Source: a virus
Reading direction: 5' to 3' (one strand)
IMG/VR virus record: IMGVR_UViG_3300025154_000064
Coordinates: 24,975 to 88,974 of that record
DNA: 64,000 bases
The translations under genes and the position numbers were made by a program. Below the pieces are notes generated by a model that was not told the origin of the DNA, did not search any database, and saw nothing but the letters and a program-made list of their open reading frames with translations. This document shows, piece by piece, positions 1 through 64,000 of the stretch. The number at the start of each line of letters is the position of its first letter. Positions within the stretch are counted from its first letter, which is position 1.

Positions 1-686
1 CAATCTCTGGTGGCTTCCGAGAAATCACGCCTTTCACTATGGCATTGGCTCGTGGCCTTGATCCTTCGGCAGCTCTTGCGGCAACTGCTTCCTACGTTTG
101 TAAAAAATCTACCGCAGGAACCACGGACGCTACGAAGGTTATTGATGTATCCGGAACGCCTGTAACGGATGAATACCTGGTAGCCTTTACAGGTGCAACA
201 GCAGGCAGTATTTATGGCCGGAAAGGTGGTCTCGTTCACACCTTCTCTGCGCTTACTGCTATGACTCAGGCGGGTGGACTGTTCACAATTCCGGCGAGTT
301 TCTTCACAGGCACCTGGGCATCAGGTGATGTTTACGTTTTCAGGACCACGAAGGCGGCTACTGCCGGCGATGCTTACCCCGGGGATCCTGACGACTGGGA
401 AGTGGATGAGCCTTCCATCGGTTTTGGTGGTTTGGTGTCGCCGGCAGATCTTCGGATAGAGGGCGTTTATACTTATCCTGACGGCCTAAAGCAAATGGTG
501 TTTGTATTTCCCCGCGGCCAGATCTCAGCTTCGATCGACGTGGACTTCGCGGAGCAGGACCCTGCAGCGATTCCGGTTCAGTTTGAGTCAAAAACCGCAA
601 GCTCTCAGAATGTTGCTGGCAATGCTGTGTGGAACAGCATGCCGCTTGGTCACGTTAAATGGGGTGTTGGTATAGCCGCTGCGTAA
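1..686 (+). CDS. Major tail (tube) protein, 5'-truncated by the window edge
   Basis: Frame is open from position 3. Thr/Ala/Gly-rich, beta-type composition. Lies directly upstream of the chaperone and tape measure genes. Confidence 0.6.
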   Translation, partial: ISGGFREITPFTMALARGLDPSAALAATASYVCKKSTAGTTDATKVIDVSGTPVTDEYLVAFTGATAGSIYGRKGGLVHTFSALTAMTQAGGLFTIPASFFTGTWASGDVYVFRTTKAATAGDAYPGDPDDWEVDEPSIGFGGLVSPADLRIEGVYTYPDGLKQMVFVFPRGQISASIDVDFAEQDPAAIPVQFESKTASSQNVAGNAVWNSMPLGHVKWGVGIAAA

Positions 687-695
687 GGGGGAAAT

Positions 696-1172
696 ATGAG
701 TGACCTTGAAAAATTGATTGGGCCAAAGCCTGAGAAGGTAATAATCGGGATTCGTGAGTTCGAGGAACTTAAGATTTGGCCGCTGTCAATGGCAGACCAG
801 CTGGAAGTCGGTAAGCTTTTTGACGAAGCTCTTATGGCTATTCTCAATGAAGTCAGCGACAATTTTACTCTGATCGTCACCGTGAAGAAAATCGTCTTCG
901 ATAACATTCACATCATTATCCAGAAGGCGACGGACTTTGACACTGAGGCCAAGGCGAAAAAGGCGCTGGGCAAAATAACAAACGATCAATTCGTTGAGAT
1001 TTGCGAAAAGATTTACAAGATGAATTTTGAGAAAATCTCAAAAAACGTGTTGAGCCTCCTCGGAAGGGTGAACTTATTGGATACGGGGAGGCCATCACCT
1101 ACGTCGTTGAACGATACCCAAGATACGGAATCGAGCACTTCACAAAACTCGGTTACCGAGAAGGTGGCTTAA
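696..1172 (+). CDS. Tail assembly chaperone (lambda gpG-like)
   Basis: Sits between tail tube and tape measure. RBS AAGGGGG. Contains a slippery heptamer near its 3' end. Confidence 0.75.
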   Translation: MSDLEKLIGPKPEKVIIGIREFEELKIWPLSMADQLEVGKLFDEALMAILNEVSDNFTLIVTVKKIVFDNIHIIIQKATDFDTEAKAKKALGKITNDQFVEICEKIYKMNFEKISKNVLSLLGRVNLLDTGRPSPTSLNDTQDTESSTSQNSVTEKVA

Positions 1173-1420
1173 CGCTCGATCAAATGTCGGTCCTGTTCAA
1201 CCATGCACAGGACCGACAGTCAAAAGAAATTAGGCTTATGGCCGAAATTCATGGCGTGAAATTTAAGTCCAGCAGTGGTGCAGCATCCAGCACAAAGACA
1301 GAGGTTTTCGAATACAACGGTGATCCTGAATCGGTAAAGCACCTGTCGGAAGAGCAACGCAAAGCGATGACAGACCGGCTACTCGGAAAACACACAAAGG
1401 CGTTTAAGAAACATGGGTGA
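1031..1420 (+). CDS. Frameshift extension of the tail chaperone (gpGT-like C-terminal part; includes ORF 1184..1420)
   Basis: -1 frame reads KRVEPPRKGELIGYGEAITYVVERYPRYGIEHF...LTLDQMSVLFNHAQ and overlaps the tape measure start. Confidence 0.75.
   Translation, partial: ENLKKRVEPPRKGELIGYGEAITYVVERYPRYGIEHFTKLGYREGGLTLDQMSVLFNHAQDRQSKEIRLMAEIHGVKFKSSSGAASSTKTEVFEYNGDPESVKHLSEEQRKAMTDRLLGKHTKAFKKHG
1040..1046 (+). other. Programmed -1 ribosomal frameshift site A AAA AAC
   Basis: X XXY YYZ heptamer in the correct codon phase. The -1 frame opens after TGA at 1028-1030 and runs without a stop to 1420. Confidence 0.8.
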
Positions 1421-4400
1421 TAAAGTACAAGAACTCGGCACTCGCTTTACCGGAGATATTAAAGACATATCTGAGAAGGTTAGACAGCTCATGGCGCTGC
1501 TCAACCAGCTCGATACGTACAGCCGGACTTCTTCGAGCATCCTTGGCCAGGTTACCCAAAAAGCTATCGCACTTAACGGTGCGATAGCGAAAACGCCTGT
1601 TGCCAAAAACTTCGCGCAGAACAAGGTGATGCTTTCTGAGTTCCAGCTTGCCTTGGGCGGTGCCACAAACGAGTCCAAGAAGTTTCAGGCTGCGCTTACC
1701 ACCCTCGGAGAAGGCAAAACCGGAATTGCGCTGAAAACCATTAAGTCGCAGTTAGAGCAAGTCGAAAGGGCTATTGTTAAAACGGCCCAAAAAATGAAAA
1801 TGCTCGGCCAGGATGGTGAGAAGTTCTTTAACGAAACAGACCGCATAAAGGCTTTCAACGACGCTCTGGCCGGCAAAACCCGGGCAACTGCGACAACCAC
1901 CCGAACACCAGTCGAACCGAAGGCACCTTCAGGCTTTCTTGACCAGATCAAAAATGCCGCAAGGGTGACACTTGCTTATGGTCTTGTTGGCTCTGCTATT
2001 GGCTCGGTAGCTATGGCTGCCAAGGCTGGTGTCGGGAATATCGTTGAGTTTGACCAGGCGCTACATAACCTTCAAGCCATTACCGAAGCGACCAACGACG
2101 AGACATCGGTGATGGGTAACCGAATCAAGCAGATCGCATCTGATACCAAATATACAGCACAACAGGTTTCAGATGGAATGACACTTCTTGGCCAGGCCGG
2201 CCTTGACGCCGCTCAGGCGACCGCTGTCATCGGCCCGGCCGCTACGTTGGCGACCGGTACCCTCAGCAAAATGGAAGAGACTGTTGATCTCCTGAGCACC
2301 ACGTTGGTGGCTTTCAAGATGGATGCGGCAGAGGCTGGCCGGGTGACTGACGTCATGGCCGCAGCAGTTAATAAGTCGAAGCTTACGATTGAACAGCTCC
2401 GGACGGTTTTCAACTATGTTGGTTCTTCGGCGCACATGATTGGAATGTCTATTGAAGAACTGGCTGCATCCACGATGGTTCTTGCAAATACCGGTCTGAG
2501 AGCGTCAACAATCGGTACCGGATTGCGGCAGGTTCTTGCGAAGCTTCTATCCCCAAGTGAAAAATTAAGAGAATCGTTTGAGGCCCATAGCATATCTCTT
2601 GATGCTGTGAATCCAAAGGTCGTTGGTTTCCAACAAGCCATGAAGAACATGATCCCTATCCTGTGGGATGTAAAGAAAAATACTGTCGATATGTCTAAGG
2701 CCTATGAGCTGTTTGAGCTTCGTGGTGCCCAGGCAGCGGCCGTCCTTGTGGAATCGTTTGCCGGCGGACGATTTAAGCAGGCGTTTGAAGATACTTTAGA
2801 GATCGGATCAGCAGCAGAGATGGCAGCTAAGCAGTCTGAAGGACTTGGCGTCATGTGGGACAACCTTGTTGCGAAGGCTGGCGTGCTGGCTATCGCTTTG
2901 GGGGATCTTGGTGTTGTCGGTGCGATGAAAGGCGTTATAAGTGTAGCAGGCCTGCTTACAGATGTTATGACAGATATGGCGAGTGTGACCGCCGATGCTT
3001 TTGACTCGCTCTTTAATTCTACTGAAAGGCAAAAGAGGCTTGCAGGAGAGCAGGTAGTAGAAAACAAGGCCGTTGTTGGGTCTCTCAAAGTTTATATCGA
3101 AGCGCTGAAGGTAACACAGAAAGAGGTCGGGACAAACAATCAGGTTTCGACTGCTCATTTGTCTATTCTGAAGAGGCTTAAGGCTGATCATCCAGAGCTG
3201 GCCGACAAGATTGATTTAACAAAGGTTTCATTTAACAGTCTTGGAACTGTCATCGCGTCAGTAAACAGGCTGATGGATGAGCACAACCAAAAGACAATGG
3301 AAGGCCGGCTCAAGAAAATATCTCTCGCAGAGTCTGCGAGAGCAGAGCTTGATAATTTAAAGGCTGAGGCAGAAAAGACGAAGGCAACTATTGCAGCGTT
3401 AAAACCTGTTTCATCTGCAAAAGGCCAGGGCCAAAACGAAATAAATAAGTCGCGAGAGATGGACATAAAATATCTTGAAGCGCACCTAAAAGATATAGAA
3501 GACAAGATAAAGCTGTCAACAAAATCAATTGATGAAACCGTTTCAGAGTGGTCTGCGGAAATAGCAAACGCACTTAAAGGGTCAGAATCGCCATCAATGG
3601 ATATAGTCGATACCATGATAGGCAACATGATTCGACTCGGTAAAGTTTCAGAGGAAACTGGAAAAAAGATTCGTGAAAATGTCACAGCGAAACTCAAAGC
3701 TGTGGCGGTTGACCTCGACACCAGCAAGTTCACCACCAGAATAAAAACCATGGGGAAAGACTTCGACGCCGTCTTTAAAACGCTTGACCCGAGCAAGAAG
3801 CTCGATTTCGTCGAAAAGTTTGGTGCTCTGGAAAAGAAAATAGCCAATATCAGAAAAACTTATGCGAACACGGACATCCCGGGAGAGGACGTAGAAGCTG
3901 ACATAGCCGCCAAGAAGAAAGCTTTTCTTGAAGAATACCTCAAGAAAGAAGCCGATTCCAGTCAAAAGGTGGTGGACAACGCCAGCCAGGAAGCGCAGAA
4001 GCGAATCCAGATCCAGGAATACTATTATGCAACGGTCGCAAGGCTAACATCAGATGAGCATGAAAAGCTTGAGCAAGAGCGTTTGAAGGAAAGCGAGTCG
4101 ATCAAGAAGCAGTACGAAGAGGCCATCGCCATGGCCAATAAGACCGGTGAAGACAAAGCCGCTATCAAGGCAAAATATGATAACCTTCAAGATCAAAATA
4201 CCAAATTCTATACGCAGAAAGGTTACGACCTTGATCAGAAAAAATCGCTTGAATTGTTGGATATTGAGATCATCAAGAGGAAGCAACTCGCGGAACAGAA
4301 AAAACGTGACACCTTAGACGACTCTGGCGGATTGGCCACTATTAAAGCGAACGAAGCGAAGGTGACGATTGAGAGCCTTGAACAGGAAATGCGTATCCGG

Positions 4401-5285
4401 AAGGACTTCCGGGATAAGACCATCGCTAATTACAAGGAAGGTTCGAATGATGCCATCGCAGCTGAGAAGGCCTATCAGGCAGCCGTTCTTAAGGTTGGCG
4501 AGGCTATCACGGATGAGGATGAGCGCCAACATGCGCTAAGGGTGCAGCAGACCGTAAAAGAGCTTAAAATGAAGCTGAAGATGGTGCAGGAATACTCGGT
4601 TGAATATTACCGGATCATGGAGGAGCTTCGTAAGCTTGATGAGATAGAGCCGATATCGGATGAAGAACGCCTCGCCGGATCGCTTGACTGGGTGGATGGC
4701 ATTAGGCTCGGGTTGATCCGTTCCGCAAAAGAGCAGAAAACCCAAGCGCAACACATTGCTGATATCTGGCAGAACGCAACGAATGCGATAGGCGATGGAT
4801 TCGGGACGCTTTTTGAGGATGTTCTGGTTGGGAAGGTTAAGAGCGCCGGTGACTATATCGTCAGCTTTTTAAGCTCTGTGGCCAAGTCGGTCAACAACGT
4901 TCTGGCCAACGCTATTGGTCAGGGGATAGCGACTACCATAGGCGGGATGTTTTCTGGCGGAAGTGCCGGCCAGAGCCCTTATGACTCTGGGATAGCCATG
5001 GCGCAGGGTGGATGGATAACCGAGCCAATCGTCGGCCGCGGTATCAACACCGGCAAGAGGTATACTCTCGGAGAGCGCGGCCCAGAGCTGGTCACGCCAG
5101 CCGGCCAAGTGCGGCCGGATTCATTCCCGCCGAGTGTTTCAGTCATAATAAACAATAACACAGGATCAAACATGAAAAGCCAGCAATCAAATGCCAGGTT
5201 TGATGGTCAACAGTGGGTTGTAACAACGCTGATTGATGCTATAGATCGAAATGTTAACGGCATAAGAGGCATGCTTGGCGGATAA
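1413..5285 (+). CDS. Tail tape measure protein (TP901 family)
   Basis: 1290 aa, Ala-rich and helical. TP901-type core (FDQALHNLQAIT...TKYTAQQVSDGMTLLGQAGLD...GTGLRQVLAKL) and C-terminal AQGG/GERGPELV motif. Confidence 0.95.
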   Translation: MGDKVQELGTRFTGDIKDISEKVRQLMALLNQLDTYSRTSSSILGQVTQKAIALNGAIAKTPVAKNFAQNKVMLSEFQLALGGATNESKKFQAALTTLGEGKTGIALKTIKSQLEQVERAIVKTAQKMKMLGQDGEKFFNETDRIKAFNDALAGKTRATATTTRTPVEPKAPSGFLDQIKNAARVTLAYGLVGSAIGSVAMAAKAGVGNIVEFDQALHNLQAITEATNDETSVMGNRIKQIASDTKYTAQQVSDGMTLLGQAGLDAAQATAVIGPAATLATGTLSKMEETVDLLSTTLVAFKMDAAEAGRVTDVMAAAVNKSKLTIEQLRTVFNYVGSSAHMIGMSIEELAASTMVLANTGLRASTIGTGLRQVLAKLLSPSEKLRESFEAHSISLDAVNPKVVGFQQAMKNMIPILWDVKKNTVDMSKAYELFELRGAQAAAVLVESFAGGRFKQAFEDTLEIGSAAEMAAKQSEGLGVMWDNLVAKAGVLAIALGDLGVVGAMKGVISVAGLLTDVMTDMASVTADAFDSLFNSTERQKRLAGEQVVENKAVVGSLKVYIEALKVTQKEVGTNNQVSTAHLSILKRLKADHPELADKIDLTKVSFNSLGTVIASVNRLMDEHNQKTMEGRLKKISLAESARAELDNLKAEAEKTKATIAALKPVSSAKGQGQNEINKSREMDIKYLEAHLKDIEDKIKLSTKSIDETVSEWSAEIANALKGSESPSMDIVDTMIGNMIRLGKVSEETGKKIRENVTAKLKAVAVDLDTSKFTTRIKTMGKDFDAVFKTLDPSKKLDFVEKFGALEKKIANIRKTYANTDIPGEDVEADIAAKKKAFLEEYLKKEADSSQKVVDNASQEAQKRIQIQEYYYATVARLTSDEHEKLEQERLKESESIKKQYEEAIAMANKTGEDKAAIKAKYDNLQDQNTKFYTQKGYDLDQKKSLELLDIEIIKRKQLAEQKKRDTLDDSGGLATIKANEAKVTIESLEQEMRIRKDFRDKTIANYKEGSNDAIAAEKAYQAAVLKVGEAITDEDERQHALRVQQTVKELKMKLKMVQEYSVEYYRIMEELRKLDEIEPISDEERLAGSLDWVDGIRLGLIRSAKEQKTQAQHIADIWQNATNAIGDGFGTLFEDVLVGKVKSAGDYIVSFLSSVAKSVNNVLANAIGQGIATTIGGMFSGGSAGQSPYDSGIAMAQGGWITEPIVGRGINTGKRYTLGERGPELVTPAGQVRPDSFPPSVSVIINNNTGSNMKSQQSNARFDGQQWVVTTLIDAIDRNVNGIRGMLGG

Positions 5286-5318
5286 AAAGTGTTGCAAAAT
5301 TCAAAAATAAATTATATG

Positions 5319-5426
5319 CAGGACAAAATTGAATTAAGTTTGTCCTGGCTGGCCACCTTGGACAAAAAAAATAGGGTATGATCGGGGTATCCATTTACTG
5401 ATCATACCTTTTTTTTGTCCAAGGTG
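5319..5426 (+). promoter_or_regulatory. Two tandem hairpins between the tape measure and distal tail genes; the second includes the next RBS
   Basis: CAGGACAAA/TTTGTCCTG (5319-5347) and CACCTTGGACAAAAAAAA..GGTATGATC / GATCATACC..TTTTTTTTGTCCAAGGTG (5354-5426). Confidence 0.6.
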
Positions 5427-5430
5427 ACTT

Positions 5431-5778
5431 ATGGCAGATGTAAATTGGCCCACCATAGAAGCACCCCATCCGGATCTCTTTTCCCAGAAGCTTATTAAAC
5501 CAAAGCACAAGACCGAGACCAGCAATGGCCGGCTGATTACCCGGGCCAAGTTCACTGGCTTCCGGTGGGAGTTTACTTTGGGTTGGGATATGATTTCAGA
5601 CAGCGATTACGAAGACCTTTATGAGTTCTTTGATTCAATGGGTGGTGGCGTATTTAATTGGACACACATCAAAACCGGTGTGGTTTATGAATGTGTCTTC
5701 CTTGACGACGAAATGCCGGAGGCCAAACCTTTTCATCTGCATTGGGAACTCAAAGGTCTAAGGATAGGTGAAAGATAA
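5431..5778 (+). CDS. Distal/minor tail protein (lambda gpM-like)
   Basis: Position after tape measure; motif LYEFFDSMGGGVFNWTH. Confidence 0.7.
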   Translation: MADVNWPTIEAPHPDLFSQKLIKPKHKTETSNGRLITRAKFTGFRWEFTLGWDMISDSDYEDLYEFFDSMGGGVFNWTHIKTGVVYECVFLDDEMPEAKPFHLHWELKGLRIGER

Positions 5779-6420
5779 ATGCTTCCTCTCGGAACGAATT
5801 ACCTTAAGGCCAAGAACAAGTTGTCGGATGACAACGCCTGGATTGTTCTGCTTCAGATTGATTTTGAAGATGAGACCTTGAGGCTATGCGCGAACAATCA
5901 GGATATCATATGGAACGGTGAAGAGTGGATCGCGTTCCCCTTCTCTCTTGACGTTATCAAAGATGCCACCAAGGATGAAGTCCCAAAGGTGGTCGTTAGG
6001 GTCGCCAACGTAAACCAGGCAGTCCAATACCATGTTGAACAGTATGCCGGCGGTGTCGGATCAGATGTGACCGTCCGGGTGATCTACACCGGTGACCTTG
6101 ATGAGGTCGTGAAGATACCGACGTTTAAATTCAAGGTTTCTGGGTGCCGGTGTGACGCCGTTTGGGCCACTTTTGAGTTGGGAGCCTCCTCTCCCTACTT
6201 GAGTCCTGATCCAAGGGATCGTATCCTGAAGAACTTTTGCCGGTTTCGGTTCCCGCATAGTTCAGACCCGCGGTGCCCTTATACAGGGACCGTATACACC
6301 TCGTGCAATAAAACCCTGTCTGATTGCAAACTCAGAAACGATGATGCGCTAACTGATAAACAGGATTCAAAATACTACGGCGGGTTCCCGTCGATGGGGT
6401 CCTATGCCATCTACCTTTGA
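5779..6420 (+). CDS. Minor tail tip protein (gpL/DUF1833-like)
   Basis: WNGEEWIAFPF; C-terminal four-Cys cluster (C..CPY..CNKTLSDC) followed by YGGFPS. Confidence 0.85.
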   Translation: MLPLGTNYLKAKNKLSDDNAWIVLLQIDFEDETLRLCANNQDIIWNGEEWIAFPFSLDVIKDATKDEVPKVVVRVANVNQAVQYHVEQYAGGVGSDVTVRVIYTGDLDEVVKIPTFKFKVSGCRCDAVWATFELGASSPYLSPDPRDRILKNFCRFRFPHSSDPRCPYTGTVYTSCNKTLSDCKLRNDDALTDKQDSKYYGGFPSMGSYAIYL

Positions 6421-6805
6421 TCATAGCAAATTCATTTTGGTTCCTTTTAAGCCTGGTGGCCGGGACTTTTCCGGCGCCGATTGCTGGGGTCTGGCCATGC
6501 TGGTCTACAAGGATTTTGGCATCGACCTTCCGGATTTCAGAATCGCTTGCGAGGAAAGTCTCAAAATTGATTTCGCTGTTTCAGAGCAGAGGAAGACCTG
6601 GGCCCGGCTGGCAGAACCGGTGGCGCCGTGCGTTGTGGTGATCCGGATGAGCAACAAGTACCCTCGGGTGTGCAATCACCTGGGGGTTTATGTCGGCGCC
6701 GGCAAGTTTGTCCATACATTAAAAAAGCAGGGGTCTTCGGTTGTACGTATAGACCATCCCTATTTTAGCCAGAAGATTGAAGGGTATTATGAATTTCGAA
6801 AATGA
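6404..6805 (+). CDS. NlpC/P60 tail tip protein (gpK-like)
   Basis: GGRDFSGADCWGL catalytic Cys motif; HLGVYVGAGKFVH. Confidence 0.9.
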   Translation: MPSTFDHSKFILVPFKPGGRDFSGADCWGLAMLVYKDFGIDLPDFRIACEESLKIDFAVSEQRKTWARLAEPVAPCVVVIRMSNKYPRVCNHLGVYVGAGKFVHTLKKQGSSVVRIDHPYFSQKIEGYYEFRK

Positions 6806-9800
6806 AGTCCTTGTGACATTTGTCCGTAACCCGTGGGAACCCTACACCTCAAGGGTTGTATCCGCCGTCCCGTTTGTCCCCGGGAAATCCATAATGGATT
6901 ATTCCGTTGATGCCGGTGAAGTTCCGGTTGGATATGAGATCGTTGCCAGCCTGAATGGAAAGGTTGTCGATGACGTCGAACAAGTGGTCTTGTGCCCGGG
7001 GTGCGGGATTGTCTTTTGCGCTATTCCAATGGGTGGGGATTCCGGGAAGCAGATTCTGAGGATTGTCGCAGCTATTGTTGTTACGGTTATTGCTTATGTT
7101 TATGGCGGTCCACTTGGTGGTGCTGTCGGAAACGCTTTCGGTGCAACATGGTCGGCTGGAACGGCTGCTATTGTCGGTGGATCGATGATTGCTGTAGCCG
7201 GCGGAATCCTTATAAATGTAGCGCTTCCAATGCAATCAGGCAAGGTCTCAGGCCTTCTTGACGGCGACTGGGCCAAATCAAACAACTATGGCTGGTCAAA
7301 CCCGACAAATGCGCTTGAAGAGGGTGTTGTTCTTCCCAGCCTGATCGGGACCCGCCGGTTCGCGCCGCCGCTTTTACGGTGGTACCGGTACATGGCTGAG
7401 GATGAATTCTCACAGCAACGGATTCGGCTGCAGTATGCTCTCGCAGACGACTTATTAAAGCCCATAACAGAAGAAGATATTTTTATAAATGGTGACCCCA
7501 TTATATCTTTTTACTCTAAGGATTATGTCGTTGATGCTGTCGAAGATACAGAATATTCCATAATCGTAACACTCCCAGAGAACAAAACTGTCATATTGAA
7601 TTGGGGCGATGGTTCGCCAGAGGTGACGCTTGATGAGCCGATGCAAAGCGTCTCTGTTTTGCATACCTACGCTTCAACAGACACTTTTATTCTAACCATA
7701 TCTGGTAATTATAAAGATATGGAAATAGACACAAACACCCTTCCGGTTACCGAAGAAAAACAATCTACAGCGGCATTTCACCAGACTCTTGGCGATGATT
7801 CCGAAACATACTCTTGCCCCTGGTTCAATGACTCAATCGTTGAAAATGCTTTCCCTGCTGTTGAAATCAAAGATTCCACAAGGTCTTTCGAGGCAAAATA
7901 TAAATTTTCAGGTGGCTCAAGAGTTCTTTATAACTTCGTTGTCACGCGAACCACTGGCCAGCCATCAACAATGTTGTTCTTAGAATTCTTTTTCGGAAAA
8001 GGACTTTACAGCATTGTCGATGATACCACTCACCGAGGGTACACAGCTGATTGGCGAGACATGGGTACCAGGACTAAAAAGGTGCCGTGCTATGATTATT
8101 TTATTAAAGTCAGGTACAGGAAGGTCGGAACTGAACCATGGACAACTATTGATCTACCCAAAGTTGCTCCGCCAACAACCTTTGAGACGCCATTCAGGGT
8201 CGCATATTCAATTACCGATTTAGAGCTGTCAAATTATGAAATCCAATATATGGGGGACTATTTAGACATAGATGAACGGGCTTATGGCTCTATTATATTG
8301 GAAAAACTTTGTGGTTATACAAGCATTACGGGCGCTCAAACCTTTTCTACGAACGGTTCTGATGTAACCAAGGTAGGCCTCGGTCTCATAATGCCAAATG
8401 GTATTTATCATCTCAAGACGGATGGCACTAAAGAGAATCATTCCATAACGGTAAACGTAGATGCCAGGGCATATGGAACGACACCTTGGCTTTACAGTAA
8501 AACAAAAACCTTTAGTGATGCAACAGCCAGCGCTCTCAGGGCGATCGTTGTTTTCGAGAACTTGCCTCCAGACAAGTATGAATTAAGAGCTTACATAAGC
8601 GGCGTTGTCGAAGAAGATATCCAATATGTAGCGATGCTTTATGCCGAATTTCTTCAAGAGGGAACGAACGACATAATGATTCACCGTGGTGTATCGGTCC
8701 TTTCTCTCGAATTTTTGGCCACCGAAAAGCTCAATTCGATGCCCCTCGTTGAGGTCAAGGCCACTTGCGATGATTATGTAGAAAACCGGCTTTCAACCAA
8801 TCCGGCCTGGGCGGCGTATTACCGGCTGATTGATAAACATGGTGTCATGGCGGAAGATATCCTCTTTGACGAATTCGAATCGTGGGCCGAAACTTGCGAC
8901 GCCGAAGGATATAAAATAGGTCTTTATCTTGATACCCAGTTTAACCTTCATGACGTTCTTGGCCAAATCGGTATGGCTGGCAAGGCGTCGGTAATCCGCC
9001 GCGGCACGAAATGGGGGGTTATTCAGGATGCTGTCGCTACGCCTGTTCAGATGTTTTCAATGGAAAACATCACCATGGACTCTTTCGAGGAAACCTTTCT
9101 TAGCGCAGACGAAAAAGCGAATACAATCCTTGCGTGGTATTTTGATGAGGAAAACGATTATAGAAGAACATCCATTGAGGTTAGGGACCCAAGCGTCAAT
9201 AGTTTAGATGCGATCAAGAAGGTTGAGGTGTCCCTGTATGGCGTTACCAACAAGGCTCAGGCTGTAAAGATAGCCGTTTCACTCTTGAATCATACTCGGC
9301 TGGTGAATCGCACGGTGTCTTGGCTTGCAGATGTGGACGCGATAGCCTGCCAGGTCGGTGACGTTGTTTACTTCCAGCATGAGGTCCCCATGTGGGGGCA
9401 CGCCGCCGGACGTGTTGTCTCTTCAACGCTAAATTCTGTCACGATAGACAGGCCTTCTGATTATTCCGGTGAAATCGATGGCGTTTCGATATCGACCTTT
9501 ACTTTCAAGATTTTTGTTCGGCACCAGGAACCCAATACCAGTGGCGAATATGATTCTATCGAGATTTTCAATATCGTAAACCCATACCCTAACGATGATG
9601 TCGTAACATATACCCTGCAAAGTCCCGCTGTTTGGTCGAGGCTTCCTGAAAAAGACAGCATCGTTTCCATTGGTCGCATCACCGGGACAGAGCAGAGCAC
9701 CGGGAATATCAGGACCAGTGTTAAAAAATTTCGCGTTCTCAATATAGAGCGATACGAAGACCAAACCTTCAAGATTACGGCCTTGGAATATTACGATGAT

Positions 9801-12800
9801 GCCTATGAAACTGATTATATCGTTGATCTTCCGGCTATAGAATCTGGCCTTACCAAAATTGATTTGGTATCAGCCGACACCGGTTGGCACATTTCGGGAA
9901 GAGTGAAGCATAACTGCATCCACCTTACATGGTTTGGGAACGTAGCCAAGTATTATATCCTTTATCGTTACAAGACAAGCTCTGGGTGGAGTTCCTGGAC
10001 CATTGCCGGGGACACGAGCAAAAACCATTTTGATATTTATGGCTTGCAGACCGGGCTCACCTATCAGTTCGCTGTTACCATGAATGTTGATAACCCCCTT
10101 GGTGGCGCTACCATCATTATCGATTACAACGAAGCTGATACGGCCATAGACCCATCGACTCTTCCGGCCGTGACGAACCTACGTGTTGTTGGCGGCACCG
10201 ATGTCTTTAGTGGGACATCAATTGAAATTACCTGGGATGAGGTCGCTTACTTTACATTCCATGCTTACAAAGTCGAAGTCAGAAAAACGTCCGATCCGAC
10301 GGTGCTGCTCAGGACAGAATTAGTCACTCAAAACAAATTCGCATATAAATTATGGATGAACATTTTAGATAACAATTGGATACCAAGCGTTGATATCCGA
10401 TTCGTTGTTTATATGGTTGATGAGTATGGGAACGCTGGGCCCGGGGTTTTCATTGATGTGTCGAAGAGCGACACCGATGAAATTACCGGCCTCCAAGTAA
10501 AGGGTGGCGGCGTAACGTTCGAGACCAGGGATCTAAGCGTTGAATGGACGCCTCCTGCGACAATGCCGTCTTTCAACCGGTATGTTATTGAGGTCCGCCA
10601 CGGCGTTACTCTCAAGCGAACCTATTATAGCATTTCACCGACATTTGATTACACCTTTGAGATGAATAAGACTGATGGCGACGGCACCCCGAGCCCAGTT
10701 ATCGTTATAGCAGTCAAGGTTGAAGACAGTTTCGGAGCTGTGACGACTGGGGTTTCACAGGCCTTCACGAACTATGCTCCCGCGGCCGTGACCGGCCTTC
10801 AGGTAAAAGGTGGAGGCCTTGTCTTCAACGCCAGTGATCTTGAGGTGGAATGGACAGGTCCGTCACCCATTCCGGATGACTTTGAGAGATACCGCATCGA
10901 TTTTGATCATGGCGCTTCGACACTGAGAACCATCTACACTACCGAATTGTCAACGGCCTATACGTATTGGATGAACACAATGGATGGCGGGGAGGCGGGC
11001 CCGGCCGGCGAAGTCGGTGTTACCGTCTACACCGTTGACTGCTTTAATCAAAGCTCTGTCGCAGCTGAAGGGACTTTTACCAACCCAGCGCCGGCCCCTG
11101 TTTCTGGACTTTCAGGCAGGGCCTATATGGCCGGGGCCGAGTTCACCTGGTATGCAAGTACCGCAAAAGATTTTGCATATTACGAGTATAAGTGCACGCT
11201 TGACGATAGCGCTTGGCCAACAGATTGGACAAGAACAAATAATCAGCTCTTTATTCGAATGCTTTCAGCTGATGAAGCAGCTGCGCACGATACAATTTAT
11301 TTCAAAATCCGTGTTCTCGATTCAATGGGCAACTTTTCTACCGAAGAGGCCACCTTCGTTGAAGTTGATCAGCTGTATGTTGAACCCACTGCGATTGACG
11401 ACTTCGCTGATATTTCTGCCGGGTTCCCGAGGATACCTGTGGTTGTTGGTGACACCTTCACAAACAATTCACCAACCACCGGGAAGGTATCATGGAATGC
11501 GCACCATCTATTCTATAACGGCACCGATTATAGCATACTTGCCGGAGAAACAGGCGTTTCCGCAAATGGTGACGCTATCTATATCTGGTGGGACAATGGA
11601 GCGAATACTTACAATTCGTCAACTGCCGGGGATCATCCTTCGGATCTAATGGGCGTTGGCGATTTTATTATCGCTGTCAACACGAATGGTTCCGTCACCA
11701 TGGCATGGAATTCTATCGCAAACCAAGTGATAGGGTCTGCCTATATTCAGAAGGCTGCCATAAACGATCTGCATGTGAATGAGCTTTCAGCATCGAAGCT
11801 TACGGCCGGGTCAGTTATGACACCTGGGGTGAAGATTGGCGGCGTTGACACATTGAGCACGCCGGTTGCAGCGAGCCTCTACATAACAGCCGATAGCATT
11901 GGGTATTGGGACGGGTCTGCATGGCAGTCTCTCATAAAAAATGATGGCACATGGAAGTTCGGTGGCGATGCGAACGCTTATATTGAATGGACCGGCACTC
12001 AGCTAAATATCAAGGGGTCGATTGTCCAGTCACCTGCCGGAACGACCTTTCCTGTTCCTTGCTGGCGCGGTGCCTATGACGCTGGGACAACATACTACAG
12101 GGGAGATGTTGTATATTCATCTGGAACGTCTTGGATTTACATAAACACAACTTCAGGTGCCGGCCACACGCCAGCTGACGATGCCTATTGGGACATCTAT
12201 GCTCAGCAGGGCGCAACAGGCGAGACAGGTGAGGCTGGAGCTGTTGGGTATAACGCTGCAACGCTTACTGCCTATCTTCGAAGCGCCACGACTCCAGCGA
12301 CGACCCCGGGAGCGTTGACATATACTTTTTCAACGGCCTCTTGGACACCGGGAAACTCATGGTCAAAGACAGTTCCATCCGGTACCGATCCGGTATGGGC
12401 GGTCGCAGTTACGGCCTACTCAAACACCGATACTGATAGCATTCTTTCAACAGATTGGAGCGCTCCGGTTCAGGTTTTTGCCAACGGCGAAACGGGCGCC
12501 AGCGGCCTGAATGTTGCGACGGCATATCTTTACCAGAGGACAGCTTCCAGCACTGCGCCAACGGCTATGCCTACCGCAGCCTTAACTTTCACATTTGCAA
12601 CGGGTGCCATCACCGGCACCCCTGGCAACAGCTGGACGGCGGCGATACCGGCGCTTGACGCCGCAAAGCCTTATCTTTGGGTGACGACGGCAACCGCAAG
12701 CAATACGGCGGCAACTGATTCGGTAGCCGTCGGCGAGTGGGCGGCGTCAAGGTTATTATCTCAGGATGGCGCGCCGGGAACTGCAGCAAGGGTGGTGTCC

Positions 12801-14828
12801 CTTACGATCGGTAATCCTGCTATTGTCTATGATGTCGAAGGAGATAGAGACACCCCCCTATATACGGATGCTACCGCCACCGCATTAAATACAACTGGAA
12901 CAGTGTATTATGATTTTTTAAAAAATGGTTCTTCCGTCCAAAATACCACAAGCAGTTCTTACAGGTATTATCCACCTGATCTATTTACTTCAATGCCTGA
13001 GACTCTTGAAGTAAATATCAGAGAAGGCGCGAGCACCGGGACAATCCTCGCCAAAGATAAAATAGTAGTTTTTGGTGTAAAGGCAGGGGCAAACGCCATT
13101 ACCGTCGGGATTTCAAACGCAGCCCACGTATTACCGGCGAGTTCAACAGGTGTTGTTTCATCGTATGCCGGATCTGGGACGATACTATCCGTCTGGGAAG
13201 GGGCAACGCAGTTATCCTATTCTACCAGTGGGAATTCGACTTGGAATGTGGTCTCAGCCGTTGGCAGCTCGATTACAGTTGGTACCCCAAGCACCGTCGG
13301 TCAATCGAGGGTTTACGGCGACCACAGTGCAATGACGGCCGATCTTGCAACCGTTACCTATACCATAGCGGTTAGAAATTCAGGTGGAGGAACCCAGACT
13401 TTCACGATACTGCAGTCCTTGAGCAAATCAAAAGCAGGTGTTGCGGGTGTTGATGGTGACGATGGGGCCACCGGGGCGCCTGGACCTGGCGTCGTGTTTC
13501 GTGGCGACTTCACAACGTGGGTGTCAACTACGTTTTATTATACCGCACAACGCCGCGATGTCATTCTTAGAAGTGGGACATATTATCTCTATAATATTCC
13601 ATCGACAAGCTCTGGTAATGTCGAATCTTCCTACACTTCTGGTGACTGGACGCCATTTGGCGCGACGTTCTCAAGCGTCGCTACTGGTCTCTTACTTGCC
13701 GAAGATGCAACAATTACACGTAATCTTACCATAGGAACTGACGGTACTAATTATGGCTCATTAAGATCTGTAAGTAAAACTGGCTACGGGGATTCGACTG
13801 CTGGCTTCTGGTTTGGGTATTCTTCCGGCTACAAGATGGATATAGGAAATTCCACTGATTATCTCCGGTGGACCGGATCAGCTGTGAACATAGCGTCGTC
13901 TGGTGCCGATGCTATCGTTATTAGCGGCGGCTCTGGTATCCGTATCGCTTCAGGCGGAGATATAATCTTGACAGGCGCGACGAGCGACCCAGGTGAGGTT
14001 ATTTTCAGCGGAACGTCTCGGTCAACAAGGCTTTTTACCATCTTAGATGGTACCACCATGCAAATGGAGCCTTCCGCTGCTGGTTATGTCAACCTTTATT
14101 TTGGTTATTCGCTAAAATTCAATACCATTACGTCTTACGCCACAAACTACGGAATATCTGGCAGCACTTTAATTGATTTAATAAACGGTTCAAACCACGT
14201 TAAGTTTAATTCAACTGGTTTTTATCCAGATCCTACCGGAACGATCGATTTGGGCACGACTTCATATAGATGGAATGACATAAACGCAAATAGAATATTC
14301 CTCTCAGGGAATACATCAACTACGTCTGCAACAGCATATATTGATTCTTACGACACGTCGAGTACAAAATTTTCTCTGGTTTGCAGGAACTCTACGCCAG
14401 AGAATACGTTCTGGGTGACCGGTGCCGGCACCGCATGGTTAATGGGTGGTGTCGCTGTAACTTCTGACGAAAAATACAAAACAGGAATAGTTGAGTTCTC
14501 GGATAAGGATGGTGTCCAAGAAATAGTTGGCGGGAAAATGGGCATGATAAAGCCGAGAAGGTATGTGCTCAATGGGACTGAAGATGTCACAGCCGGGTTT
14601 TTGGCGCAAGAGATACAGAACATAATACCAGAAGCCACAAAAGTCCTTCAGCACCCACCTTTGATTGATAAAGATGGCAAAGAGCTTCCTGGTGAGGAAT
14701 TCTTGTCATTGAATATTTATCCGATATTACCATACATGGTTCAGTGGATAAAAGAGCAGCAGTCCTACATAGACGCCTTAGTCGCAAGAGTTGAGGCCTT
14801 AGAAACCAAACAGTTACAAGCAGCATAA
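6789..14828 (+). CDS. Central tail fibre / host specificity protein (gpI+gpJ-like fusion) with FN3-like repeats and a C-terminal intramolecular chaperone
   Basis: About 2680 aa. TNPAW and CQVGDVV TipJ motifs; repeated VTGLQVKGGG..DLxVEW domains; GxY triplets; C-terminal TSDEKYK...GFLAQE (peptidase S74-like) and coiled coil. ATG 6789 preferred over TTG 6777. Confidence 0.9.
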   Translation: MNFENEVLVTFVRNPWEPYTSRVVSAVPFVPGKSIMDYSVDAGEVPVGYEIVASLNGKVVDDVEQVVLCPGCGIVFCAIPMGGDSGKQILRIVAAIVVTVIAYVYGGPLGGAVGNAFGATWSAGTAAIVGGSMIAVAGGILINVALPMQSGKVSGLLDGDWAKSNNYGWSNPTNALEEGVVLPSLIGTRRFAPPLLRWYRYMAEDEFSQQRIRLQYALADDLLKPITEEDIFINGDPIISFYSKDYVVDAVEDTEYSIIVTLPENKTVILNWGDGSPEVTLDEPMQSVSVLHTYASTDTFILTISGNYKDMEIDTNTLPVTEEKQSTAAFHQTLGDDSETYSCPWFNDSIVENAFPAVEIKDSTRSFEAKYKFSGGSRVLYNFVVTRTTGQPSTMLFLEFFFGKGLYSIVDDTTHRGYTADWRDMGTRTKKVPCYDYFIKVRYRKVGTEPWTTIDLPKVAPPTTFETPFRVAYSITDLELSNYEIQYMGDYLDIDERAYGSIILEKLCGYTSITGAQTFSTNGSDVTKVGLGLIMPNGIYHLKTDGTKENHSITVNVDARAYGTTPWLYSKTKTFSDATASALRAIVVFENLPPDKYELRAYISGVVEEDIQYVAMLYAEFLQEGTNDIMIHRGVSVLSLEFLATEKLNSMPLVEVKATCDDYVENRLSTNPAWAAYYRLIDKHGVMAEDILFDEFESWAETCDAEGYKIGLYLDTQFNLHDVLGQIGMAGKASVIRRGTKWGVIQDAVATPVQMFSMENITMDSFEETFLSADEKANTILAWYFDEENDYRRTSIEVRDPSVNSLDAIKKVEVSLYGVTNKAQAVKIAVSLLNHTRLVNRTVSWLADVDAIACQVGDVVYFQHEVPMWGHAAGRVVSSTLNSVTIDRPSDYSGEIDGVSISTFTFKIFVRHQEPNTSGEYDSIEIFNIVNPYPNDDVVTYTLQSPAVWSRLPEKDSIVSIGRITGTEQSTGNIRTSVKKFRVLNIERYEDQTFKITALEYYDDAYETDYIVDLPAIESGLTKIDLVSADTGWHISGRVKHNCIHLTWFGNVAKYYILYRYKTSSGWSSWTIAGDTSKNHFDIYGLQTGLTYQFAVTMNVDNPLGGATIIIDYNEADTAIDPSTLPAVTNLRVVGGTDVFSGTSIEITWDEVAYFTFHAYKVEVRKTSDPTVLLRTELVTQNKFAYKLWMNILDNNWIPSVDIRFVVYMVDEYGNAGPGVFIDVSKSDTDEITGLQVKGGGVTFETRDLSVEWTPPATMPSFNRYVIEVRHGVTLKRTYYSISPTFDYTFEMNKTDGDGTPSPVIVIAVKVEDSFGAVTTGVSQAFTNYAPAAVTGLQVKGGGLVFNASDLEVEWTGPSPIPDDFERYRIDFDHGASTLRTIYTTELSTAYTYWMNTMDGGEAGPAGEVGVTVYTVDCFNQSSVAAEGTFTNPAPAPVSGLSGRAYMAGAEFTWYASTAKDFAYYEYKCTLDDSAWPTDWTRTNNQLFIRMLSADEAAAHDTIYFKIRVLDSMGNFSTEEATFVEVDQLYVEPTAIDDFADISAGFPRIPVVVGDTFTNNSPTTGKVSWNAHHLFYNGTDYSILAGETGVSANGDAIYIWWDNGANTYNSSTAGDHPSDLMGVGDFIIAVNTNGSVTMAWNSIANQVIGSAYIQKAAINDLHVNELSASKLTAGSVMTPGVKIGGVDTLSTPVAASLYITADSIGYWDGSAWQSLIKNDGTWKFGGDANAYIEWTGTQLNIKGSIVQSPAGTTFPVPCWRGAYDAGTTYYRGDVVYSSGTSWIYINTTSGAGHTPADDAYWDIYAQQGATGETGEAGAVGYNAATLTAYLRSATTPATTPGALTYTFSTASWTPGNSWSKTVPSGTDPVWAVAVTAYSNTDTDSILSTDWSAPVQVFANGETGASGLNVATAYLYQRTASSTAPTAMPTAALTFTFATGAITGTPGNSWTAAIPALDAAKPYLWVTTATASNTAATDSVAVGEWAASRLLSQDGAPGTAARVVSLTIGNPAIVYDVEGDRDTPLYTDATATALNTTGTVYYDFLKNGSSVQNTTSSSYRYYPPDLFTSMPETLEVNIREGASTGTILAKDKIVVFGVKAGANAITVGISNAAHVLPASSTGVVSSYAGSGTILSVWEGATQLSYSTSGNSTWNVVSAVGSSITVGTPSTVGQSRVYGDHSAMTADLATVTYTIAVRNSGGGTQTFTILQSLSKSKAGVAGVDGDDGATGAPGPGVVFRGDFTTWVSTTFYYTAQRRDVILRSGTYYLYNIPSTSSGNVESSYTSGDWTPFGATFSSVATGLLLAEDATITRNLTIGTDGTNYGSLRSVSKTGYGDSTAGFWFGYSSGYKMDIGNSTDYLRWTGSAVNIASSGADAIVISGGSGIRIASGGDIILTGATSDPGEVIFSGTSRSTRLFTILDGTTMQMEPSAAGYVNLYFGYSLKFNTITSYATNYGISGSTLIDLINGSNHVKFNSTGFYPDPTGTIDLGTTSYRWNDINANRIFLSGNTSTTSATAYIDSYDTSSTKFSLVCRNSTPENTFWVTGAGTAWLMGGVAVTSDEKYKTGIVEFSDKDGVQEIVGGKMGMIKPRRYVLNGTEDVTAGFLAQEIQNIIPEATKVLQHPPLIDKDGKELPGEEFLSLNIYPILPYMVQWIKEQQSYIDALVARVEALETKQLQAA

Positions 14829-14842
14829 AGGAGAAAAAACAC

Positions 14843-14986
14843 ATGGAAGAGCAACAAATCCCCATTCAGGCAATCAAAGAAACAATAGCCGATCTTTGTT
14901 TGGAAAAAAAGATGCTTCAAATGACGATATGGGCGCAGTCTGAAGAGATCAAACAGCTAAAAGCGCGACTGCAAAAAGGTGAATAA
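14843..14986 (+). CDS. Small coiled-coil protein (47 aa)
   Basis: RBS AAGGAG; MEEQQIPIQAIKETIADLCLEKKMLQ...; abuts the next gene. Confidence 0.6.
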   Translation: MEEQQIPIQAIKETIADLCLEKKMLQMTIWAQSEEIKQLKARLQKGE

Positions 14987-15508
14987 ATGAAACTCGACAT
15001 TCGACCCGGGGATATATTTTGCACAACCGATCCAAGATGGATCGGTCCGATAACCAATGCCGTACAGGCCTTCTGGGATCCTGACGGCAAATCAAAATAT
15101 TCGCATTCTGGGATCATCTATGATGAGAACGGCGTAACTTCCGAAGCTCTCTGGACGATCCGGAAGAACCACCTACGGAAATATATTGGCAAGCCAGTGA
15201 TCATTGGCCGGCACAAAGACATGACTGGCAATCTGTTCTGGCAGGCTTACCGGCAGATTCAGAGCCAAGAAGGCACCTGGTACCCGTTTCATAGGCTCTT
15301 TCTTCACATGCTCCCACCTCTTGCCAAATACATTCACTTCACTGGCATCCCGGTTTGCTCTGAGTGGGCATCTAAGCTTTTGGTGAAGTCGAATCTAATG
15401 GAGCACTGGGCCGGAATAACACCCAACTATCTGGCCGACATGATGATCATGTGGGATGACTGGACGGTTCTCTACGAAGATACACTGACGCTGGATATGT
15501 TCAACTAA
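14987..15508 (+). CDS. Permuted papain-like amidase (YiiX/YebB-like)
   Basis: IRPGDIF, YSHSGI (His) upstream of PVCSE (Cys), ITP motif. Confidence 0.8.
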   Translation: MKLDIRPGDIFCTTDPRWIGPITNAVQAFWDPDGKSKYSHSGIIYDENGVTSEALWTIRKNHLRKYIGKPVIIGRHKDMTGNLFWQAYRQIQSQEGTWYPFHRLFLHMLPPLAKYIHFTGIPVCSEWASKLLVKSNLMEHWAGITPNYLADMMIMWDDWTVLYEDTLTLDMFN

Positions 15509-15516
15509 GGAACCAA

Positions 15517-16845
15517 ATGGCTAAAAAAAAGAATAAAATCTTTGTATTAGATACTAATGTGATTCTTCATGACAGTGAGTGCCTGTACCAGTTCGATGAG
15601 CACGACATCGTCATTCCAATAATGGTAATCGAAGAACTTGACAATTTTAAACGTGGCCGGGAAACGGTCAACCGGCACGCGAGAGAGTTCCTTCGTGGTA
15701 TCGATAAGCTGTTCGGCGACAAGCCGGTTTGCAACGGCGTCAAGATAAGGGAAGGCTCAGGTAAAATCACCATAGCTGTCCATGGTTTTATCCATGATTA
15801 TATTCAAAAATCTTTCCACCAGGGTAAGGTCGACCACCAGATTCTAAACATGGCTTATTGCATCGCTGAGCTGGAATCCTTCGACCGGACCATATTGGTA
15901 ACCAAAGACATTAACCTTCGAATGAAGGCCAAGGCTGTCGGCCTGAAGGCGGAAGATTACACATCGGACCGTGTCGACAACCTGGACCAATTTTACAAGG
16001 GGTACCGGGTCATCGACAACGTTCCGCCGGCGATGGTTAATCAGCTTCACCAGCCGCCATTTGAAATGGAAATGGGGATGGATCTGACCGACACGCCGCC
16101 GTTGGACAATGAGTTCTTCGTCCTTAAAAATGGTAGCCTGTCGGTACTCGGATCCTACGAGGTCAAGTCAAACCTGGTCCGCAAGATCGAGAACCGGACG
16201 TGCGCCGGCGTTAAGGCCAAAAATGCAGAGCAGGCCTTTGCGATTGACGCCTTACTCGATAAGGATATCCCCCTGGTAACCATTACCGGCAAGGCCGGGA
16301 CCGGCAAAACGCTTTTAGCCTTGGCAGCGGCGCTCGAGCAAAAAAAACATTTCCGGCAGATATTTTTGGCCCGGCCGGTCGTGCCTCTGAGCAACAAAGA
16401 CATTGGGTTTCTTCCCGGGGACATCAAGAGCAAGCTCGACCCCTACATGCAGCCGCTGTTTGACAACCTGTCAGTGATTGCCGGACTTCCGGCGGAGGCC
16501 CACAAGAAGATCGACACCAAAGAGCTTCTTGAATCCGAAAAGATTGTCATTGCCCCTCTGTCGTATATCCGCGGTAGAAGCCTGGTCAAAATATTTTTCA
16601 TAGTTGATGAAGCGCAGAACCTTACGCCGCATGAGGTCAAAACAATTGTCACCCGGGCGGGGGAGGGGACCAAGATTATTTTTACTGGCGACATCTTCCA
16701 AATCGATCACCCCTACCTGGATAGCCGTACCAACGGCCTTAGCTACCTCATAGACCGCATGAAGGACCACAAGCTTTATGCGCACATCAACCTTGAGAAA
16801 GGCGAGCGGTCGAAACTTTCTGATCTTGCGGCGGAGGTTTTATAA
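15517..16845 (+). CDS. phoH: PIN-domain PhoH-family ATPase (PhoH2-type)
   Basis: N-terminal VLDTNVILHD PIN motif; GKAGTGKT Walker A; GFLPG, RGRS, DEAQN, GDxxQID. Confidence 0.95.
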   Translation: MAKKKNKIFVLDTNVILHDSECLYQFDEHDIVIPIMVIEELDNFKRGRETVNRHAREFLRGIDKLFGDKPVCNGVKIREGSGKITIAVHGFIHDYIQKSFHQGKVDHQILNMAYCIAELESFDRTILVTKDINLRMKAKAVGLKAEDYTSDRVDNLDQFYKGYRVIDNVPPAMVNQLHQPPFEMEMGMDLTDTPPLDNEFFVLKNGSLSVLGSYEVKSNLVRKIENRTCAGVKAKNAEQAFAIDALLDKDIPLVTITGKAGTGKTLLALAAALEQKKHFRQIFLARPVVPLSNKDIGFLPGDIKSKLDPYMQPLFDNLSVIAGLPAEAHKKIDTKELLESEKIVIAPLSYIRGRSLVKIFFIVDEAQNLTPHEVKTIVTRAGEGTKIIFTGDIFQIDHPYLDSRTNGLSYLIDRMKDHKLYAHINLEKGERSKLSDLAAEVL

Positions 16846-17345
16846 TGGGAAAAATAATCGCGCTTAGTGGCTCGCATGGGACAGGGAAATCGACTGCCGT
16901 ATTCGAATGCGCGGCTGCGCTCAAAAAGACAACACGGTCTGAAATCGGTATCATAACCGAAGTTGCCCGCCGGTGTCCGCTTCCTGTGCTCGGACTTGAT
17001 TGCATGCCGTCAGTCCAGGCTCAACTATGGATCTTTGCCGAGCAGATACGGTGCGAGATCGATGCAAGCCTGCAATATGATATCACAGTGTCAGACCGAA
17101 CGGTTGTGGATGACATCGCATACACACTTATGGCTGGGTTTACCGACTTAGCGACTGCTCAACTTGAGGTCGCAAGGCATCACATGGGGATATACCATGA
17201 GATCCGGTTTCAGCGGATTGATCCGGATAGGGTGTGCCTGGTGGATGACGGATTCAGGTCTGTTGATCCTTGCAAGCAGGCAGAGCTGGAACAATTGTTG
17301 ATTGAGTTGTATCGGCAGCTTGGGGTTGATCTATCTCTCGCTTGA
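16845..17345 (+). CDS. P-loop nucleotide kinase-like ATPase (AAA_28/NadR-like)
   Basis: IIALSGSHGTGKST, EVAR, SDRT, DDGFR. Confidence 0.8.
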   Translation: MGKIIALSGSHGTGKSTAVFECAAALKKTTRSEIGIITEVARRCPLPVLGLDCMPSVQAQLWIFAEQIRCEIDASLQYDITVSDRTVVDDIAYTLMAGFTDLATAQLEVARHHMGIYHEIRFQRIDPDRVCLVDDGFRSVDPCKQAELEQLLIELYRQLGVDLSLA

Positions 17346-17711
17346 GCTCATTGCTGTTAATTCACCATCTTCGAAATAAAGGAATTTTGTTGGTGTGAAT
17401 AATAGTTGTGGGCGGCCGATATATTCGCTTGTCCCATATACCCACTGTTCGAGCGCACCATTTATTCCTACGGTTTTGTTAACATACTTGGGTCCCCCCC
17501 AGCTTGCGATGACCTCTTCCTTTGTCATTGTTGGAAAAACGACTCCTTTCCAAATAGCATCTCTTGTTATCGCATTGAGCTGGGGATGCGCATCCAGATA
17601 TTGTGAGCGCCGCACCATGCACTCCATGCGATAGTCCTGGAGTGCGTTATGGCGTCCAGCACAACCATAGCTAAGCAATACGACAATAAGGATTAATATT
17701 TTTTTTAACAT
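17331..17711 (-). CDS. Lipoprotein with a BamE/SmpA-like motif
   Basis: Signal peptide with lipobox LSYG-C; MTKEEVIASWGGP...EQWVY...LYFEDGEL. Confidence 0.7.
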   Translation of the reverse strand: MLKKILILIVVLLSYGCAGRHNALQDYRMECMVRRSQYLDAHPQLNAITRDAIWKGVVFPTMTKEEVIASWGGPKYVNKTVGINGALEQWVYGTSEYIGRPQLLFTPTKFLYFEDGELTAMSSSER

Positions 17712-17733
17712 AATTGTTCCTCCCAACATCTAC

Positions 17734-17767
17734 AGGATGGTGACGGACTAAAATCCGTCACCATCCT
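17734..17767. repeat. 14-bp perfect inverted repeat (candidate integrase arm sites or terminator)
   Basis: AGGATGGTGACGGA-ctaaaa-TCCGTCACCATCCT; the motif recurs at 18235-18277. Confidence 0.7.
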
Positions 17768-17777
17768 AACATAATCT

Positions 17778-18137
17778 TCAGTTATCTGTTTTTTTTCTGT
17801 AATCCGCTCTCGCCTTTTTGCACGCTTCGCACCGGCACCGATGATTTACGTATCCAGATATTGTTCCATGCTTTATTGGCCTTCTTCTGAGAAGTCCATG
17901 CAATTTGTCGTGGCACGACTTGCAAAGGGGAACACATTTCGAAAGTTCCATATCCAGCCTTGATTCTTCCCATGACCAAATCTTATGAGACTCTTTTGAC
18001 TCTTGGTCAATATGATGAATTTCAATATTTTGGTCTGACCAACAAAAAACGCATGGTCCAAAATTTTTTAACTTGGCCGCTTTTCGAGCCTTAATCCAAT
18101 CTCTTTGGTACTGTCTTTTTTGTTCTATGTTTATCAT
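17778..18137 (-). CDS. HNH endonuclease
   Basis: CVFC..IEIHHID..KCVPLCKSCHDKLH plus C-terminal HGTISGY..CRCEAC. Confidence 0.85.
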   Translation of the reverse strand: MINIEQKRQYQRDWIKARKAAKLKNFGPCVFCWSDQNIEIHHIDQESKESHKIWSWEESRLDMELSKCVPLCKSCHDKLHGLLRRRPIKHGTISGYVNHRCRCEACKKARADYRKKTDN

Positions 18138-18234
18138 TTTTTTTGTGTGTCTCCTATAAAAAAAATGGTCAAGGTTCCGCAGAGTCCATTATGGCTTCCG
18201 AACCTTGACCAAAAAATAAAATAATCAGGCGCGC

Positions 18235-18277
18235 CAGGATGGTTACAGGATAGAATCCGTCACCATCCTGTAACCAT
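18235..18277. repeat. Second copy of the CAGGATGGT(G/T)AC / ATCCGTCACCATCCTG motif cluster next to the att core
   Basis: CAGGATGGTTACAGGATAGAATCCGTCACCATCCTGTAACCAT; nested direct and inverted copies. Confidence 0.65.
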
Positions 18278-18314
18278 ATTAAATGTTGACAACGCCTGAT
18301 TTTATTTGTAAAAA

Positions 18315-18338
18315 TGGCGGAGGCGCATGGGAATCGAA
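18315..18338 (-). other. Putative attP core identical in form to a tRNA-Sec (selC) 3' end
   Basis: Minus strand TTCGATT-CCCAT-GCGCCTCC-G-CCA = T-loop, 5-nt T-stem strand, 8-nt acceptor strand, G73, CCA. No 5' tRNA half present. About 530 bp from the integrase. Confidence 0.8.
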
Positions 18339-18459
18339 ATCAACCGCTAAGTCAATTTTTCTTAATAATTTCAAGCATGTTTTTTTAGAGCTTGTCACTG
18401 TATTTTGCGATCTGTTTGTTTTTATTATATTTATTTTGGGTTACCATATGGTTGCGGTC

Positions 18460-18873
18460 CTATTCACGCGGGTTTGCGCCGTCACCATCTGCCACCACCT
18501 CATAGTTGTAATCTTTGCAGGCATATCGGTTCGCCACAACCTCCTCACGGGTAAAGAGATCTCTCACCCATTCACTATCAAACCGAAACCCGCTAACCGG
18601 ATTCACATCACCGACCTGCGCTTCCTCCCATTCTTTCGTTAATGGATGCTCAGGGGTGTTGTGTTGTGCCGGGTACCAATCATTCCGTTTGCATATGCGC
18701 TTGACTTTATCTCCAAAATAGATTTCATTCCCGAACATATCGACTTCGCCAGTCCACATTTTCGGTTCTGAGCAGAACTCTTCGGAGAATTTATAAAACA
18801 TGTCTGAGATATCGCGGGGTGTTTGAGCGTAAAAATCTTTCCAGTCCTTCTTCATTTGCGCTTTAAATTTCAT
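18460..18873 (-). CDS. YopX-like phage protein
   Basis: MWTGEVDMFGNEIYFGDKV resembles the YopX motif QxTGLxDxNGxEIYEGDI. Confidence 0.6.
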   Translation of the reverse strand: MKFKAQMKKDWKDFYAQTPRDISDMFYKFSEEFCSEPKMWTGEVDMFGNEIYFGDKVKRICKRNDWYPAQHNTPEHPLTKEWEEAQVGDVNPVSGFRFDSEWVRDLFTREEVVANRYACKDYNYEVVADGDGANPRE

Positions 18874-19979
18874 ATCGCATCCCTTTCCAATTTAACCACC
18901 TTCCCCCGTTCCATAAGTTCGCGCTTCCGAGCCACTTCCATTTTGGCATATTTACGGACGGATTCGAGCCGGGCATGGTCGGTGATTTGTTGAAGGTCCG
19001 AAATTGACAGACCTTTTTCGTTTATGTATTGTGAACACGATGAATGTTTCAAGCCGGAATAGAGGTCGATGCTTTCCCCAGCATCCCGGCAGGCCTTGTG
19101 CCAAATCAGATTTAGGGAATCGTTTGTGTATCGTTTCCCTGGTGATCTGGACCTCCAATTGACGAACAAGAATGGGCTACCCAACGTTCGCGCAATTGGC
19201 GCGAAATATCGAACAAACTCAGAATGGGCCGGGATGATATGTTCGACGCCGGTTTTAGTCCGTTCAACAATCCGTCGAGCGCTTTCCGATCGACGGATAA
19301 TAAAGATTCCATTCTCACGGTCCCAATCCTCCCATTTTAAAACGCATGCCTCTGCCGGCCGGCGCAGGTGATATTTCAGCCACAAAAAGATGGCCCGGTG
19401 CTCCGCCGGGATCGCGTCAATTATTGCCATCTGGCGGTCCTCAGGCAACCAGACGATGCTTGGTTCCTGAATCTGGTAAAGCCGTTTTTCCGGGAAGGCC
19501 GGGACCTCCGGGATGCGGCGCGATTTCCATGCGTATTTCAAGCACGCATGGAGGCAATACATCGTGTTTAGTTTGCCCTTACCGGTGCGCTTTATTGAGT
19601 TGAGGAGCATCACCAAAACGTCGAACTGGATCTCGTGCAACTGGAACGGATGCGCCTTGAAAAACGGCCCCAGGTGATTCCTTATTGAATTTTCGTAATC
19701 TTTGACGGTCGCCGGCGTCAATGTGGGGCGAACAGCGTTAAGCCATTCTGTGAGGTATGGGATGACATCGGTGAACTGTTCGCCGGTGAACTTTTCAATC
19801 CGAAAAATCCCGGCCTCTTGATCGGCCTGCATGGTAGCCAGTAGTTTGCCGGCGACCTTTTTATGGTACATCCTTTCCCCGCGATAGCGAGAAATAAAAA
19901 ATGATTTCTTGCGCTTGGCATCATACCATTTTACAAACCACCACCCTGAGTCTTTACGGAAATGGATTGATCCTTTCAT
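18870..19979 (-). CDS. int: Tyrosine integrase
   Basis: N-terminal arm-binding-like MKGSIHFRKDSGWW; SAM-like domain; catalytic R (LRRPAEA), K (TKT), YSGLKH, DHARLESVRKY. ATG 19979 preferred. Confidence 0.9.
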   Translation of the reverse strand: MKGSIHFRKDSGWWFVKWYDAKRKKSFFISRYRGERMYHKKVAGKLLATMQADQEAGIFRIEKFTGEQFTDVIPYLTEWLNAVRPTLTPATVKDYENSIRNHLGPFFKAHPFQLHEIQFDVLVMLLNSIKRTGKGKLNTMYCLHACLKYAWKSRRIPEVPAFPEKRLYQIQEPSIVWLPEDRQMAIIDAIPAEHRAIFLWLKYHLRRPAEACVLKWEDWDRENGIFIIRRSESARRIVERTKTGVEHIIPAHSEFVRYFAPIARTLGSPFLFVNWRSRSPGKRYTNDSLNLIWHKACRDAGESIDLYSGLKHSSCSQYINEKGLSISDLQQITDHARLESVRKYAKMEVARKRELMERGKVVKLERDAI

Positions 19980-20229
19980 GCAGACACCCCCAGTTGTTGT
20001 TAAACCACTGGGAAGGTTACTGTATATGGTGGACTTGGTCAACATTTATTGAATTTCAATCAATCGTCAATGGTATAGTCTATAATCGCTGCGACGATAA
20101 GGCTTAAGCCAATCACAATTGTGATAAAAAAGGTCCCAGCCACAATAAAGGTGCTTGTCGCGCCAGCCTTTATCATCCACCAGCCTGAGGCACAGGCGCC
20201 GCCGGCCAGCATCGGAACAAAAAGTCTTG

Positions 20230-20535
20230 TCAGCATGCTTCCCCCTTTATAATAATGTTATGTTGGTACCAATCTTTCGCAGCATCGTAAGCCGCGTCTC
20301 TTACGATACGCTGCATGTAATCTTTATATGACCCGTGATCCTTTCTTGTTTGAGCATCCACAGCTGCCACCATGATCTCACCAAGCTTCCCCGTCTGCAA
20401 TAAACGACAGAGATGCTTTTCAGCTGTCACAGCAATGACTCTTTCGGTCTCGCCACGAATGAACTCCCGTGAAAGACCCATTTCGTTCATCAAAACATTG
20501 CGAATATCGTTTATTTGGTCCTTGTTATCTTTCAC
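20230..20535 (-). CDS. Hypothetical protein
   Basis: RBS AAAGGA, GTG start, co-oriented in operon. Confidence 0.6.
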   Translation of the reverse strand: MKDNKDQINDIRNVLMNEMGLSREFIRGETERVIAVTAEKHLCRLLQTGKLGEIMVAAVDAQTRKDHGSYKDYMQRIVRDAAYDAAKDWYQHNIIIKGEAC

Positions 20536-20668
20536 ATGTCATCCTTTCGATTGATACTTTGGACTCGCCAACAGCATAATAAGTAGCGGCCATCCGCTAT
20601 CTGATGCGTAGCAAGCCACGCCTATTGTCAAAAAATATGCCAAGAAAACTATCGTCGCCAAAACCTTG

Positions 20669-21022
20669 TTATTCATCTCGAACAATCCATTTCCCGTCTT
20701 CGTCTACAATCTCAACCCGGATGTTACCCGGGGCCATAGCCTCATCGACCCTCTGTTCAATAGTTTTCCCACCGGTAAGCTCGAAAGCTGTACGTTGCAC
20801 CCATAGCTTGAATTCAGCGGTCCTGGTGAGACGTTCAAGAGCAATCCGTTTGTTCTGGTGTTGCGATCGCTCTGAACGGCTTTCCCCGACGGCCCGGGAC
20901 GCCCGGTGAATTATCCTGACACCGGATTCGGTTTTGTTCTGGTGCTGGCCACCCGGGCCACCGGACCTGAAGGTCTGGACCTCGAAGTCCTTTTTGCTTA
21001 TCGTGAACAGGGGTTCTTTCAT
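20669..21022 (-). CDS. Class I release factor domain protein (ArfB/YaeJ-like peptidyl-tRNA hydrolase)
   Basis: [22 protein letters not shown] and [15 protein letters not shown]. Confidence 0.9.
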
Positions 21023-21324
21023 CTTAAAATTCGCCTAAGCCTGTTAGCTCCATATTCAGCTGCAACATAGTTTGCGCAATTAGAACAATAGAAAGTTCCA
21101 TGGTTATAAGCAGACTCGTCTGTTGCGACTTTATCCTCGCATATAGAACACATTGTCGGTTGATTGGCGTTTACAGCCATCCTCAATATTTCAAATCCGT
21201 TTTCCGAAAGCCAATGGTGGAATTCCTTTGCAGTGTGAGAGCACTCTGCGTTCTGGCAAGCACCTAACTCAAAACTTAAACACTCTATATCACTACAAAA
21301 TTCATATTTTTGATATTTATTCAT
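21019..21324 (-). CDS. Cys-rich hypothetical protein (paralog of 41420..41632)
   Basis: [26 protein letters not shown]. Confidence 0.6.
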
Positions 21325-21325
21325 C

Positions 21326-21577
21326 TCAAGCCCTCGCCATCTCGCCGCCCATCTTGCTGTCTATCGCAGAGCAGTACCCTTCGCCGTCATCATCCACCGT
21401 AAAGTGGGGGCAGGCTGGCTCATCAACCAGGTTATACATCCTCGCAACCTCTGTTGGGTCACACATGCACATATTGCCGGATCCACACTCAGGACATTTG
21501 GCGTCATTGATATCCGGGAAGCCATCGAAGAGTGAGCTGCATTCCAGACAAAAAGATATTTTGTCGATCTTTTTCAT
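21326..21577 (-). CDS. Small zinc-ribbon protein
   Basis: CLEC..CPECGS; tightly packed in operon. Confidence 0.6.
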   Translation of the reverse strand: MKKIDKISFCLECSSLFDGFPDINDAKCPECGSGNMCMCDPTEVARMYNLVDEPACPHFTVDDDGEGYCSAIDSKMGGEMARA

Positions 21578-22102
21578 TTATTTAATCCCAACCGCTTCGA
21601 GCGACTTCATAATTAAACCCTTCAGGGTCGTTTCCTGATATTCCTTGATAGACTCGCTCAGTTGTTTTTTGCAGAACTGCTCTGATGACCTGGTGAAATC
21701 ATTTTTTATTCTCTCAAGCCATGCTGCCATAGACTTTTTTAATTCATGGTTTATCCACGTTTCATTGTCACCACCAGCGCAGGCTTTTATAACGTTGCCG
21801 CGAGAGTCAACCGGTGAAAGCATTTTCTCGTCTATCTGCTTTTTAATGTAATCCTCGACAGAGCCTATAAATGTAGGTTTTCCCCATCTATCGGTAATAG
21901 CGATATCCTCATTGATAAGATTCATAAGCTTAGCATCAATCGCTTTGGACACTTCCCCAACTATCGCATCAACATGGTCCTTCGATATTTTGGCGAACAC
22001 TATGTCAGAAATCTCTTTCTTGACATTTTTGGTTACGACATCTTCAAATGATCTTTCGTCAAAGATGTCGTTTGTATCAACTTCTATCTTGAGTATAGCC
22101 AT
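21578..22102 (-). CDS. Hypothetical protein
   Basis: 174 aa ORF with RBS AAGGA. Confidence 0.7.
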   Translation of the reverse strand: MAILKIEVDTNDIFDERSFEDVVTKNVKKEISDIVFAKISKDHVDAIVGEVSKAIDAKLMNLINEDIAITDRWGKPTFIGSVEDYIKKQIDEKMLSPVDSRGNVIKACAGGDNETWINHELKKSMAAWLERIKNDFTRSSEQFCKKQLSESIKEYQETTLKGLIMKSLEAVGIK

Positions 22103-22207
22103 TGTTTTGTATATCCTTTCCTTTCAGAGTGGCCCGGAATGGTGCGCTTGCAATCAACGGTACAGAGTAACCCCTGATTACAGAGGCGTCCCGGGCGCTG
22201 TTGAAAC

Positions 22208-22474
22208 TTAAGCCAAGCTTAAATTCTTGACCCTTGGCCAGTAAACTTTCCGCCGGCCACCGCGGGGACCCGCCGGTAAAGCCACCAGATAGGATTCGTG
22301 ATCGCGCGTGCATGAGTTCGGATCGACAGCATTGAAAACGAATTTCTTATCATCGAACTTGTTGCACTCGGCAAACTGGCTGCCGTCAACAGGCACGATT
22401 CCGATAACCTCGCCAGTCTTCATTGTCCCTTTTGATGCCCATTTAACCTTGTCGCCTTTTTTAAATTTCGCCAT
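22208..22474 (-). CDS. Hypothetical protein (KOW/SH3-like N-terminus)
   Basis: FKKGDKVKW...RDHESYLV...YWPRV. Confidence 0.65.
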   Translation of the reverse strand: MAKFKKGDKVKWASKGTMKTGEVIGIVPVDGSQFAECNKFDDKKFVFNAVDPNSCTRDHESYLVALPAGPRGGRRKVYWPRVKNLSLA

Positions 22475-22646
22475 TGTCTTCTTATCCTTTATGTTATTGG
22501 GTTATTGAGCTACCAATCCATTTGGTCGCTCTCATATCAAAAATGAGTGCGGGCTCTTCTTCGATGCCGTAATTTGGATACCAACCCCCAGGCATCGAGT
22601 ACTATATTCCCGGCGCCCGCCGACCGGTGAAAGGAGCGGGGGCCGG

Positions 22647-23108
22647 TTATTTCACCGGATTGTAAATTGCCTCCAGGATGGCACCGATACGCAGCATCCA
22701 CCTGGGGTCATCCTTGTTGAACTCGATCTCACTGTAAAAGTCCTCAACATCGTGAGGTTGGATCTTGAACGGATTGTCAGCGTCAACGTCTACCAGCGCG
22801 TGGCACAGCTCGTGTCGAATGATCCGGATGCGGTCCGGATCTTCGATAATGTTCCAGAGCATGCTATCCAGGCGCATGATATAGTCGTAGCCATCGGCGA
22901 CAGCTGCATCGTCTATTGACAAGAAGCGCTCGACATCGTTCGTCTTGGCCAGACTGGCTGCAGCCAGCTTCCCGGAAACGGTGCGCTTCTTGGTGTCCAT
23001 CAACGCAAGGATGTTGGCGCTAACGAGCTGGTGGAACTGAACGTCCTTACGGACCTTATCAAGAAGGTCGTAGACTGTTTGTGGTGCTGGTTCGAATCGT
23101 AGGTCCAT
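22647..23108 (-). CDS. Putative phage metallopeptidase
   Basis: IIRHELCHA (HExxH) and PHDVEDF. Confidence 0.8.
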   Translation of the reverse strand: MDLRFEPAPQTVYDLLDKVRKDVQFHQLVSANILALMDTKKRTVSGKLAAASLAKTNDVERFLSIDDAAVADGYDYIMRLDSMLWNIIEDPDRIRIIRHELCHALVDVDADNPFKIQPHDVEDFYSEIEFNKDDPRWMLRIGAILEAIYNPVK

Positions 23109-23133
23109 TGGTGTTATCCTTTCTTTTTTTGGG

Positions 23134-23298
23134 TCACTTCGCTTTCTTCTTCATTTCATCCTCGACCTCTTTCGAGTACGAGAATTTCAAAACGCTATCG
23201 ACTGCCACATCGCCCCCGCAGAACACGCAGGGCCGGTCATCTTCGTGGTCCGTTTCTCTCTTTCCTCCGCACTGCACGCATTTAAATACGTGTATCAT
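23134..23298 (-). CDS. Small zinc-ribbon protein (54 aa)
   Basis: MIHVFKCVQCG...PCVFCGG; ATG overlaps the end of the patatin gene. Confidence 0.55.
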   Translation of the reverse strand: MIHVFKCVQCGGKRETDHEDDRPCVFCGGDVAVDSVLKFSYSKEVEDEMKKKAK

Positions 23299-23968
23299 CT
23301 TCGCCAAGCCTTTCGCCGAAAAATTCCCGGGTAGATTGGACGCCTTCCCTGAAGAGTGCATCGAAAGCGTCTGCCGGCTCATCTGTAATCGGAATCTCAT
23401 CGCCTGATAGCAGGATAGTCCTACGCAAATTGTAATTAAGGATACCGTCAAGCCGGTTTCTTTTATTAAGGATGATATTTACGAGTCCATTAAGAGTGGA
23501 CGTCGCCGGGGAGACACGATCATAAAAGAAGATACCGATGGCGGGGTCACCCAGCGCGTTTAAATCAAACGCGCTGGTTAAAATGCCATCGGTGAGACCA
23601 TCATCAGTACCAAATAGGAGCGATGCGCTTTGCAGGACCGAAACCTCGGTTCCTTTTATAATGTCCAGCTGGCCGCTTTCCAGGTTCGACACGCCAACTT
23701 TTAATTTATCGATATTTTTCCCTCGAAGAGCGTTGACAAGAAACGTTGCGAAATACTTCCGGCTATATACAGGGACATCTTTTGCAAGTTTGGCAACTTC
23801 ACCCGCATTGTACCCGGCTGCCCATAATGCGCCAACAACCGAACCTGAAGATATTCCAATGATATTGTTGGCTACAAACCCTTTTTCTTCCAGCACTGAT
23901 ACAGCACCAGCGATAGCGTAGAGCGCTCTGTGACCGACCCCTTCAATTACAAAATTACACTTTGGCAT
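23282..23968 (-). CDS. Patatin-like phospholipase
   Basis: Gly-rich EGVGHRA, nucleophile motif GISSGS (GxSxG), LTDGI. Confidence 0.75.
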   Translation of the reverse strand: MPKCNFVIEGVGHRALYAIAGAVSVLEEKGFVANNIIGISSGSVVGALWAAGYNAGEVAKLAKDVPVYSRKYFATFLVNALRGKNIDKLKVGVSNLESGQLDIIKGTEVSVLQSASLLFGTDDGLTDGILTSAFDLNALGDPAIGIFFYDRVSPATSTLNGLVNIILNKRNRLDGILNYNLRRTILLSGDEIPITDEPADAFDALFREGVQSTREFFGERLGEDDTRI

Positions 23969-24012
23969 TGGTTCCCCTTTCCGAGTTGGTGTTAATGTTG
24001 ATTACGAAAACG

Positions 24013-24041
24013 GTTTTAATTCAAAATTGAAGTGCAGTCAA
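24013..24041 (-). promoter_or_regulatory. Sigma70-like promoter with an operator-like palindrome in the spacer
   Basis: TTGACT-17-TAAAAC enclosing AATTCAAAATTGAAGT (24018-24033). Confidence 0.6.
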
Positions 24042-24156
24042 GCGTAAATATACCTAAAATCAATTTTATTTTAACATGGATTTTTGAGCGTAGGGAAGGG
24101 TTGGTGCCCGGATTGGGCACCACTTTAGGTAGGTATTATTCGTTAAGTTAAATAAA

Positions 24157-24285
24157 TCAGTCTATTGATTCCATATCTCTGATTATCATTTGAAGGCGTT
24201 CTTGCGCAGCTTTGATTAATTCTACGTCACCGATGATAACAGCGTAATGCAATATTGAACTATAGTAAACAAATCTTCTATCCAT
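24157..24285 (-). CDS. Small ORF (42 aa) downstream of the repressor
   Basis: Strong RBS GGGGAGGT; MDRRFVYYSSILHYAVIIGDVELIKAAQERLQMIIRDMESID. Confidence 0.5.
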   Translation of the reverse strand: MDRRFVYYSSILHYAVIIGDVELIKAAQERLQMIIRDMESID

Positions 24286-24428
24286 TTATTACCTCCCCCA
24301 TTATAAAAAAAAGTTAATCTGTATTATCATATAGACATAAGCAATAACTGCTCCATTCTTTATGGTAAGTTAGATTTTTTTAAATTGTTGATAAATTGGA
24401 TAATATTTACTGCTGGGGGGGGGTGTAA

Positions 24429-24467
24429 AAAAAAGGCATTGTAACTTTTTGTTACAATGCCTTTTTT
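24429..24467 (-). terminator. Intrinsic terminator after the repressor (possibly bidirectional)
   Basis: AAAAAAGGCATTGTAAC-ttttt-GTTACAATGCCTTTTTT. Confidence 0.8.
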
Positions 24468-24491
24468 GCCTGGTACAAAAAGTACCAAGGG

Positions 24492-24986
24492 TCACTTTTT
24501 ACCTTTTGGCTTCTTTGCGGGTACCTTATTGAGATTTAATTGAACAGGTTTCGGCTCCGGTTTAGGACCCGGTTCAACGACATCGACTTTGTTTTCAAGC
24601 AGAAGCTTTGGCATCTTTCTAATTGTATCCTCCGCCATTTCCTTCTGGCCCATGGCGACCGAGAGATTAATCATCCTGATAAAAGGTTCAAGGTTCGGGA
24701 ACATCTTCATTGCCTTTTCATCAAGCACTACATACTCGGTTACGGTAAAGTCGTCTTCTAATAAATCCTTTATGCCAACCCCTAGGACCTCAGCGATTCT
24801 GTTAAGCTCAGCACGTGTCGGTATGCATAAATTGTTTTTAATTTTTGCTATCCTAACGTTCGAATGTTTCAGCGGCTTTCTAACTCGATGCTTAGGGTCT
24901 TCGTAAACCATTTTCCCTAATTCGGTATCATCAATCCCCTCTCTTTCCTGTAATACCATAATTCGTTCACCAAGATTTAATTTCAT
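24492..24986 (-). CDS. XRE-family HTH repressor (cI-like)
   Basis: LGERIMVLQEREGI...PTRAELNRIAEVLGVGIKDLL; divergent from a cro-like gene. Confidence 0.75.
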   Translation of the reverse strand: MKLNLGERIMVLQEREGIDDTELGKMVYEDPKHRVRKPLKHSNVRIAKIKNNLCIPTRAELNRIAEVLGVGIKDLLEDDFTVTEYVVLDEKAMKMFPNLEPFIRMINLSVAMGQKEMAEDTIRKMPKLLLENKVDVVEPGPKPEPKPVQLNLNKVPAKKPKGKK

Positions 24987-25020
24987 GCCGCACTCCCTCC
25001 AAGAGTCAAAAAATTAATAA

Positions 25021-25064
25021 AATTTCAATTTTATCTTGACCTGAATTCAAAATTGAATTATTTA
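25021..25064 (+). promoter_or_regulatory. Rightward promoter/operator of the lysis-lysogeny switch
   Basis: TTGACC at 25036; palindrome AATTCAA-AA-TTGAATT at 25044-25059; upstream half-site TTCAATTTTATC. Confidence 0.65.
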
Positions 25065-25104
25065 GGTTCAAAAATCAATTTAAACCTTCAAACAACGGTG
25101 CCAA

Positions 25105-25362
25105 ATGAACATCAACGATTACCTCGATTCAAAAAACATGACCCAAAATGATTTCGCAACCCTCATCGGCCGATCACCCAGTTATATTACAAAGTTTAAA
25201 AAGCAACTGGTTACGCCATCTCTCATAGAGGCAATTATTATTTATTTGGCATCCGATCAGCATGTCAATCTGCAAGACATGATCCCTCTTAATGTCATGA
25301 AACATCAAAACCAACCATGCAGCAAAGAATTGGCATCAGTATCATTTATAAAACATATTTGA
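25105..25362 (+). CDS. Cro-like HTH regulator
   Basis: YLDSKNMTQNDFATLIGRSPSYIT...TPSL. Confidence 0.8.
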   Translation: MNINDYLDSKNMTQNDFATLIGRSPSYITKFKKQLVTPSLIEAIIIYLASDQHVNLQDMIPLNVMKHQNQPCSKELASVSFIKHI

Positions 25363-25581
25363 ATCTAAGTCAAGTTCTTTTTTTGATTTAGATTCATTCT
25401 TTTTATCTTTTTATTGAGGTCAATAATGAAAGATCCGAAGCGCGTGAGAAGGTTAATACGCAAAACTATCCGAATTCAAATGGAAAGTTTTTTAACATCA
25501 ATATTTAACCAGCCTCTTCACGTTCGCCTGCTATTCGCTTGGCGAATTATAAGGGGTAAATTTTAATGAGAGGAAAATAAT

Positions 25582-25860
25582 ATGGCAGTGGAACTCGGGG
25601 ATGAAGTGATCGACATGGTATCGGGATTTAAGGGGATTGCGGCAGCTTGCCATAACTACCTGAACGGATGCAACCGCATATCGGTTCAACCACCTGTAGA
25701 CAATGACGGAAGGCTGCCGGAAGCGCAATCGTTCGATGAACCCCAACTCAAAGTATTAACCGCCGGCAAGGTCCAGAACTTCGCCAAAACAAAAGCCACA
25801 CCCACCGGTGGGCCTGAAAAATTTTCTGACACCCCCAAAACAACAGGAAGGAACCGTTAA
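25582..25860 (+). CDS. Conserved phage hypothetical protein
   Basis: LGDEVIDMVSGFKGIA...YLNGCNRISVQP...FDEPQL. Confidence 0.7.
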   Translation: MAVELGDEVIDMVSGFKGIAAACHNYLNGCNRISVQPPVDNDGRLPEAQSFDEPQLKVLTAGKVQNFAKTKATPTGGPEKFSDTPKTTGRNR

Positions 25861-26607
25861 ATGGAAATTCAAAAAACAAGAAAGAGCAAGCCGCCTCGCA
25901 TCCTTATACATGGCAACCACGGGCTCGGGAAAAGCTCCCTGGCAGCGGCGGCGCCGGCACCGATTTTTATCCAGACAGAGGACGGCCTCGATGAGATCGA
26001 CGCAGAGGCTTTCCCGATGGCCAAAGACTTCGACACCGTTATGTCGCAGCTCATGCAGGTCTATCAAGAACCGCATGATTACAAAACGCTCGTTATCGAC
26101 TCGATGGACTGGACCGAGCGCCTGATCAACGCGCATGTGTGTAAGGAAGGCGGCAAGGACTCGATCAGCGACTTCGGGTATGGCGCAGGTTTCCAGATCG
26201 TCTATGAACAGTTCGGCCGGATCGTCAAGGCGCTCGATATGATCCGCGAAGAGCGGAAGATGGCGATCATACTTACGGCTCACAGCCAGATCAAGCAATA
26301 TAACAATCCACTCGGCGCCGACTTCGACCGCCACCAGATCAAGTTGCGTGACAAGAACGCAGAGCTCTTCCTCGAATGGTGCGATTGCGTTGGGTACCTG
26401 CGCTTCCAGACCTACGTGAAAGAAAAGAAAGAAGGCTTCTCGACCACCACCAAGGCGACAGGCGGAAGCGACCGAGTTCTATCCTGCTACCCATCGGCGG
26501 CTTTCGTATCCAAGAATCGTTACGCAATCACTGAAGACATCGATATTCCAGACCCGGCCACCGGCTGGGACAACCTCATCAAAGCGATCAAGGGAGAAAA
26601 ATCATGA
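25861..26607 (+). CDS. Sak4-like ssDNA-annealing ATPase (AAA_24)
   Basis: GNHGLGKS, TEDG, TLVIDSMDW, GYGAG, TAH, SKNRY. Confidence 0.9.
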   Translation: MEIQKTRKSKPPRILIHGNHGLGKSSLAAAAPAPIFIQTEDGLDEIDAEAFPMAKDFDTVMSQLMQVYQEPHDYKTLVIDSMDWTERLINAHVCKEGGKDSISDFGYGAGFQIVYEQFGRIVKALDMIREERKMAIILTAHSQIKQYNNPLGADFDRHQIKLRDKNAELFLEWCDCVGYLRFQTYVKEKKEGFSTTTKATGGSDRVLSCYPSAAFVSKNRYAITEDIDIPDPATGWDNLIKAIKGEKS

Positions 26608-27113
26608 GCGAGAATTTTACAATCAACATCGAAAAAGAAGCGGCAGAGTTTAAAGGTGAATTTAAGGTACTTCCCCCTGGGTGGAAGAAGGTTGTCATCC
26701 TGAGCGGTGACATGGTGGCTACAAAAGGGAACAACGGAGAGATGCTGGTCCTTACATACGAGTGTCAGGAAGGAAAGGTCTCTGACCGGCTGAACATCTT
26801 CAATTCGTCAGAGGTCGCTCAGAAAATCGGCCGGCAGGCGCTGGCAAAGATCTGTGAAAGCGTCGGCCTTACCGGGAACTTTTCGCTGAAAGATATTCCG
26901 AAACTTTTCGGCCGCTACATGGACATCGAACTGGGAGTCGAAAAGTTCAAGTCGAACAAGGCCGATGCCAATGGACACTTTAAGGACCTGCAATCCAACA
27001 AGGTTAAAAACTACGCCAAAGCCGACACCAAATCTGTGAACGCGCCGCCTGCACCACCGGCTGGGACCGAAGCTTCCGGAAGCCAACCCGACGAGAAAAA
27101 ACTACCCTGGTAA
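26604..27113 (+). CDS. ssDNA-binding protein (DUF669-like)
   Basis: FKVLPPGW..TKGNNGEMLVL..DRLNI; C-terminal LPW tail; follows Sak4. Confidence 0.8.
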   Translation: MSENFTINIEKEAAEFKGEFKVLPPGWKKVVILSGDMVATKGNNGEMLVLTYECQEGKVSDRLNIFNSSEVAQKIGRQALAKICESVGLTGNFSLKDIPKLFGRYMDIELGVEKFKSNKADANGHFKDLQSNKVKNYAKADTKSVNAPPAPPAGTEASGSQPDEKKLPW

Positions 27114-27117
27114 GGAG

Positions 27118-27510
27118 GTGGCCATGAATGAAATCGAAAGCGCAATTGTCCGCGGCGCCGAACTGAAAATCCAGATCGACAACATGACGGAAGAGCTTCG
27201 CAAGATCAACGTCTTCCTTTCGGAGAATGCCGCCTATAAACCTGGTAGCAAAACCGGCCACCTTGATGCGCATGGTATCAAGGTGGATGTCACCCTGAAG
27301 GACAACGTGAAATACGATCAGGAGAAGCTGATCACTGTCCAACAGCACTTCGAATTTTTCCCGAACGTGTTCAAGTCCGAATGGAAGCCGGTCGCCAAGG
27401 CGCTCACCGAGGCCATGGCTGGCAACGATGAGTTTCGAAAAGCCATCGAGTGGTCACGAACTGTTACACCCGGGGCGCCGCAGGTCAAGTACACGAAGAT
27501 TGAGGAATAG
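27118..27510 (+). CDS. Hypothetical protein of the recombination module
   Basis: RBS AAGGAGG; 130 aa ORF. Confidence 0.7.
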   Translation: MAMNEIESAIVRGAELKIQIDNMTEELRKINVFLSENAAYKPGSKTGHLDAHGIKVDVTLKDNVKYDQEKLITVQQHFEFFPNVFKSEWKPVAKALTEAMAGNDEFRKAIEWSRTVTPGAPQVKYTKIEE

Positions 27511-27585
27511 ACCGTCGCCGCAACCTTGGGAGGGGAACCCGGCGATGTCACACCCCATGGGTCATTGCGGCCCATGGGGTTTACC

Positions 27586-28335
27586 ATGAAAGGACTTGAA
27601 GTGATTAATATCGACTACGGTGACAACGACGCCACCAGCGCTAAAGCAATCGACGCTTACCTTGAATCTACCCAGACGTATCGTGACTGGCTGGGACTTA
27701 GCGCCATTGGCCATAAGTGCCCGAGGTACATGTGGTACCAGGCACGCGGAATGCAAAATCAGACCGAACCAAAGCAGGCCAGGCTGCTTCGGACCTTCGC
27801 ATTCGGCAACGCAATTGAAGATCTGCTCGCGCTATGGCTGAAAGGCGCCGGTTTCGAGCTTACATGTCAGCAATGGAAAGTGAAGTTTACTCGCGGCGAT
27901 AGCGTCCTGCAGGGTTCCATCGACGGGAAGATATCCGGCCTGCTGGAAGCGCCTGCAACCACTCATTTGTGGGAATGTAAGTCAATGAAGAACGCGAGTT
28001 TCAACAAACTGCTGAAGTCCGGGTATGAAGCCTACGATGAAAAATATCGGACGCAGATCCATTGCTACGCGCATGGACTCGGATTATCTCGAATCTATGT
28101 TACTGTTTTGAATAAGGATACAAGCCAGATCTACACGGAGCGCATCCGGACCGATGCTGAATTCGCCGAATCCCAGCTCAATCGTGCTTTCGACATTGTT
28201 GAACTTAAACATCCCCCCGATGGTAGCTGCCCAAACAGTAGCTGGTATGAAGCGAAGTGGTGCGACTATCGTGAGTTCTGCTTTGGTGGCCGGCGTGCTG
28301 TGGTCCAGAAGAAAAAGGGGGACGTGCCTTGGTAG
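27586..28335 (+). CDS. Cas4-like PD-(D/E)XK exonuclease
   Basis: LGLSAIGHKCPR, GSIDG, WECKS, QIHCY and terminal C..WCDYREFC (Fe-S-type Cys pattern). Start uncertain. Confidence 0.85.
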   Translation: MKGLEVINIDYGDNDATSAKAIDAYLESTQTYRDWLGLSAIGHKCPRYMWYQARGMQNQTEPKQARLLRTFAFGNAIEDLLALWLKGAGFELTCQQWKVKFTRGDSVLQGSIDGKISGLLEAPATTHLWECKSMKNASFNKLLKSGYEAYDEKYRTQIHCYAHGLGLSRIYVTVLNKDTSQIYTERIRTDAEFAESQLNRAFDIVELKHPPDGSCPNSSWYEAKWCDYREFCFGGRRAVVQKKKGDVPW

Positions 28336-29156
28336 AGGAGAAAGCTTGCAGTAAGTGCGGAAGTGTTAAGGCACTGGATGAATTCAATAAGCATAAAGGC
28401 AGAAAAGATGGATATAATACTTGGTGCATGGTGTGTGAAAAGGAGTATAAAAACGCATATTACAAAGACAATAAAGTAGCCATATCATCTAAGGTCAAAG
28501 CGTATGTTGAATTTAATAAAGAGAAGGTGTCTACACGTAAAAAAGCATACTATAAAAAAAATAAGGATCAAATAGCCTTAAGAGATAAGGAATACCGCGA
28601 AAAGAATAAGGAGAGAATAACTTCCAGGCTAAAGGCATGGTACGAAAAGAACAAAAAGTATGCATCTGAGCAAGCGAAGATATATCGAGAGAACAATAAA
28701 GAGAAGGTGAGCACATGGACCAAGTTGTGGAGAGAGAATAACCATGAAAAAGTTAAAAGTTATACAAAGAAATGTAATGCTAAAATAAGGTCAACCCCAA
28801 AAGGAAAACTTAACAACAATATATCTCGTGGCATCAGTCGATCTCTCAATGGTGCCAAGTCTGGCCGCCACTGGGAAGATTTGGTCGGATATACTATTGA
28901 CCAACTCAAACGCCACCTTGAGAAACAATTTGATGAACACATGACCTGGGAAAATTACGGCTCATACTGGCATCTCGAACATATCATACCAGTCTCAGCT
29001 TTCAATTTCCAAAGTCCTGAAGACCGAGATTTTAAACGCTGCTGGGCGCTAAAGAATCTGAGACCTCTTGAGAAAATAGAGAACATCAAGAAGTCGAATA
29101 AGCTTGAAAAACATTTTCAACCATCACTTGTATTTAAGGTGAAGAATGCAGCCTGA
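28329..29156 (+). CDS. HNH homing endonuclease
   Basis: CSKC..CMVC, Lys-rich repeats, WHLEHIIP...NLRPL..ENIKKSN; AT-rich compared with neighbours. Confidence 0.85.
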   Translation: MVEEKACSKCGSVKALDEFNKHKGRKDGYNTWCMVCEKEYKNAYYKDNKVAISSKVKAYVEFNKEKVSTRKKAYYKKNKDQIALRDKEYREKNKERITSRLKAWYEKNKKYASEQAKIYRENNKEKVSTWTKLWRENNHEKVKSYTKKCNAKIRSTPKGKLNNNISRGISRSLNGAKSGRHWEDLVGYTIDQLKRHLEKQFDEHMTWENYGSYWHLEHIIPVSAFNFQSPEDRDFKRCWALKNLRPLEKIENIKKSNKLEKHFQPSLVFKVKNAA

Positions 29157-30888
29157 GCTAAGACCATACCAGATCGAAGCGCTCAACGCTTTAGGTGAAG
29201 CCATCAAGACGAAAGACAGGCTTCTGCTGATCGCCGCGACAGGTGCAGGCAAGACTGCAATGATATGCCGCTTCATCCAGAAGTTTTATTTCGAATATCC
29301 GGACCGGAACTTCCTTGTCGTGTCTCATAAACAGTTAATAATTGAGCAGTTCATTGCTGCATTCAAGAAGTTCACTGAAATAAAAAGTTCAGATATAGGC
29401 GTTTGTTGCTCCGGCATGGGACGCCGTGAGCTTAAATCAAGAATCGTCCTTGCTACGATCCAGACCATTGTCAATTGCCTTGGGGACTACGCAGGAGCGA
29501 GCTTAGTTGTGGTCGATGAAACGCACAGGGTTTCGGTAGGGTTGGATTCTCAGTATAACCAGCTTCTAAACACGCTTGAAGAGTATGTTCCTGGCCACAA
29601 AACCATAGGTGTTACCGGCACAGGTTTTAGGCTCGGCCACGGTGAGATTTTTGGTTCAAGATGTAAAGCCGATAGAGTTAATTTCTTCCCGGAAGTTACG
29701 CATAGGGTGCTTTATTCAACCTTAAGGGATTCAGGGTACCTCATGCCGCTCAAGGGTTATATCGCCGACGGCAATGCAGCCAAGGACCTCTCTTCGGTAC
29801 CGCTTGTAGCCGGCGAATACAATATGTCAGATGCCGGGAAGGTCATGAGCAAGTATGTCAATGCTGCCGTTGACGCATTGGAACTGTATGGAGCTGAGCA
29901 TAAGCATGTTTGCATATTTTGCTGTGTCATAAAGCACGTTGAAGAAATAGTTGAGGCCTTCAGGTCAAGGGGTCACTCGATAGTGCCGATCCACTCAAAG
30001 CTTTCAAAGACAGAGCGTGAAAATAATTTGAGGTCGTGGCAATCAGGCGAAGTCCGAATCGCTGCGAGCGTGAATGTATTGACAGAGGCATTCGACTACC
30101 CAGCGCTATCATGCATAGTCTTTTGCAGACCTTCGAAGAGCAGCACCGTGTGGCTGCAAGCCATAGGGCGTATCCTTAGAATGCATCCTGACAAGAAGGA
30201 AAGCCTGCTGATCGACCTTACAGGCAATGCTATGTACTTCGGCCTGGATTTAGACTCACCCAAGGTAATTATCCCTTATGGCTCTGGAAACTCTGAAGCC
30301 CCAACGAAAATATGCCCCTTCGTATATCCAGACGGCCGGATCTGTGGCGAAAGGGTCCACACTGCAACACGGTTCTGCCCGAGCTGCGAATTTGAGTGGA
30401 CCGTGGAGGAAGTGGAGGCAGTGCTTCCTGAACTAAAAAAAGTTTCCTTCGGCGCACCAGTAGAGGCGCCGCTCTGGCACAAAGTTTCTTATATGTCGAT
30501 CAGCATCCACCAGAATCAGGAAACCGGAAAGCGCCTGCTTCGCCTGCAATTCGAATGCCCTGGCGAGAATGTCTACGCTAAAAATATCTTTGTTTCCGAT
30601 TGGTTATGTTTCAAGTGCCACTATAGCGGTTTTGCTGTCGAAAAAGGCAAAGAGAAATGGAACATGTTCAGCTACAGGGATTACCCTGAGGATGTCGATA
30701 CCGCTGAATGGTACGCGAAAGAATCTTTCGCCACACCGAAACAGGTGCTCTTAAAGAAAGACGGCAAGTGGCATCGGATACTGGACTACAAGTTCGAGGA
30801 AGAGGAAGAATCGCTGCATATGGATACCGCTTTCGCTAATCCGTTTGACAAAGATCAACTATACACAGGTGAGGACTTGCCGTTTTGA
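29146..30888 (+). CDS. Superfamily 2 DNA helicase (RadD/YejH-like)
   Basis: LRPYQ, ATGAGKT, DETH, QAIGRILR, C-terminal Zn finger. Confidence 0.92.
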   Translation: MQPELRPYQIEALNALGEAIKTKDRLLLIAATGAGKTAMICRFIQKFYFEYPDRNFLVVSHKQLIIEQFIAAFKKFTEIKSSDIGVCCSGMGRRELKSRIVLATIQTIVNCLGDYAGASLVVVDETHRVSVGLDSQYNQLLNTLEEYVPGHKTIGVTGTGFRLGHGEIFGSRCKADRVNFFPEVTHRVLYSTLRDSGYLMPLKGYIADGNAAKDLSSVPLVAGEYNMSDAGKVMSKYVNAAVDALELYGAEHKHVCIFCCVIKHVEEIVEAFRSRGHSIVPIHSKLSKTERENNLRSWQSGEVRIAASVNVLTEAFDYPALSCIVFCRPSKSSTVWLQAIGRILRMHPDKKESLLIDLTGNAMYFGLDLDSPKVIIPYGSGNSEAPTKICPFVYPDGRICGERVHTATRFCPSCEFEWTVEEVEAVLPELKKVSFGAPVEAPLWHKVSYMSISIHQNQETGKRLLRLQFECPGENVYAKNIFVSDWLCFKCHYSGFAVEKGKEKWNMFSYRDYPEDVDTAEWYAKESFATPKQVLLKKDGKWHRILDYKFEEEEESLHMDTAFANPFDKDQLYTGEDLPF

Positions 30889-31103
30889 AACCATGCCCAA
30901 AAATAATAGACGGTATCTGCACCATTCATCGATTACCGAACCCGCCGGAAGCTGTGTGCCGGAAGTGCCAGCACCGGCCGGTTGTGGTGTGCGACAAATG
31001 GATTTTCGACGATGAATGGTGCCGGTTCCTGGACGCTGATGGGTGCGTGCATTTTCATGCCCGCACTGAGTGCGCAAGCTGTTTGATGAAAGAGGAGGAT
31101 TAA
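30885..31103 (+). CDS. Small Cys-rich protein
   Basis: Overlapping start/stop with the helicase; 8 Cys. Confidence 0.45.
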   Translation: MKPCPKIIDGICTIHRLPNPPEAVCRKCQHRPVVVCDKWIFDDEWCRFLDADGCVHFHARTECASCLMKEED

Positions 31104-31343
31104 GGATGAACTGGCCTGAAGCGGTTGTGATGGTGGCGTTTTTTGCAATGCTGGCGATTGCGTTTTGGAGGCTTTTGAAATGAAAATAGAACGTTGCGGG
31201 GATTGTGAGCATATTAAGCTGTTGCCTTCGTCAGGACTCTTCGGTGGACAATGGGTGTGCGGCAAGACTGGACAGCCTGTCAACCCGGGAAGGTTCATCG
31301 TGTGCGAGTTAAAATATCAAACATACGCGACATCGGAAGCAAA

Positions 31344-33608
31344 ATGAACTTCTCGGACATCCAGCACCTTATAGAAGCCGGCCTGCATATCTTCCCTTGC
31401 GCCACCGACAAGTCACCCTTGTGCCGCTGGAAAGACCAATATTCTTGGTCACCAACAGAGACTTTCGCCGCGGTTGGAATGGCCACCGGTTCGCTATCCG
31501 GCAATGTGGAGGTGATAGACGTCGACAATCCGAACTTGTTCGAGTCTCTTCCAAAGGTCAATGCCGTGGTGGCCCGTACAGTTTCAGGCGGCTACCACCT
31601 GATCTACCGATGCGAGGCGCCTGAACCCAACCAAAAGCTGGCTATGTCATACCAGCGCGTTGCCGGCTACGGCGAGTACGGTTTTGATTGGCGGCCCGGG
31701 AAACTTTACAAGGCCAAGGAATACGGCGACGGCTGGTATATTTCGACTGCCAGCGTCGAGACCCGTGGGGTTGGTGGCTACATCCTTATATCGCCATCGC
31801 CGGGCTACGAATTATTGAAAGGCTCACTGACCGATATCCCTGTGCTCACCACCGAGCAACGCGATAAACTCTTTTTCCACTGCCGATCGCTGGGTGAACA
31901 TCCGCCGACACCCAAAGTGATATCACGCAAGCCATCTGCAGGTGCCACCGGCACCCGCCCGGGTGATGCCTTCAACTGTCAAGTAACGCTTGACGATTTG
32001 ACCTGCTTGCTTACCAAGCATGGCTGGACAGTCACCGGCGACCAAGGGCAAAATAGGCACTTCGCACGTCCCGGGAAGGTAACCGGCACTAGCGCGACAC
32101 TGGGCGGATCAGCGGATTGTCCATTGTTCTATGTGTTCACGTCGTCAACCGAGTTCGAGGCTGAGAAGGCCTACACCCCGTTCCAGGTGCTGGCCAAGCT
32201 TGAACACGGCGACGACTATTCCGCCGCGGCGTTGAGCCTGGCCAAGTTCGGGTATGGTGAAGCTGAGCGAGACCCTACCATTGAACTGATCACGCACGAA
32301 GAAGCCTGCGCCATGCCAGGCATCGGAACACCGCTGAACGATATCCCGGCAGGGTCCCTTATCGATCTTGGCATGGCTGGCCTCGTAAGTGCCGGCGCTG
32401 TCAACATTCAGCAATTGCTCTATCCGATAGTGATCAGCCACATTGCCAGAGCATCGAACGGGTACATCTGCTGCGAGCACGTTCACCCGTCATTCTCATT
32501 CATCAAGGTGGCAGGTACGAGCGTTGGGAAGAGCAAGAGTAACCAGATAATGCAGGCTGTTGTCCGCCCGGCTTTCGAAGAGACGGTAATAAAAACCATA
32601 GGCAAGCGGGAATGTGAAGTCAACGTCAACATTTTTTATGGACCTGACGAAGTGGCATCCGGCCAGGCGATGTTAAAAGCTTTAGCCGACCGGCCAAAGG
32701 CGTTGTTCGTTTTTGATGAAATAACCGGGTTATTCTCTGGGACCGGCGGCAAACAAGATCCAATGTCTGCAGACAAAAAGAAGGTCCTTCTGCAGCTAAG
32801 CACCCATGGGGGGAGCGTTTATGAAAAGAAATACGCTGACGACCAGAAGGACGTCGTTATAGATGGACTTCTCTTTAATATGCTTGGGAACGCGACACCG
32901 GTTATTTTCGACCACTTCAATAATGAAGATATAGATACCGGAACTATACAAAGGCTGGATTTTTCTGTGTACGACGGGAAGATTCCACGAAGGTCGACTA
33001 CACAGCTCAGTAATGCGACCCTTGAAGTTTTCTCAGAGCGATTGAAAGCGATAATGGATGTATCGCCGGCTTGCATTGGTAACCTTTTAGGTGCCTCTGA
33101 CGTTGGTCTTGATGACGCGGCCAAAAAATTTATGAACGATCTGTCAGACAAAATCACAGACGAACAGAACTCTATTTTTGATGATGGAGAAATAGGTCTT
33201 ATAGGCCGAGCCTATAACACAACACTTAAATACGGAATTATCCACGCCGTGGCGACAAAAGATGTGTCTGAAATGTTCATATCGCCATTAAACATTGATG
33301 ACGTCAAATACGGCTATGGCGTTGCATCAGCCTTTCTCAGTTGGCAACGAAAAGTCCTTTTAAAAAAAATTCCTGCCGGCGAGTTTGCTGCCAACTGCGA
33401 TGCTTTTATGGAAGCTGTGATCTCTGCTCAAAAGATGAAAGGCCAGCTGCCTACCGGTAAGCTGGTGGCATCAAGAAAGAGGAGGATCAAGAACTTAAAA
33501 CCGAACGAGTGGGATCTGGTAGTGAAAGTCCTGAAAGCGAGGGGTGAATTAGTGACCGAAGAAGTTAAAAACAAGACGATTTATCGAGCAGTAAGGGGGG
33601 TTGAATGA
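31344..33608 (+). CDS. Bifunctional primase-polymerase with C-terminal P-loop domain
   Basis: IFPC..K.P, VIDVD, RTVSGGYHLIY, ETRGVGGY; C-terminal AGTSVGKS and FDE. Confidence 0.88.
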   Translation: MNFSDIQHLIEAGLHIFPCATDKSPLCRWKDQYSWSPTETFAAVGMATGSLSGNVEVIDVDNPNLFESLPKVNAVVARTVSGGYHLIYRCEAPEPNQKLAMSYQRVAGYGEYGFDWRPGKLYKAKEYGDGWYISTASVETRGVGGYILISPSPGYELLKGSLTDIPVLTTEQRDKLFFHCRSLGEHPPTPKVISRKPSAGATGTRPGDAFNCQVTLDDLTCLLTKHGWTVTGDQGQNRHFARPGKVTGTSATLGGSADCPLFYVFTSSTEFEAEKAYTPFQVLAKLEHGDDYSAAALSLAKFGYGEAERDPTIELITHEEACAMPGIGTPLNDIPAGSLIDLGMAGLVSAGAVNIQQLLYPIVISHIARASNGYICCEHVHPSFSFIKVAGTSVGKSKSNQIMQAVVRPAFEETVIKTIGKRECEVNVNIFYGPDEVASGQAMLKALADRPKALFVFDEITGLFSGTGGKQDPMSADKKKVLLQLSTHGGSVYEKKYADDQKDVVIDGLLFNMLGNATPVIFDHFNNEDIDTGTIQRLDFSVYDGKIPRRSTTQLSNATLEVFSERLKAIMDVSPACIGNLLGASDVGLDDAAKKFMNDLSDKITDEQNSIFDDGEIGLIGRAYNTTLKYGIIHAVATKDVSEMFISPLNIDDVKYGYGVASAFLSWQRKVLLKKIPAGEFAANCDAFMEAVISAQKMKGQLPTGKLVASRKRRIKNLKPNEWDLVVKVLKARGELVTEEVKNKTIYRAVRGVE

Positions 33609-34003
33609 GCGAGGTTGTAAGGTCTGAGCATCTTGAACAGAGGGATTTTTTTGATTTCCTTCGAAAGCTTGAATTCGGAAATCCGGACATCCGGTTCGTG
33701 TATGCGGTCCCGAATGGTGGTCTTCGAAACATCCGGGTGGCCAAGCAGTTGAAGGACGAAGGGGTTAAGCCCGGGGTACCAGATATCTGCTGGCCGTGCC
33801 CGATGGGAGAGTTTCACGGGTTATATATCGAGATGAAGCGGACAAAGCTGGGGAAGGTTTCGGCCGATCAGCGCGTTTGGATAGATTGGCTGAAGAAGAA
33901 GGGATACTACGTTAAGGTCTGCAAGGGGTTTGAGGAAGCGAAGAGCGTTTTTTTAAATTACATGAAAATGGGTGAATTCAATGACAAAAGAAGAGCTGCG
34001 TAA
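33605..34003 (+). CDS. VRR-NUC domain nuclease
   Basis: YAVPNGG..EGVKPGVPD..LYIEMK..Q..W. Confidence 0.9.
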   Translation: MSEVVRSEHLEQRDFFDFLRKLEFGNPDIRFVYAVPNGGLRNIRVAKQLKDEGVKPGVPDICWPCPMGEFHGLYIEMKRTKLGKVSADQRVWIDWLKKKGYYVKVCKGFEEAKSVFLNYMKMGEFNDKRRAA

Positions 34004-34328
34004 GATTTTCGAGACAGAAGAAACGGCAGAAATAACATGGCAAGGTGCGTGCCACGATTGCGGATGCGATATTGAGGTCGTAACCAATATGGCAATCGAC
34101 GGCGCTCTCACTGTTACCGGTGGTGCCATTTATGGAGACAAGGATGGCGTACACCATATGAAATGTGAGGCCTGCTTCGAAAAGGATAGTACGCTTCATA
34201 ATTTTCGTGAGTGTGAGGTTTTTGTTCGGTGTGTAGGGTATCTTCGGCCGGTAAAGGATATGAACCCTGGGAAGCAGGCCGAGGTCGCAAACCGGAAAAA
34301 GTTTGATACGGGGGAATATCTTTCATGA
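33972..34328 (+). CDS. Stand-alone NrdD C-terminal-like glycyl-radical domain with Zn ribbon
   Basis: CHDC..CEAC..ECEVFVRCVGYLRPVKDMNPGKQAEVANRKKF. Confidence 0.75.
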   Translation: MNSMTKEELRKIFETEETAEITWQGACHDCGCDIEVVTNMAIDGALTVTGGAIYGDKDGVHHMKCEACFEKDSTLHNFRECEVFVRCVGYLRPVKDMNPGKQAEVANRKKFDTGEYLS

Positions 34329-34606
34329 CTATCATGCAACACGTCAGCAAGTGGATGGCGAAGAAGTTTTTAAATGCGACGCACTGTCGGCTCGGTGCCC
34401 GTGTTGGGAATCAGCTTTTCTCAGAAGCTGACATGCTGTTATCGCCGCTGGCAATGAGCGCATTCAAAGCGATAGGAACCGATCCTGATCACGAATACAG
34501 CATAGGTAGCGTCGAAAATGATAACTGGGAACCGGTAGAGGAGCGGGAAGGCATAGCCGTCGGGACCATCGTTATCCTTCCGGAAGGGGCCAGTCATGAC
34601 AATTGA
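34325..34606 (+). CDS. Hypothetical protein
   Basis: Coupled ATGA overlap in operon. Confidence 0.55.
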   Translation: MTIMQHVSKWMAKKFLNATHCRLGARVGNQLFSEADMLLSPLAMSAFKAIGTDPDHEYSIGSVENDNWEPVEEREGIAVGTIVILPEGASHDN

Positions 34607-34940
34607 CTATAACTTTTTGAGCATGCGCCACAATAAGGAATACGGAACAGAATACCAAGACGGAAAGGCCATGGTAGCCGACCTTTACGCCAAACTCGGC
34701 AGCGCCTATGGGGTCGCTGATAGGCTCATAATCAACCACAAGTCTGTTTATAATTTCATGAAAAAGCATGGAATGAAGACGCAGCCAAGGGGGAGGGAGC
34801 GCTTCACAGACAAGAAGGATATAATCCTTGAAACGCTCAGGATAACACCGAACATGCCAAGGCAAGAAATTGCAGCGCTGGCAGGATCATCGGTTTCATT
34901 GGTTAAATATTATGTCAACAGAAGGAGAAAAAAAGCATGA
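34596..34940 (+). CDS. Putative double-HTH DNA-binding protein
   Basis: SAYGVADRLIINHKSVYNFM and PRQEIAALAGSSVSLV. Confidence 0.6.
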   Translation: MTIDYNFLSMRHNKEYGTEYQDGKAMVADLYAKLGSAYGVADRLIINHKSVYNFMKKHGMKTQPRGRERFTDKKDIILETLRITPNMPRQEIAALAGSSVSLVKYYVNRRRKKA

Positions 34941-35281
34941 ACGTTAAAATCTATCTCACAATTGGTTTGGGGTACATCATCGGCGATGTCGTTTCCGAAG
35001 ATGAAGATTATATCGATATACAGTACGCAGGAAAGGTTGGCGCCACAGCTCAGGGTGTGATGATCGCAGAGCCGATTCCGCCATGGTTTAATAACGCGGA
35101 AGAGTTGATAAGAGAATTCAAGATTCCTACGGATATTATAATCTTTGAAGGCTATGCGCATCCGGATCTTGCAAGCGCTTATGAGCAGTATGCTCAGAAG
35201 TTCAAAGCTAAATCAGCCGGCCTGGTGATTGCGAAAGCCAGCGACATTCCAAACAACGTAACGCCATTTCAGAGGAGATAA
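34937..35281 (+). CDS. Hypothetical protein
   Basis: RBS AAGGAG; coupled overlap. Confidence 0.6.
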   Translation: MNVKIYLTIGLGYIIGDVVSEDEDYIDIQYAGKVGATAQGVMIAEPIPPWFNNAEELIREFKIPTDIIIFEGYAHPDLASAYEQYAQKFKAKSAGLVIAKASDIPNNVTPFQRR

Positions 35282-35284
35282 TCA

Positions 35285-35548
35285 ATGTCAAACAGAGGAA
35301 ATCAGTGGGTGGAATTTTCCAAAGAGGTCCTATGCCACATCGATGACTATACCGTTCCGCAGTACGGCGATATGCCGGACGATCAGGTTGAAGAGTTCAC
35401 GCTGGCCGATTTCAAAACCAATTTGAAGAAATACATGAACCGCATAGGCAGCAACGCACGCGGGAACGATGAGGCAGTCAGGGACGCATTCAAGATCGCG
35501 CATTACGCATGCATAATGTGTGCGCTGCTCAGGAAAGAGGTTGAATAG
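35285..35548 (+). CDS. Hypothetical protein
   Basis: YTVPQYGD..KY..R..DAFKIAHY; RBS AGGAG. Confidence 0.6.
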   Translation: MSNRGNQWVEFSKEVLCHIDDYTVPQYGDMPDDQVEEFTLADFKTNLKKYMNRIGSNARGNDEAVRDAFKIAHYACIMCALLRKEVE

Positions 35549-35550
35549 CC

Positions 35551-36168
35551 ATGAAAACAAGAAGTTTAATAGCCTCTGACATGGATGGGGTCCTGGTAGA
35601 TACCGTCGGACACCTTAAGAAAGTCGGCGCTGAGCATGGGTACCGAATAGAATATTCGGATCATTATTCGCTGGACATATATAAAGACGGCGAAAAAGTT
35701 GACTACTGGGATCCGGATGTCACAGACCTCTTCAACGAGACCTTCGACAGGTACGATGAGATAGAGATATTCCCTGGCGCCGAAGAGTTCATCCATAAGA
35801 TGTATGAATTGACAGGCCAGCCGTTTTTGATCGTAACCGCAAGGCCTATCAGCCATGCCACCGAGACGCACAAGCTCATTAAACGATTCGCAAAGAAAAC
35901 CCCGTATGTCGTGGCGTTTGCGGACGGGTGCGACAAACACCGGTACCTGAGTGGGTATAAGTTTTTCATTGAGGATCGGCGCCGGACAGCCATAGACCTC
36001 GTCAACATGGGGAAAATAGTTTTCCTTATCGACACTGTCTATAACCAACCTACGGAAGAGATGACCTCAAACAAGATTCTCATGGAGGAAATAATCCGGA
36101 TCGATAGCCTGGAAGATCTTATCCCAAAGGCAAAATATTATTCGTCTCACGCGGGAGGAACCTTTTGA
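35551..36168 (+). CDS. HAD-family 5'(3')-deoxyribonucleotidase-like protein
   Basis: SDMDGVL, IVTAR, K..FFIEDR, YN motifs. Confidence 0.85.
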   Translation: MKTRSLIASDMDGVLVDTVGHLKKVGAEHGYRIEYSDHYSLDIYKDGEKVDYWDPDVTDLFNETFDRYDEIEIFPGAEEFIHKMYELTGQPFLIVTARPISHATETHKLIKRFAKKTPYVVAFADGCDKHRYLSGYKFFIEDRRRTAIDLVNMGKIVFLIDTVYNQPTEEMTSNKILMEEIIRIDSLEDLIPKAKYYSSHAGGTF

Positions 36169-36384
36169 ATGGACCTTATCGAAGAGGCTGATAAACTGAT
36201 CGAAGAGATGACTGCTTTAGCCATCAGTAAGGCCAAGGAAGCGTTGTTAGCAACCGGCACGGTGAAGTGTGAGGATTGTGGTTGCACCATACCAATAAAG
36301 AGACGAAAGGCGATCCCGAGCTGCACAAGGTGTATTGATTGCCAAATAGATTACGACGAGGTGAACCATGGAAAAAAAATATGA
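36169..36384 (+). CDS. TraR/DksA C4 zinc-finger protein
   Basis: MDLIEEA..CEDCGCTIPIKRRKAIPSCTRCIDCQ. Confidence 0.9.
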   Translation: MDLIEEADKLIEEMTALAISKAKEALLATGTVKCEDCGCTIPIKRRKAIPSCTRCIDCQIDYDEVNHGKKI

Positions 36385-36787
36385 AGACATTGTTTTTCTT
36401 GCGCTGTGCGTTTGGCGGGAAGCCAGAGGGGAAAAAGAGATGGCGCAAGTCGGGGTGGCACAATGCATAATGAATCGTGTCAAGCGGCCTGGGTGGTGGG
36501 GGAATGACGTCAAGTCGGTCATCTTCAAAAAGTGGCAGTTTTCGTCCCTCACGGATCCGAAAGATCGACAACTGACCGTGTGGCCGGAAAAAGATACGTT
36601 AGATTGGATTCGTGCGGTTCACGTAGCCGAAGATGTCGTTGAGGGACGGGTCCTAAACCCGGTCTTAGGCGCCGACAGCTACCACGATATCAGTATCCCG
36701 GCACCGAAGTGGACAAAAACGGCAAGGTATGTTACGCAGCTCGGACGGATAAAGTTCTATGATGTTGACCATGACTATGAGGTATAA
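36368..36787 (+). CDS. SleB-like cell wall hydrolase
   Basis: LALCVWREARGE..VAQCIMNR..WQFSS..GADSYH. Confidence 0.9.
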   Translation: MEKKYEDIVFLALCVWREARGEKEMAQVGVAQCIMNRVKRPGWWGNDVKSVIFKKWQFSSLTDPKDRQLTVWPEKDTLDWIRAVHVAEDVVEGRVLNPVLGADSYHDISIPAPKWTKTARYVTQLGRIKFYDVDHDYEV

Positions 36788-36789
36788 TA

Positions 36790-37356
36790 ATGCAGAAGGT
36801 TTTATGGCTGGACACTGAGACGACAGGCGTTGACCCGGTAAAGAATTCCATAATTCAAATTGCCGGCATTGTCGAAGTTGACGAAGTCGCTATCGACAGA
36901 TTTTCGATTTTCATGCAGCCATTCCCTGGCGCAGAGATAGAGCCTGAAGCTCTGGTGGTGAGCGGCACAACGCTGGAAAAACTCGAAACATACAAAAGCT
37001 TCGCTCTTGGTATGGACAGATTCAAGTGTAAACTCGAAGAGAACATCGACAAGTTCAGCAAGACCGACAAGTTCATTCTCGCCGGGTACAATATCGGTTA
37101 TGATGCTGGATTTCTGAGGCAGGCTTTTTTGCATGTGGGTGACAACTTCTTCGGAAGCTGGTTTTTTAGCTGTAACCTTGATGTCATGACCTATGTGGCA
37201 GAGGATGTTAAGCGAGGGGCCCGATATGAAAGTCACAGCCTTGGCTCGGTGTGTGCTGTGAACGGGGTTTGTCTTGAGTGTGCGCATGATGCGCTGGCGG
37301 ATATCGCCGCTACCCGGGAACTTTATTATTCAATGAGGTTAAAGCTGGGAATGTGA
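36790..37356 (+). CDS. DEDDh 3'-5' exonuclease (DnaQ-like)
   Basis: LDTETTG, GYNIGYD, HDALADI. Confidence 0.92.
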   Translation: MQKVLWLDTETTGVDPVKNSIIQIAGIVEVDEVAIDRFSIFMQPFPGAEIEPEALVVSGTTLEKLETYKSFALGMDRFKCKLEENIDKFSKTDKFILAGYNIGYDAGFLRQAFLHVGDNFFGSWFFSCNLDVMTYVAEDVKRGARYESHSLGSVCAVNGVCLECAHDALADIAATRELYYSMRLKLGM

Positions 37357-37362
37357 AATGTG

Positions 37363-37395
37363 ACCCCTTACGGCGACATGGTCGCCGTAAGGGGT
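37363..37395. terminator. 15-bp hairpin where the two large operons converge
   Basis: ACCCCTTACGGCGAC-atg-GTCGCCGTAAGGGGT. Confidence 0.75.
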
Positions 37396-37399
37396 TGGC

Positions 37400-37708
37400 T
37401 TAACCAAAAATCTTCTTAGAAAGATGGTGAATGTCAGCCCACGCTAAAATATCTTCAGGCATTGCTGCTCTTGTAATTGGATGCTCAAAATACCACCCAA
37501 GATATCTTGGACTACAGTTTCCAATAAAATCCATTACATCCGCTGCAAGGCGTTGCACCAATCCGGTCTTTACGAACCTGTCAAAAATAATTTTATCGTG
37601 CTGCTCTTTCGTTATATTCCAAAGCTTTTCCATACTCTGGGTGTGCGCATTTTTCATTTTGCGCTCAAGGTATTCACTGTAAGTATTATAGCCAAAATAT
37701 CGTTCCAT
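37400..37708 (-). CDS. Hypothetical protein
   Basis: ATG with RBS AAGGTGGAG; last gene of the leftward operon. Confidence 0.55.
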   Translation of the reverse strand: MERYFGYNTYSEYLERKMKNAHTQSMEKLWNITKEQHDKIIFDRFVKTGLVQRLAADVMDFIGNCSPRYLGWYFEHPITRAAMPEDILAWADIHHLSKKIFG

Positions 37709-37709
37709 T

Positions 37710-38336
37710 TCACTCCACCTTCCAAACATCTATTCCGTTATGGTTGGTTACAACAAGCTGGTGTTTTGTGACAAGAGATACCAATCTGTTGGTAAGCCCG
37801 CGAAGATTACGTAAGCTGGGGCTTCCTGGCCTAATGCTTCTTAAAATATCAACGATCGGAATAACGCTTTTCGGAACAGGTGGGTGCTTGACCTGATATT
37901 CAATCGCCTGGGCAAACATCAGACCAGCACCGAACACCCATATTGGATTATCAGGCTCATCGATCATGGCTGCCATATCAACGTGCTCTTCGATCTCGGC
38001 ACGCTCTTCATCCGGGCACCACTGCATTAAAAGATCATCCACAAACCAATCATCTGCTGTTCGCTTCGGCCAAGTTAATATCTGGACCAGAGTGTCCGGG
38101 GTCCCTTTGGCAAAATAAGCAGACGAAAAAAGAGGATGAACCGTTTCGGCGAGGTAGGCGTGGCCGAGTTCGTGAAGATACTCGATGTCGCGCCATTCAG
38201 CGTCAGGCGGCGGGACATAAATTGTGTGTGTCTTCTCGACTGGGTTAGAGGTTATTTCCATGTGGCGAGTCTCATGTTGGATTGTTGAGACTCGCCACTT
38301 TAGGGACGATTGTATCTTTTGGATTAGAGATATCAC
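37710..38336 (-). CDS. HExxH zinc-metalloprotease-like protein
   Basis: YLHELGHAYL...ADDWFVD. Confidence 0.65.
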   Translation of the reverse strand: MISLIQKIQSSLKWRVSTIQHETRHMEITSNPVEKTHTIYVPPPDAEWRDIEYLHELGHAYLAETVHPLFSSAYFAKGTPDTLVQILTWPKRTADDWFVDDLLMQWCPDEERAEIEEHVDMAAMIDEPDNPIWVFGAGLMFAQAIEYQVKHPPVPKSVIPIVDILRSIRPGSPSLRNLRGLTNRLVSLVTKHQLVVTNHNGIDVWKVE

Positions 38337-39376
38337 ATCCCATATTCTCTCGAGAACTCAAAATCGCCAACGGTAAGCCGGACCATGAACCCAATGCGAG
38401 TAACTTCAGTTTCGCAGTCATCGCACTTAGCCGTGTGTATCCGCGGTTCGATCGTGGCGGTTGGAATAGCCTCTTTGATTTTAAGCAGCGCATCATATTG
38501 ATCTGCCGACAAATGTTCGGCATCTTCAACGTCAAACGAAACATCGTGGCGGTCATATTCATCTTCACCTTCGCACACATCGCTCTTGGTCAGTTTCTTG
38601 TAGCGATTAAAGACATCAAGAGGCGCGTAAACCTCAGCCCTGATCGCATCGATTATTTCCTGGTCCGGCAGGAAGCCGTCTTTGTATCGAAGCTTCTGGT
38701 TCTCGGTTCCGTTGGCTTCGACCCAGGCTTTGATCTGATTGACTTTGCGTTGTTCCTTAGCTATAGCTTCGGCCTTGAGAGCTTCCTGTTCGCGCTTGTA
38801 TTCTTCGGCGTTGGTTCTGATTTTTTTATCCCTGATCATTTGATCGATATTATCCTCAAGATTGAGCCAGAATGCAAGCGACTTTGCGTCTTCATATGCA
38901 TCTTTGATGTCTGCATTGTCTTTTACAAGATAGTCTAACAGTAGACCTTCATCGCTACGTCTGGGATTGTTCTGCAATCCAAGGACTTCTTTTACCGTGT
39001 CAGCATAACCGATATATGGCAGCTCCACACCCCACGTATCATAGTGCTTTGTTACTGTCTTTTCAGGTTGGCCTTTTGCCCATTCTTTGAATTTAGCAAT
39101 TGCCATTTCAGTTCGCTGTAAATCTTTTGCTTGTTGTTCTTTGGTGACGGAAATCTCAAAATCAAGGATTTGCCTCAGCGCATCTATATCTGGCTTTGAT
39201 ACAGGATGTGCCTTTGGCAGAACAAACATACCGTCTTTCAAATCGCTGCATTTAGCTAACGCCGCACGCTGCTCTTCGGTGAGATCTGCCGGGTTAAATT
39301 CAATAGTGTCTTCGCCCTGGTTGTCGAGCCCTTCCAGAAGCGCCGCCTTTGCCGATACGAAAATAATAGCTTTCAT
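38333..39376 (-). CDS. Hypothetical protein (about 347 aa)
   Basis: Long ORF; ATG 39376 has RBS GGAAGGA. Confidence 0.75.
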   Translation of the reverse strand: MKAIIFVSAKAALLEGLDNQGEDTIEFNPADLTEEQRAALAKCSDLKDGMFVLPKAHPVSKPDIDALRQILDFEISVTKEQQAKDLQRTEMAIAKFKEWAKGQPEKTVTKHYDTWGVELPYIGYADTVKEVLGLQNNPRRSDEGLLLDYLVKDNADIKDAYEDAKSLAFWLNLEDNIDQMIRDKKIRTNAEEYKREQEALKAEAIAKEQRKVNQIKAWVEANGTENQKLRYKDGFLPDQEIIDAIRAEVYAPLDVFNRYKKLTKSDVCEGEDEYDRHDVSFDVEDAEHLSADQYDALLKIKEAIPTATIEPRIHTAKCDDCETEVTRIGFMVRLTVGDFEFSREYGM

Positions 39377-39464
39377 GTGTGTGTTCCTTCCCGGCCATGC
39401 CGGATTGTTTGGTGTTGTGGTTACGGGTAGCCATGCTGCCCTGTTGAATAAAATAGTTGCCTTC

Positions 39465-39752
39465 TTAAAAATCGTCCGGGTGTTCATGGTCAGCTTTTGC
39501 GCGTTTGAACAGACCATCGATGGCGTAGGATGCTGACATTTCAATACCATCTGTTGTAAAGTCGTCTAACATTTCGATTGTGTCGTAAAGGTCCTGTGCG
39601 GCATCGAGCCAATCCTGCATCTTTTTCCACGGTTTTCCGTGATGGCTTAAAGCGGCTTTTGTTTGTTATAAATCGTATTCAAGACGGTTCCTGATTTGCT
39701 AAACCAGCCTCGCCCTAAGCTCTGCGCTGAATCCCTTCATGCTGTAATTCAT
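39465..39752 (-). pseudogene. Small gene interrupted by two in-frame stops
   Basis: Strong RBS GGGGAGGTGG, then MNYSMKGFSAELRARLV*QIRNRLEYDL*QTKAALSHH...DDF*. TAG at 39699-39701, TAA at 39666-39668. Confidence 0.5.
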
Positions 39753-39771
39753 CTTACCACCTCCCCAAGCG

Positions 39772-39966
39772 CTAAATGCACATCCCGTCAACAACCTTTG
39801 GTGCAGCTTCATCAGCGCAATATACGATAAGAAACGTTTTCTCTTTTCGGACATGGACTCTTTTCACGCCTGGATTGAAATCTTCGATATGAAGACACTC
39901 AAAACCACGGAAGTCAAAGCTGCGTTCAGCCGTATAATATTCACCTTTATTTTCCTGCTTAAACAT
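39772..39966 (-). CDS. Hypothetical protein
   Basis: Short ORF in operon. Confidence 0.5.
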   Translation of the reverse strand: MFKQENKGEYYTAERSFDFRGFECLHIEDFNPGVKRVHVRKEKTFLIVYCADEAAPKVVDGMCI

Positions 39967-39968
39967 AG

Positions 39969-40814
39969 TCACCACCCCATAGCCTTACCAACCCGGCGCC
40001 GAAGCATATCCGGCGTCGGGTGAATGTAAACGTTCACGATCGTATCCGGCTGGTCACCCAGTAGGAAGGCGATGTCCTTTATATCCATTCCGCCTTCATA
40101 ATGCAACCATGTAGCGACGTAATGCCGGAAGGTGTGGGGACCCCTCTCATCGGATCCATTCTTCAGGCCCAGGTAGGACAACATGTCCTTCACGATCTTC
40201 GCGCACTGGTCCTCTGACGGGAAGAGGCCGCCATCAACCCGGAGCAAAAGCTTTTCCATCAGCACCGCGGTCTCGGGCGAAAAGAAAACCGGCCGCGGCA
40301 CCGTCTTTGAATCGTTCAGCATGATCATTCGGGTTTCGATATTCACATCTTCGGCACGAATCAGCGACAGCTCTTTTATCCGGGCGCCGGTCTCAACCAG
40401 CAAGCGGACAAGGATCTTGTTGCGAAGGGTCTTGACGTAGCACTGAAGGGCCGCAAAGTCGTAGGCCAGGCACTTGGCAACGTCTTCCTCAGAAAACCAT
40501 CTGGCGAGGCTCTTGCGCTGGCTGTCCTTGCGTTCATCATGCGCGATCCGGAAGGAATAATCCGTTGGACACCCGAGCCACTTCAAAAAGTGTCTCACCG
40601 TCGTGAGACACAATTGAATTGAAGTGCCTTTCATGGTCTTCGACAGCTCGGTAGCGAAGGCGTGCATATCGAAGCTTTGGTCGATGATAATCCCGCCGGC
40701 GCGGCAATAATCTGAAAGTTTTTTGAGGGAGTTTTCGTAGCTCTTGAGTGTCTTGGTGCTGAGACTCTTCGTTTGGTTTATCGCTTCAAAGTACCGCTCT
40801 ATTTGCGGCATCAT
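39969..40814 (-). CDS. Second tyrosine recombinase (XerC/D-like, no arm-binding domain)
   Basis: ETGARIKE, SKT, PHTFRH, LLGD..VNVY. Confidence 0.9.
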   Translation of the reverse strand: MMPQIERYFEAINQTKSLSTKTLKSYENSLKKLSDYCRAGGIIIDQSFDMHAFATELSKTMKGTSIQLCLTTVRHFLKWLGCPTDYSFRIAHDERKDSQRKSLARWFSEEDVAKCLAYDFAALQCYVKTLRNKILVRLLVETGARIKELSLIRAEDVNIETRMIMLNDSKTVPRPVFFSPETAVLMEKLLLRVDGGLFPSEDQCAKIVKDMLSYLGLKNGSDERGPHTFRHYVATWLHYEGGMDIKDIAFLLGDQPDTIVNVYIHPTPDMLRRRVGKAMGW

Positions 40815-40989
40815 GTTTCACCTCTCTTCGTACCCCAAATTGTTCAGTTCTTCCCAGTGCTCTGCAACCCACCGTCTATGAAAAACCATCTCTTCGTCCG
40901 TTAAACTCACCGGATCAACGCCGTTGAGAGCATTTTCACAAACGCGATCAAACTTTTCATCCTCATAGCCGTATTCGTTCATCATACTT

Positions 40990-41463
40990 TTATCCTTTCT
41001 TCGCATCCATATTCAGCCGCGACTTTTGGACCGGCCTCGGACCCTTTGTGAACGTCTTGAACACATCCCCCGGGTCCAACCCCAGCGCGGTGACAAAGTT
41101 CCCAAGCTTCAGCTGGCACATCCAGCAAAACTTGGTGTCCTTGTTGATCTCGGTGGCGTTTGGGTCGACCGTCTTGTCGCAGAAATAGCACCCGGCGGCG
41201 GCTTCCTGGTAGATGTTATTCACCATGTCAAAGACCGGGTTCTCGGAATCATCGTCATAGTCGTCAAGGCCAAGGCCTTCCCTGACCTCAAGCTCGATCC
41301 AGTTGAAAAAGAAGTCCACAATCTTATCCCGGTCTTCCTTCTCAAGAGACCCCAGAAGAAACGTCACCTCGGCCAACTGCGCATCCTTCGCTGTAAGTTT
41401 CTTCGATGCAAGGACGTCTTCAAGTTTCACTACTTTCTTTTTTTCCAAAATATTCCTCCTCAT
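40990..41463 (-). CDS. Hypothetical zinc-finger protein
   Basis: CYFC..CWMC. Confidence 0.6.
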   Translation of the reverse strand: MRRNILEKKKVVKLEDVLASKKLTAKDAQLAEVTFLLGSLEKEDRDKIVDFFFNWIELEVREGLGLDDYDDDSENPVFDMVNNIYQEAAAGCYFCDKTVDPNATEINKDTKFCWMCQLKLGNFVTALGLDPGDVFKTFTKGPRPVQKSRLNMDAKKG

Positions 41464-41632
41464 TTTTAATCAATAAAAATCCATTGTCTATAAGCCATTT
41501 ATGGAACGTTTTTGCCGAATAGTGGCAGCCATCTTGTGATAAAAAAGATGGTATCCCTCGACATCTATCGTTTTTTAATGCAAAACAACCTATGGCTTTG
41601 CAAAATTCATGTTTTTGATATTCTCGATTCAT
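41420..41632 (-). CDS. Cys-rich hypothetical protein (paralog of 21019..21324)
   Basis: YQKHEFC..C..C..CHYSAKTFHKWLIDNGF. Confidence 0.55.
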   Translation of the reverse strand: MNREYQKHEFCKAIGCFALKNDRCRGIPSFLSQDGCHYSAKTFHKWLIDNGFLLIKNEEEYFGKKESSET

Positions 41633-41650
41633 TTTTTTTCCATCATACCA

Positions 41651-43330
41651 TCAAGCCACTTTCTTGAAAAGTTCCATCTGGCCGGTTGGTTTCTCTTCGT
41701 ATTCGATCTTGAACTGGTCCCCCTTGGGTGCGAATAGGGGACGCTTAACGTTCTGTTCATAGGATGCTTTCCCCTCGAACGCTTCGGCCACTGATCTCTC
41801 TTCGTGTGTTAATTCCATGAACGGTTTGGCGCCGTAGTCGCACGGCAGCCACCCTTTGCCCTTACAGGCAACGATATTGAACCGTCGCAGGATATCCTCG
41901 CTTTGGAATGTCAGGTGGATGGTCCCTTTCTTGTGGCAGGTGATCTTGAAATAGGTGCTCTCGATTCCAGATGACCGGCCGGCGGCAAGTTCACTTGCGA
42001 TGACATCGGTCATTGACAGGTATGAATCCATTCCATCAAAGTAACACATGACCGTGTCAATGTCGTGAAGCTTCCTGGTGACATCGTCGTAGGTCTTCAG
42101 CCGCCACTCACCATGCCAGTCGGTGAACGGACCGCTGCCGTCGGTGTTTTGCCATCCCATTGGGATAACCACCTTCTTGTTGATCTTAAAAGCGCTGTTC
42201 GTTTTCCACCCATTAAAATAGTGGATGTTCTTTTCGTATGCGTTCTGGTCGTTATAACCGTGCCGGGTGAACATGTCAAAAATATCAACGACAGCCTGGG
42301 TGAGAGTTTCTTCATAGGTGCCTATCAGGTTTAGCACAAAGTTCCGGATGTTATTTTCGGTGAAATCCATTTTTTCGCACTGTTCCAGCTTCGCATTGAA
42401 TTCGTCTCGCTTCTTTGAGGTGAGGCGCTTCCGGACTTCAGGTAGCTCCAGCGCTTCCCGCCAGAAATCCTTTCGGACGGCGACCAGCATTTCATTGACG
42501 AAGTGCTGCATCAACGCCGTCATATCTTTGGTGGCGGTAGAACACCTGCTCGGCTCTTTATTCAGCCAGATATATTTCCCGACCTTTCGGTAATTCTTGA
42601 AATAGTCAAGGAAGGTCTCGGTGCACTTCGCAATGATCTGGTTGTATTCGGCTACCAACTCGGGGATCTTCTTACCGGTTGAAACCTCGTGTTTTTCCTC
42701 GACGGTCTCTGAAAACTTTTCCGCCTCATCATCGCACCCCTTGAACAGGTCGTCTTCCAGCTTGCGATGAATCTTGATATCGATAAGCGCCACCTCGACA
42801 TCGGTGCGGCGCTCGGCGTCCCGGAATCCGCCGGCGATATATTCGATCTCTGCATCCAGTTCGGACAACTTATCAACGAGCATCTTCCGGGTGTTGGTGT
42901 GCGGGTTTCGCAGGGTCTCAGCGTTCAGCAGGCAAATGATCTGGCCGCGGTACATGATATCGATCGCCTTCAGCAGGTGCTTATCGCCATCCCGGAACGG
43001 GGGGTTCATAATGATCAGGTCGAACTTATCCTGACCGGCAAAGGTCAGAAAGTCCGAATCGATCACCTTGATATTTTTCCCCAAGAGGGTCGCTCTAAGG
43101 TCCGGGTCGATCTCGATAGCCGAAATCTTTTCGTACCGGTTGTTGTTGTACCTTGAATCTGCATTGAGCGCTTCGATCAGGTCACCCTTGCCGGCCGAAG
43201 GCTCAAGGATGTTGAGGTCGTGCTTATACGTCCCCTCAAACTTTTTTATTCTCGAAATCATCTTGCTGGCCAACAGCGGCGGCGTTGGCCAAAGATCCGA
43301 TACGCCGTAGGCGTTAATCACGTTTGTCAT
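41651..43330 (-). CDS. Amino-methyltransferase with DUF4942-like C-terminal domain
   Basis: WPTP, ILEPSAGKG, AIEID, IIMNPPF; C-terminal GWKTN..F.INKKV and KKGTIHLTF. Confidence 0.88.
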   Translation of the reverse strand: MTNVINAYGVSDLWPTPPLLASKMISRIKKFEGTYKHDLNILEPSAGKGDLIEALNADSRYNNNRYEKISAIEIDPDLRATLLGKNIKVIDSDFLTFAGQDKFDLIIMNPPFRDGDKHLLKAIDIMYRGQIICLLNAETLRNPHTNTRKMLVDKLSELDAEIEYIAGGFRDAERRTDVEVALIDIKIHRKLEDDLFKGCDDEAEKFSETVEEKHEVSTGKKIPELVAEYNQIIAKCTETFLDYFKNYRKVGKYIWLNKEPSRCSTATKDMTALMQHFVNEMLVAVRKDFWREALELPEVRKRLTSKKRDEFNAKLEQCEKMDFTENNIRNFVLNLIGTYEETLTQAVVDIFDMFTRHGYNDQNAYEKNIHYFNGWKTNSAFKINKKVVIPMGWQNTDGSGPFTDWHGEWRLKTYDDVTRKLHDIDTVMCYFDGMDSYLSMTDVIASELAAGRSSGIESTYFKITCHKKGTIHLTFQSEDILRRFNIVACKGKGWLPCDYGAKPFMELTHEERSVAEAFEGKASYEQNVKRPLFAPKGDQFKIEYEEKPTGQMELFKKVA

Positions 43331-44213
43331 ATATCAAATTCCACCTCTTCATAATTTTCTTCATCATATTCAAAGGCGTTGATACTATTCGGAACATAGG
43401 CCCAATCAATTACGAATGGGTTGTCTCTGAACCAATCGTTTAATCCATCTTCGGCACCACCAATTTCGTCTGTATCTACCAACATATGGACCATTACTTC
43501 TGAAACTATTCGCTTCGTCATCGTTCCCCCTTCCATTCCCATACCGGGACATCAATTTCATACCCTTCACCACATCCAGCGCCGGCAAAGCCGTATTTCC
43601 ACTTCCAGCATCGCACGGTGACGGTTTCATTGGTTGGTAACAGGTCGAGTGCCTGAGTCGATATCGACCCGGGCCCGCCGGAACATTCCACATACCTGTC
43701 ATCCCGAAAAGTCGAATGGTTGAATGTTATTTGCAGATCGTTATCCCTTCTTCCAATCGATCCACCAATAATTCCGATCGAACCTGGACGTTCACCCATG
43801 AACTCACCGGTTAGCCGGACGGCGTCGCCAGCCATTGGCCAGCGTCCCTCTGTTGGCGGCGGGTCGGCATAGGGTTTCTCTGGCGCCTGCACTTTCTTGA
43901 ACCGATAGACCCTGATTGAGACGACGTCGTTTGTCGTTCGCAGGCTTTCCTTGGCCTTGTCGATATCCTCCGGTGAGAGGCGGTCAATGTCTACGAGCAA
44001 GCCGAAGATTGCGCCGTCCTCGTAGAAATCACACAGGTATGGGATACCATTGACGTTATCTTCCGGATATATCTTGTAGCTCGTCACCTCAAGCCATGAT
44101 GCGCCGGCGCAGTGCGGGTATCGCTCTTTCCAATCGCCGTCCCAGAGGTTTGGGTGCGAGTCTACCTCGCAGTACTCATTGGTCTTTCGGTTTACTATCC
44201 AATATTTTGTCAT
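43327..44213 (-). CDS. Two hypothetical proteins (about 43327..43521 and 43518..44213)
   Basis: Coupled ORFs in the leftward operon. Confidence 0.55.
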
Positions 44214-44812
44214 GGTTTTATATCCTCAAAAATTACAGGTATGGCTTCCTTGAAATCCGATAACAGATCCAGCATCAGTGCTCGCATTTGCGGGTGAGCG
44301 GCCTTGCTGGTACGAAGTTTAAAGACGTGCCGCCACTCTCTTAGGTTCGCCGTCATAACGATCTCAGTCTTGAGCGCGTTCGGCAGGACCTCTCTGGCTT
44401 GCTCTGGTCTCCAGCCGCAACCTATAAACTGCTTATAGTGATATTCGTCCTCTTCACAAGCTTCTATGAAAATCTTTTGGCCAAGTCCGTCTTCTGGCAT
44501 AGAGTTCCACCACACCGGCCGGATGAATTCCATTTCCTTGCCGCCGTAGTTACAGTATCGAGTTGATTCCTGGCTGAAGCTCGCAAGGCGATGCCGTACC
44601 AACTCGTGTGTGACGCCGCGGTTTGTAATGATCCGGACCGAGGCGCTGACGTGCTCGATAACAGATTCGTGGCCTTTGTTCATAAGCATCCTGACGAAAC
44701 GTTCAGGATGCTGTGGCTCTGATTTGTAGCATGTGGCGCCGGCCCGCATTATGCGAACAAGCACGTTGCGCGGCTCGTCAACCCATTCCCATGATTGGTC
44801 TATAAGTTTCAA
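44210..44812 (-). CDS. thyX: Flavin-dependent thymidylate synthase
   Basis: GHESVIEH, THELVRHRLASFSQESTRY, EQAREVLP, NLREWRH. Confidence 0.97.
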   Translation of the reverse strand: MKLIDQSWEWVDEPRNVLVRIMRAGATCYKSEPQHPERFVRMLMNKGHESVIEHVSASVRIITNRGVTHELVRHRLASFSQESTRYCNYGGKEMEFIRPVWWNSMPEDGLGQKIFIEACEEDEYHYKQFIGCGWRPEQAREVLPNALKTEIVMTANLREWRHVFKLRTSKAAHPQMRALMLDLLSDFKEAIPVIFEDIKP

Positions 44813-47800
44813 ATTTCCACCTCCACCAGCTTGTTGATACTACCAAAGGCCTCAAGTACCTGCTCTTCGGTAACATCTTCAAAGTCAGCTGCATCATACT
44901 TTGATGAATAATAATCTATCACGGACTGGCTCGCCTCTTCCTCGGTGATGTATTCGATCAGCCATGCATCCAGTTCGATGTTGCGCTTGATCATTGTTTT
45001 GGCGTAAATGGCATCCGATAAATCCACAGCCACATAAAACCGGCCATGGATAAAATCGCCGTTCCAGGCCATTGTCCCAACAAGTGGCCGCGGCGCGTTG
45101 AAGATTGGCCAGCCGGCTGGGACGTCTTCAGGACGTGTGCCTATCACTCTTTTTCGGTTTACTTTCATGGTTCACCTCCAGGCGATCTATAATTCATCAA
45201 AATTTTCACGTCCGCCTCCACCTTCATTGCTTCGCGTAATCTGAATTCCTCGGCCACCCTTTGACATCAATGGCAAAATGTTTCCCAGGCACTTTATGAA
45301 TTGTATAAAAACTCCGGCGCCACTTTTCAGAATGAATCGCCGCTCATACAATCGCCCCAGCACCCACCTGCCGTCCTTGAAATTGATATACCCTTTCCAT
45401 ATGGCGTTCAACGTCGCCTCTTGCAACCTCTTCCCGGGACAGTCCGTTGGCAAGGTCCCCTCGTCTCCACCGCAGACCGTGCAGGACGCAAGGTCACCGC
45501 CGCAATATGGACACGACATCCTGCCGCATTGACATTTGAACCAAGTATGCTTCATGCCGTCACCTCGTCTTTCACCGGCCGGATCTGCTCTTCTGTACCA
45601 TCTTCGTAAACCCGGATAAGGCCCCCGTGGTCACCGGTACGATCGTAATCGGCCAACAGATCCGCCTCGTCTTCATATTGAACATTGCACAGCGCAGCAA
45701 TCTTTCCCGTTCGGGTTATCCCGAACCAGTAGCAGTTGTAACGGTAGCCTGATATTTTTTTCATAATTCCTCCCCGAGTAACTCAACCGCTTTCTTATAA
45801 ATCTCTTTTATCGTGGTCCACTTGACCGGAACCGATATGGTGTAAGACCCGGCCCCACGGCAATCTTCACAGTCCTCGCAATCGTCATACGGATCTTCCC
45901 CTGACCCGCCACAGTTACAACAGGTAACGGTCACCAGCTCTTTAAACTCTCCGATAAGCGCCGCCTTCGCGCCGTTTTCAGCCGTCAACCTATCCGGCAT
46001 TATTATTTTTTTCATAGTCACTCCCACATATGCCGGTATTCAACCGCCGGCGTGATCCACCAACATTCATCAAGTATCCGCCTGCACAGCAGATGCAGCT
46101 TTTCGAAATACCGCTGCTCTGACTCGATGATATATTTTCCCGTCCAACCGTCCCAAACTTCCCAACCACGACCAGAATTGATAACGCGGTCCATGTAATA
46201 ACAGTCATATTGAGAGTTTGGGTCAAACCCATATTCAATAAAACCGTCCACCTCTCCATCACAACAACAACTTGTCATTCCAGTGCGAAGAAGGCAGTCA
46301 CACATTTCGCAAACCGGAATCGAATCTGATTCCCCTGAGGATCCGTCACGGATGCTAAATTCAGCGTCGGAAGCACCTTGCTCGTTACACAGCGCGGCTA
46401 CCTTTTTCTTTGCGCAGTCGTAGCAATAACTTTCTGGCAACTCTTCGTAATCATCATTACGCTCGTCAACGATATAGTGTTCGTATCTTTCCTCTACCAT
46501 CGCCGATCCGGTTTCAAAGAACCATTCGAGCCGGACCCTTTCTGCTTCGGTTATCATTTGTTCACACCTCCGCCACTTCCAGAATGGTTTCGGCGTACCC
46601 TTTCGCCTCTCCCATTGTTGGAAAGTCACCGATAAGGTGGCACTCACCGACATCGGTATATTCATCCTCGTCTTCGTCGCACTCCTCGATTTGCAACCAC
46701 ACCCTATAAGTTTTCATCGCTAACCTCCTTCGCCACCCAGACATAGGCTTCCACCCAGTAGCCGTCTTTAACTTCCTCGACTTTGGCATCGTCGTAGATA
46801 ACCAGGTCTTCATCGGTATAGTTTTTTGCTTCTTCCAGGACCTTGTCCCGCTCGGGTCCGGCCGGCAGGAAGTTAGGTTTCGGTTGATCGCTAATCAGGG
46901 ATAAGACCCGTTTAATATCAGAACCGCTGCCCAACAATTTACCGGCTGCTTCCAGTATTGCTCGTGCATATCTCGGCGCCATTGGATATTTTAAAACTGG
47001 GTCGCAAACCCAAATTCGCCACTTGGGGGACAGTTCTTGCTCTAACGACTGGGTACTGATAAGGTCTTCAAGGCTGTAAGATTTGGTCACTTCATGCTGG
47101 ACGGCACTGGGTTCTGGCGGCTCAAACTCTTCCGGCCAGGTGCCGGTCTTGACCACTTTCGAGTCCGGGCTGGCGGCTATCGATACGAGACTGGAGATCT
47201 TGCCGCAATTGAGACAACTGATACCGTCTTCAATTTTGTATTCATCTTCTTCATCGTAGGATAAAGAAGACTTTTCATGGGCGCAGCCTTTGACGTCAAT
47301 AACGGCCTCATACATGACTGATTTTTTTGCACTGCGCGTAACCTCGAAGCGGCCATGACCGCAATTTGGACAATAAAAGATTTCTTCCACACTTCCCCCT
47401 TTCAGCTCGCCATCCGAGCTTCAGCCTCGCTCATCTGCTGACCTTTGCGGTAACCATGCAGAAAACACCCCTCATACTCATAGTGCTGAGCACGAAACAG
47501 TGCCAGATTCTTGCCAAGTTTTCCGTCGGAAACCCCAAGCATCACGCCTCGCTCGGTTGCCATTCTCATTTTTTCACGGTTAATTTGCATTTTACCCCCA
47601 TCCTCAGCCGTTCACGAGCCGCCTCTTTCTTCATGCGTGTCCGATCGGCCTTACCAAAGTTAAAAAACTCGTTATCGATTTGTTCATCCGTCATATCGAG
47701 ATGTGCTGGCCGCTTCTTTTTTATCTCGACCGGTGCAGGCCTAAACAGTTCGTTGAACAGGATGTTTTGGTTCCGGACGCTACGGCGCGTTTTCATCTGC

Positions 47801-48373
47801 GGTTTTTCCTTCGTGATGCCTTAGCCAGCTTGCGCTTCCGGCGCCGTTGGGGATCAAGCCTCTTCGAAAAATTCGCCATCGTCTTTCGAGGTGGTAACTC
47901 TCTTTGGACGGCCATGCCTGCTGCTAAAAGATATGACAGAAGTGCGCCGCCGTTCGTAAAGCTATCGAGAGTATAAGCTCGTTTCTGTATCCCTGTTTCA
48001 GATTTTTCAATATCAGCATTCATAATCCAAGTACTCCCCGTATCTCCTTAGCCTTTGCTCTCATACCAGCCTCAAAGCTTTTTTCAAGGCGCTGATCTAT
48101 GCTCTCCCTCATTACAGAGATATCGACATTTAGCAAAATCATAGTGTCGAGCCAGGCCTGAATACTCTCAAGGCTTGCTTCAGCTTCTATCATGTCTCGA
48201 AGATAGCGCCCTTCATCTGTATCCTTAAAAATCGTAATACCCAGTCCAAGAATACAGCCGCTACACCAATAGCAAGTCCTATTTTCTGAGATTGAATGCT
48301 CACCTGGTATTTTAAAAACCTTTAAGGCCGAACACCCCATGTTGCCGCTACCAATAACCACGTCATCCCACAT
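44809..48373 (-). other. Cluster of small leftward hypothetical early genes (44809..45168, 45187..45555, 45552..45764, 45761..46027, about 46018..46557, 46562..46717, 46704..47390, 47402..47569, 47566..47796, 47793..48023, 48020..48373)
   Basis: Tightly packed ORFs with overlapping stop/start codons and GGAGG-type RBSs; many CxxC motifs. Starts approximate. Confidence 0.6.
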
Positions 48374-48408
48374 ATCAAAACCCCCTCTTTTTTTTATTCC
48401 AGGCACTA

Positions 48409-48449
48409 TTTAAAATACAATATTGAACATAAGTCAATATAAAAATGAA
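48409..48449 (-). promoter_or_regulatory. Promoter/operator-like site similar to those at 25021 and 62749
   Basis: GTCAATATAAAAATGAA matches GTCAAGATAAAATTGAA at 15/17; -35 TTGACT. Confidence 0.45.
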
Positions 48450-48462
48450 TATAGATCAATTA

Positions 48463-49800
48463 TTATGCAAGACGCATCGGCATCACAAGAGCCTTCATCC
48501 CGTTCCCAGCGAAGCTGAAGGCGAACTCTTCACTGGTCAGCCCCATAGCAACCGTTTTTCCCATGGGCTTGATCGCATCGGTGATATAATTGACGTTCAG
48601 AGCAACATTGATATCCGGCTCAACAGCACCAGCCGCAATCGGAATGTCATACCGGTTACAGTCGCCGTTATATTCCGCCCTGCCACCAACAGAAATGGCG
48701 CCGCCAAACTTGAACTGGCCGCAAGCCGTCATCACGCCGACCTGCTCACACGCTGATCGCAGAAGTTTCGAATCGATACCGATATCGCTCTTGGCCGGCG
48801 CCAACAATTCTTCAAAATCAGGATAATCAAACCGGCAATTCTCAGTGTAAACCGTCATGCACCCATGGGTGAGCGCCGCCTCATCACCGCTCTTGGAAAC
48901 CATCACGGCGACATCCTTGTCCTTTGCAATGGCGGCCACCTTCGATACGGCCTTCCGGTCAATCAGAAGGTTGACCTCCGATGTAATGACTTTCGAAAGC
49001 AAGTGCAGCCTGGAACCATCTGTTGAGGCTATCCGGCCATTCTTCTGTTCGAAAAAGATGCCGACGATGTGCGCTCTCAAATCGTCAGTGGCGCTCATGG
49101 ACGGAACACTTACCCAGGCAAGCTCTGTTCCCGGGACCCTGACCGCTTCGGTCAGTGATTCCGGATAGGCATACTCTGGGAAATCTTCGGCTCGATCCAG
49201 CGGGATGTTCTTGAAATAGTTTCCAACCTTCAACTCATAGCCAACCGGGTTACCGCCGATCTCGGCCGGCGCGATATATTCCTCGGCCGTGAGCGTAATG
49301 AAGTCCTGATCGTCAGCCTTCAGAATCTTCCGAAGCAGCTCGGCATCCACCAGGAACATTTCGTCGATCTCCGCGACCGTCGGCTCTTCCTGCACATATC
49401 CGGTGGCGACCATGGTGGCCTTGTAAAGGTCGTGGTCAGCAAGGCACAATCCGAAGATGGCGTCCTTTCGATCCTGCTTGGTGGTGGCCGCGGCAACATC
49501 CGGCTTGTCCTTGAAGAGGTCGCTATCACATAGCGCCTTCAGGTCGACAGCCTTCATATCCAGCAGGCGTTTTCCGAAGTGCTCACCGATCACCGGCATC
49601 GGTGCCGGCTTGACCGTCACGGTTCGTTTGAAGTCGGTCATCTGCACAGCATATTCAGCCCTGGATGTGAGATCGGTGGCTACCACCTTCTGGCCGGCGC
49701 CATCGATAAGAATTCGAGCGCACGCCGGGATAGATTTTTGAGTGGTGAATTTCTTGACGGCCGTTACGGCTTCCAGCATTTCTTTTCTGTTAACTTGCAT
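48463..49800 (-). CDS. DNA polymerase III beta-clamp-like protein with an insertion
   Basis: MQVNRKEMLEAV, VVATDL, AEDFP, IASTDGSRLH, YPDFEELL, LNVNYITDAI, ALVMPMRL. Confidence 0.85.
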   Translation of the reverse strand: MQVNRKEMLEAVTAVKKFTTQKSIPACARILIDGAGQKVVATDLTSRAEYAVQMTDFKRTVTVKPAPMPVIGEHFGKRLLDMKAVDLKALCDSDLFKDKPDVAAATTKQDRKDAIFGLCLADHDLYKATMVATGYVQEEPTVAEIDEMFLVDAELLRKILKADDQDFITLTAEEYIAPAEIGGNPVGYELKVGNYFKNIPLDRAEDFPEYAYPESLTEAVRVPGTELAWVSVPSMSATDDLRAHIVGIFFEQKNGRIASTDGSRLHLLSKVITSEVNLLIDRKAVSKVAAIAKDKDVAVMVSKSGDEAALTHGCMTVYTENCRFDYPDFEELLAPAKSDIGIDSKLLRSACEQVGVMTACGQFKFGGAISVGGRAEYNGDCNRYDIPIAAGAVEPDINVALNVNYITDAIKPMGKTVAMGLTSEEFAFSFAGNGMKALVMPMRLA

Positions 49801-49901
49801 GTTACCCCCTATGAGTTATTGGTTATTGGTTCGATAAAACAAAAATACCCTCAAGGCCTACGCCTTACGGGTATTATTTTTTCATCGAACTAAATTTTTA
49901 C

Positions 49902-52900
49902 TTACTCACATACTTTGACCACCACGAAGTAGTCGTTAAAAAAATCCCCAGCGACGATAGTGAAATCCCGGCCGTCCATAATCAAATTGAATTCCTCTAT
50001 CTTCTTTTCGATCGGTATGGTGTCAGCCGGGAAGCGCTCTTCGAAGTTCGAAAGGTCTTCGTACCTGTGTTGGCGGTACAATTCCATTTGAAAAGATCTC
50101 GTTAACCCCACGCACATAACCTCACACGCATTTGCGCCGCCGTAAAGCAGCGCGACCATTACCAATACTATCAGTGCTTTTTTCATTAATCCCCCCCCAT
50201 GTTAAGATATTTTAAATTGTGCTCTACGGCATCCAAACAAAAATCAACCCACGAATTATGGTGGACAGCTGTTGCGTCGTGGCACGGGTCTTTTCCGGTT
50301 TCCGCGGCATCCAACCAGTATTCCGCCCACCCCTTAAAATACTCATCCATCTGATAGGCCAGTGACCGAGCAAGGTCGTACCACATCTCAGGTGAGTGCT
50401 CACCGCCAACCCGCTCGTCATAGACATAATCTGTGTCCCAGTCGCCATCTTCATCAACCGACCTTGCAATGACAAATCGTTTGCCGTTCACCCTGCCGAC
50501 GTCGAGAGCGTATGCGACTCTGTGCCACTGCACCGGACATTCCTTATCGCCGCAGCAATACACGCTCCAGTCGCCGGCTTCTGAACCCGACCAGTCAAAA
50601 TCCTCATCACCCATATCGAATGTTTCAAACATTTCGTCTATGGTCATGATGTGCTTTTCTGGCCGCCTGTAATCTCGAAGGGCCTTCTCAAGTTTCTTGA
50701 AACGCTCTTCCTGCGCCGGCGTCATCTGGATAACATTGTCAACCGTCCAACGGTGACCACAATCGCCGCAATAAAAATCCACCTTTGGGAAATCTTCAGG
50801 GCAGGTTGTTTTGGAATAGTCGACCTTCTCGTCTTCGACATAAATCGATTCGCACTTCGGGCACTTGATGCCGTATTCATCGTACCATTCGATCGCATCG
50901 TCTGGCGGATCCCCCGGGCACTCAGTCATTGGGTTTCTCATTCGTCACCTTCCTTTTGATGTTCCACCCAGTCCCAGTAACCGAGTAGTGTATTGTCGTC
51001 ACGGACCTCTCTGTGCCAATCATTGCGGGTCCACTCTGGATCTTCCTTCCAGATGTCTTGCTCTTCGACCGTGATCTTGAAGGCTTCCGGGTTCTTGATA
51101 TTGGCGACAACGTTAAACCATTTGAGAGCGTCTTTCTCGCTATCGTCGTCACGGTAATAGGCGCGTTGAGAGCCTATGCCGTTGTCTCCGGCAGGTGAGT
51201 CAATTTGACCCTCATTAAACTCAACACCATAAACCAGCTGCGTTACGGTTATTCGATATTGCACGGTTCACCTCCAACAAAAGTTTTGACAAGCTCCAGA
51301 ACCTTATACGCAAGACGGCTCGCCTCTTCGGCGTTTTCACCCTGTTCTTTTGTTGTGTAATTCCACCACTCTTGAAACGGAGATGATTCGACGGTACATT
51401 TGCGTTTGTAATAAGACTTCCTTCTCGTATCTGGCCACGGACAGTCCGCGCATCTGGACTTAATGTAAGCTTCACACAGCGGGCATCCATATTCGTATTC
51501 ATCAAAAGGTAACTCACCTTCTGCGTAAAGCTCCCTTATCGTACTTCCTTTAAAGAACGAACCAGTTTCGGCCAGCCTTTGCCACAGTATTACGCATTCT
51601 TCTTCAGGTGTCATGTTCGTTACCCCCTCCTACATAATAATCCTGCTCAAGCCACACCTTGATCGATGAATATGGCGCCAAGTAGCCATTCACGGTCGCC
51701 AATACTGGCTGGTAAAGAGATCCCGGGAAGGCTTTTCCCTCGAATCCGGAAAGGCACACCTCGCCGCGGACATAACAGCTTTTGTTATTGCGGAATTCGT
51801 AGACAAAGCCGGCTTTCTCGAGAACCTGGCTTACATGCAGAGGTTCGATTCTATCATACAAGCTGAGCATCGGCGTTGTGAATGCCGGAAATCCAGACAT
51901 GTTACCAATCCAAACGATCGATCCGGCCGGCGATACCCGCATCTGGCACGCTTCCGGACTAACCATCTTCGCGCTCACAATCCACTTCGGAAGTCTTTCG
52001 AGAAGGCACCAGCTATCATGCTTTTCCATATGACCGGCAAGCGCTTCCATCTTCTTCCAATGATCTTTCCAAAGTTCCTTGAGGAAGACAATTCGATTGT
52101 CAAAAAAGCTCATACCGAATAGACCTGCTGGCTTTTCGGCATAATCCAAAAAGCCTTTCCTGAACCTCAATTCCTTTACGCAATCGTCATCCAACTGGAC
52201 GATAGCCAGATCCGGGTAGGCGCTAAACCAGCTATCCGTAGAGTGGCACAGCATCAATAGGTGTTTCATGTAGGCACCTCCTTCGGTTCAAAGAACCTCG
52301 CTTCTTTTCCGCAACTACCTATCCCCATTCCTCGTTCGTTCTGTGCGTAAAAGTTTTGTGCCAGGCCTGTAAGTCGATGCGGACGGATGCACTTACCTTC
52401 ACTATGAGAGCTTAAATAACGGCAATCGATACACTTCGGATATTTTTTCTTCATGCCAGCACACCCCCTTCGCACCAGTAAGGCAGGAAGTTCCGAATAT
52501 GGCTGTCATGGTTCGTGTGGACCACCTCCAATTCGATCTCGATACCCTTCTTTTCCGCCGCCTGGATAAGCCGTGTTTGATCGCAGTCTTCTTCGAGGTA
52601 AGCGACCGGGCCCTTCCGGTAAGAATAGTGGGTTATCTTGTTGGCTATCCCGAGGTACCGCAACGTCGCCATGCCAATTTCCACCCAGCCGTGGCCCGGG
52701 TCGTTATACTTTGTCAAAAAAAGTTTCTTTTCCATTTTTAAATCACTCCTATTTCTTCGAGTTTTAGCCAGGTGCGCTTCAGGCATTCGTTCGGGCCGAG
52801 AGCGTTACATGGGCACCTTGTTGATATTACGCCGATAAAGCTCCTGCAAACATAACAGTCGTCCCTTGACAACGGCCATTGTGGACAATGATTACATGGC

Positions 52901-55722
52901 CTTTCCTTTGACAGCATGACTAAGAGCGCGTTGATGTGAAGCGCTTCGTGGTATTCCTCATCGGTAAAAAACGGATTATCCATAAACGTTCTCCCATGGG
53001 TCTGGCTCCGATTCAATTTCTTCAATCTTGATCCCGGTTAGTGTGAAGATATCAGCCCACTCGAACCCGCACCTATGGCAGTGTACGCCTTGAGAAATAT
53101 AGTCTCCACAATGGCTTGTACTCCCACTGTCTATATCAACGCTATAACACCGAGGACAATAGACGCCACCTTTGGCGAGATAATCTTCTTCCATTTTTTT
53201 ATAGTTCATTTCGGCAACCTCTCAATCCTGTTTTTAGCCTGGTCGAACTCGCATGGTGTCCAGCTGACAAGCTCTTCCTGTTCATCCACAGTCAAGCCGT
53301 CCAGGACCATTGCCATAAAAGGGTCGATCTCATGCGATCCCCAGAAGAAGTGTTGGTCTTGGGTTTTCATTCAAGCCTCCGGTCCTTTCGTGATGTCTAC
53401 CCGGTTGAAAGTGTAAATGTCGGTCCATTGCGATCCGCAATCGTCGCAATTCGCATCCTGGGTGACCTCGTTCATTCCCATTTCAAGGCAACCATAGGTA
53501 ATATCTGACGTTCCACACACTGGACAAGTTTCAGGTTCCATTCAAACCTCCAAAACACGGCTTTTGGCCTCATCGATATCTTCAGGTATGCTCGATCCGA
53601 TATCACTAAAGAGCTCCATATCGCCATAATATAAGCCATCGTAATAAATCAGATCTTCCACATATTTCAGTGATTTGTGCTGAAAGAATTTGTCGAGAGT
53701 GTGTATCCAACAAGCATAGGTAACCTGAACATTCTCAAACGGCCCGAAGAACGGCCCAGATGCACCCCAGGCATCCATGTCTTCGGTAACTGTTTTTCTT
53801 CCATGATAAAGATGTATATAAATTGCCATCACTCCCCCTCCTACCAGTCACACTGGTTCTGCCACGCGGCCTCATCCACCCGCTCGGCGATCATAATGGC
53901 GCACTCATCGCAGATTTCGCCTTCGTTGCACTCGTTCTCGCCGCAGAATTCGCAGATGGTCATAAGCACCCACCGCAGCACCCATGGGGCACGACTTCAT
54001 TAACCTTCTTGAGAACTTCTACCCTCAAATCAAACGGAAAACCGGCCGGCCATGGATGAATTTTCCACTCGCCCTTGGCTATATGATAGTCTCCATAACC
54101 AGCATTAATGGTACGTCCACCAGATACAAGGCAGTCACCAAACTCCCACACACAGCCATTGATAGTTACGATCAGGTTTCCATCGCAAAGCTTTGGCCAT
54201 GCCCCATCATAGTTGATCTCAATCATCGGTCCCCCTTTGGTAGCCTGCACGGAAAGTCACTCTTGAATAGCGTCGAGAAGCCGGCCTGAAGCGTTTGAGG
54301 TATCACGCTACCCACATTTCCCTTCTCTTTCCATGGACCGTATTTGTAACCATACCGCGTTTTATCTTGAAATCTCATGAACAAAACGCCATCGCTTCTT
54401 ATCGCGGCCTGGATCAAGCCATGTATCCCGCCGGCGTATTTGGCTAAGACTTTCATCGAACCTCCTTAACCCAGAAAAGTGTGCCACATAGGATGCACCG
54501 ATGGCGGGATACCTCGAACACTTCATCCGGAATAAAGAAATCGAAATCCCATATCCCAACATTAACGCTTTCTCTGTTTATCTCAATCGCATCGCCACCG
54601 CATTTAGGACAGTTCATGCCGCCTCTCTTTCTGCATCTGACCATGCATCCAACATGTTGACGATACCCTCCAGCGCTCTCCTCGCATCAGACGTCATATC
54701 GCCGCCGGCACAGACCTCTCCAAGAATAAGCCGCTGCTCTTCAAGGTAATCCACATTCACGTTTTCGAAGGTGATAGCACGGTGTTTGGGAATGATAATG
54801 GACCGAGCGTTGACGGTTGTTCCCAAACCAGGCGCCGGTCGAAGCGTTTCGCTGAAAGCCTCCCACTCTTCCTGAGTCGGAACAGATAGGTTATATTTCT
54901 TTTCATTACCCGATGCCAGCCATCCTGAGCAATAATCGCCATGCTTCAGGATGAGATAGAACGCATCTGGGTAGTCGGAAGGTGGTTGCCATATTTTGGA
55001 CATGCCTTTCTTGCGGTCCATAATTTTTGTGCAAGCAGTGCACCATGGTTCACAGTCACCAAAGGCAGCCGCTCTTTTCCCGCACTTCGGACATTCCCAG
55101 GCTGGCGCGTAAATATACTCACCCTTAATGTGGCAATCCACAACACACCCGGGATCGCCCGCCGTCATCCGGACAGAAAAACGAGCGTTGCATTTGTCGC
55201 AATAGATGGCCGCGTGCGATACAGAGGTGAATTTCGAGTGCCCACATACCGGGCAGGTTAAGGCGTCCCACTCGAACGGGTTGAATCCGCCGATGTTCTC
55301 GATACAGAATGTCATACCCCCACCTCCGCATCTTCCAGCGCACGACGTCGCGCTACCAATGCCAGAGTCAACGGCTCGATCTGCTCCCGGCACCACAGCT
55401 TCGCCATCATTTCGGCCAAAAACCATGTCTGTGCGCTGAAAGTTTTCTCCATCACACGAACACCCGGGAAAACTTTCTCCCGTTAGCCCCACATCGAGTG
55501 AAGCGGGTGGCCGCCAATAAGAACGCGCTCTCCAAACCGCAATGATTCATGAAGCTGAAGGTTTTCGTCAGCAGGTAGGCACACAGCGCCGGTAACGGTT
55601 ACCAGATCACCAAGGATTGGCTTCTGTTGGCCTAAGCGGTCGGTTGTAAGCCGGGCGTGAAGGTCGTTCCCAAGTTTTACGGATATTAATCTCATGCTAT
55701 TCCTCCTTAAATTCGGTTCCAA
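49902..55722 (-). other. Cluster of small leftward hypothetical genes, many with zinc ribbons (e.g. 49902..50186, 50186..50941, 50938..51264, 51249..51614, 51604..52269, 52451..52735, 52738..52984, 52976..53209, 53371..53541, 53542..53832, 53960..54226, 54223..54456, 54453..54617, 54614..55315, 55483..55695)
   Basis: Contiguous, translationally coupled ORFs; no family recognised with confidence. Starts approximate. Confidence 0.6.
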
Positions 55723-56224
55723 ATATTATTTTAAAGTGGATAGCCTGCTTTTCCCTTGCGGCATCCCTTGCGGCATCCCTTGCGGCATCCCTTGCGGCAG
55801 CCCATGCGGCATCCCTTGCGGCATCCCTTGCGGCAGCCCTTGCGGCATCCCATGCGGCATCCCTTGCGGCAGCCCATGCGGCAGCCCATGCGGCAGCCAA
55901 CTCTTCTTCTGAAGCTTCACCGTGTGCAAAAAGGTGCACAGTTCTCACAGCGTCACGGCTTCTTTTATCTTCCATGAGATGCAAAATATCCTGACAACAA
56001 GCCACGGCAAAGAGTCTGTATCTCTTCGCAATATCATCCCCTTCGAGTGCCGATTTGGGGACCCATAACACATCGTTAAGCCCATTAATTTCCAGAATCT
56101 TTACAAGCTGGATGGGTGTCTCGTCTTTAAACCCTCTACCAAGACCTTTCTTCAGATGCTTGTAGCGTTCGGTGCAGGCTTTCGCCTCTCGCAATTTCTT
56201 TAATGTCGTGTAGGGTATCATCAA
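55697..56224 (-). CDS. Phage protein with Ala-rich tetrapeptide repeats (AAWA/AARD)
   Basis: N-terminal LKKLREAKACTERY..RLFAVAC; C-terminal (AA[W/R][A/D])n. Confidence 0.8.
   Translation of the reverse strand: MMIPYTTLKKLREAKACTERYKHLKKGLGRGFKDETPIQLVKILEINGLNDVLWVPKSALEGDDIAKRYRLFAVACCQDILHLMEDKRSRDAVRTVHLFAHGEASEEELAAAWAAAWAAARDAAWDAARAAARDAARDAAWAAARDAARDAARDAAREKQAIHFKIIFGTEFKEE
55753..55898. repeat. 12-bp coding tandem repeat CCC(T/A)TGCGGCA(T/G), about 12 copies
   Basis: Directly visible; encodes the tetrapeptide repeat. Confidence 0.95.
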
Positions 56225-57123
56225 AAATGCTCCAAACTCCTAATGGTTGCCTCATGCTTTGCGCACGCATAAGAGTTCACATGCTCCCGCAGCGCCGCCG
56301 TGACCACGATCTTCGCCAGCACAGCTTCATTCGGGTTGTAATCGGCAGGATCAATCGCGCCGCTTCTCCTATATCGCAAGATCGTAATGCGAAGGTCATC
56401 TATCACCCGCTCAAGCAGCTCGTTTATCTTTTCCCCGTGTCCCATCTTCTGCCTCCATGAGTTTCGACCAGCGGTTTCTCAAATCCTCAGCCACCAAGTA
56501 GGCCACAAACTTCTGCATATCTGGGTCGAAGTGCTTGTGAACAACAAAAAAGGCGCCAATAAGGTTCCTGACGGCGCGGATCTTCCACGGGTTGGCTTTC
56601 TTTTCCTTAAGTTTATCTTCCAGCGCCGCCAGCAGTGCCAGTGTGAGCGAGGTGTAGTTCTCGATTTCCATGTCCTGCAGGTAGTTTTGGAAGGCATCAA
56701 GGATTGCGTTCAGCCGCTTCATGCCGGCGGAATCCAGCTGGCCAGGCCATTGGGTAAAGGCATGGTCGCATGAATGCTTGACGGCCTTTAACGCACCGGA
56801 AAGTTCCATCAAATCGTCTTCTGGTAACTTTTCCAGCAAGGTGTTCGCCTGTGATTCGGCGATCGCAAGAACGGCAATGGTGTTTATGAAGGCTGTGCTG
56901 GCCATTGCGCCTCCCTTCCGGCTTGTTGGAACAGGTCAGCTGTTCTTTCCGGGTCGATTTCAACGAGGTCGCCTTGATAGATGTAGGCAGGACTATCGCC
57001 ATCGATTACCGTGTTGTGGTCGCAGTCCTCGTCGTAATCGCAGATGGTCACATCAACTTCCGTGTTGGTGACGATAGACGTGATAACTCCGCCTTCAATG
57101 GCGATCCAAATTTTTGGTTTCAT
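56221..57123 (-). CDS. Three hypothetical proteins (56221..56445, 56411..56905, 56884..57123)
   Basis: Overlapping ORFs with RBSs directly downstream of the array locus. Confidence 0.6.
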
Positions 57124-57155
57124 AGCTGGTTCTCCTTAGGGTTGGGATTCTGGGA

Positions 57156-57179
57156 CACCAAGGCGCGAGGGCCTTGGTG
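57156..57179. promoter_or_regulatory. 9-bp hairpin immediately 3' of the last array unit
   Basis: CACCAAGGC-gcgagg-GCCTTGGTG. Confidence 0.6.
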
Positions 57180-57181
57180 GT

Positions 57182-57334
57182 TGGTACGCAAGAACCATCT
57201 GTGGTTAAAAGCTGAAGTGGCTCGCATACGAATCCTGTGTTTGAAATACTTCTTGGCTCGCAATTTAATCATGTGGCTAAAAGCGTTTTTGGCTCGCATT
57301 CGGATACTGTGTTTAATTATTCATCTGGCTGTCA
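57182..57334 (-). ncRNA. TIGR-like dual-repeat guide array, segment 4 (4 units of 36 nt)
   Basis: Plus strand: TGGCTCGCA-like at 57182, 57218, 57254, 57290, 57326, alternating with TGTGTTTAA-like at 57200, 57236, 57272, 57308; all spacers 9 nt and unique. Confidence 0.88.
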
Positions 57335-57338
57335 AACA

Positions 57339-57989
57339 TCAATTAACCATAGGCTGCACTGGCCGCCCGGCTGGCGCAACCGCCATGCCAACGTCGTAAG
57401 CTGTCTTGGCCGCAATCAATGCCGCCTTCAACTTTTTGATTTGCTCGTGCTGCTCAATGATGGTCCGCTCTTGTTCGGCGATGATCTCATCCTTCTGCGA
57501 GAGCTGCCTCATCAGGCTTTCAACCGTCGGTTTGGCGACCACTGGTTCCTCGCGCTTGGCCTTCAGTTCCGGCTTCTCGTGCTTTGCGATGACCTTCTCG
57601 ACAAGCGCCGGCGTGACTTTCTCAATTGGAACAGATGCCAAGTCGTTAAAGACTTTTTCTTTTCCGACGGCGCCACACCGATGGTGCGCTGCAATTGGGA
57701 TAGACGGACCATACTTCACAGCCTCGACTGGTGCGCCGATAAAGGCGAGCTTGAGGTCACCGTACCGGCCTGGGGAAAGGTCGAACATGGTTTTCACATA
57801 TTCGTTAAAGGATGCGTTCTTAAATCTCGGGTTTTCCCTGAAGCGCTTGGTGTAATCCAAGTAATACAACGCACGGATGAAATTCTTCTGGTGCCTCAGC
57901 TCAAGAATTTTCTCACGTGCCGCTTCGGTTTCGATCTGGGTAATGGATCTGGTGTCATACTTTTTTTTCAATTCTTCGATAGCTTGCAT
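57339..57989 (-). CDS. Uncharacterised protein nested between array segments (helical N-terminus, C-terminal coiled coil)
   Basis: 216 aa, RBS AAAGGA; NASFNEYVKTMFDLSPGRY is HTH-like; heptad-rich C-terminus. Confidence 0.8.
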   Translation of the reverse strand: MQAIEELKKKYDTRSITQIETEAAREKILELRHQKNFIRALYYLDYTKRFRENPRFKNASFNEYVKTMFDLSPGRYGDLKLAFIGAPVEAVKYGPSIPIAAHHRCGAVGKEKVFNDLASVPIEKVTPALVEKVIAKHEKPELKAKREEPVVAKPTVESLMRQLSQKDEIIAEQERTIIEQHEQIKKLKAALIAAKTAYDVGMAVAPAGRPVQPMVN

Positions 57990-58014
57990 TGTTTTTTTCC
58001 TTTTTTGGGTTTGG

Positions 58015-58312
58015 GGTGACGCATTGGCAAATTGTGTTTAAATGGAACCCTGGCTCGCAAAATGATGATGTGCCTAATCCAAAGTTTGACTCGCAATAAT
58101 TTTCTGTGTTTAACTTTCCAGCTGGCTCGCATCCTCAAGCTGTGTTTAAAAAAAATAGATGGCTCGCAACCTCGGATCGTGTTTAATTTTGGCGCTGGCT
58201 CGCAAACGTTTTTTGTGATTAATCGTGAAAATGGCTCGCAAAGTACCAATAGGGTTAATCTTCATAATGGCTTGCAGGTTCATTGTGTGTTTAACCGGAA
58301 CAGTGGCTTCCC
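58015..58312 (-). ncRNA. TIGR-like dual-repeat guide array, segment 3 (8 units)
   Basis: Edge repeats at 58015, 58051, 58087, 58123, 58160, 58196, 58232, 58268, 58304; loop repeats at 58033, 58069, 58105, 58141, 58178, 58214, 58250, 58286. One spacer is 10 nt (A-run). Confidence 0.92.
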
Positions 58313-58348
58313 CGGTGGCCACCAACAGACGACCACCCAGTACTTTCT

Positions 58349-59206
58349 TTATGCCTCTACCAACTCTTCCACCTCAACCTCGATATCTTTCTTAAAATAA
58401 AACGGCTCGATAATCCCGGTATGTCCCAAGATCGTCCCAGCATAAGGCTCGCTGACCGGCTTCCCGTCAAGCGTCCGCGCGACGGTCCAGAAGTGGGACA
58501 AAAATAACTTCACCGTCTCGTGCTTCGCCATGTTTAAACGATGGCCTTTGGTGGCGTCCGGATGGGTCCGTTCACGTTTTCGCTTGGAAGCTTCCAGGAA
58601 GGTTTTATACTGTTCGTCTGCCGGATGCCGGTTAACCTGTTCGCCAAAGTGATAGGTAACTACCCGGCCGCGGCTCGACCAGTCCGAGACGGTTCCTTTC
58701 TTTCGCTTCGGCATCTTCCCGTCAATGACGTGCCGCCCCATGTAATGCCACCACCCGGAAATATTGGCGAAATCCTTCTCTTCAATGGCATGATGGGTGT
58801 GGCCTTCGCCCTTGGCGCTCTTCTGGCAAGTCGAGCACCAGAAGGTGTTGAAAGATTTGCCTTCCTCCTCGACAGCTTTCTTCTCAAGTTTAGTGCCGCA
58901 CTTCTCGCACACCGGCGTGAAGCGGTAATAATAGAGCAGGACCAAATTCCCGGCGATGAAAGGGCCGGCACCAGGGACGTGCTTCAGCCACTCGGTCCAG
59001 ACCGGATAAAATTCGAGGTCCTTTTCGATGTTCCGGGACAGCTTGCCTTTAATACTTTCCAGATTCTTTATGAGGTCCTGGTGTTTCTCGCTGGCATCAG
59101 GGTTCATCGACCCGAGCCGGTTTTTCGTCGAAACGAGCATCTTGCAAAGGTCATCATAGGTCCTGCAATTGAAGCTTAAATTTCTTACTACCATTTCGTC
59201 TATCAT
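58349..59206 (-). CDS. Nop/IS110-C-terminal-like RNA-binding protein (TasA-like) with a CxxC-x20-CxxC insertion
   Basis: 285 aa from ATG 59206 (RBS AAAGGA). Coiled-coil N-terminus; WLKHVPGAGPFIAGNL; DFANISGWWHYMG; KRKKGTVSDWS; GHRLNMAK..KLFLSHFW..R..DGKPVSEPY..LGH. No DEDD/RuvC domain. Confidence 0.85.
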   Translation of the reverse strand: MIDEMVVRNLSFNCRTYDDLCKMLVSTKNRLGSMNPDASEKHQDLIKNLESIKGKLSRNIEKDLEFYPVWTEWLKHVPGAGPFIAGNLVLLYYYRFTPVCEKCGTKLEKKAVEEEGKSFNTFWCSTCQKSAKGEGHTHHAIEEKDFANISGWWHYMGRHVIDGKMPKRKKGTVSDWSSRGRVVTYHFGEQVNRHPADEQYKTFLEASKRKRERTHPDATKGHRLNMAKHETVKLFLSHFWTVARTLDGKPVSEPYAGTILGHTGIIEPFYFKKDIEVEVEELVEA

Positions 59207-59282
59207 GCTGTTTTTCCTTTGTTGTTTTGCCGTAATAGTACGGCGGTTACAGAGTTGGTGCCGCAAAAGCGCGGCGGTTTTT

Positions 59283-59363
59283 GGTTAAGCATTTCCTATT
59301 TGTGTTTTAAAAGGAAAATGGCTCGCAAGACATTAATGTATTCAATTTTCAAAATAGCTCGAA
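59283..59363 (-). ncRNA. TIGR-like array, segment 2 (2 degenerate units)
   Basis: ..GCA-TTTCCTATT-TGTGTTTTA-AAAGGAAAA-TGGCTCGCA-AGACATTAA-TGTATTCAA-TTTTCAAAA-TAGCTCGAA keeps the 9-nt register. Confidence 0.7.
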
Positions 59364-59466
59364 CATCTTTTATTCCTGTTTGTTTCTCACATATGATCTT
59401 TCCAGATCTAAACCTATCTCTTTGACGCATCTTTTCGCGGCTTTTAAATGTTTTAGTACATAGCAT
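59296..59466 (-). CDS. Possible small basic ORF (56 aa) starting in the gap between array segments 1 and 2
   Basis: RBS GAGGTGG; MLCTKTFKSREKMRQRDRFRSGKIICEKQTG...; 3' part overlaps array units. Confidence 0.3.
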   Translation of the reverse strand: MLCTKTFKSREKMRQRDRFRSGKIICEKQTGIKDVRAILKIEYINVLRAIFLLKHK

Positions 59467-59483
59467 CTTTCCACCTCATGATA

Positions 59484-59726
59484 TTTGTTTAACCGATTCA
59501 GTTGCTCGCACTGGCAAGTTGTGTTTAAAATCAAACCTGGCTCGCAAGCTGGGTATGTGTTTAAAGAACGTCCTGGCTCGCAAGCCTGATCTGTGTTTAA
59601 TAAGGACAATGGCTCGCACAACAAGCCTGTGTTTAACGGCCGGAATGGCTCGCAATTGCTTTTTGTGTTTAATTTCATGGCTGGCTCGCAATCTGTTTCT
59701 GTGTTTAATCGAAACTTTGGCTTATC
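59484..59726 (-). ncRNA. TIGR-like dual-repeat guide array, segment 1 (6 complete units plus a half unit)
   Basis: Edge repeats at 59502, 59538, 59574, 59610, 59646, 59682, 59718; TGTGTTTAA at 59520, 59556, 59592, 59628, 59664, 59700; exact 36-nt period. Confidence 0.95.
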
Positions 59727-60399
59727 CCCAGAGCGCCATGACAGCACCAGCACCCAAAGTACAGACGCCAACGCACATCGCAATTTCTTCAAAGTATTTG
59801 CGCAGTTTCTTTCCCAGAAAATCCGGCAGGACCACCCGGCCAGGCGCGAACCCGGTTTCCACCAGCCGGCCGCGTTCCCGGTAACTTCGTGGCACCCGGA
59901 TTGAGGCGCCGTTTTTCGAAACGACGGTAATGCTTTTGTCCGATGTGGCCGTAACGCCTTGAATTTCAAAGCACATGGTCATGGTTCCCCCCAAGGATGT
60001 CGTTCTTTACGAGTTTCAGAATTCCGGCCGCCAGATAGGCGTCGGCATAGGCGTCAACGCAATCTCTATCCAGGCCGCGCCGGATGATGGTCTTGGCCGT
60101 CTCATGGACAGACGGATTCGCCATCACGCCTTCAATGACGTTCATAGTGTCTTTCGATACGTAACGAAGGTTTAGCATTCTCAACAGTCCCTTCCCCATC
60201 GCTGGGTGATAAGAATCCGGCGCTTGGTTCGCCAGAAGTGCGGACCGTCCTGAAAATATCTTCCAGGACCGCCATAATAGGCGCCTCTGATCCCGATCTC
60301 GATCATAATTTCCTCGTCGGCCTGATCGTTGTTTTTCAGCAACCACCAGGCCAGGCCGGAATCTTCGTACTTGTCCCAGTATTTCACGCCTTTTTTCAT
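59722..60399 (-). CDS. Three small hypothetical proteins (59722..59982, 59966..60178, 60181..60399)
   Basis: Coupled ORFs with RBSs directly upstream of array segment 1. Starts approximate. Confidence 0.55.
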
Positions 60400-60449
60400 G
60401 GTTCACCTCGTGGGTTAAGGCGCCGGGGTGGCGCCTTGTGGGTTGGTTA

Positions 60450-61895
60450 TTAAGGTTTTTCCTTCGGTCTTACGGTAAGGTTCGGCTTAAAATAGACGCT
60501 CGCGCCGAGCTTCCTTGAATCTTTTAGAAGGTTCTCGACCCATTCCCATTCGGGTTGGGATTCCAGTCCGCGACTATTACGGCTTCTGCCACCAACAATC
60601 ACCCAATCGACTCTGAAGTCACTCTTCAAGGTAATGGGTTCAAGCATAGGTTCACATGACAGGAAGAGAATGTTGTCGATATCTTTAATTTTCTCGAAAG
60701 CCACGCCGGCCGAATCAGCTCTTGCCTGCGTATCGGCTGTTGCACCCAGCAAACAGTTCTTCGGAAACTCAAAGTCGGCATAGCGTGCCGGGTTTTTCGT
60801 GAGGAATAAAAAATTCCATTGCGGGTTTTCGCCAACAACTGTCAGCACGCTTTCGATCCACTCATCCGGCACCCAAGGGCCAAACAGGTCAGCCATGCTG
60901 CAAACGAAGACATTGTTATCCAGCACGCCCGGGGGGACTGGCGTATTCGCCGCCGCGCACAGCCTTTCCGGGTGAAACGTAGGCTCAAATGTGCCATCGA
61001 ATCTCATGCCGATATCGTAGGCATAACAATACTCGCACCCATATTTACATCCGGTTACCGGGTTCCACGAATATTTGGCCCACTCGATATTTCCATTGGT
61101 GACGTTGAATTTCGATGTCGATCTTGTTATCTCTTTCTCTTTAATTTCCTGCATTGCCGCGTTAATGGTCTTGGCGCCTGCCTTAACCTCCTCGGCAATT
61201 TCTGGATCAGCTTTTTCGATAGCCTTCGCCATACCGACCATCTTCCCGGAAACGCCTACGGTTTTCGCGGCCTGCTCGCGGGATTCGTTCTCGTGCCGTT
61301 TCTTTGTGAGGTCTTCAAGCCAATTCGTTTTTGACGGGTATGGTTCCGGTTCTGGCTTTTTCTTGGCTATTGATTTAAGCCAGTCATCGCTTCCGGGGTT
61401 TGGTTCCTGTTCCTGATTTTTAGGTTGCGGAATAACCCAAGGCTCTTTGGGTTTTATAACCGCTTCCGGAAAATCTTCCGGAAGCGGTTTGCTGCCATAC
61501 ATACCTGGTCCGCTTGTAGCCTGCCGATCCTTAGCCATCGCCGCATACATCTTCTCCACCTCGATAGCCAGGAACGCCCTCTGACTCTGGTTCAGGTGCC
61601 GGCGGTTCAAGTTTTCCGAAAGGACATAGGCGATCGGATCTACCGGATTAAATTCCTCGATACGCACGTCATTTTCAACATCAATTGACGCGCATAGCCT
61701 ATTCCGGCCATCTATCAGCAGTCCGGCAGATGTAACCCGTGCCGGATGAAGGAAGCCGTTTTTCCTGACATCTTCCACCAAGGCCAAATATTCTTCATCG
61801 CTCATCATCGGCATTAAGTTCGCCGCCGGATGTACCCCAGCCAGATCATAGAGTCGAACAGCTTCTTCTAATTTTTCTTTGAAATTTATTGGCAT
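60450..61895 (-). CDS. ParB/Srx-like domain fused to a DUF5131 (phage Gp37/Gp68, three-Cys) domain
   Basis: N-terminus HPAANLMP..LIDGRNR..SENLNRRHL; C-terminus IEWAKYSWNPVTGCKYGCEYCYA, VFVCSMADLF, LTKNP, LSCEP, WVIVGG. Confidence 0.9.
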   Translation of the reverse strand: MPINFKEKLEEAVRLYDLAGVHPAANLMPMMSDEEYLALVEDVRKNGFLHPARVTSAGLLIDGRNRLCASIDVENDVRIEEFNPVDPIAYVLSENLNRRHLNQSQRAFLAIEVEKMYAAMAKDRQATSGPGMYGSKPLPEDFPEAVIKPKEPWVIPQPKNQEQEPNPGSDDWLKSIAKKKPEPEPYPSKTNWLEDLTKKRHENESREQAAKTVGVSGKMVGMAKAIEKADPEIAEEVKAGAKTINAAMQEIKEKEITRSTSKFNVTNGNIEWAKYSWNPVTGCKYGCEYCYAYDIGMRFDGTFEPTFHPERLCAAANTPVPPGVLDNNVFVCSMADLFGPWVPDEWIESVLTVVGENPQWNFLFLTKNPARYADFEFPKNCLLGATADTQARADSAGVAFEKIKDIDNILFLSCEPMLEPITLKSDFRVDWVIVGGRSRNSRGLESQPEWEWVENLLKDSRKLGASVYFKPNLTVRPKEKP

Positions 61896-62683
61896 GACCG
61901 TTCCTTTTTGGTTAGAAAAAGCGTGTCTATAAGCTGACCAAAAGCGCCACCTGCTTCTCTATATCGAGCACGATCATGGCTTTTTTTAGCGCCAATCTGC
62001 CAATACAGAAATGCGTTATCGACATCTTCGCCATACCGGCCGGTTTCCATCCATTTCGTTGGTCCGGTTATCAGGTAGGCCCATTGCGCATCATCTCCAC
62101 GAAGCGAAACAAGCATTGCATCGTGCCATTCAGGAAGCCACGTCAATATATCCTCAACATGATCATACCATTCGCGCCTTTTCTCTATCGAAAGACGCTT
62201 CAAGCCGCCAACATTACAGCCGAGCGTGGTGAGAGTGGTCGTATATATCGGCGCAGATTCGAGAAGTTTTCTCGTTAACGGCCAGTCTTTAATCGAGTTT
62301 GGGTCGGAATGGATAAAAGCTATTGAGTTTTCCGGTGGGTTGTTAGGGAATCGGCACAAATCAAGAGCGTTAACATTTAGCGCATTCTTGAAACTGCCTG
62401 AAAGTGTTGCGAATGTTATCGGATCTTTTTCGATAAAGAATGCGTCGCACTCGACGTTCCTGTCTTTCATAAATGCCAAATGCTTGCTAAGTATTTGCGG
62501 ACTTGAAATTCTCGAATGATACGACGGTAAACCATCCCCAGCGCACAAATCAAGAATAGTGTATTGCCTCCTCATAGTGCTGCCGAGCTTACCAATTGCC
62601 AGCATCCCGGCTTCTCGACCCACAAGTTTGTTCAACAAAACGTGTTTTCCAAGAGTTCGATTTTTACTGCTTCCTACTGCCAT
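61886..62683 (-). CDS. Three-Cys-motif partner (TcmP-like) SAM-dependent methyltransferase-fold protein
   Basis: TLGKHVLL, ILDLCAGDG, SSP, FIEKD, FIHSDP; adjacent to the DUF5131 gene. Confidence 0.75.
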   Translation of the reverse strand: MAVGSSKNRTLGKHVLLNKLVGREAGMLAIGKLGSTMRRQYTILDLCAGDGLPSYHSRISSPQILSKHLAFMKDRNVECDAFFIEKDPITFATLSGSFKNALNVNALDLCRFPNNPPENSIAFIHSDPNSIKDWPLTRKLLESAPIYTTTLTTLGCNVGGLKRLSIEKRREWYDHVEDILTWLPEWHDAMLVSLRGDDAQWAYLITGPTKWMETGRYGEDVDNAFLYWQIGAKKSHDRARYREAGGAFGQLIDTLFLTKKERSCQ

Positions 62684-62724
62684 TTCCACCCCCATTGTGA
62701 AAGTTTCGGTTCAAAATTTCTTCC

Positions 62725-62768
62725 ACAATGGGATAAAATTGAATTTCTGTCAAGATAAAATTGAAGTT
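62725..62768 (-). promoter_or_regulatory. Leftward sigma70-like promoter with two operator-like half sites
   Basis: AACTTCAATTTTATC-TTGACA-GAAATTCAATTTTATCC-CATTGT; 19/20 identical to 25021-25040. Confidence 0.65.
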
Positions 62769-62782
62769 GGGTGTATTTTTTT

Positions 62783-63712
62783 TCAGGCCGCCTTTGCTCT
62801 CGCAGCTTTGTATCCCAAAAGCTCACTATCCAGCCGTGCGGAAATTTTCTTCATACTCTTGATAACGTCCTCAATTTCCGTAATGCGCCGGCTGTTACAA
62901 TTCACCAACAACCCGGCCTTGTCATCGGCAAAGGGTGTTTCCCGGAATTTCGCCATAGCGGCAAAGAGCTGGCTGAAGGCGGATTTGGCCAGTGCTTTGT
63001 CTTTGTTTGTTTCCACCGGTTTAGCCTTATCCAGAAGGCTCAACTGGGCCTCTTTTTCAAGGAACACTTCTATGTGTTTCAACATGCTGGCAACATCTTT
63101 TCCGCGCCGTGACACATCATAGCATTTCATAACCCGGCTCGGCTTCACAGTGGCCAGTTTTCTGGCAACCGCTTTAGGCAACCGGCCAGCGTCAAATTCG
63201 CGTAGCAAAATTTCGGGCAAGCCAAGTATCGGCAAATCGGCTTTGAGTGTCGTCAACGAAGTCCCAAATGCCTTGGCGCAAGTTTCCAAAGGAATGCAAT
63301 GGACGTTGACGGCCTTGTCGATCGCCTTGAGAGTTTCCAAAGCTCCCATATCCTTCCGAACGGCGTTATCCATGATCTGGTCCACAAAAATGTCACCATC
63401 AGTCTCTTCTGAATAGTCACAGATCTTCGCTTCGATTTCCAAGCCATCATCACCGGCACGGAAACCTTCCCTTTCGCTACCATCCCAGTACATATTCACA
63501 TACAGGGACACCGCCGTATAACGACATTCCCCATTGACTATCCAGTACCGACCAGGAATGTCCGGGTTTTCTCTTACATGAATTGGGTTCTTTAGACCCC
63601 TTTCCGCAATAGAGACGGCCAGTTCATCCCGCAGGTATTCCACGGGTTTGGTTTTTCGTGGTTGATGAATATCCGGGTCGATCGCGCTGATTTTAATGAA
63701 TTGAGTTGCCAT
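62783..63712 (-). CDS. ParB/Spo0J-family protein
   Basis: HQPRK..LAVSIAERGLKNPIHVR..IVNGECRY..DNAVRKDM, followed by an HTH. Confidence 0.9.
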   Translation of the reverse strand: MATQFIKISAIDPDIHQPRKTKPVEYLRDELAVSIAERGLKNPIHVRENPDIPGRYWIVNGECRYTAVSLYVNMYWDGSEREGFRAGDDGLEIEAKICDYSEETDGDIFVDQIMDNAVRKDMGALETLKAIDKAVNVHCIPLETCAKAFGTSLTTLKADLPILGLPEILLREFDAGRLPKAVARKLATVKPSRVMKCYDVSRRGKDVASMLKHIEVFLEKEAQLSLLDKAKPVETNKDKALAKSAFSQLFAAMAKFRETPFADDKAGLLVNCNSRRITEIEDVIKSMKKISARLDSELLGYKAARAKAA

Positions 63713-63941
63713 GAGTTTTTCCTCCAGGTGGTTGGATTTTAAAGTTTGGTGGGTTTCGAGAGGCCGATTTCTAAAATAATCAAAAAAAACAAGAATCGAG
63801 GCCTTCTTGACGGAAAAAAAAAATTCTACATGTGCGGGTGCGTTTTCCGGGAAATTAAAGATGTTGATTATTTGTTTTTTTTTTTTTTTTTATTATTACT
63901 ATACTAGAAGAAACCATCAAATTTTCTTGCTGCAAAGTTGA

Positions 63942-63997
63942 TCAATCGACACCGGCTTGAATTCAATTCAAGGCTTTTTCCAGCCGGTGTCGATTGA
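63942..63997. repeat. 16-bp perfect inverted repeat after an AT-rich, poly-T region
   Basis: TCAATCGACACCGGCT-24 nt-AGCCGGTGTCGATTGA; T17 run at 63875-63891. Confidence 0.8.
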
Positions 63998-64000
63998 ACA

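Follow-up and report, generated by a model that had tools for sequence, protein, structure and literature searches.

The locus at positions 57182..59726 of the window (the whole analyzed stretch of 64,000 nucleotides) raises the question whether a phage carries here an RNA-guided DNA-binding system of the TIGR-Tas type, and what its components are. TIGR-Tas systems were already published in 2025 (Faure 2025). They are compact, PAM-free, RNA-guided DNA binders whose roles and targets in nature, like the acquisition of their spacers, are still open (Faure 2025, Xu 2026). The locus is part of a virus contig (88,974 bases, estimated completeness 85%) on which tail, integrase and replication genes are present as well. 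We regard it as a dual-repeat TIGR-TasA system of a tailed phage, including the mechanism described below, with a probability of roughly 0.88. Sequence, fold and family matches to TasR and TasH, together with an array anatomy as published (Faure 2025), are thus in agreement with an earlier note on this DNA that had proposed a TIGR-Tas-type system. The locus is typical of an already known family, the picture of which it leaves unchanged.

A fuzzy regular expression of the form AGCCA-N9-TTAAACACA-N9-TGCG, allowing up to 4 substitutions, identified 20 minus-strand units but no plus-strand unit. A pattern scan with up to 3 mismatches found 19 matches, all of them on the minus strand, versus 0.05 expected, and this number was reached by none of 100 dinucleotide shuffles. 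Each unit of 36 nt is composed of the edge repeat (TGCG/AGCCA), spacer A, the loop repeat TTAAACACA and spacer B. The same arrangement in 36-nt units, an edge and a loop repeat each followed by a 9-nt spacer (A and B, respectively), is known from the dual-repeat TIGR-TasA system FpTIGR of Flavonifractor plautii (PMC12045711).

The units are distributed over four segments, each of them encoded on the minus strand. Segment 1 (59471..59722) contained six perfect 36-nt units (59722-59507) followed by a degenerate seventh, terminal one (59506-59471). Segment 2 (59288..59359), which overlaps a doubtful 56-aa ORF (59296-59466), consisted of two degenerate units with 3 and 2 repeat substitutions, respectively, which are probably decaying remnants. 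Segment 3 (58020..58308) starts with an edge repeat that is 5'-truncated, 40 nt past the stop of tasA, comprises eight units and is closed by a 3'-truncated edge (TGCG) immediately ahead of the ribosome-binding region of a second gene, here referred to as the partner gene. Segment 4 (57187..57330) starts 8 nt past the stop of the partner gene and carries four units, one perfect and three with 1-2 substitutions in the loop; it also ends with a 3'-truncated edge. In total, the segments are located within 40-520 nt of tasA or the partner gene, with every unit on the coding strand. Segments 1, 3 and 4 were observed to have truncated edge repeats at their ends, as in the published dual-repeat arrays, which begin with 5'-truncated and finish with 3'-truncated edge repeats (Faure 2025, PMC12045711).

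The minus-strand reading and the regular expression both confirmed the 6+2+8+4 = 20 units counted in the earlier note; the number rises to 21 if the degenerate terminal unit of segment 1 is included. A phage equipped with about 20 guides, as stated there, is therefore found, with 20-21 units on the virus contig. The strict 9-9-9-9 register described at the same time had to be abandoned, because one unit of segment 3 (58164-58128) is 37 nt in size and has a 10-nt spacer A. By-eye counting revealed perfect repeats in 10 units, and substitutions were present in the repeats of 11 of the 21 units. Tandem Repeats Finder detected segment 1 alone (period 36, rows 59520-59722). CRISPR-Cas arrays have a single repeat of 25-36 nt and spacers of like size and are accompanied by cas genes; here, two 9-nt repeats alternate and are separated by 9-nt spacers. 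It was correctly noted before that the arrays represent neither a simple tandem repeat nor a CRISPR array. PADLOC gave no match for the six neighbouring proteins except for a DUF5131 protein, and no Rfam family matched between 56500 and 60500.

In TIGR arrays both repeats start with UG (box D) and end with CCA (box C), with a Watson-Crick pair between. The edge repeat TGCGAGCCA is canonical in this respect, with a UG start and a CCA end like the published arrays. The loop repeat TTAAACACA differs from that of the described dual-repeat TIGR-TasA systems (UG..CCA; PMC12045711) in carrying UU..ACA instead. This form was found in 18 of 21 units (by-eye count) and in all four segments. Relatives of the locus have the loop TGAAACCCA or a sequence near to it, and the T-A combination occurred in one of their 488 unique units. 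Since the edge is canonical and the loop is not, the two repeats of this locus do not covary; edge and loop repeats almost always do so according to Faure 2025 (PMC12045711). The U2-A7 pair could stand in for the G2-C7 pair. As the change is uniform across the four segments and could keep the base pair, it suggests selection rather than decay.

The gene tasA (58349..59206, minus strand) is an intact ORF of 285 aa, co-oriented with the arrays, in which all family-invariant residues are kept. In a phmmer search the protein matched the TasR chain 9mty_A with an E-value of 2.8e-28 and TasH chains with 1.7e-3. The NCBIfam model NF052498 (TIGR_Tas_endo) matched with an E-value of 9.4e-24 and 84.6 bits, the curated cut-off being 100, and PHROGs labels the family as 'transposase' (phrog_4285, E 4.3e-18). 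The structure prediction that had been proposed for 58349..59206 was carried out with AlphaFold and resulted in a model with a pLDDT of 86.8. In Foldseek, TasR was the top match (E 7e-11), followed by TasH (~1e-6) and IS621/ISCro4 (4e-3 to 2e-2). VIA-align likewise placed TasR first (Z 21.7, 201 residues, 2.8 A; model 4-272 corresponding to chain 110-322), then TasH (Z 19.9) and the IS110-family recombinase ISCro4 (Z 15.5), while all others among the matches listed had a Z of at most 8.6. Over the aligned parts the identity was 31% to TaTasR and 20% to SpTasH. A co-oriented 285-aa gene with Nop/IS110-like motifs, as it had been recognized from the sequence, hence proved to encode a Nop-type domain in a fold like that of TasR and TasH.

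The N-terminus of TasA forms a coiled coil (helices 4-34 and 44-64), which is followed by the Nop-type C-terminal domain. Coiled coil and Nop fold are shared with TaTasR (PDB 9MTY) and SpTasH (PDB 9W03, 21KL and others), which differ from TasA by an additional RuvC or HNH domain. In the sequence alignment residue 15 of TasA lies opposite residue 119 of TasR, and residues 1-109 of TasR have no counterpart in TasA in either the sequence or the model alignment. The N-terminus also agrees with that of 37 relatives. TasA is therefore a nuclease-free Tas protein (TasA subtype) without an N-terminal RuvC or HNH domain, and DNA cleavage is consequently not expected.

Two residues known as the catalytic pair of pre-tigRNA processing in SpTasH, Y289 and H296 (NAR 2026), align without gaps to Y255 and H262 of TasA, so that the positions of the processing residues are the same in both proteins. 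Y255 was invariant in 38 of 38 relatives, and a histidine was present at H262 or at most one column from it in all 38 rows (by eye). A C-terminal Tyr/His loop, arrays on either side of a nuclease-free Nop-domain protein and a phage-borne location are further features in common with the dual-repeat TIGR-TasA systems (PMC12045711). In comparison to these, TasA carries an insertion of about 50 residues in the Nop-type domain (approximately residues 94-143), a beta-hairpin with the four invariant cysteines C100, C103, C124 and C127. The word 'zinc' does not occur in the main texts of Faure 2025 and Xu 2026.

A Nop-type RNA-binding domain and the logic of tandem guides are also shared with the IS110/IS621 bridge-RNA recombinases and with archaeal box C/D Nop5. 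The former differ by a DEDD domain and a single bridge RNA, whereas the guides are arrayed here; the latter works with fibrillarin or L7Ae, neither of which is a partner at this locus. A relation of Tas to Nop5 has been described (Faure 2025, PMC12045711); Nop5 was not among the 50 VIA-align matches listed, which were filled by coiled-coil matches.

The nearest relative of TasA (P0001) has an identity of 89%. In a period-36 survey, TIGR-type dual repeats were present on the tasA strand in 54 of 71 loci, and from these 54 loci 608 units were extracted, 488 of them unique. In most of these loci the edge repeat was the same, and the spacers differed in all of them. Those relatives that have been binned hint weakly at Desulfobacteraceae or 'Deltaproteobacteria' MAGs. 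The usual order of elements is [array]-tasA-array-partner-[array]. A division into four segments with genes between them, which had been considered unusual, is thus the common layout of the TasA clade, and in the operons reported by Faure 2025 (PMC12045711) arrays likewise lie between tasA and a partner gene as well as upstream and downstream of them. A search for the clade motifs detected members of the clade in Data S1 of that study; none was found in the searched part of its Table S1.

The partner gene (57339..57989, minus strand) is an intact ORF of 216 aa, co-oriented with tasA. It was present in 52 of 68 tasA loci, or 37 of 50 after removal of redundancy, in the orientation of tasA and nearly always parted from it solely by an array. 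The family comprises 359 cluster representatives at an E-value of at most 1e-3. The N-terminal domain of the protein (about 140 aa) could not be placed in any family; a coiled coil follows at the C-terminus. Searches of Pfam, PDB, PHROGs, NCBIfam and PADLOC retrieved coiled-coil matches only. No ParB, HTH or DUF3102 match was obtained in Pfam with 15 and 72 family members or in profile searches of the PDB, and hhalign against the ParB-like protein of the window itself gave a probability of 0.7%. The neighbours of the partner in the protein atlas included DUF3102 and Plasmid_parti_N clusters (0.91-0.94), which serve as leads only. DUF3102 (PF11300) was detected neither in the phage nor in 3 MAGs and 301 genomes, but as it was missed in the control genomes as well, this carries no weight. 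Word-indexed homolog searches returned 3 and 5 proteins, none of them with Pfam labels, and none of 50,697 phage records was matched in tblastn. The AlphaFold model from the single sequence was poor (pLDDT 60.5), and the predicted complex with TasA scored 0.01 compared to a mark of 0.32, a result that weighs neither way.

The partner gene probably corresponds to the 'tasParB' described by Faure 2025. As in the tasA-tasParB operon, tasA regularly shares its operon with another gene in the same orientation, the dual-repeat arrays lie between both genes as well as upstream and downstream of them, and the C-terminus of the partner is suited to dimerisation, here by a coiled coil. Two differences exist: the repeats are 10 nt there and the conserved blocks 9 nt here, and the ParB homology was not reproduced for the partner of this locus. 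The two families are probably identical.

Combining these data, the system would work as follows. Transcription of the four arrays, tasA and the partner gene would run along the minus strand and probably yield one or a few long transcripts. TasA dimers would hold each 36-nt unit through box D and box C at the ends of its edge and loop repeats, and the Tyr/His dyad of the C-terminal loop would cut the precursor within the edge repeat (TGCG/AGCCA), judging from the homology to SpTasH. In each resulting 36-nt tigRNA, the two spacers should recognize an 18-bp DNA site by pairing with opposite strands, spacer A with one and spacer B with the other, as is known for the family. Given the lack of a nuclease domain, the expected outcome is binding, DNA bending and a steric block leading to repression instead of cleavage. 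Binding, bending and repression were demonstrated for another TasA (Xu et al. 2026). The coiled-coil partner, encoded between the downstream arrays, probably works with TasA at the bound sites.

Different explanations for the locus have to be considered. The name 'transposase' of the PHROGs family (phrog_4285), the structural relationship to IS110-family recombinases (Z 15.5) and the open frames that cross the arrays, since 36 nt equal 12 codons, could point to an IS110-type mobile element with bridge-RNA-like guides, to a CRISPR array or to a protein-coding 12-codon repeat. An IS110 transposase combines a DEDD/RuvC-like domain at its N-terminus with a single bridge RNA, but TasA begins at the coiled coil without such a domain, and Tas structures match it far better than IS110 structures. 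Two alternating 9-nt repeats with 9-nt spacers are not the one repeat of 25-36 nt of a CRISPR array, and the retention of the repeats among relatives that have no spacers in common is at odds with a protein repeat as well as with a single bridge RNA. We consider this group of explanations extremely improbable. Slightly more weight, although still very little, can be given to a decaying and non-functional TIGR remnant that is merely carried by the phage. The intact ORFs of tasA and the partner gene, the family-invariant residues that are all present in TasA and the 10 units with perfect repeats are not what a remnant would show. Segment 2 with its two degenerate units, the substitutions in 11 of 21 units and the deviation of the loop from the family consensus would be in line with decay, but the loop change is uniform over four segments (18 of 21 units) and the base pair could persist.

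A more serious, though still doubtful, alternative concerns the division of labour. TasA and its tigRNA would only mark sites, and the partner, as a ParB-like or other DNA-binding coiled-coil dimer, would do the biological work, such as spreading and silencing, the pairing or partition of phage genomes, or assistance to an integrase. The conserved position of the partner in 37 of 50 non-redundant loci, the size of its family (359 representatives), the atlas leads to DUF3102 and Plasmid_parti_N and the published operons in which arrays separate tasA from a ParB-like gene (Faure 2025) argue for it, and the phage holds two integrase genes and two further ParB-like genes besides the partner gene. 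Opposed to this are the missing ParB or HTH match of the partner in Pfam, PDB profile searches and hhalign, the repression of transcription by another TasA alone (Xu 2026), and eight non-redundant loci with a TasA of the Cys4 type and no partner. Several of the latter are cut contigs; in one (L021) the flanks are full and the partner is still absent. Somewhat more speculative is the idea that the TasA clade with the Cys4 insertion and its coiled-coil partner of about 210 aa form a distinct two-protein TIGR subtype with the partner as the real effector. If this were true, tigRNA and TasA would merely address DNA sites for the partner. For instance, a ParB-like partner would be loaded at sites chosen by an RNA guide and not at a fixed parS-like site, resulting in programmable silencing or partition, and the UU..ACA loop would mean that pairing alone, not the base identities, is required for box C/D recognition in this subtype. 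The TIGR-TasA system described here offers a nearly complete phage context for about 21 guides, a nuclease-free TasA and a conserved partner. Both the role of the partner gene and the question of box C/D identity versus pairing only could reasonably be tested on it.

Competing elements or host genes, put forward in the earlier note as targets, would be candidates. Possible targets within the phage were searched for with the 21 guides in both half-site orders and on both strands of the 88,974-base genome. No self-target with at most 1 mismatch was present. One was found with 2 mismatches (mean of the shuffles 0.2, maximum 1) and six with 3 mismatches (mean of the shuffles 3.8), both not above chance. 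The 488 unique guides of the relatives gave 8 matches to the phage with at most 2 mismatches, compared to 3-8 in each of 5 shuffles.

A promoter and terminator scan of the locus gave no signal above shuffles. Among the listed sequencing runs that contain this DNA, none is recorded as RNA, and the runs compared with the locus covered small parts of it. Directly past the last array, a G+C-rich hairpin is located at 57156..57179 on the minus strand; its stem measures 9 bp, and it lacks a U tract. It was not called by the terminator scan; its folding z-score was -2.64, with 1 of 200 shuffles folding equally well. This hairpin may represent the transcript end or a processing barrier.

Both a fuzzy regular-expression search and a separate pattern scan recovered the array units of the locus. 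The 36-nt units (AGCCA / 9 nt / TTAAACACA / 9 nt / TGCG) run on the minus strand from 59722 to 57187. The first search yielded 20 units, all of them on the minus strand, and the second gave 19 matches at ≤3 mismatches against 0.05 expected, a number reached by 0 of 100 shuffled sequences. Four minus-strand segments were distinguished. Segment 1 (59722-59507) consists of six perfect units and a degenerate seventh extending to 59471. Segment 2 (59359-59288) holds two degenerate units and appears decayed. Eight units are located in segment 3 (58308-58020) and four in segment 4 (57330-57187). These counts and coordinates agree with the earlier note (6+2+8+4 = 20). The strict 9-9-9-9 register described there holds overall with one small correction, as segment 3 includes a 37-nt unit with a 10-nt spacer A.

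The edge repeat starts with UG and ends with CCA, corresponding to the box D and box C of Faure 2025 (PMC12045711). Its positions 3 and 6 (C and G) are able to form the extra pair described in the same paper. TIGR arrays are reported there to combine two alternating repeats of 8-12 nt with 9-nt spacers, in 5 to 15 units up- and/or downstream of a Nop-domain gene, and to give rise to RNAs of 36 nt through cleavage midway along the edge repeat. Judged by its sequence, the window locus fits this definition. Since 36 nt equal 12 codons, open frames of 59-199 aa traverse the arrays (59476-59691, 59370-59969, 57968-58249 and 57120-57299); gene callers may label them repeat proteins. Directly 3' of the last array is a hairpin with a 9-bp stem that lacks a U tract, and no signal stood out in a promoter and terminator scan of the locus. 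This hairpin (57156-57185) recurs with small indels in longer contigs of two sequencing runs (X7 and X9) with both flanks unlike the window, and may be a short element common to different genomes.

Between the arrays lies a 285-aa ORF on the minus strand (58349-59206), previously proposed to encode a Nop-domain protein. No Pfam family scored above threshold, and its assignment comes from TIGR-Tas proteins, matched by sequence, NCBIfam and predicted structure. The protein matched the solved TIGR-TasR chain 9mty_A with an E-value of 2.8e-28, TasH chains with 1.7e-3 and the NCBIfam entry 'TIGR-Tas system RNA-guided endonuclease' with 9.4e-24 (84.6 bits, under the cut-off of 100). A structure model built from a 38-sequence alignment was confident (pLDDT 86.8, pTM 0.84). 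Foldseek ranked TasR on top (E 7e-11), followed by TasH and the IS621/ISCro4 recombinases. An exhaustive VIA-align search gave Z 21.7 for TasR (201 residues, 2.8 Å), 19.9 for TasH and 15.5 for ISCro4; the remaining rows (Z ≤8.6) matched the coiled coil only. The alignment of the model with TasR starts at residues 4 and 110, respectively, leaving the TasR RuvC domain without a counterpart; the nuclease domain is thus absent, and the protein is a TasA. In SpTasH a Tyr/His dyad, Y289 and H296, carries out pre-tigRNA processing (NAR 2026); in an ungapped alignment these residues fall on Y255 and H262 of the window protein, and Y255 is invariant across the 38 aligned sequences.

According to Xu 2026 (bioRxiv 10.64898/2026.09.09.750476), dual-repeat Tas proteins retain a compact Nop core. 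The window TasA carries a beta-hairpin insertion of about 50 residues (94-143) in which C100, C103, C124 and C127 are invariant, as seen in the alignment and the model. We found no mention of this Cys4 insertion in print, and the word 'zinc' occurs 0 times in the main text of Faure 2025 and of Xu 2026. Members of the clade itself are included in the seed alignment published with the first description of the system (Faure 2025, Data S1).

Among 833 candidates, 215 TasA homologs were found at E ≤ 1e-3, and loci were retrieved from viruses (54), metagenomes (17) and genomes (4). When the 71 viral and metagenome loci were scanned for period 36 and a consensus was derived for each, 54 showed dual repeats of the TIGR type on the strand that encodes tasA. 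Their edge repeat is mostly TGCGAGCCA, identical to that of the window, and their loop repeat mostly TGAAACCCA. In an HMM-based layout survey of 72 sources (these 71 loci and the window) a tasA ORF was present in 68, of which 52 carried the partner gene as well. With TasA sequences merged wherever they were over 95% alike, the partner was found in 37 of 50 loci; several of the remainder are cut contigs. It was co-oriented with tasA in all sources except one, and the operon layout is conserved with the usual order [array]-tasA-array-partner-[array]. Arrays split into three or four segments are seen repeatedly (e.g. in the relative loci L014, L044, L050, L057 and L059). Split arrays are therefore the norm of this TasA clade, and the earlier view that a division into four segments is unusual does not hold.

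Two of the relatives are of note. In L040 (1-10855) the repeat pair is A/T-rich (TATAAATCA / TTAAAATCA), the partner gene lies upstream of tasA, and there are two tasA-like ORFs, at 32-946 and 4977-5867. In L047 (4663-6493), the sole case without co-orientation, tasA is present as two truncated pieces, one on each strand, which flank or overlap the partner gene on the opposite strand; this locus may be rearranged or misassembled.

By eye count, 18 of the 21 units in the window have a loop repeat that departs from the family consensus, with T instead of G at position 2 and A instead of C at position 7. A pattern search collected 608 units from 54 loci of relatives, and among the 488 with unique spacer pairs the T-A combination occurred once. 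If the pairing bases are assigned as we infer, the change would replace a G2-C7 by a U2-A7 pair, in keeping with the TasR structure, where box D and box C are joined by a Watson-Crick pair. The edge and loop boxes of the window are thereby unlike each other, whereas Faure 2025 describes them as almost always covarying. Forty units of relatives have A at position 6 of the edge repeat, 37 of them together with T at position 3, and this covariation supports the putative 3-6 pair; 'paired' percentages arise partly by construction, because the collecting pattern limited the allowed letters at several positions.

The partner ORF (216 aa, 57339-57989, minus strand) aligns with ORFs between the downstream array segments of relatives. 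Its family profile found 359 cluster representatives at E ≤ 1e-3, 237 of them at ≤ 1e-30. In an otherwise poor model the C-terminal coiled coil reached a pLDDT of 83-92, and coiled-coil families were matched. This agrees with the predicted C-terminal dimerisation of TasParB, the ParB-like tasA operon partner of Faure 2025, and the gene is probably TasParB. ParB, HTH or DUF3102 domains were found neither in Pfam scans of 15 and 72 family members nor in PDB profile searches, and hhalign against the window's own ParB-like protein gave no ParB match. In a protein atlas the N-terminal 145 residues lie near DUF3102 and Plasmid_parti_N clusters (scores 0.92-0.94; 13 of 30 named matches are DUF3102), a proximity we regard as a lead only.

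Within the partner gene, 57513-57772 is matched by an identical contig of 225-246 nt, one each in three sequencing runs from separate other studies (X6 is labelled wastewater, X7 and X9 groundwater) that contain nearly no other DNA of the locus. Candidate explanations for this recurrence of about 240 nt with 0 differences include a relative at low coverage, a module that recombines, and the way in which the matching runs were found.

Array anatomy and Tas homology agree with the published system, and the earlier identification as TIGR-Tas type was correct and careful. The system type was published in 2025, and the window locus adds another member; the points of interest left are the partner protein, the Cys4 insertion and the compensated but asymmetric box change of the loop repeat. 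Arrays, tasA and partner would be co-transcribed from the minus strand and the precursor cut at TGCG|AGCCA. In the TIGR family the tandem spacers pair with both DNA strands, and RNA-guided repression by a TasA has been reported (Xu 2026). The window TasA would bind DNA without cleaving it, with some role for the partner protein.

The 21 guides of the window had no matches above chance in the phage's own genome, nor had the relatives' guides. Because composite sites are only 18 nt long, chance matches would swamp searches of large collections, as Xu 2026 likewise remarks. Four binned relatives are labelled Desulfobacteraceae, 'Deltaproteobacteria' (two) and Proteobacteria, and the runs in which the window DNA is complete carry the label groundwater metagenome and may be where it comes from.

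The virus contig of 88,974 bases encodes a tape measure protein, a tail fibre, PhoH, a helicase, a primase and two integrases. The integrase-like genes (18870-20045 and 39969-40814; phrog_1, E 4e-32 and 1e-31) are relevant to the published idea that DNA bending by TasA might aid integrases. Upstream of the TIGR locus and on the same strand are two ParB-like genes. One (60450-61895) codes for a protein of 481 aa in which a ParB-like N-terminal domain (phrog_12047, E 5e-13) is fused to DUF5131 (E 3e-34); this protein has further matches to PDC-M41B and PDC-M30B, candidate defence proteins in PADLOC. The other spans 62783-63712. Finally, 12 copies of a 12-nt tandem repeat (55752-55895) inside a 175-aa ORF (55697-56224; phrog_18326, E 4e-38) code for a four-residue repeat rich in Ala, Trp, Asp and Arg.

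Follow-up and report, generated by a model that had tools for sequence, protein, structure and literature searches.

The window, i.e. the whole stretch of 64,000 nucleotides that was analysed, covers the final 64 kb of an IMG/VR virus record (IMGVR_UViG_3300025154_000064) of 88,974 bp. Its minus strand carries, from position 59726 down to 57182, a cassette of two genes and four TIGR array segments. Read on this gene strand, the array units have the form TGCGAGCCA-N9-TTAAACACA-N9, in which an edge repeat (TGCGAGCCA), a 9-nt spacer A, a loop repeat (TTAAACACA) and a 9-nt spacer B follow one another in strict 18/36-nt register, and about 21 units are present in total.

Array segment A (59475..59726, minus strand, as are all features of the cassette) consists of 7 units and opens with a 5'-degenerate edge, GATAAGCCA. 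Segment B (59283..59363), made of approximately two degenerate units, lies directly upstream of the tas gene and is followed by two small hairpins (59228-59279). The tasA-type gene (58349..59206) encodes a Nop-domain protein of 285 aa which carries a CxxC...CxxC insertion and no nuclease domain. Segment C (58015..58312; 8 units, the last edge being 3'-degenerate, TGCGTCACC) separates it from the second gene (57339..57989), which starts with ATG, stops with TGA (57339-57341) and encodes a protein of 216 aa. This gene begins 25 nt past the last, truncated edge of segment C, and its stop codon is separated by 4 nt (57335-57338) from the 5'-degenerate edge repeat TGACAGCCA (57326-57334) of segment D (57182..57334; 4 units, with degenerate edges at both ends). 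The ribosome-binding site word AAAGGAAAAA occurs at 59211..59220 and again at 57994..58003, in each case 4 nt ahead of the ATG, that of the tas gene being at 59206. The location of the 216-aa ORF between the third and fourth array segments, its 4-bp distance from the next edge repeat and the ribosome-binding site in common with the tas-like gene had all been noted in a preliminary description of this DNA, and are confirmed here.

The first edges of the segments are 5'-degenerate (xxxAAGCCA or TGACAGCCA) and the last edges are 3'-degenerate (TGCGTCACC, TGCGTACCA or TGCTTAACC). In dual-repeat TIGR arrays the segments are bounded by degenerate edges, and the edge word of the arrays in the window is that of the published TaTIGR and ParTIGR arrays (Faure et al. 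2025, PMC12045711). The features of a dual-repeat TIGR-Tas system of the TasA type, namely a nuclease-less Nop protein, an array of approximately 36-nt units and degenerate segment ends, are all present at the locus. One unit of segment C (58131-58168, minus strand) has a 10-nt spacer A and is 37 nt long; 37-nt units run through the whole arrays of three related loci (L002, L010 and L083). A further period-36 signal at 55752-55895 was rejected as a guide array, since it stems from an alanine-rich protein repeat of 12 codons within a gene of phrog_18326 (ORF 55697-56224, minus strand).

A GC-rich hairpin with no T-run (57158..57177, minus strand), read by eye, follows segment D, and the terminator scan found no terminator-like site there. 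Since the next minus-strand gene (start 57123) comes after this hairpin lacking a T-run, transcription probably continues past segment D. Promoter and terminator scans returned no more sites than did shuffled sequences, and the transcript is not delimited by signals above chance. A search for guide targets in the 88,974-bp record itself, using four geometries and matches of up to 18/18, gave as its best result a single site with 2 mismatches, as was also the case for shuffled guides. None of the RNA runs was found to contain the locus; in the sole run marked as possible RNA a stretch of just 244 nt is present, and that run is probably DNA. About 240 nt from the central part of the 216-aa gene (57513-57772 of the window) recur with no differences in short contigs of three sequencing runs, each from a different other study (groundwater and wastewater). 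Those runs did not show the remainder of the locus, which may reflect low coverage of a close relative.

The two encoded proteins

The Tas protein matched TaTasR (PDB 9mty_A) at 1.7e-28, the match being restricted to TaTasR residues 113-323, which are the Nop part, and gave a weak match (0.0019) to the C-terminal part only of TasH (21kl). No RuvC, HNH or other nuclease domain was detected in the Pfam scan, the sole family match being phrog_4285. Based on a Nop match with none of these nuclease domains, the protein was assigned to the TasA type, in agreement with the earlier statement that the Nop protein lacks a nuclease. The ORF as called mechanically extends over 58349-59266 (minus strand) from TTG 59266 and would give 305 aa. 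The start is more likely the ATG at 59206 (285 aa), because the ribosome-binding site AAAGGAAAAA lies 4 nt before it and the closest relative (89% identity) has 282 aa; relatives span 264-300 aa. Cysteines 100, 103, 124 and 127 (285-aa numbering) are invariant in the 86 sequences of the TasA clade. This CxxC...CxxC pair, covering roughly residues 100-127, separates the two stretches alignable with TaTasR and probably forms an inserted zinc ribbon. RNA-guided repression of transcription by TasA relatives has been shown (Xu et al. 2026, bioRxiv 10.64898/2026.09.09.750476), and TasA-tigRNA complexes have been purified with no partner protein (Faure et al. 2025, PMC12045711).

For the 216-aa protein, hereafter the partner, an exhaustive search of 50%-identity representatives yielded a family of 265 proteins at E<=0.001, of which 145 were found at E<=1e-10, while a word-indexed search returned two relatives only. 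Full-length relatives share 25-75% identity with it, which indicates that the gene is real. Most of the 150 best of the 265 proteins are 190-270 aa in length, the aligned part running from near residue 4 to near residue 195; outside this size range fall three truncated proteins (107-154 aa), a small number of others below 190 aa and one protein of 364 aa. No Pfam, PHROG or NCBIfam family was matched other than coiled-coil noise in the C-terminal third, and PDB sequence searches with 3-, 140- and 9-sequence profiles gave coiled-coil or chance matches only. A tblastn search of GenBank phages and PLSDB plasmids produced no match. Longer, fused forms were absent among 8000 candidates (a count that weighs little), the longer family members carried no additional Pfam domain, and two distant members used as single queries against viral contigs retrieved no loci.

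In an alignment of 140 sequences the near-invariant residues are E20, L41, Y43, R49, F61, Y64 and G94, and the conserved motif is LYYLxxTxRFRENxxYK...F..Y. The AlphaFold2 model of the monomer reached a pLDDT of 95.2 with this alignment (68.8 with 3 sequences) and consists of nine helices with no strands. The N-terminal domain (residues 1-150) is basic (pI 9.4) and helical, and contains a helix-turn-helix formed by helices 61-69 and 73-85. The C-terminus is a single helix of 49 residues (156-204). The HTH-like segment and the long C-terminal coiled coil proposed from the sequence at the outset thus both find a counterpart in the model. Neither Pfam scans nor structure searches detected a nuclease, integrase or RNA-binding fold, and all structural matches of the model were under the level deemed meaningful for helical proteins.

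Linkage of the partner with tas genes and arrays

Loci were collected starting from either gene. Motif-based scans seeded with a 7-sequence alignment of the partner identified two viral loci (from 60 pattern matches), six metagenome loci (from 467) and one genome locus (from 49). When 401 genomes from the phylum of that last MAG were searched with a profile, a full-length partner was found in two, including the MAG itself; in 19 further hits the match was confined to the coiled-coil part. Adjacent arrays of 36/37-nt units were present at 10/10 partner-seeded loci, and a Tas gene was visible at six of the ten. The other four (L005, L007, L008 and L038) either break off 0-830 nt away from one side of the gene or have an array that reaches the contig end; as the order partner-array-tas exists elsewhere, they are not counter-examples.

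In the opposite direction, an alignment of 86 Tas sequences led to 59 viral loci, 54 in the close clade and 5 distant. Eleven duplicates, recognised by identical scores and spacing only, were dropped (L071, L078, L084, L090, L095-L099, L109 and L120), leaving 43 distinct close-clade loci; two of these (L070 and L116) end at a contig edge, so that 41 were informative. A full-length partner was found in 36/41 (88%), counting L085, whose copy is cut by the contig end. One locus (L117) has a fragment and four (L073, L092, L115 and L121) have none, and the distant Tas loci gave 0/5. The absence of the partner from the four related and all five distant loci indicates that TasA can stand alone.

The usual gene order is tas-array-partner(-array), the partner being upstream of tas only in L110, L111 and L113. 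By approximate k-mer counts, an array lies between the two genes in 31/35 loci and after the second gene in 17 of the 33 loci with room for one; an array following the partner itself was counted in 14 loci, and in 13 of these no more than about 25 nt lie between the stop codon and the array. When all ORFs of 52 loci were clustered all-versus-all, the only widely shared real proteins were Tas (47/52) and the partner (45/52). Judged by coordinates, the remaining large clusters consist of reading frames on the strand opposite tas or running across arrays, and the next clusters are two terminase families (13/52 and 7/52 loci). The flanks of the cassette vary, and include terminase/portal, SSB/Rha/Dam, radical SAM and ParB-DUF5131 genes. 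One locus has an unusual layout: L002 (= L119) carries at 1-1860 the C-terminal part of Tas on the plus strand at the contig start and, just past the partner, an N-terminal Tas fragment on the opposite strand; either the cassette has been inverted or rearranged here, or the assembly is at fault.

The suggestion that the Tas-like protein has a dedicated companion in the 216-aa protein is, as a matter of genetic linkage, strongly supported by these counts (arrays at 10/10 loci, partner in 36/41 Tas loci). Homologs occur together with Tas genes and 36/37-nt arrays wherever the locus sequence suffices to judge, and a family found mostly apart from arrays or Tas genes, the result named beforehand as contrary to the proposal, is not what the loci show. 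That the partner is unrelated cargo which landed in the array and is merely co-transcribed is consequently very improbable. The four of 41 related TasA loci with no partner would suit such an origin, but the linkage holds in both directions and has been kept despite a mean identity of 29% among the copies and wholly different flanking genes. Plain cargo is nearly excluded by the synteny counts.

Pairwise distances of Tas and partner are correlated over 35 loci (Mantel r 0.80, with 0/2000 permutations as high), the partner being the faster diverging of the two (mean identity among copies 29% vs 47% for Tas). As far as sequences go, this co-divergence shows inheritance as one unit; it does not imply binding. 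Co-divergence and synteny also follow from plain linkage within one mobile cassette.

The same synteny would be expected of a dedicated transcription regulator, which is typically tightly linked to its own system. Under this explanation the partner would be a dimeric HTH repressor or activator which acts on the operon promoter or on array DNA and sets the expression of tasA and the guides, with no role in targeting. A small basic domain of HTH type joined to a dimerising helix does resemble small phage repressors. Autoregulators are usually located upstream of, or divergent from, the genes that they control, whereas the partner lies downstream of tasA, within the array transcript and behind the same ribosome-binding site. 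The size of the family, its presence in 36/41 loci and the strong co-divergence fit a structural partner at least equally well, and we regard a regulator as unlikely.

The embedding of the gene in the array, with few nucleotides on either side, could also mean that the product serves the arrays themselves, as an RNA- or DNA-binding factor for pre-tigRNA processing or loading, or for the duplication, gain and loss of guide units. The number of units varies greatly among the relatives (from about 4 to more than 30), and according to Faure et al. 2025 (PMC12045711) neither tigRNA maturation nor array expansion has a known factor. On the other hand, arrays with no partner are processed correctly in E. 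coli by Tas alone (Faure et al. 2025, PMC12045711), and none of the folds that might be looked for in such a factor (nuclease, integrase or RNA-binding) was detected in the partner. A function of this kind is rather improbable.

Comparison with TasParB and ParB proteins

Genes named tasParB, operonic with tasA and having arrays before, after and between the genes, were described by Faure et al. 2025 (Science, PMC12045711). According to that paper the tasParB-tasA operon is conserved while its flanks are variable, TasParB is predicted to dimerise via its C-terminal regions, and HHpred matches it to ParB domains including CTPases, with citation of the ParB/Srx literature. The two-component variant envisaged in the preliminary description is therefore doubtful as a novelty; the architecture of the cassette is of a kind already published in 2025 (Faure et al., PMC12045711), and members of the TasA clade of the window are present in the data set of that study. 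The 216-aa family fits the TasParB slot of Faure et al. 2025 point for point by context: the operon with a nuclease-less TasA, the arrays upstream, downstream and between, and the conserved operon with variable flanks are all shared. Towards the C-terminus, the predicted dimerisation of TasParB can be set beside the 49-residue helix in the monomer model of the 216-aa protein. In contrast to the HHpred result on which the TasParB label is based, no ParB homology could be reproduced for the 216-aa family, and no ParB/Srx domain is seen in its model. Taking these points of Faure et al. 2025 together, the chances that the family is TasParB are about even.

HTH_ParB and DUF3102 models gave no match to the 216-aa gene even when the 89-kb genome alone was searched at E<=10. 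ParB_N was absent for the protein from one Pfam scan and from the 25 commonest of the 95 families listed in another. The ParB_N and HTH_ParB models did match the true ParB of the window (62783-63712), and HTH_ParB matched nothing else. Comparison by hhalign of the 140-sequence partner profile with 30 canonical ParBs gave probabilities <1%, and comparison with the two ParB-like proteins of the window gave nothing. The all-helical model lacks the N-terminal alpha/beta ParB/Srx (CTP-binding) domain. ParB proteins with an HTH and a C-terminal dimerisation domain, e.g. Caulobacter ParB on parS (PDB 6s6h), are among the closest known systems. The partner might be a true ParB-family protein that has lost its N-terminal CTPase domain and, through bridging of the ParB kind, helps to segregate or silence phage or target DNA, with the repeat array perhaps serving as a centromere-like site. 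The profile comparisons and the model just given, together with a cassette in which no ParA-type partner was seen, make this quite improbable.

Two genes of ParB character lie upstream of the cassette on the same strand, one encoding the 309-aa ParB_N/HTH_ParB protein (62783-63712, minus strand) and the other a 481-aa DUF5131 protein (60450-61895, minus strand) whose N-terminus is ParB/Srx-like by eye. Neither gene turned up close to tas in the related loci, and their position beside the TIGR cassette is therefore apparently a coincidence. In the relatives of this TasA clade no canonical ParB was found close to tas, a search for one having given only the window's own ParB and a ParB_N-methylase (L091). 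TasParB, if it is a true ParB, belongs to another TasA clade, in which case the 216-aa family would be a second partner class.

By language-model features the nearest named clusters are DUF3102 (PF11300) proteins of phages and plasmids (12/30 matches), and DUF3102-labelled BFVD models stand at ranks 2, 13, 15 and 24 for the partner model, all BFVD E-values being >0.03. Membership of DUF3102 was rejected, given that the Pfam model had no match at E<=10 in the partner's own genome or in any of nine N-terminal domains. In 301 genomes of the MAG's phylum the DUF3102 model had no match and the controls were equally silent, so that this search carries no information.

A possible role of the partner

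On balance we favour the proposal that the 216-aa gene encodes a dedicated second protein, a non-catalytic helper of a phage-borne, nuclease-less TIGR-TasA cassette. This reading is based on the conserved linkage with tasA and arrays, the co-divergence with TasA, the identical ribosome-binding site and the confident helical model. The partner, tasA and about 21 guide units would be made from the same minus-strand transcript, and tasA and the partner would be translated from identical ribosome-binding sites. Judging by the model, the partner may dimerise via its long C-terminal helix, and its basic N-terminal domain may bind nucleic acid, most likely DNA, through the helix-turn-helix. We infer that it would join the TasA dimer-tigRNA complex in acting, with no cutting, on DNA sites specified by the guides. 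There it would keep the roadblock in place, bridge it or lengthen it, and the DNA would be left uncut. The partner may be an effector or adaptor, as supposed in the preliminary description; no catalytic domain was detected in it.

A bolder version, offered tentatively and at some distance from a firm expectation, is that the 216-aa family is not TasParB but a second, fast-evolving and undescribed class of partner, with a fold not yet in the PDB, and the one with which the largest clade of phage TasA proteins really works. This would be a two-protein RNA-guided system with divided labour: the site would be found by TasA-tigRNA and the effect delivered by the dimeric helical protein. Our guess is that clustering at 50% identity split the partner family into small clusters and so hid it.

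Nuclease-less CRISPR systems (type IV and type V-M) are named as functional analogues of TasA by Faure et al. 2025 (PMC12045711), both being RNA-guided binders on mobile elements that do not cut. The accessory proteins of type IV and type V-M systems have no homology to the 216-aa protein, and the likeness is one of analogy only. Nuclease-less CRISPR binders may need helper proteins.

Nuclease-less TasA is the least understood branch of TIGR-Tas. The partner, carried by almost nine out of ten loci in a large phage TasA clade, is an obvious lead to the natural function of TasA, and it may matter for engineered TasA repressors and activators. In the literature searched, TasParB was named only by Faure et al. 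2025 and no functional test of it was found; a word search of the text of Xu et al. 2026 (bioRxiv 10.64898/2026.09.09.750476) found no mention of accessory, associated, neighbouring or co-occurring genes or of ParB. If the family is the published TasParB, the present locus is a further example of a known but uncharacterised pairing. New here are a defined partner family (a 140-sequence alignment, a confident model and a conserved motif), linkage counts from both directions, and the caution that the 'ParB-like' label was not reproduced.

The cassette often adjoins a large terminase gene (L003, L037/L071, L036/L070, L005, L115 and L121), and in L003 and L037 it is located between terminase and portal, two unrelated terminase families being involved. 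This adjacency may reflect an insertion hot spot or be a sign of late expression. Given this position beside terminase, which in two loci is between terminase and portal, the effect delivered by the partner under the bolder version could fall on rival phages or satellites, at the stage of packaging or of late transcription. Two loci (L010/L012 and L038) come from genome bins of Desulfobacterota, and judged by their neighbours there (Rha, Bro-N, SSB and Dam genes) they probably lie in prophages. Two Tas relatives bear NCBI names from Thermodesulfobacteriota and Smithella, which, with the Desulfobacterota bins, is a hint as to the host range of this phage group.

Follow-up and report, generated by a model that had tools for sequence, protein, structure and literature searches.

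The minus-strand gene tasA, located in a 64,000-nt stretch of viral DNA (the window), encodes a nuclease-less Tas protein, most likely the effector of a dual-repeat TIGR-Tas system carried by a phage. The protein belongs to the Tas family, lacks a nuclease domain and contains an insert with a zinc-ribbon fold that is conserved among its relatives, and its gene is accompanied by TIGR arrays on the same strand and by a conserved partner gene (Table 1). The first-pass annotation proposed a TasA-like protein without a nuclease but with an extra zinc ribbon; the sequence, fold and relatives of the protein, together with the arrays, support this.

Table 1. Features of the tasA locus, numbered from the first letter of the window
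Feature	Position	Strand	Description
Partner-downstream TIGR array	57182..57334	(-)	4 units and a terminal edge repeat (TGCGTACCA), then a hairpin
Partner gene OrfX	57339..57989	(-)	216 aa; ParB/KorB-like DNA-binding domain at about 29-141 and coiled coil 156-203
TIGR array between tasA and partner gene	58015..58312	(-)	8 units and a terminal partial edge repeat
tasA ORF	58349..59206	(-)	285 aa (P0001); coiled-coil dimerisation hairpin and Nop-type C-terminal domain
C-terminal loop, codons 250-270	58397..58459	(-)	Y255 and H262, putative metal-independent tigRNA-processing dyad
Zinc-ribbon insert, codons 92-145	58772..58933	(-)	CEKC-x20-CSTC, then KGEG; five beta strands
Degenerate unit and intact lone unit	59292..59363	(-)	One of each, between upstream array and tasA start
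Upstream TIGR array	59475..59726	(-)	7 units; first edge 5'-truncated

The start of tasA is the ATG at 59206, with AAGGAAA just 5' of it. A longer reading frame from TTG 59266 is unlikely, since the nearest homologues begin at the residue encoded by the ATG. The NCBIfam model NF052498 ('TIGR-Tas system RNA-guided endonuclease') matched the product with an E value of 9.4e-24 and 84.6 bits, against a curated cut-off of 100, and the match fell in two stretches divided by the insert. Among PDB sequences searched with phmmer, TasA matched TaTasR (9mty_A, E 2.8e-28), with TasA 15-91 aligned to residues 119-192 of the TaTasR chain and TasA 146-273 to residues 199-323. Foldseek with the TasA model also returned 9mty (E 6.9e-11), and VIA-align superimposed the AF2 model on TaTasR 9mty_B with a Z score of 21.7 (201 residues, 2.8 Å, chain 110-322) and on SpTasH 9w04_B with a Z score of 21.5 (220 residues, 3.3 Å, chain 62-309). 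These three comparisons indicate the architecture of solved Tas proteins, i.e., a coiled-coil dimerisation hairpin with a Nop-type RNA-binding domain after it.

The absence of an N-terminal DEDD/RuvC or HNH domain, which had been read from the sequence at first pass, was evident from the same model, which opens with coiled-coil helices 4-34 and 44-64 and aligns only from TaTasR 110 and SpTasH 62. Pfam searches with TasA gave weak zinc-ribbon-type matches, one weak match to DUF447_C and no nuclease family, and no nuclease family was matched in NCBIfam. A search for relatives of 500-2000 aa returned none, i.e., there was no nuclease-fused relative of at least 500 aa, and ten of the longer members (340-434 aa) carried no nuclease family.

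The insert lies early in the Nop-type C-terminal domain, between the HhH-like helix that contains GAGPFIAGNL (79-88) and the helix preceding the wedge loop, ahead of DFANISGWW (145-153). Its presence between these motifs was as first described; its length, given then as about 45 aa, was slightly too small, the insert comprising about 54 aa (residues 92-145). Alignment to Tas proteins placed these residues in a phmmer gap opposite a loop of 6 residues in TaTasR (193-198). In the AF2 model the insert forms strands 94-99, 108-114, 117-124, 129-131 and 138-143, and both of its CxxC knuckles, CEKC (100-103) and CSTC (124-127), are flanked by beta strands. Mean pLDDT per 10-residue block was 81-97 over residues 91-150 and pTM was 0.88.

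Conservation was assessed on an alignment of 121 sequences (the TasA query and 120 homologues). The four cysteines of the CEKC-x20-CSTC pattern, present as originally noted, were retained far beyond chance, C103, C124 and C127 without exception and C100 in 120/121 sequences, and variants among relatives had CxC or a longer first knuckle. Basic residues were also kept, namely K109 in 106, K129 in 97, K132 in 109, R or K at 140 in 101 and K or R at 144 in 120 of the sequences. The sequence GHTHH after the second knuckle is indeed present in TasA (135-139), but its histidines proved not to be conserved in the family: H136 and H138 are lineage-specific, and H139 is matched by His in 73 sequences, by Tyr in 29 and by Phe in 11.

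Structure matching of the insert in the Atlas returned Zn_ribbon_6 clusters (TM 0.61 and 0.52), while an Atlas feature search gave no usable match. Pfam matches to the TasA insert itself were weak and confined to zinc ribbons; over the 121 members, Zn_ribbon_6 was found in 21, TFIIB in 20, DZR in 14 and zf-FPG_IleRS in 7 (best E 3.4e-5). The Fpg/Nei zinc finger was considered as a specific relative and rejected, zf-FPG_IleRS being found in fewer members (7/121) than the generic ribbons. Other matches of the Fpg/Nei type were weak (Pfam E 0.1; NCBIfam E 0.026-0.046; PDB 8tjg E 0.16, part of which was the His tag of the chain). Because more members match generic ribbons than zf-FPG_IleRS, the insert is called a generic zinc ribbon. 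As modelled, it is an all-beta four-cysteine ribbon with a predicted metal site, i.e., a rigid, lysine-rich module that defines a clade, and the zinc itself may have no more than a structural role. In other Tas lineages this position is taken by inserts of about 40-50 aa that lack cysteines; it tolerates varied additions.

The same data bear on the suggestion that the insert hides a nuclease, cryptic or degenerate, with an HNH-like beta-beta-alpha-metal site built from the cysteines and GHTHH, and that the protein still nicks or cuts DNA. CxxC pairs are frequent in HNH domains, and TasA has three histidines right after the second knuckle. However, H136 and H138 are outside the four commonest residues of their columns in the 121 sequences, H139 is replaced by Tyr or Phe in 40/121, and the insert is predicted to be all-beta without a conserved His/Asn/Asp catalytic set, the helix that follows it being part of the Nop core. 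Of the 86 Pfam families for the 121 members, the 25 listed comprised only zinc-ribbon families and no HNH family. Moreover, true HNH-bearing relatives have the classical CxxC..HH..CxxC at another place in the chain; P0220 and P0250 reach the Nop GxGP motif only at residues 134-135, and SpTasH, in which the HNH is N-terminal, aligns to the TasA model only from residue 62 on. The insert neither aligned with ordinary Tas loops nor formed a canonical HNH site. The earlier idea of a vestigial nuclease was dropped on the all-beta fold, the unconserved histidines and the Pfam results, and cleavage by such a site is regarded as highly improbable.

TIGR arrays were found upstream of tasA, between tasA and the partner gene and downstream of the latter. 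Together these contain 19 regular units with a 36-nt period; a lone unit and a degenerate one lie outside the arrays, and every unit is on the minus strand. A unit consists of the edge repeat TGCGAGCCA, a 9-nt spacer A, the loop repeat TTAAACACA and a 9-nt spacer B; one of the 8 units between tasA and the partner gene has a 10-nt spacer A. The pattern GTTTAA-N10-GGCTCGCA occurred 17 times as compared with 0.54 expected, and none of 100 shuffles reached 17. In related loci the arrays mostly shared the strand of tas (56 of 62); 1 locus had them on the other strand, and in 5 none was detected. An Rfam search and a promoter/terminator scan around the locus gave nothing above chance.

The edge repeat UGCGAGCCA begins with UG and ends with CCA, which fits box D (UG) and box C (CCA); repeats of TasR are described with the same start and end in section 8 of PMC12045711. 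The loop repeat is UUAAACACA (UU..ACA) as opposed to UGAAACCCA (UG..CCA) in most relatives, a difference consistent, from the repeat sequences, with a compensatory G-C to U-A change. The loop repeats of a few relatives (L042, L054) do not fit a simple pair between positions 2 and 7.

Residues that may process and use such guides were noted in the Nop-type domain. TasA 216-268 aligned without gaps to SpTasH 250-302, which placed Y255 on Y289 and H262 on H296, the residues named as catalytic in SpTasH in section 15 of PMC13421893. Y255 was conserved in 119/121 and H262 in 109/121 sequences, and the two are a putative tigRNA-processing pair. Similarly, Y185 and R181 aligned with the unwinding pair Y238 and K233 of TaTasR (bioRxiv 10.64898/2026.08.11.744272, section 5); the Y185 column contained Tyr in 55, Phe in 53 and Trp in 8 of the 121 sequences, and R181 was present in 118/121.

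The zinc-ribbon Tas clade accounts for 65 of the 1140 clusters (50% identity) detectable with TasA as query and is found mostly on viral contigs. With tblastn, OrfX homologues were detected in 52 of the 59 zinc-clade loci, within 4 kb of tas and on its strand, 48 downstream of it and 4 upstream. Among the 7 loci without OrfX, 2 have less than 100 nt of downstream flank and 5 have a full flank with no match at E 1e-4. The AF2 model of OrfX (pLDDT 93) has a helical N-domain, which VIA-align matched over 87-95 residues to the ParB DNA-binding domain 6s6h_B (Z 6.0), KorB 8qa8 (Z 5.5), KorB 1r71 (Z 5.2) and Spo0J 1vz0 (Z 5.1); beta strands suggestive of the N-terminal CTPase domain of ParB were absent from the model. 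Foldseek of OrfX against PDB gave nothing at E ≤0.001, and when PDB sequences and Pfam were searched by profile, the only matches were coiled-coil noise, with no Pfam ParB match. By likeness to the published description, OrfX is probably tasParB and the locus probably of the 'TasA-TasParB' subtype of Faure 2025, in which, according to section 44 of that paper (PMC12045711), tasParB is operonised with tasA and dual-repeat arrays lie between the two.

One possible role of the ribbon, in line with the partner recruitment suggested at first pass, is as a dock for this partner, guide-bound TasA placing or nucleating OrfX at an RNA-specified site for guided silencing, partition or exclusion. Consistent with such docking are the co-occurrence of clade and OrfX in 52/59 loci as opposed to 0/8 distant non-clade loci (L055-L058, L067, L068, L070, L071), the resemblance of the OrfX N-domain to ParB/KorB DNA-binding domains (Z 5.1-6.0) and the reported operon with intervening arrays. 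This co-occurrence, however, is a signal from a single clade that does not amount to physical contact, five clade loci with full flanks lack OrfX at E 1e-4, the ParB-like fold match is middling for a helical domain, and the basic character of the conserved insert surface suits nucleic acid at least equally. Prediction of a TasA-OrfX complex scored 0.00 in both runs, which were performed without controls, and bears neither for nor against binding. Docking of the partner by the ribbon is accordingly considered rather unlikely. Less likely again is the more elaborate scheme of an RNA-programmed 'centromere/silencer' made of two proteins that the ribbon couples: TasA would find an 18-bp site with its tigRNA, and the ribbon would hand this site to the ParB/KorB-like coiled-coil partner, which would spread on or bridge DNA.

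The position of the ribbon suggests a different role. The insert ends 11 residues ahead of G157, the wedge equivalent of TasA, the wedge of TaTasR being G210-K230 (Methods of 10.64898/2026.09.09.750476). In PlTasA, the loop equivalent to the insertion site touches a box D base (bioRxiv 10.64898/2026.08.11.744272). Judged by spacing against this published description, the ribbon probably sits at the 'hairpin B' site of PlTasA and enlarges that loop. Because this loop borders on box D of the guide, added contacts to the repeat or to adjacent DNA are the likeliest function, and the ribbon would thereby extend the grip of the protein on the box C/D repeat part of the tigRNA or on DNA next to it. 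A nucleic-acid contact near box D is proposed tentatively, with a little less than even confidence.

Zinc ribbons are common structural inserts, and the ribbon could in principle be no more than a brace, a plug that stabilises the Nop domain and contacts no RNA, DNA or partner. Its rigid packing on the core (pLDDT and pTM as given above) and the cysteine-free inserts of other lineages at this site would suit a brace, but the five conserved basic positions flank both knuckles and the equivalent loop of PlTasA contacts a box D base, and a purely structural function is considered improbable.

With nucleic-acid contact by the ribbon retained as the preferred reading, the proposed sequence of events is as follows. 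TasA would dimerise through its coiled coil and, with Y255 and H262, release 36-nt tigRNAs from its own array transcripts. By means of the two 9-nt spacers in a tigRNA it would then bind both strands of an 18-bp target, and, since TasA has no nuclease domain, binding without cleavage is expected. Likely outcomes would be a block to transcription or replication, or marking of the site for the conserved ParB-like partner. A guide-directed DNA binder or repressor is very probably what TasA is, and the explanation as a whole, i.e., a guided TasA binder of a dual-repeat TIGR system with contacts made by the ribbon, is considered likely. Points that count against it are the NF052498 score below its cut-off, the departure of the loop repeat from that of most relatives, the failure to find a spacer target in the contig or in related loci, and the cysteine-free inserts that other lineages have at the ribbon site. 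The role of guided repressor or roadblock fits, by analogy, published work on TasA, in which MbTasA and dead TasR bind target DNA and repress transcription (bioRxiv 10.64898/2026.09.09.750476).

Targets of the 21 spacer pairs were sought in the 88,974-bp contig, where the best match had 2 mismatches in 18 (one such match, approximately 0.15 expected, about chance), and in 495 kb of related loci, where there were 2 matches with 2 mismatches each. In the lone unit, spacer A is the complement of an A-rich stretch at the RBS of the partner gene; self-targeting or autoregulation on this basis was rejected, the match being read as a low-complexity coincidence because the full 18-nt site has 4 mismatches. 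By estimate, exact 18-mers are expected to match by chance in very large collections, a point about short spacers that also appears in the Discussion of a 2026 preprint.

Comparison with known systems places the locus closest to TasA-TasParB loci (Faure 2025, PMC12045711), which share the solo coiled coil plus Nop domain, the phage context, 36-nt dual-repeat arrays on either side of the two genes and between them, and a neighbouring ParB-like gene of the same operon orientation. The locus differs in the zinc ribbon, on which the main text of Faure 2025 is silent, and in that OrfX shows only the part resembling the ParB DNA-binding domain and a coiled coil. TaTasR (9mty) is the best match by both sequence and structure, with 31% identity over 201 aligned residues, and shares the wedge-loop length, the UG...CCA edge repeat and 9-nt spacers, but has an N-terminal RuvC (1-108) that TasA lacks and 6 residues at the 54-residue ribbon site. 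SpTasH (9w04, 9w03, 21kl) shares the Nop core (Z 21.5) and the dyad, whereas its N-terminal HNH, before residue 62, is absent from TasA and sequence similarity is confined to the C-terminal 53 residues (E 0.0017). As described in 10.64898/2026.08.11.744272 and 10.64898/2026.09.09.750476, the stem-loop proteins PlTasA, MbTasA and BlTasA are likewise nuclease-less and bind target DNA or repress transcription, and PlTasA has the small 'hairpin B' beside box D at what appears to be the same insertion site; TasA differs in being of the dual-repeat type, in keeping the Y/H loop and in having a 54-aa ribbon as opposed to a 12-aa hairpin. More distantly, the IS110-family recombinases IS621 and ISCro4 (Z 15.6-15.9) and archaeal Nop5 (Z 7.5) share the coiled coil and Nop-type RNA-binding fold, but TasA has no DEDD/RuvC or Tnp catalytic domain and no fibrillarin or L7Ae partners, and its guide would come from arrays.

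TIGR-Tas systems are new (2025) and are under development as compact, PAM-free DNA-targeting tools. The ribbon is common to a whole Tas clade and lies outside the four named Tas insertion sites (tip, wedge, insertion 1 and insertion 2); main texts of TIGR-Tas papers, in the parts available, do not discuss it and make no mention of 'zinc', 'ribbon' or cysteines of Tas proteins, although supplements may show the clade or the ribbon. If the ribbon adds RNA contacts alone, it would be a modest structural footnote. If the centromere/silencer scheme were true, the phage would pick the host or rival-element loci to be silenced, partitioned or excluded by guide RNA as opposed to a fixed parS or operator. 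In the zinc-ribbon clade, the effect of an accessory module on guide or target handling by a nuclease-free effector could be tested in a natural setting, and the clade may reveal the purpose of the unexplained pairing of TasA with ParB.

P0001, the zinc-ribbon tasA product, contained every motif cited in the first-pass annotation: GAGPFIAGNL at residues 79-88, CEKC at 100-103, CSTC at 124-127 after 20 intervening residues, GHTHH at 135-139 and DFANISGWW at 145-153. The tasA ATG is preceded by AAGGAAA, and since the start residue of P0001 is shared by its closest homologues, initiation at a TTG located 20 codons farther upstream (position 59266) is unlikely. Ahead of tasA is a pair of GC-rich hairpins of similar sequence, TGCCGTAATAGTACGGCGGTT and TGCCGCAAAAGCGCGGCGGTT, which lack a U tract on the minus strand and may represent a processing or attenuation element.

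Features of the tas locus and neighbouring sequence
Feature	Coordinates	Strand	Remarks
Three genes	60450-63712	minus	upstream of the locus
TIGR array, 7 units	59726-59475	minus	5' of tas
One degenerate and one lone unit	59363-59292	minus	lone unit at 59292-59327
Two GC-rich hairpins	59228-59279		between lone tigRNA unit and tasA start codon
tasA ORF	58349-59206	minus	285-aa protein P0001
TIGR array, 8 units	58312-58024	minus	between tas and next gene; one unit with 10-nt spacer
Partner gene OrfX, 216 aa	57339-57989	minus	between two arrays
TIGR array, 4 units	57334-57191	minus	past partner gene; closed by terminal edge repeat
12-nt tandem repeat, 12 copies, 92% matches	55752-55895		inside ORF 55697-56224 (-)

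P0001 matched the NCBIfam model of the TIGR-Tas RNA-guided endonuclease (NF052498) over two stretches with an E value of 9.4e-24, at 84.6 bits against a curated cut-off of 100. Its top match among PDB sequences was TaTasR (9mty_A, E 2.8e-28), with residues 15-91 and 146-273 of P0001 aligned to residues 119-192 and 199-323, respectively, while the sequence match to SpTasH was limited to P0001 residues 216-268 (E 0.0017). A confident AF2 model of P0001 (121 sequences, pLDDT 92.3, pTM 0.88) aligned with residues 110-322 of TaTasR (Z 21.7, 201 residues, 2.8 A) and residues 62-309 of SpTasH (Z 21.5, 220 residues), both alignments being confined to the portion of the chain that follows the RuvC domain of the former or the HNH domain of the latter. 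Weaker structural matches were noted to IS621/ISCro4 (Z 15.6-15.9) and Nop5 (Z 7.5), and Foldseek results agreed with those of structure alignment. Pfam search identified no nuclease family in P0001, none was found in ten of the longer members (340-434 residues), and no relatives of 500-2000 residues were found. These findings bear out the earlier description of a nuclease-less Tas protein, and the idea that the ribbon is a cryptic nuclease is barely credible. A C-terminal domain resembling the RNA polymerase alpha-CTD (PF03118, residues 323-377, 35 bits versus a cut-off of 23.8) was seen in a 390-residue zinc-ribbon relative, P0023, which may point to additional DNA binding or to some connection with transcription.

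The insert (P0001 residues 92-145) replaces six residues of TaTasR (193-198). When placed by the TaTasR segment borders in the Methods of Xu 2026 (wedge G210-K230, insertion 1 Q247-T249, insertion 2 V267-S269; bioRxiv 10.64898/2026.09.09.750476), it falls early in the C-terminal domain, past the HhH-like helix and 11 residues ahead of the wedge equivalent (G157-S177), a site that is not among the four insertion sites named in that preprint. The AF2 model predicted five beta strands (residues 94-99, 108-114, 117-124, 129-131 and 138-143) and no helix, with mean pLDDT of 81-97 for 10-residue blocks across residues 91-150. Among 121 aligned sequences, C103, C124, C127 and G135 were invariant, C100 was kept in 120, and basic residues were common at positions 109 (K in 106), 129 (K in 97), 132 (K in 109), 140 (R or K in 101) and 144 (K or R in 120). 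A strict CxxC...CxxC pattern was matched by 107 of the 121, and in the exceptions that were sampled the first knuckle read CxC or a Cys was replaced by His (one case). Pfam matches of individual members were weak and to mixed zinc ribbons (Zn_ribbon_6 in 21, TFIIB ribbon in 20, DZR in 14 and zf-FPG_IleRS in 7 of the 121), and a structure search of the Atlas aligned the insert with Zn_ribbon_6 clusters at TM 0.61 and 0.52. Thus, cysteine conservation, the predicted all-beta fold and the weak zinc-ribbon family matches identify the modelled insert as a generic C4 zinc ribbon rather than an HNH remnant. An extra zinc ribbon had been proposed in the annotation. That the ribbon acts as a structural brace is improbable.

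The further proposal of a vestigial nuclease insertion found no support in these comparisons. H136 and H138 were outside the four commonest residues of their columns, position 139 was mostly His (73 of the 121 sequences), with Tyr (29) and Phe (11) also present, and no HNH family appeared among the 25 Pfam families, of 86, listed for these members. HNH-bearing relatives recovered by the same search (P0220 and P0250) have a classical CxxC..HH..CxxC motif, and in these the Nop GxGP motif occurs only at residues 134-135. Inserts of approximately 40-50 residues that are free of cysteine were also noted at this site in distant Tas lineages (P0197, P0199, P0201, P0210, P0213, P0221 and P0267), which indicates that Tas proteins have repeatedly acquired insertions in this Nop-domain loop, a hotspot for them.

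Relatives of P0001 were numerous. At E <=0.001, a collection clustered at 90% identity yielded 215 clusters out of 833 candidates; the best 120 were 44-89% identical to the query and covered 80-100% of its length (at least 92% except for P0056 and P0109). When 1.84 billion representatives at 50% identity were searched, 1140 passed a threshold of E 0.001, 310 one of 1e-10 and 65 one of 1e-30. Among these 65, 58 fit a four-ligand pattern, three were complete in length but had a long loop or knuckles of variant form, and four were N-terminally truncated fragments; the next 85 representatives mostly lack the insert, as judged from the 17-18 residues that separate their GxGPxxA motif from the WxYxG anchor. 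Of the related loci, 58 were on IMG/VR viral contigs and 13 in genome bins, eight of these 13 being full-length loci of the zinc-ribbon clade, and the bin records name Desulfobacterales, other deltaproteobacterial bins, Smithella, a Pseudomonadota bin and Methanoperedens. The phage of the window itself is tailed and temperate, and its genes include those for tape measure, integrase, helicase and primase.

The pattern GTTTAA-N10-GGCTCGCA occurred 17 times compared with 0.54 expected, a count reached in none of 100 shuffles, and minus-strand units had the layout TGCGAGCCA, 9 nt, TTAAACACA, 9 nt. The edge repeat begins with UG and ends with CCA, as described for TasR repeats, and the loop repeat has the A-rich centre also described in that source (Faure 2025, PMC12045711). 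Positions 2 and 7 of the loop repeat are U and A as opposed to G and C in most relatives (TGAAACCCA), which, from sequence, may reflect a compensatory change of a box D/box C pair; loop repeats of two relatives (L042 and L054) fit such compensation poorly. The locus is of the TIGR-Tas family, TasA subtype and dual-repeat class. No TIGR repeats were found elsewhere in the 88,974-bp contig, and no natural target of the spacers was found in this contig or the related loci. Spacer A of the lone unit (TTTTCCTTT) could pair without mismatch with the region of ribosome binding ahead of the partner gene (57995-58004); the paired 18-nt site has four mismatches to this unit, and the complementarity is probably a low-complexity coincidence.

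Residues Y255 and H262 of P0001, kept in 119 and 109 of 121 sequences, align without gaps to Y289 and H296 of SpTasH, which reportedly cut pre-tigRNA (PMC13421893), and such a pair is described as typical of dual-repeat systems (Xu 2026). Y185 and R181 (conserved as an aromatic residue in 116 and as Arg in 118 of the 121, respectively) occupy the positions of TaTasR Y238 and K233, described as the unwinding-junction pair (bioRxiv 10.64898/2026.08.11.744272).

The stop codon of OrfX ends 4 bp ahead of the next edge repeat, and this gene has the same A-rich ribosome-binding region (AAAGGAAAAA) as tasA. By tblastn, OrfX homologues adjoin tas in 55 loci. A zinc-ribbon tas of nearly full length was present in 59 loci, and 52 of these had an OrfX homologue on the tas strand at a distance of no more than 4 kb (48 downstream, four upstream); two of the seven loci that lacked it had less than 100 nt of downstream flank. 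The distinct sequences numbered 43, so that many loci are near-duplicates. In one related locus (L050), and no other, the arrays and partner gene were opposite in strand to the tas match, which covers residues 1-100 only, so that the sequence was probably inverted or misassembled there. For OrfX, nothing specific was returned by Foldseek or by searches of Pfam and of PDB sequences. Its AF2 model (pLDDT 93) was all-helical with a C-terminal coiled coil, and residues 29-141 aligned with the DNA-binding domains of ParB (6s6h_B, Z 6.0, 95 residues, 3.5 A), KorB (8qa8, Z 5.5; 1r71, Z 5.2) and Spo0J (1vz0, Z 5.1), scores that are middling for a helical domain. A tasParB gene operonised with tasA, with dual-repeat arrays in between, was described by Faure 2025. 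OrfX resembles it, by description rather than sequence, in adjoining tasA with arrays between the genes; it is probably tasParB, and the TasA-TasParB group noted in 2025 very probably includes this locus. A role of the ribbon as a dock for this ParB-like partner is rather unlikely.

The product of the first of the three upstream genes joins DUF5131 (PF07505, E 3e-34) to an N-domain of ParB type (phrog_12047, E 5e-13), the second (269 aa) had no family match and the third encodes a ParB_N protein (PF02195, E 6e-9); since only DUF5131 matched related loci, and only once (L067), this cassette is outside the conserved Tas module. The 12-nt tandem repeat codes for an AARDAAW-type repeat in a protein that matched phrog_18326, a family of unknown function (E 4e-38).

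By analogy with characterized Tas proteins, a coiled-coil dimer of TasA would bind one 36-nt tigRNA, matured by Y255 and H262, and opposite strands of an 18-bp site would pair with spacers A and B; with the nuclease domain absent, the outcome would be binding. MbTasA and catalytically dead TasR are reported to repress transcription (Xu 2026) and PlTasA to bind targets (bioRxiv 10.64898/2026.08.11.744272). The latter source places hairpin B of PlTasA (L198-R209) so that it ends 12 residues ahead of the wedge-equivalent hairpin A and, by residue spacing, the zinc ribbon is at the hairpin B chain position. This position and the conserved lysines and arginines favour, tentatively, an enlarged contact with the guide repeat or adjacent DNA as the role of the ribbon. 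The words zinc and ribbon do not occur in the text of the PlTasA preprint, the TasH NAR paper, Xu 2026 or Faure 2025, and a literature search linking TasA, tigRNA and zinc returned a general review only. The pairing of TasA with ParB has been known since 2025; the element that goes unmentioned in the text of those Tas papers is the zinc ribbon.
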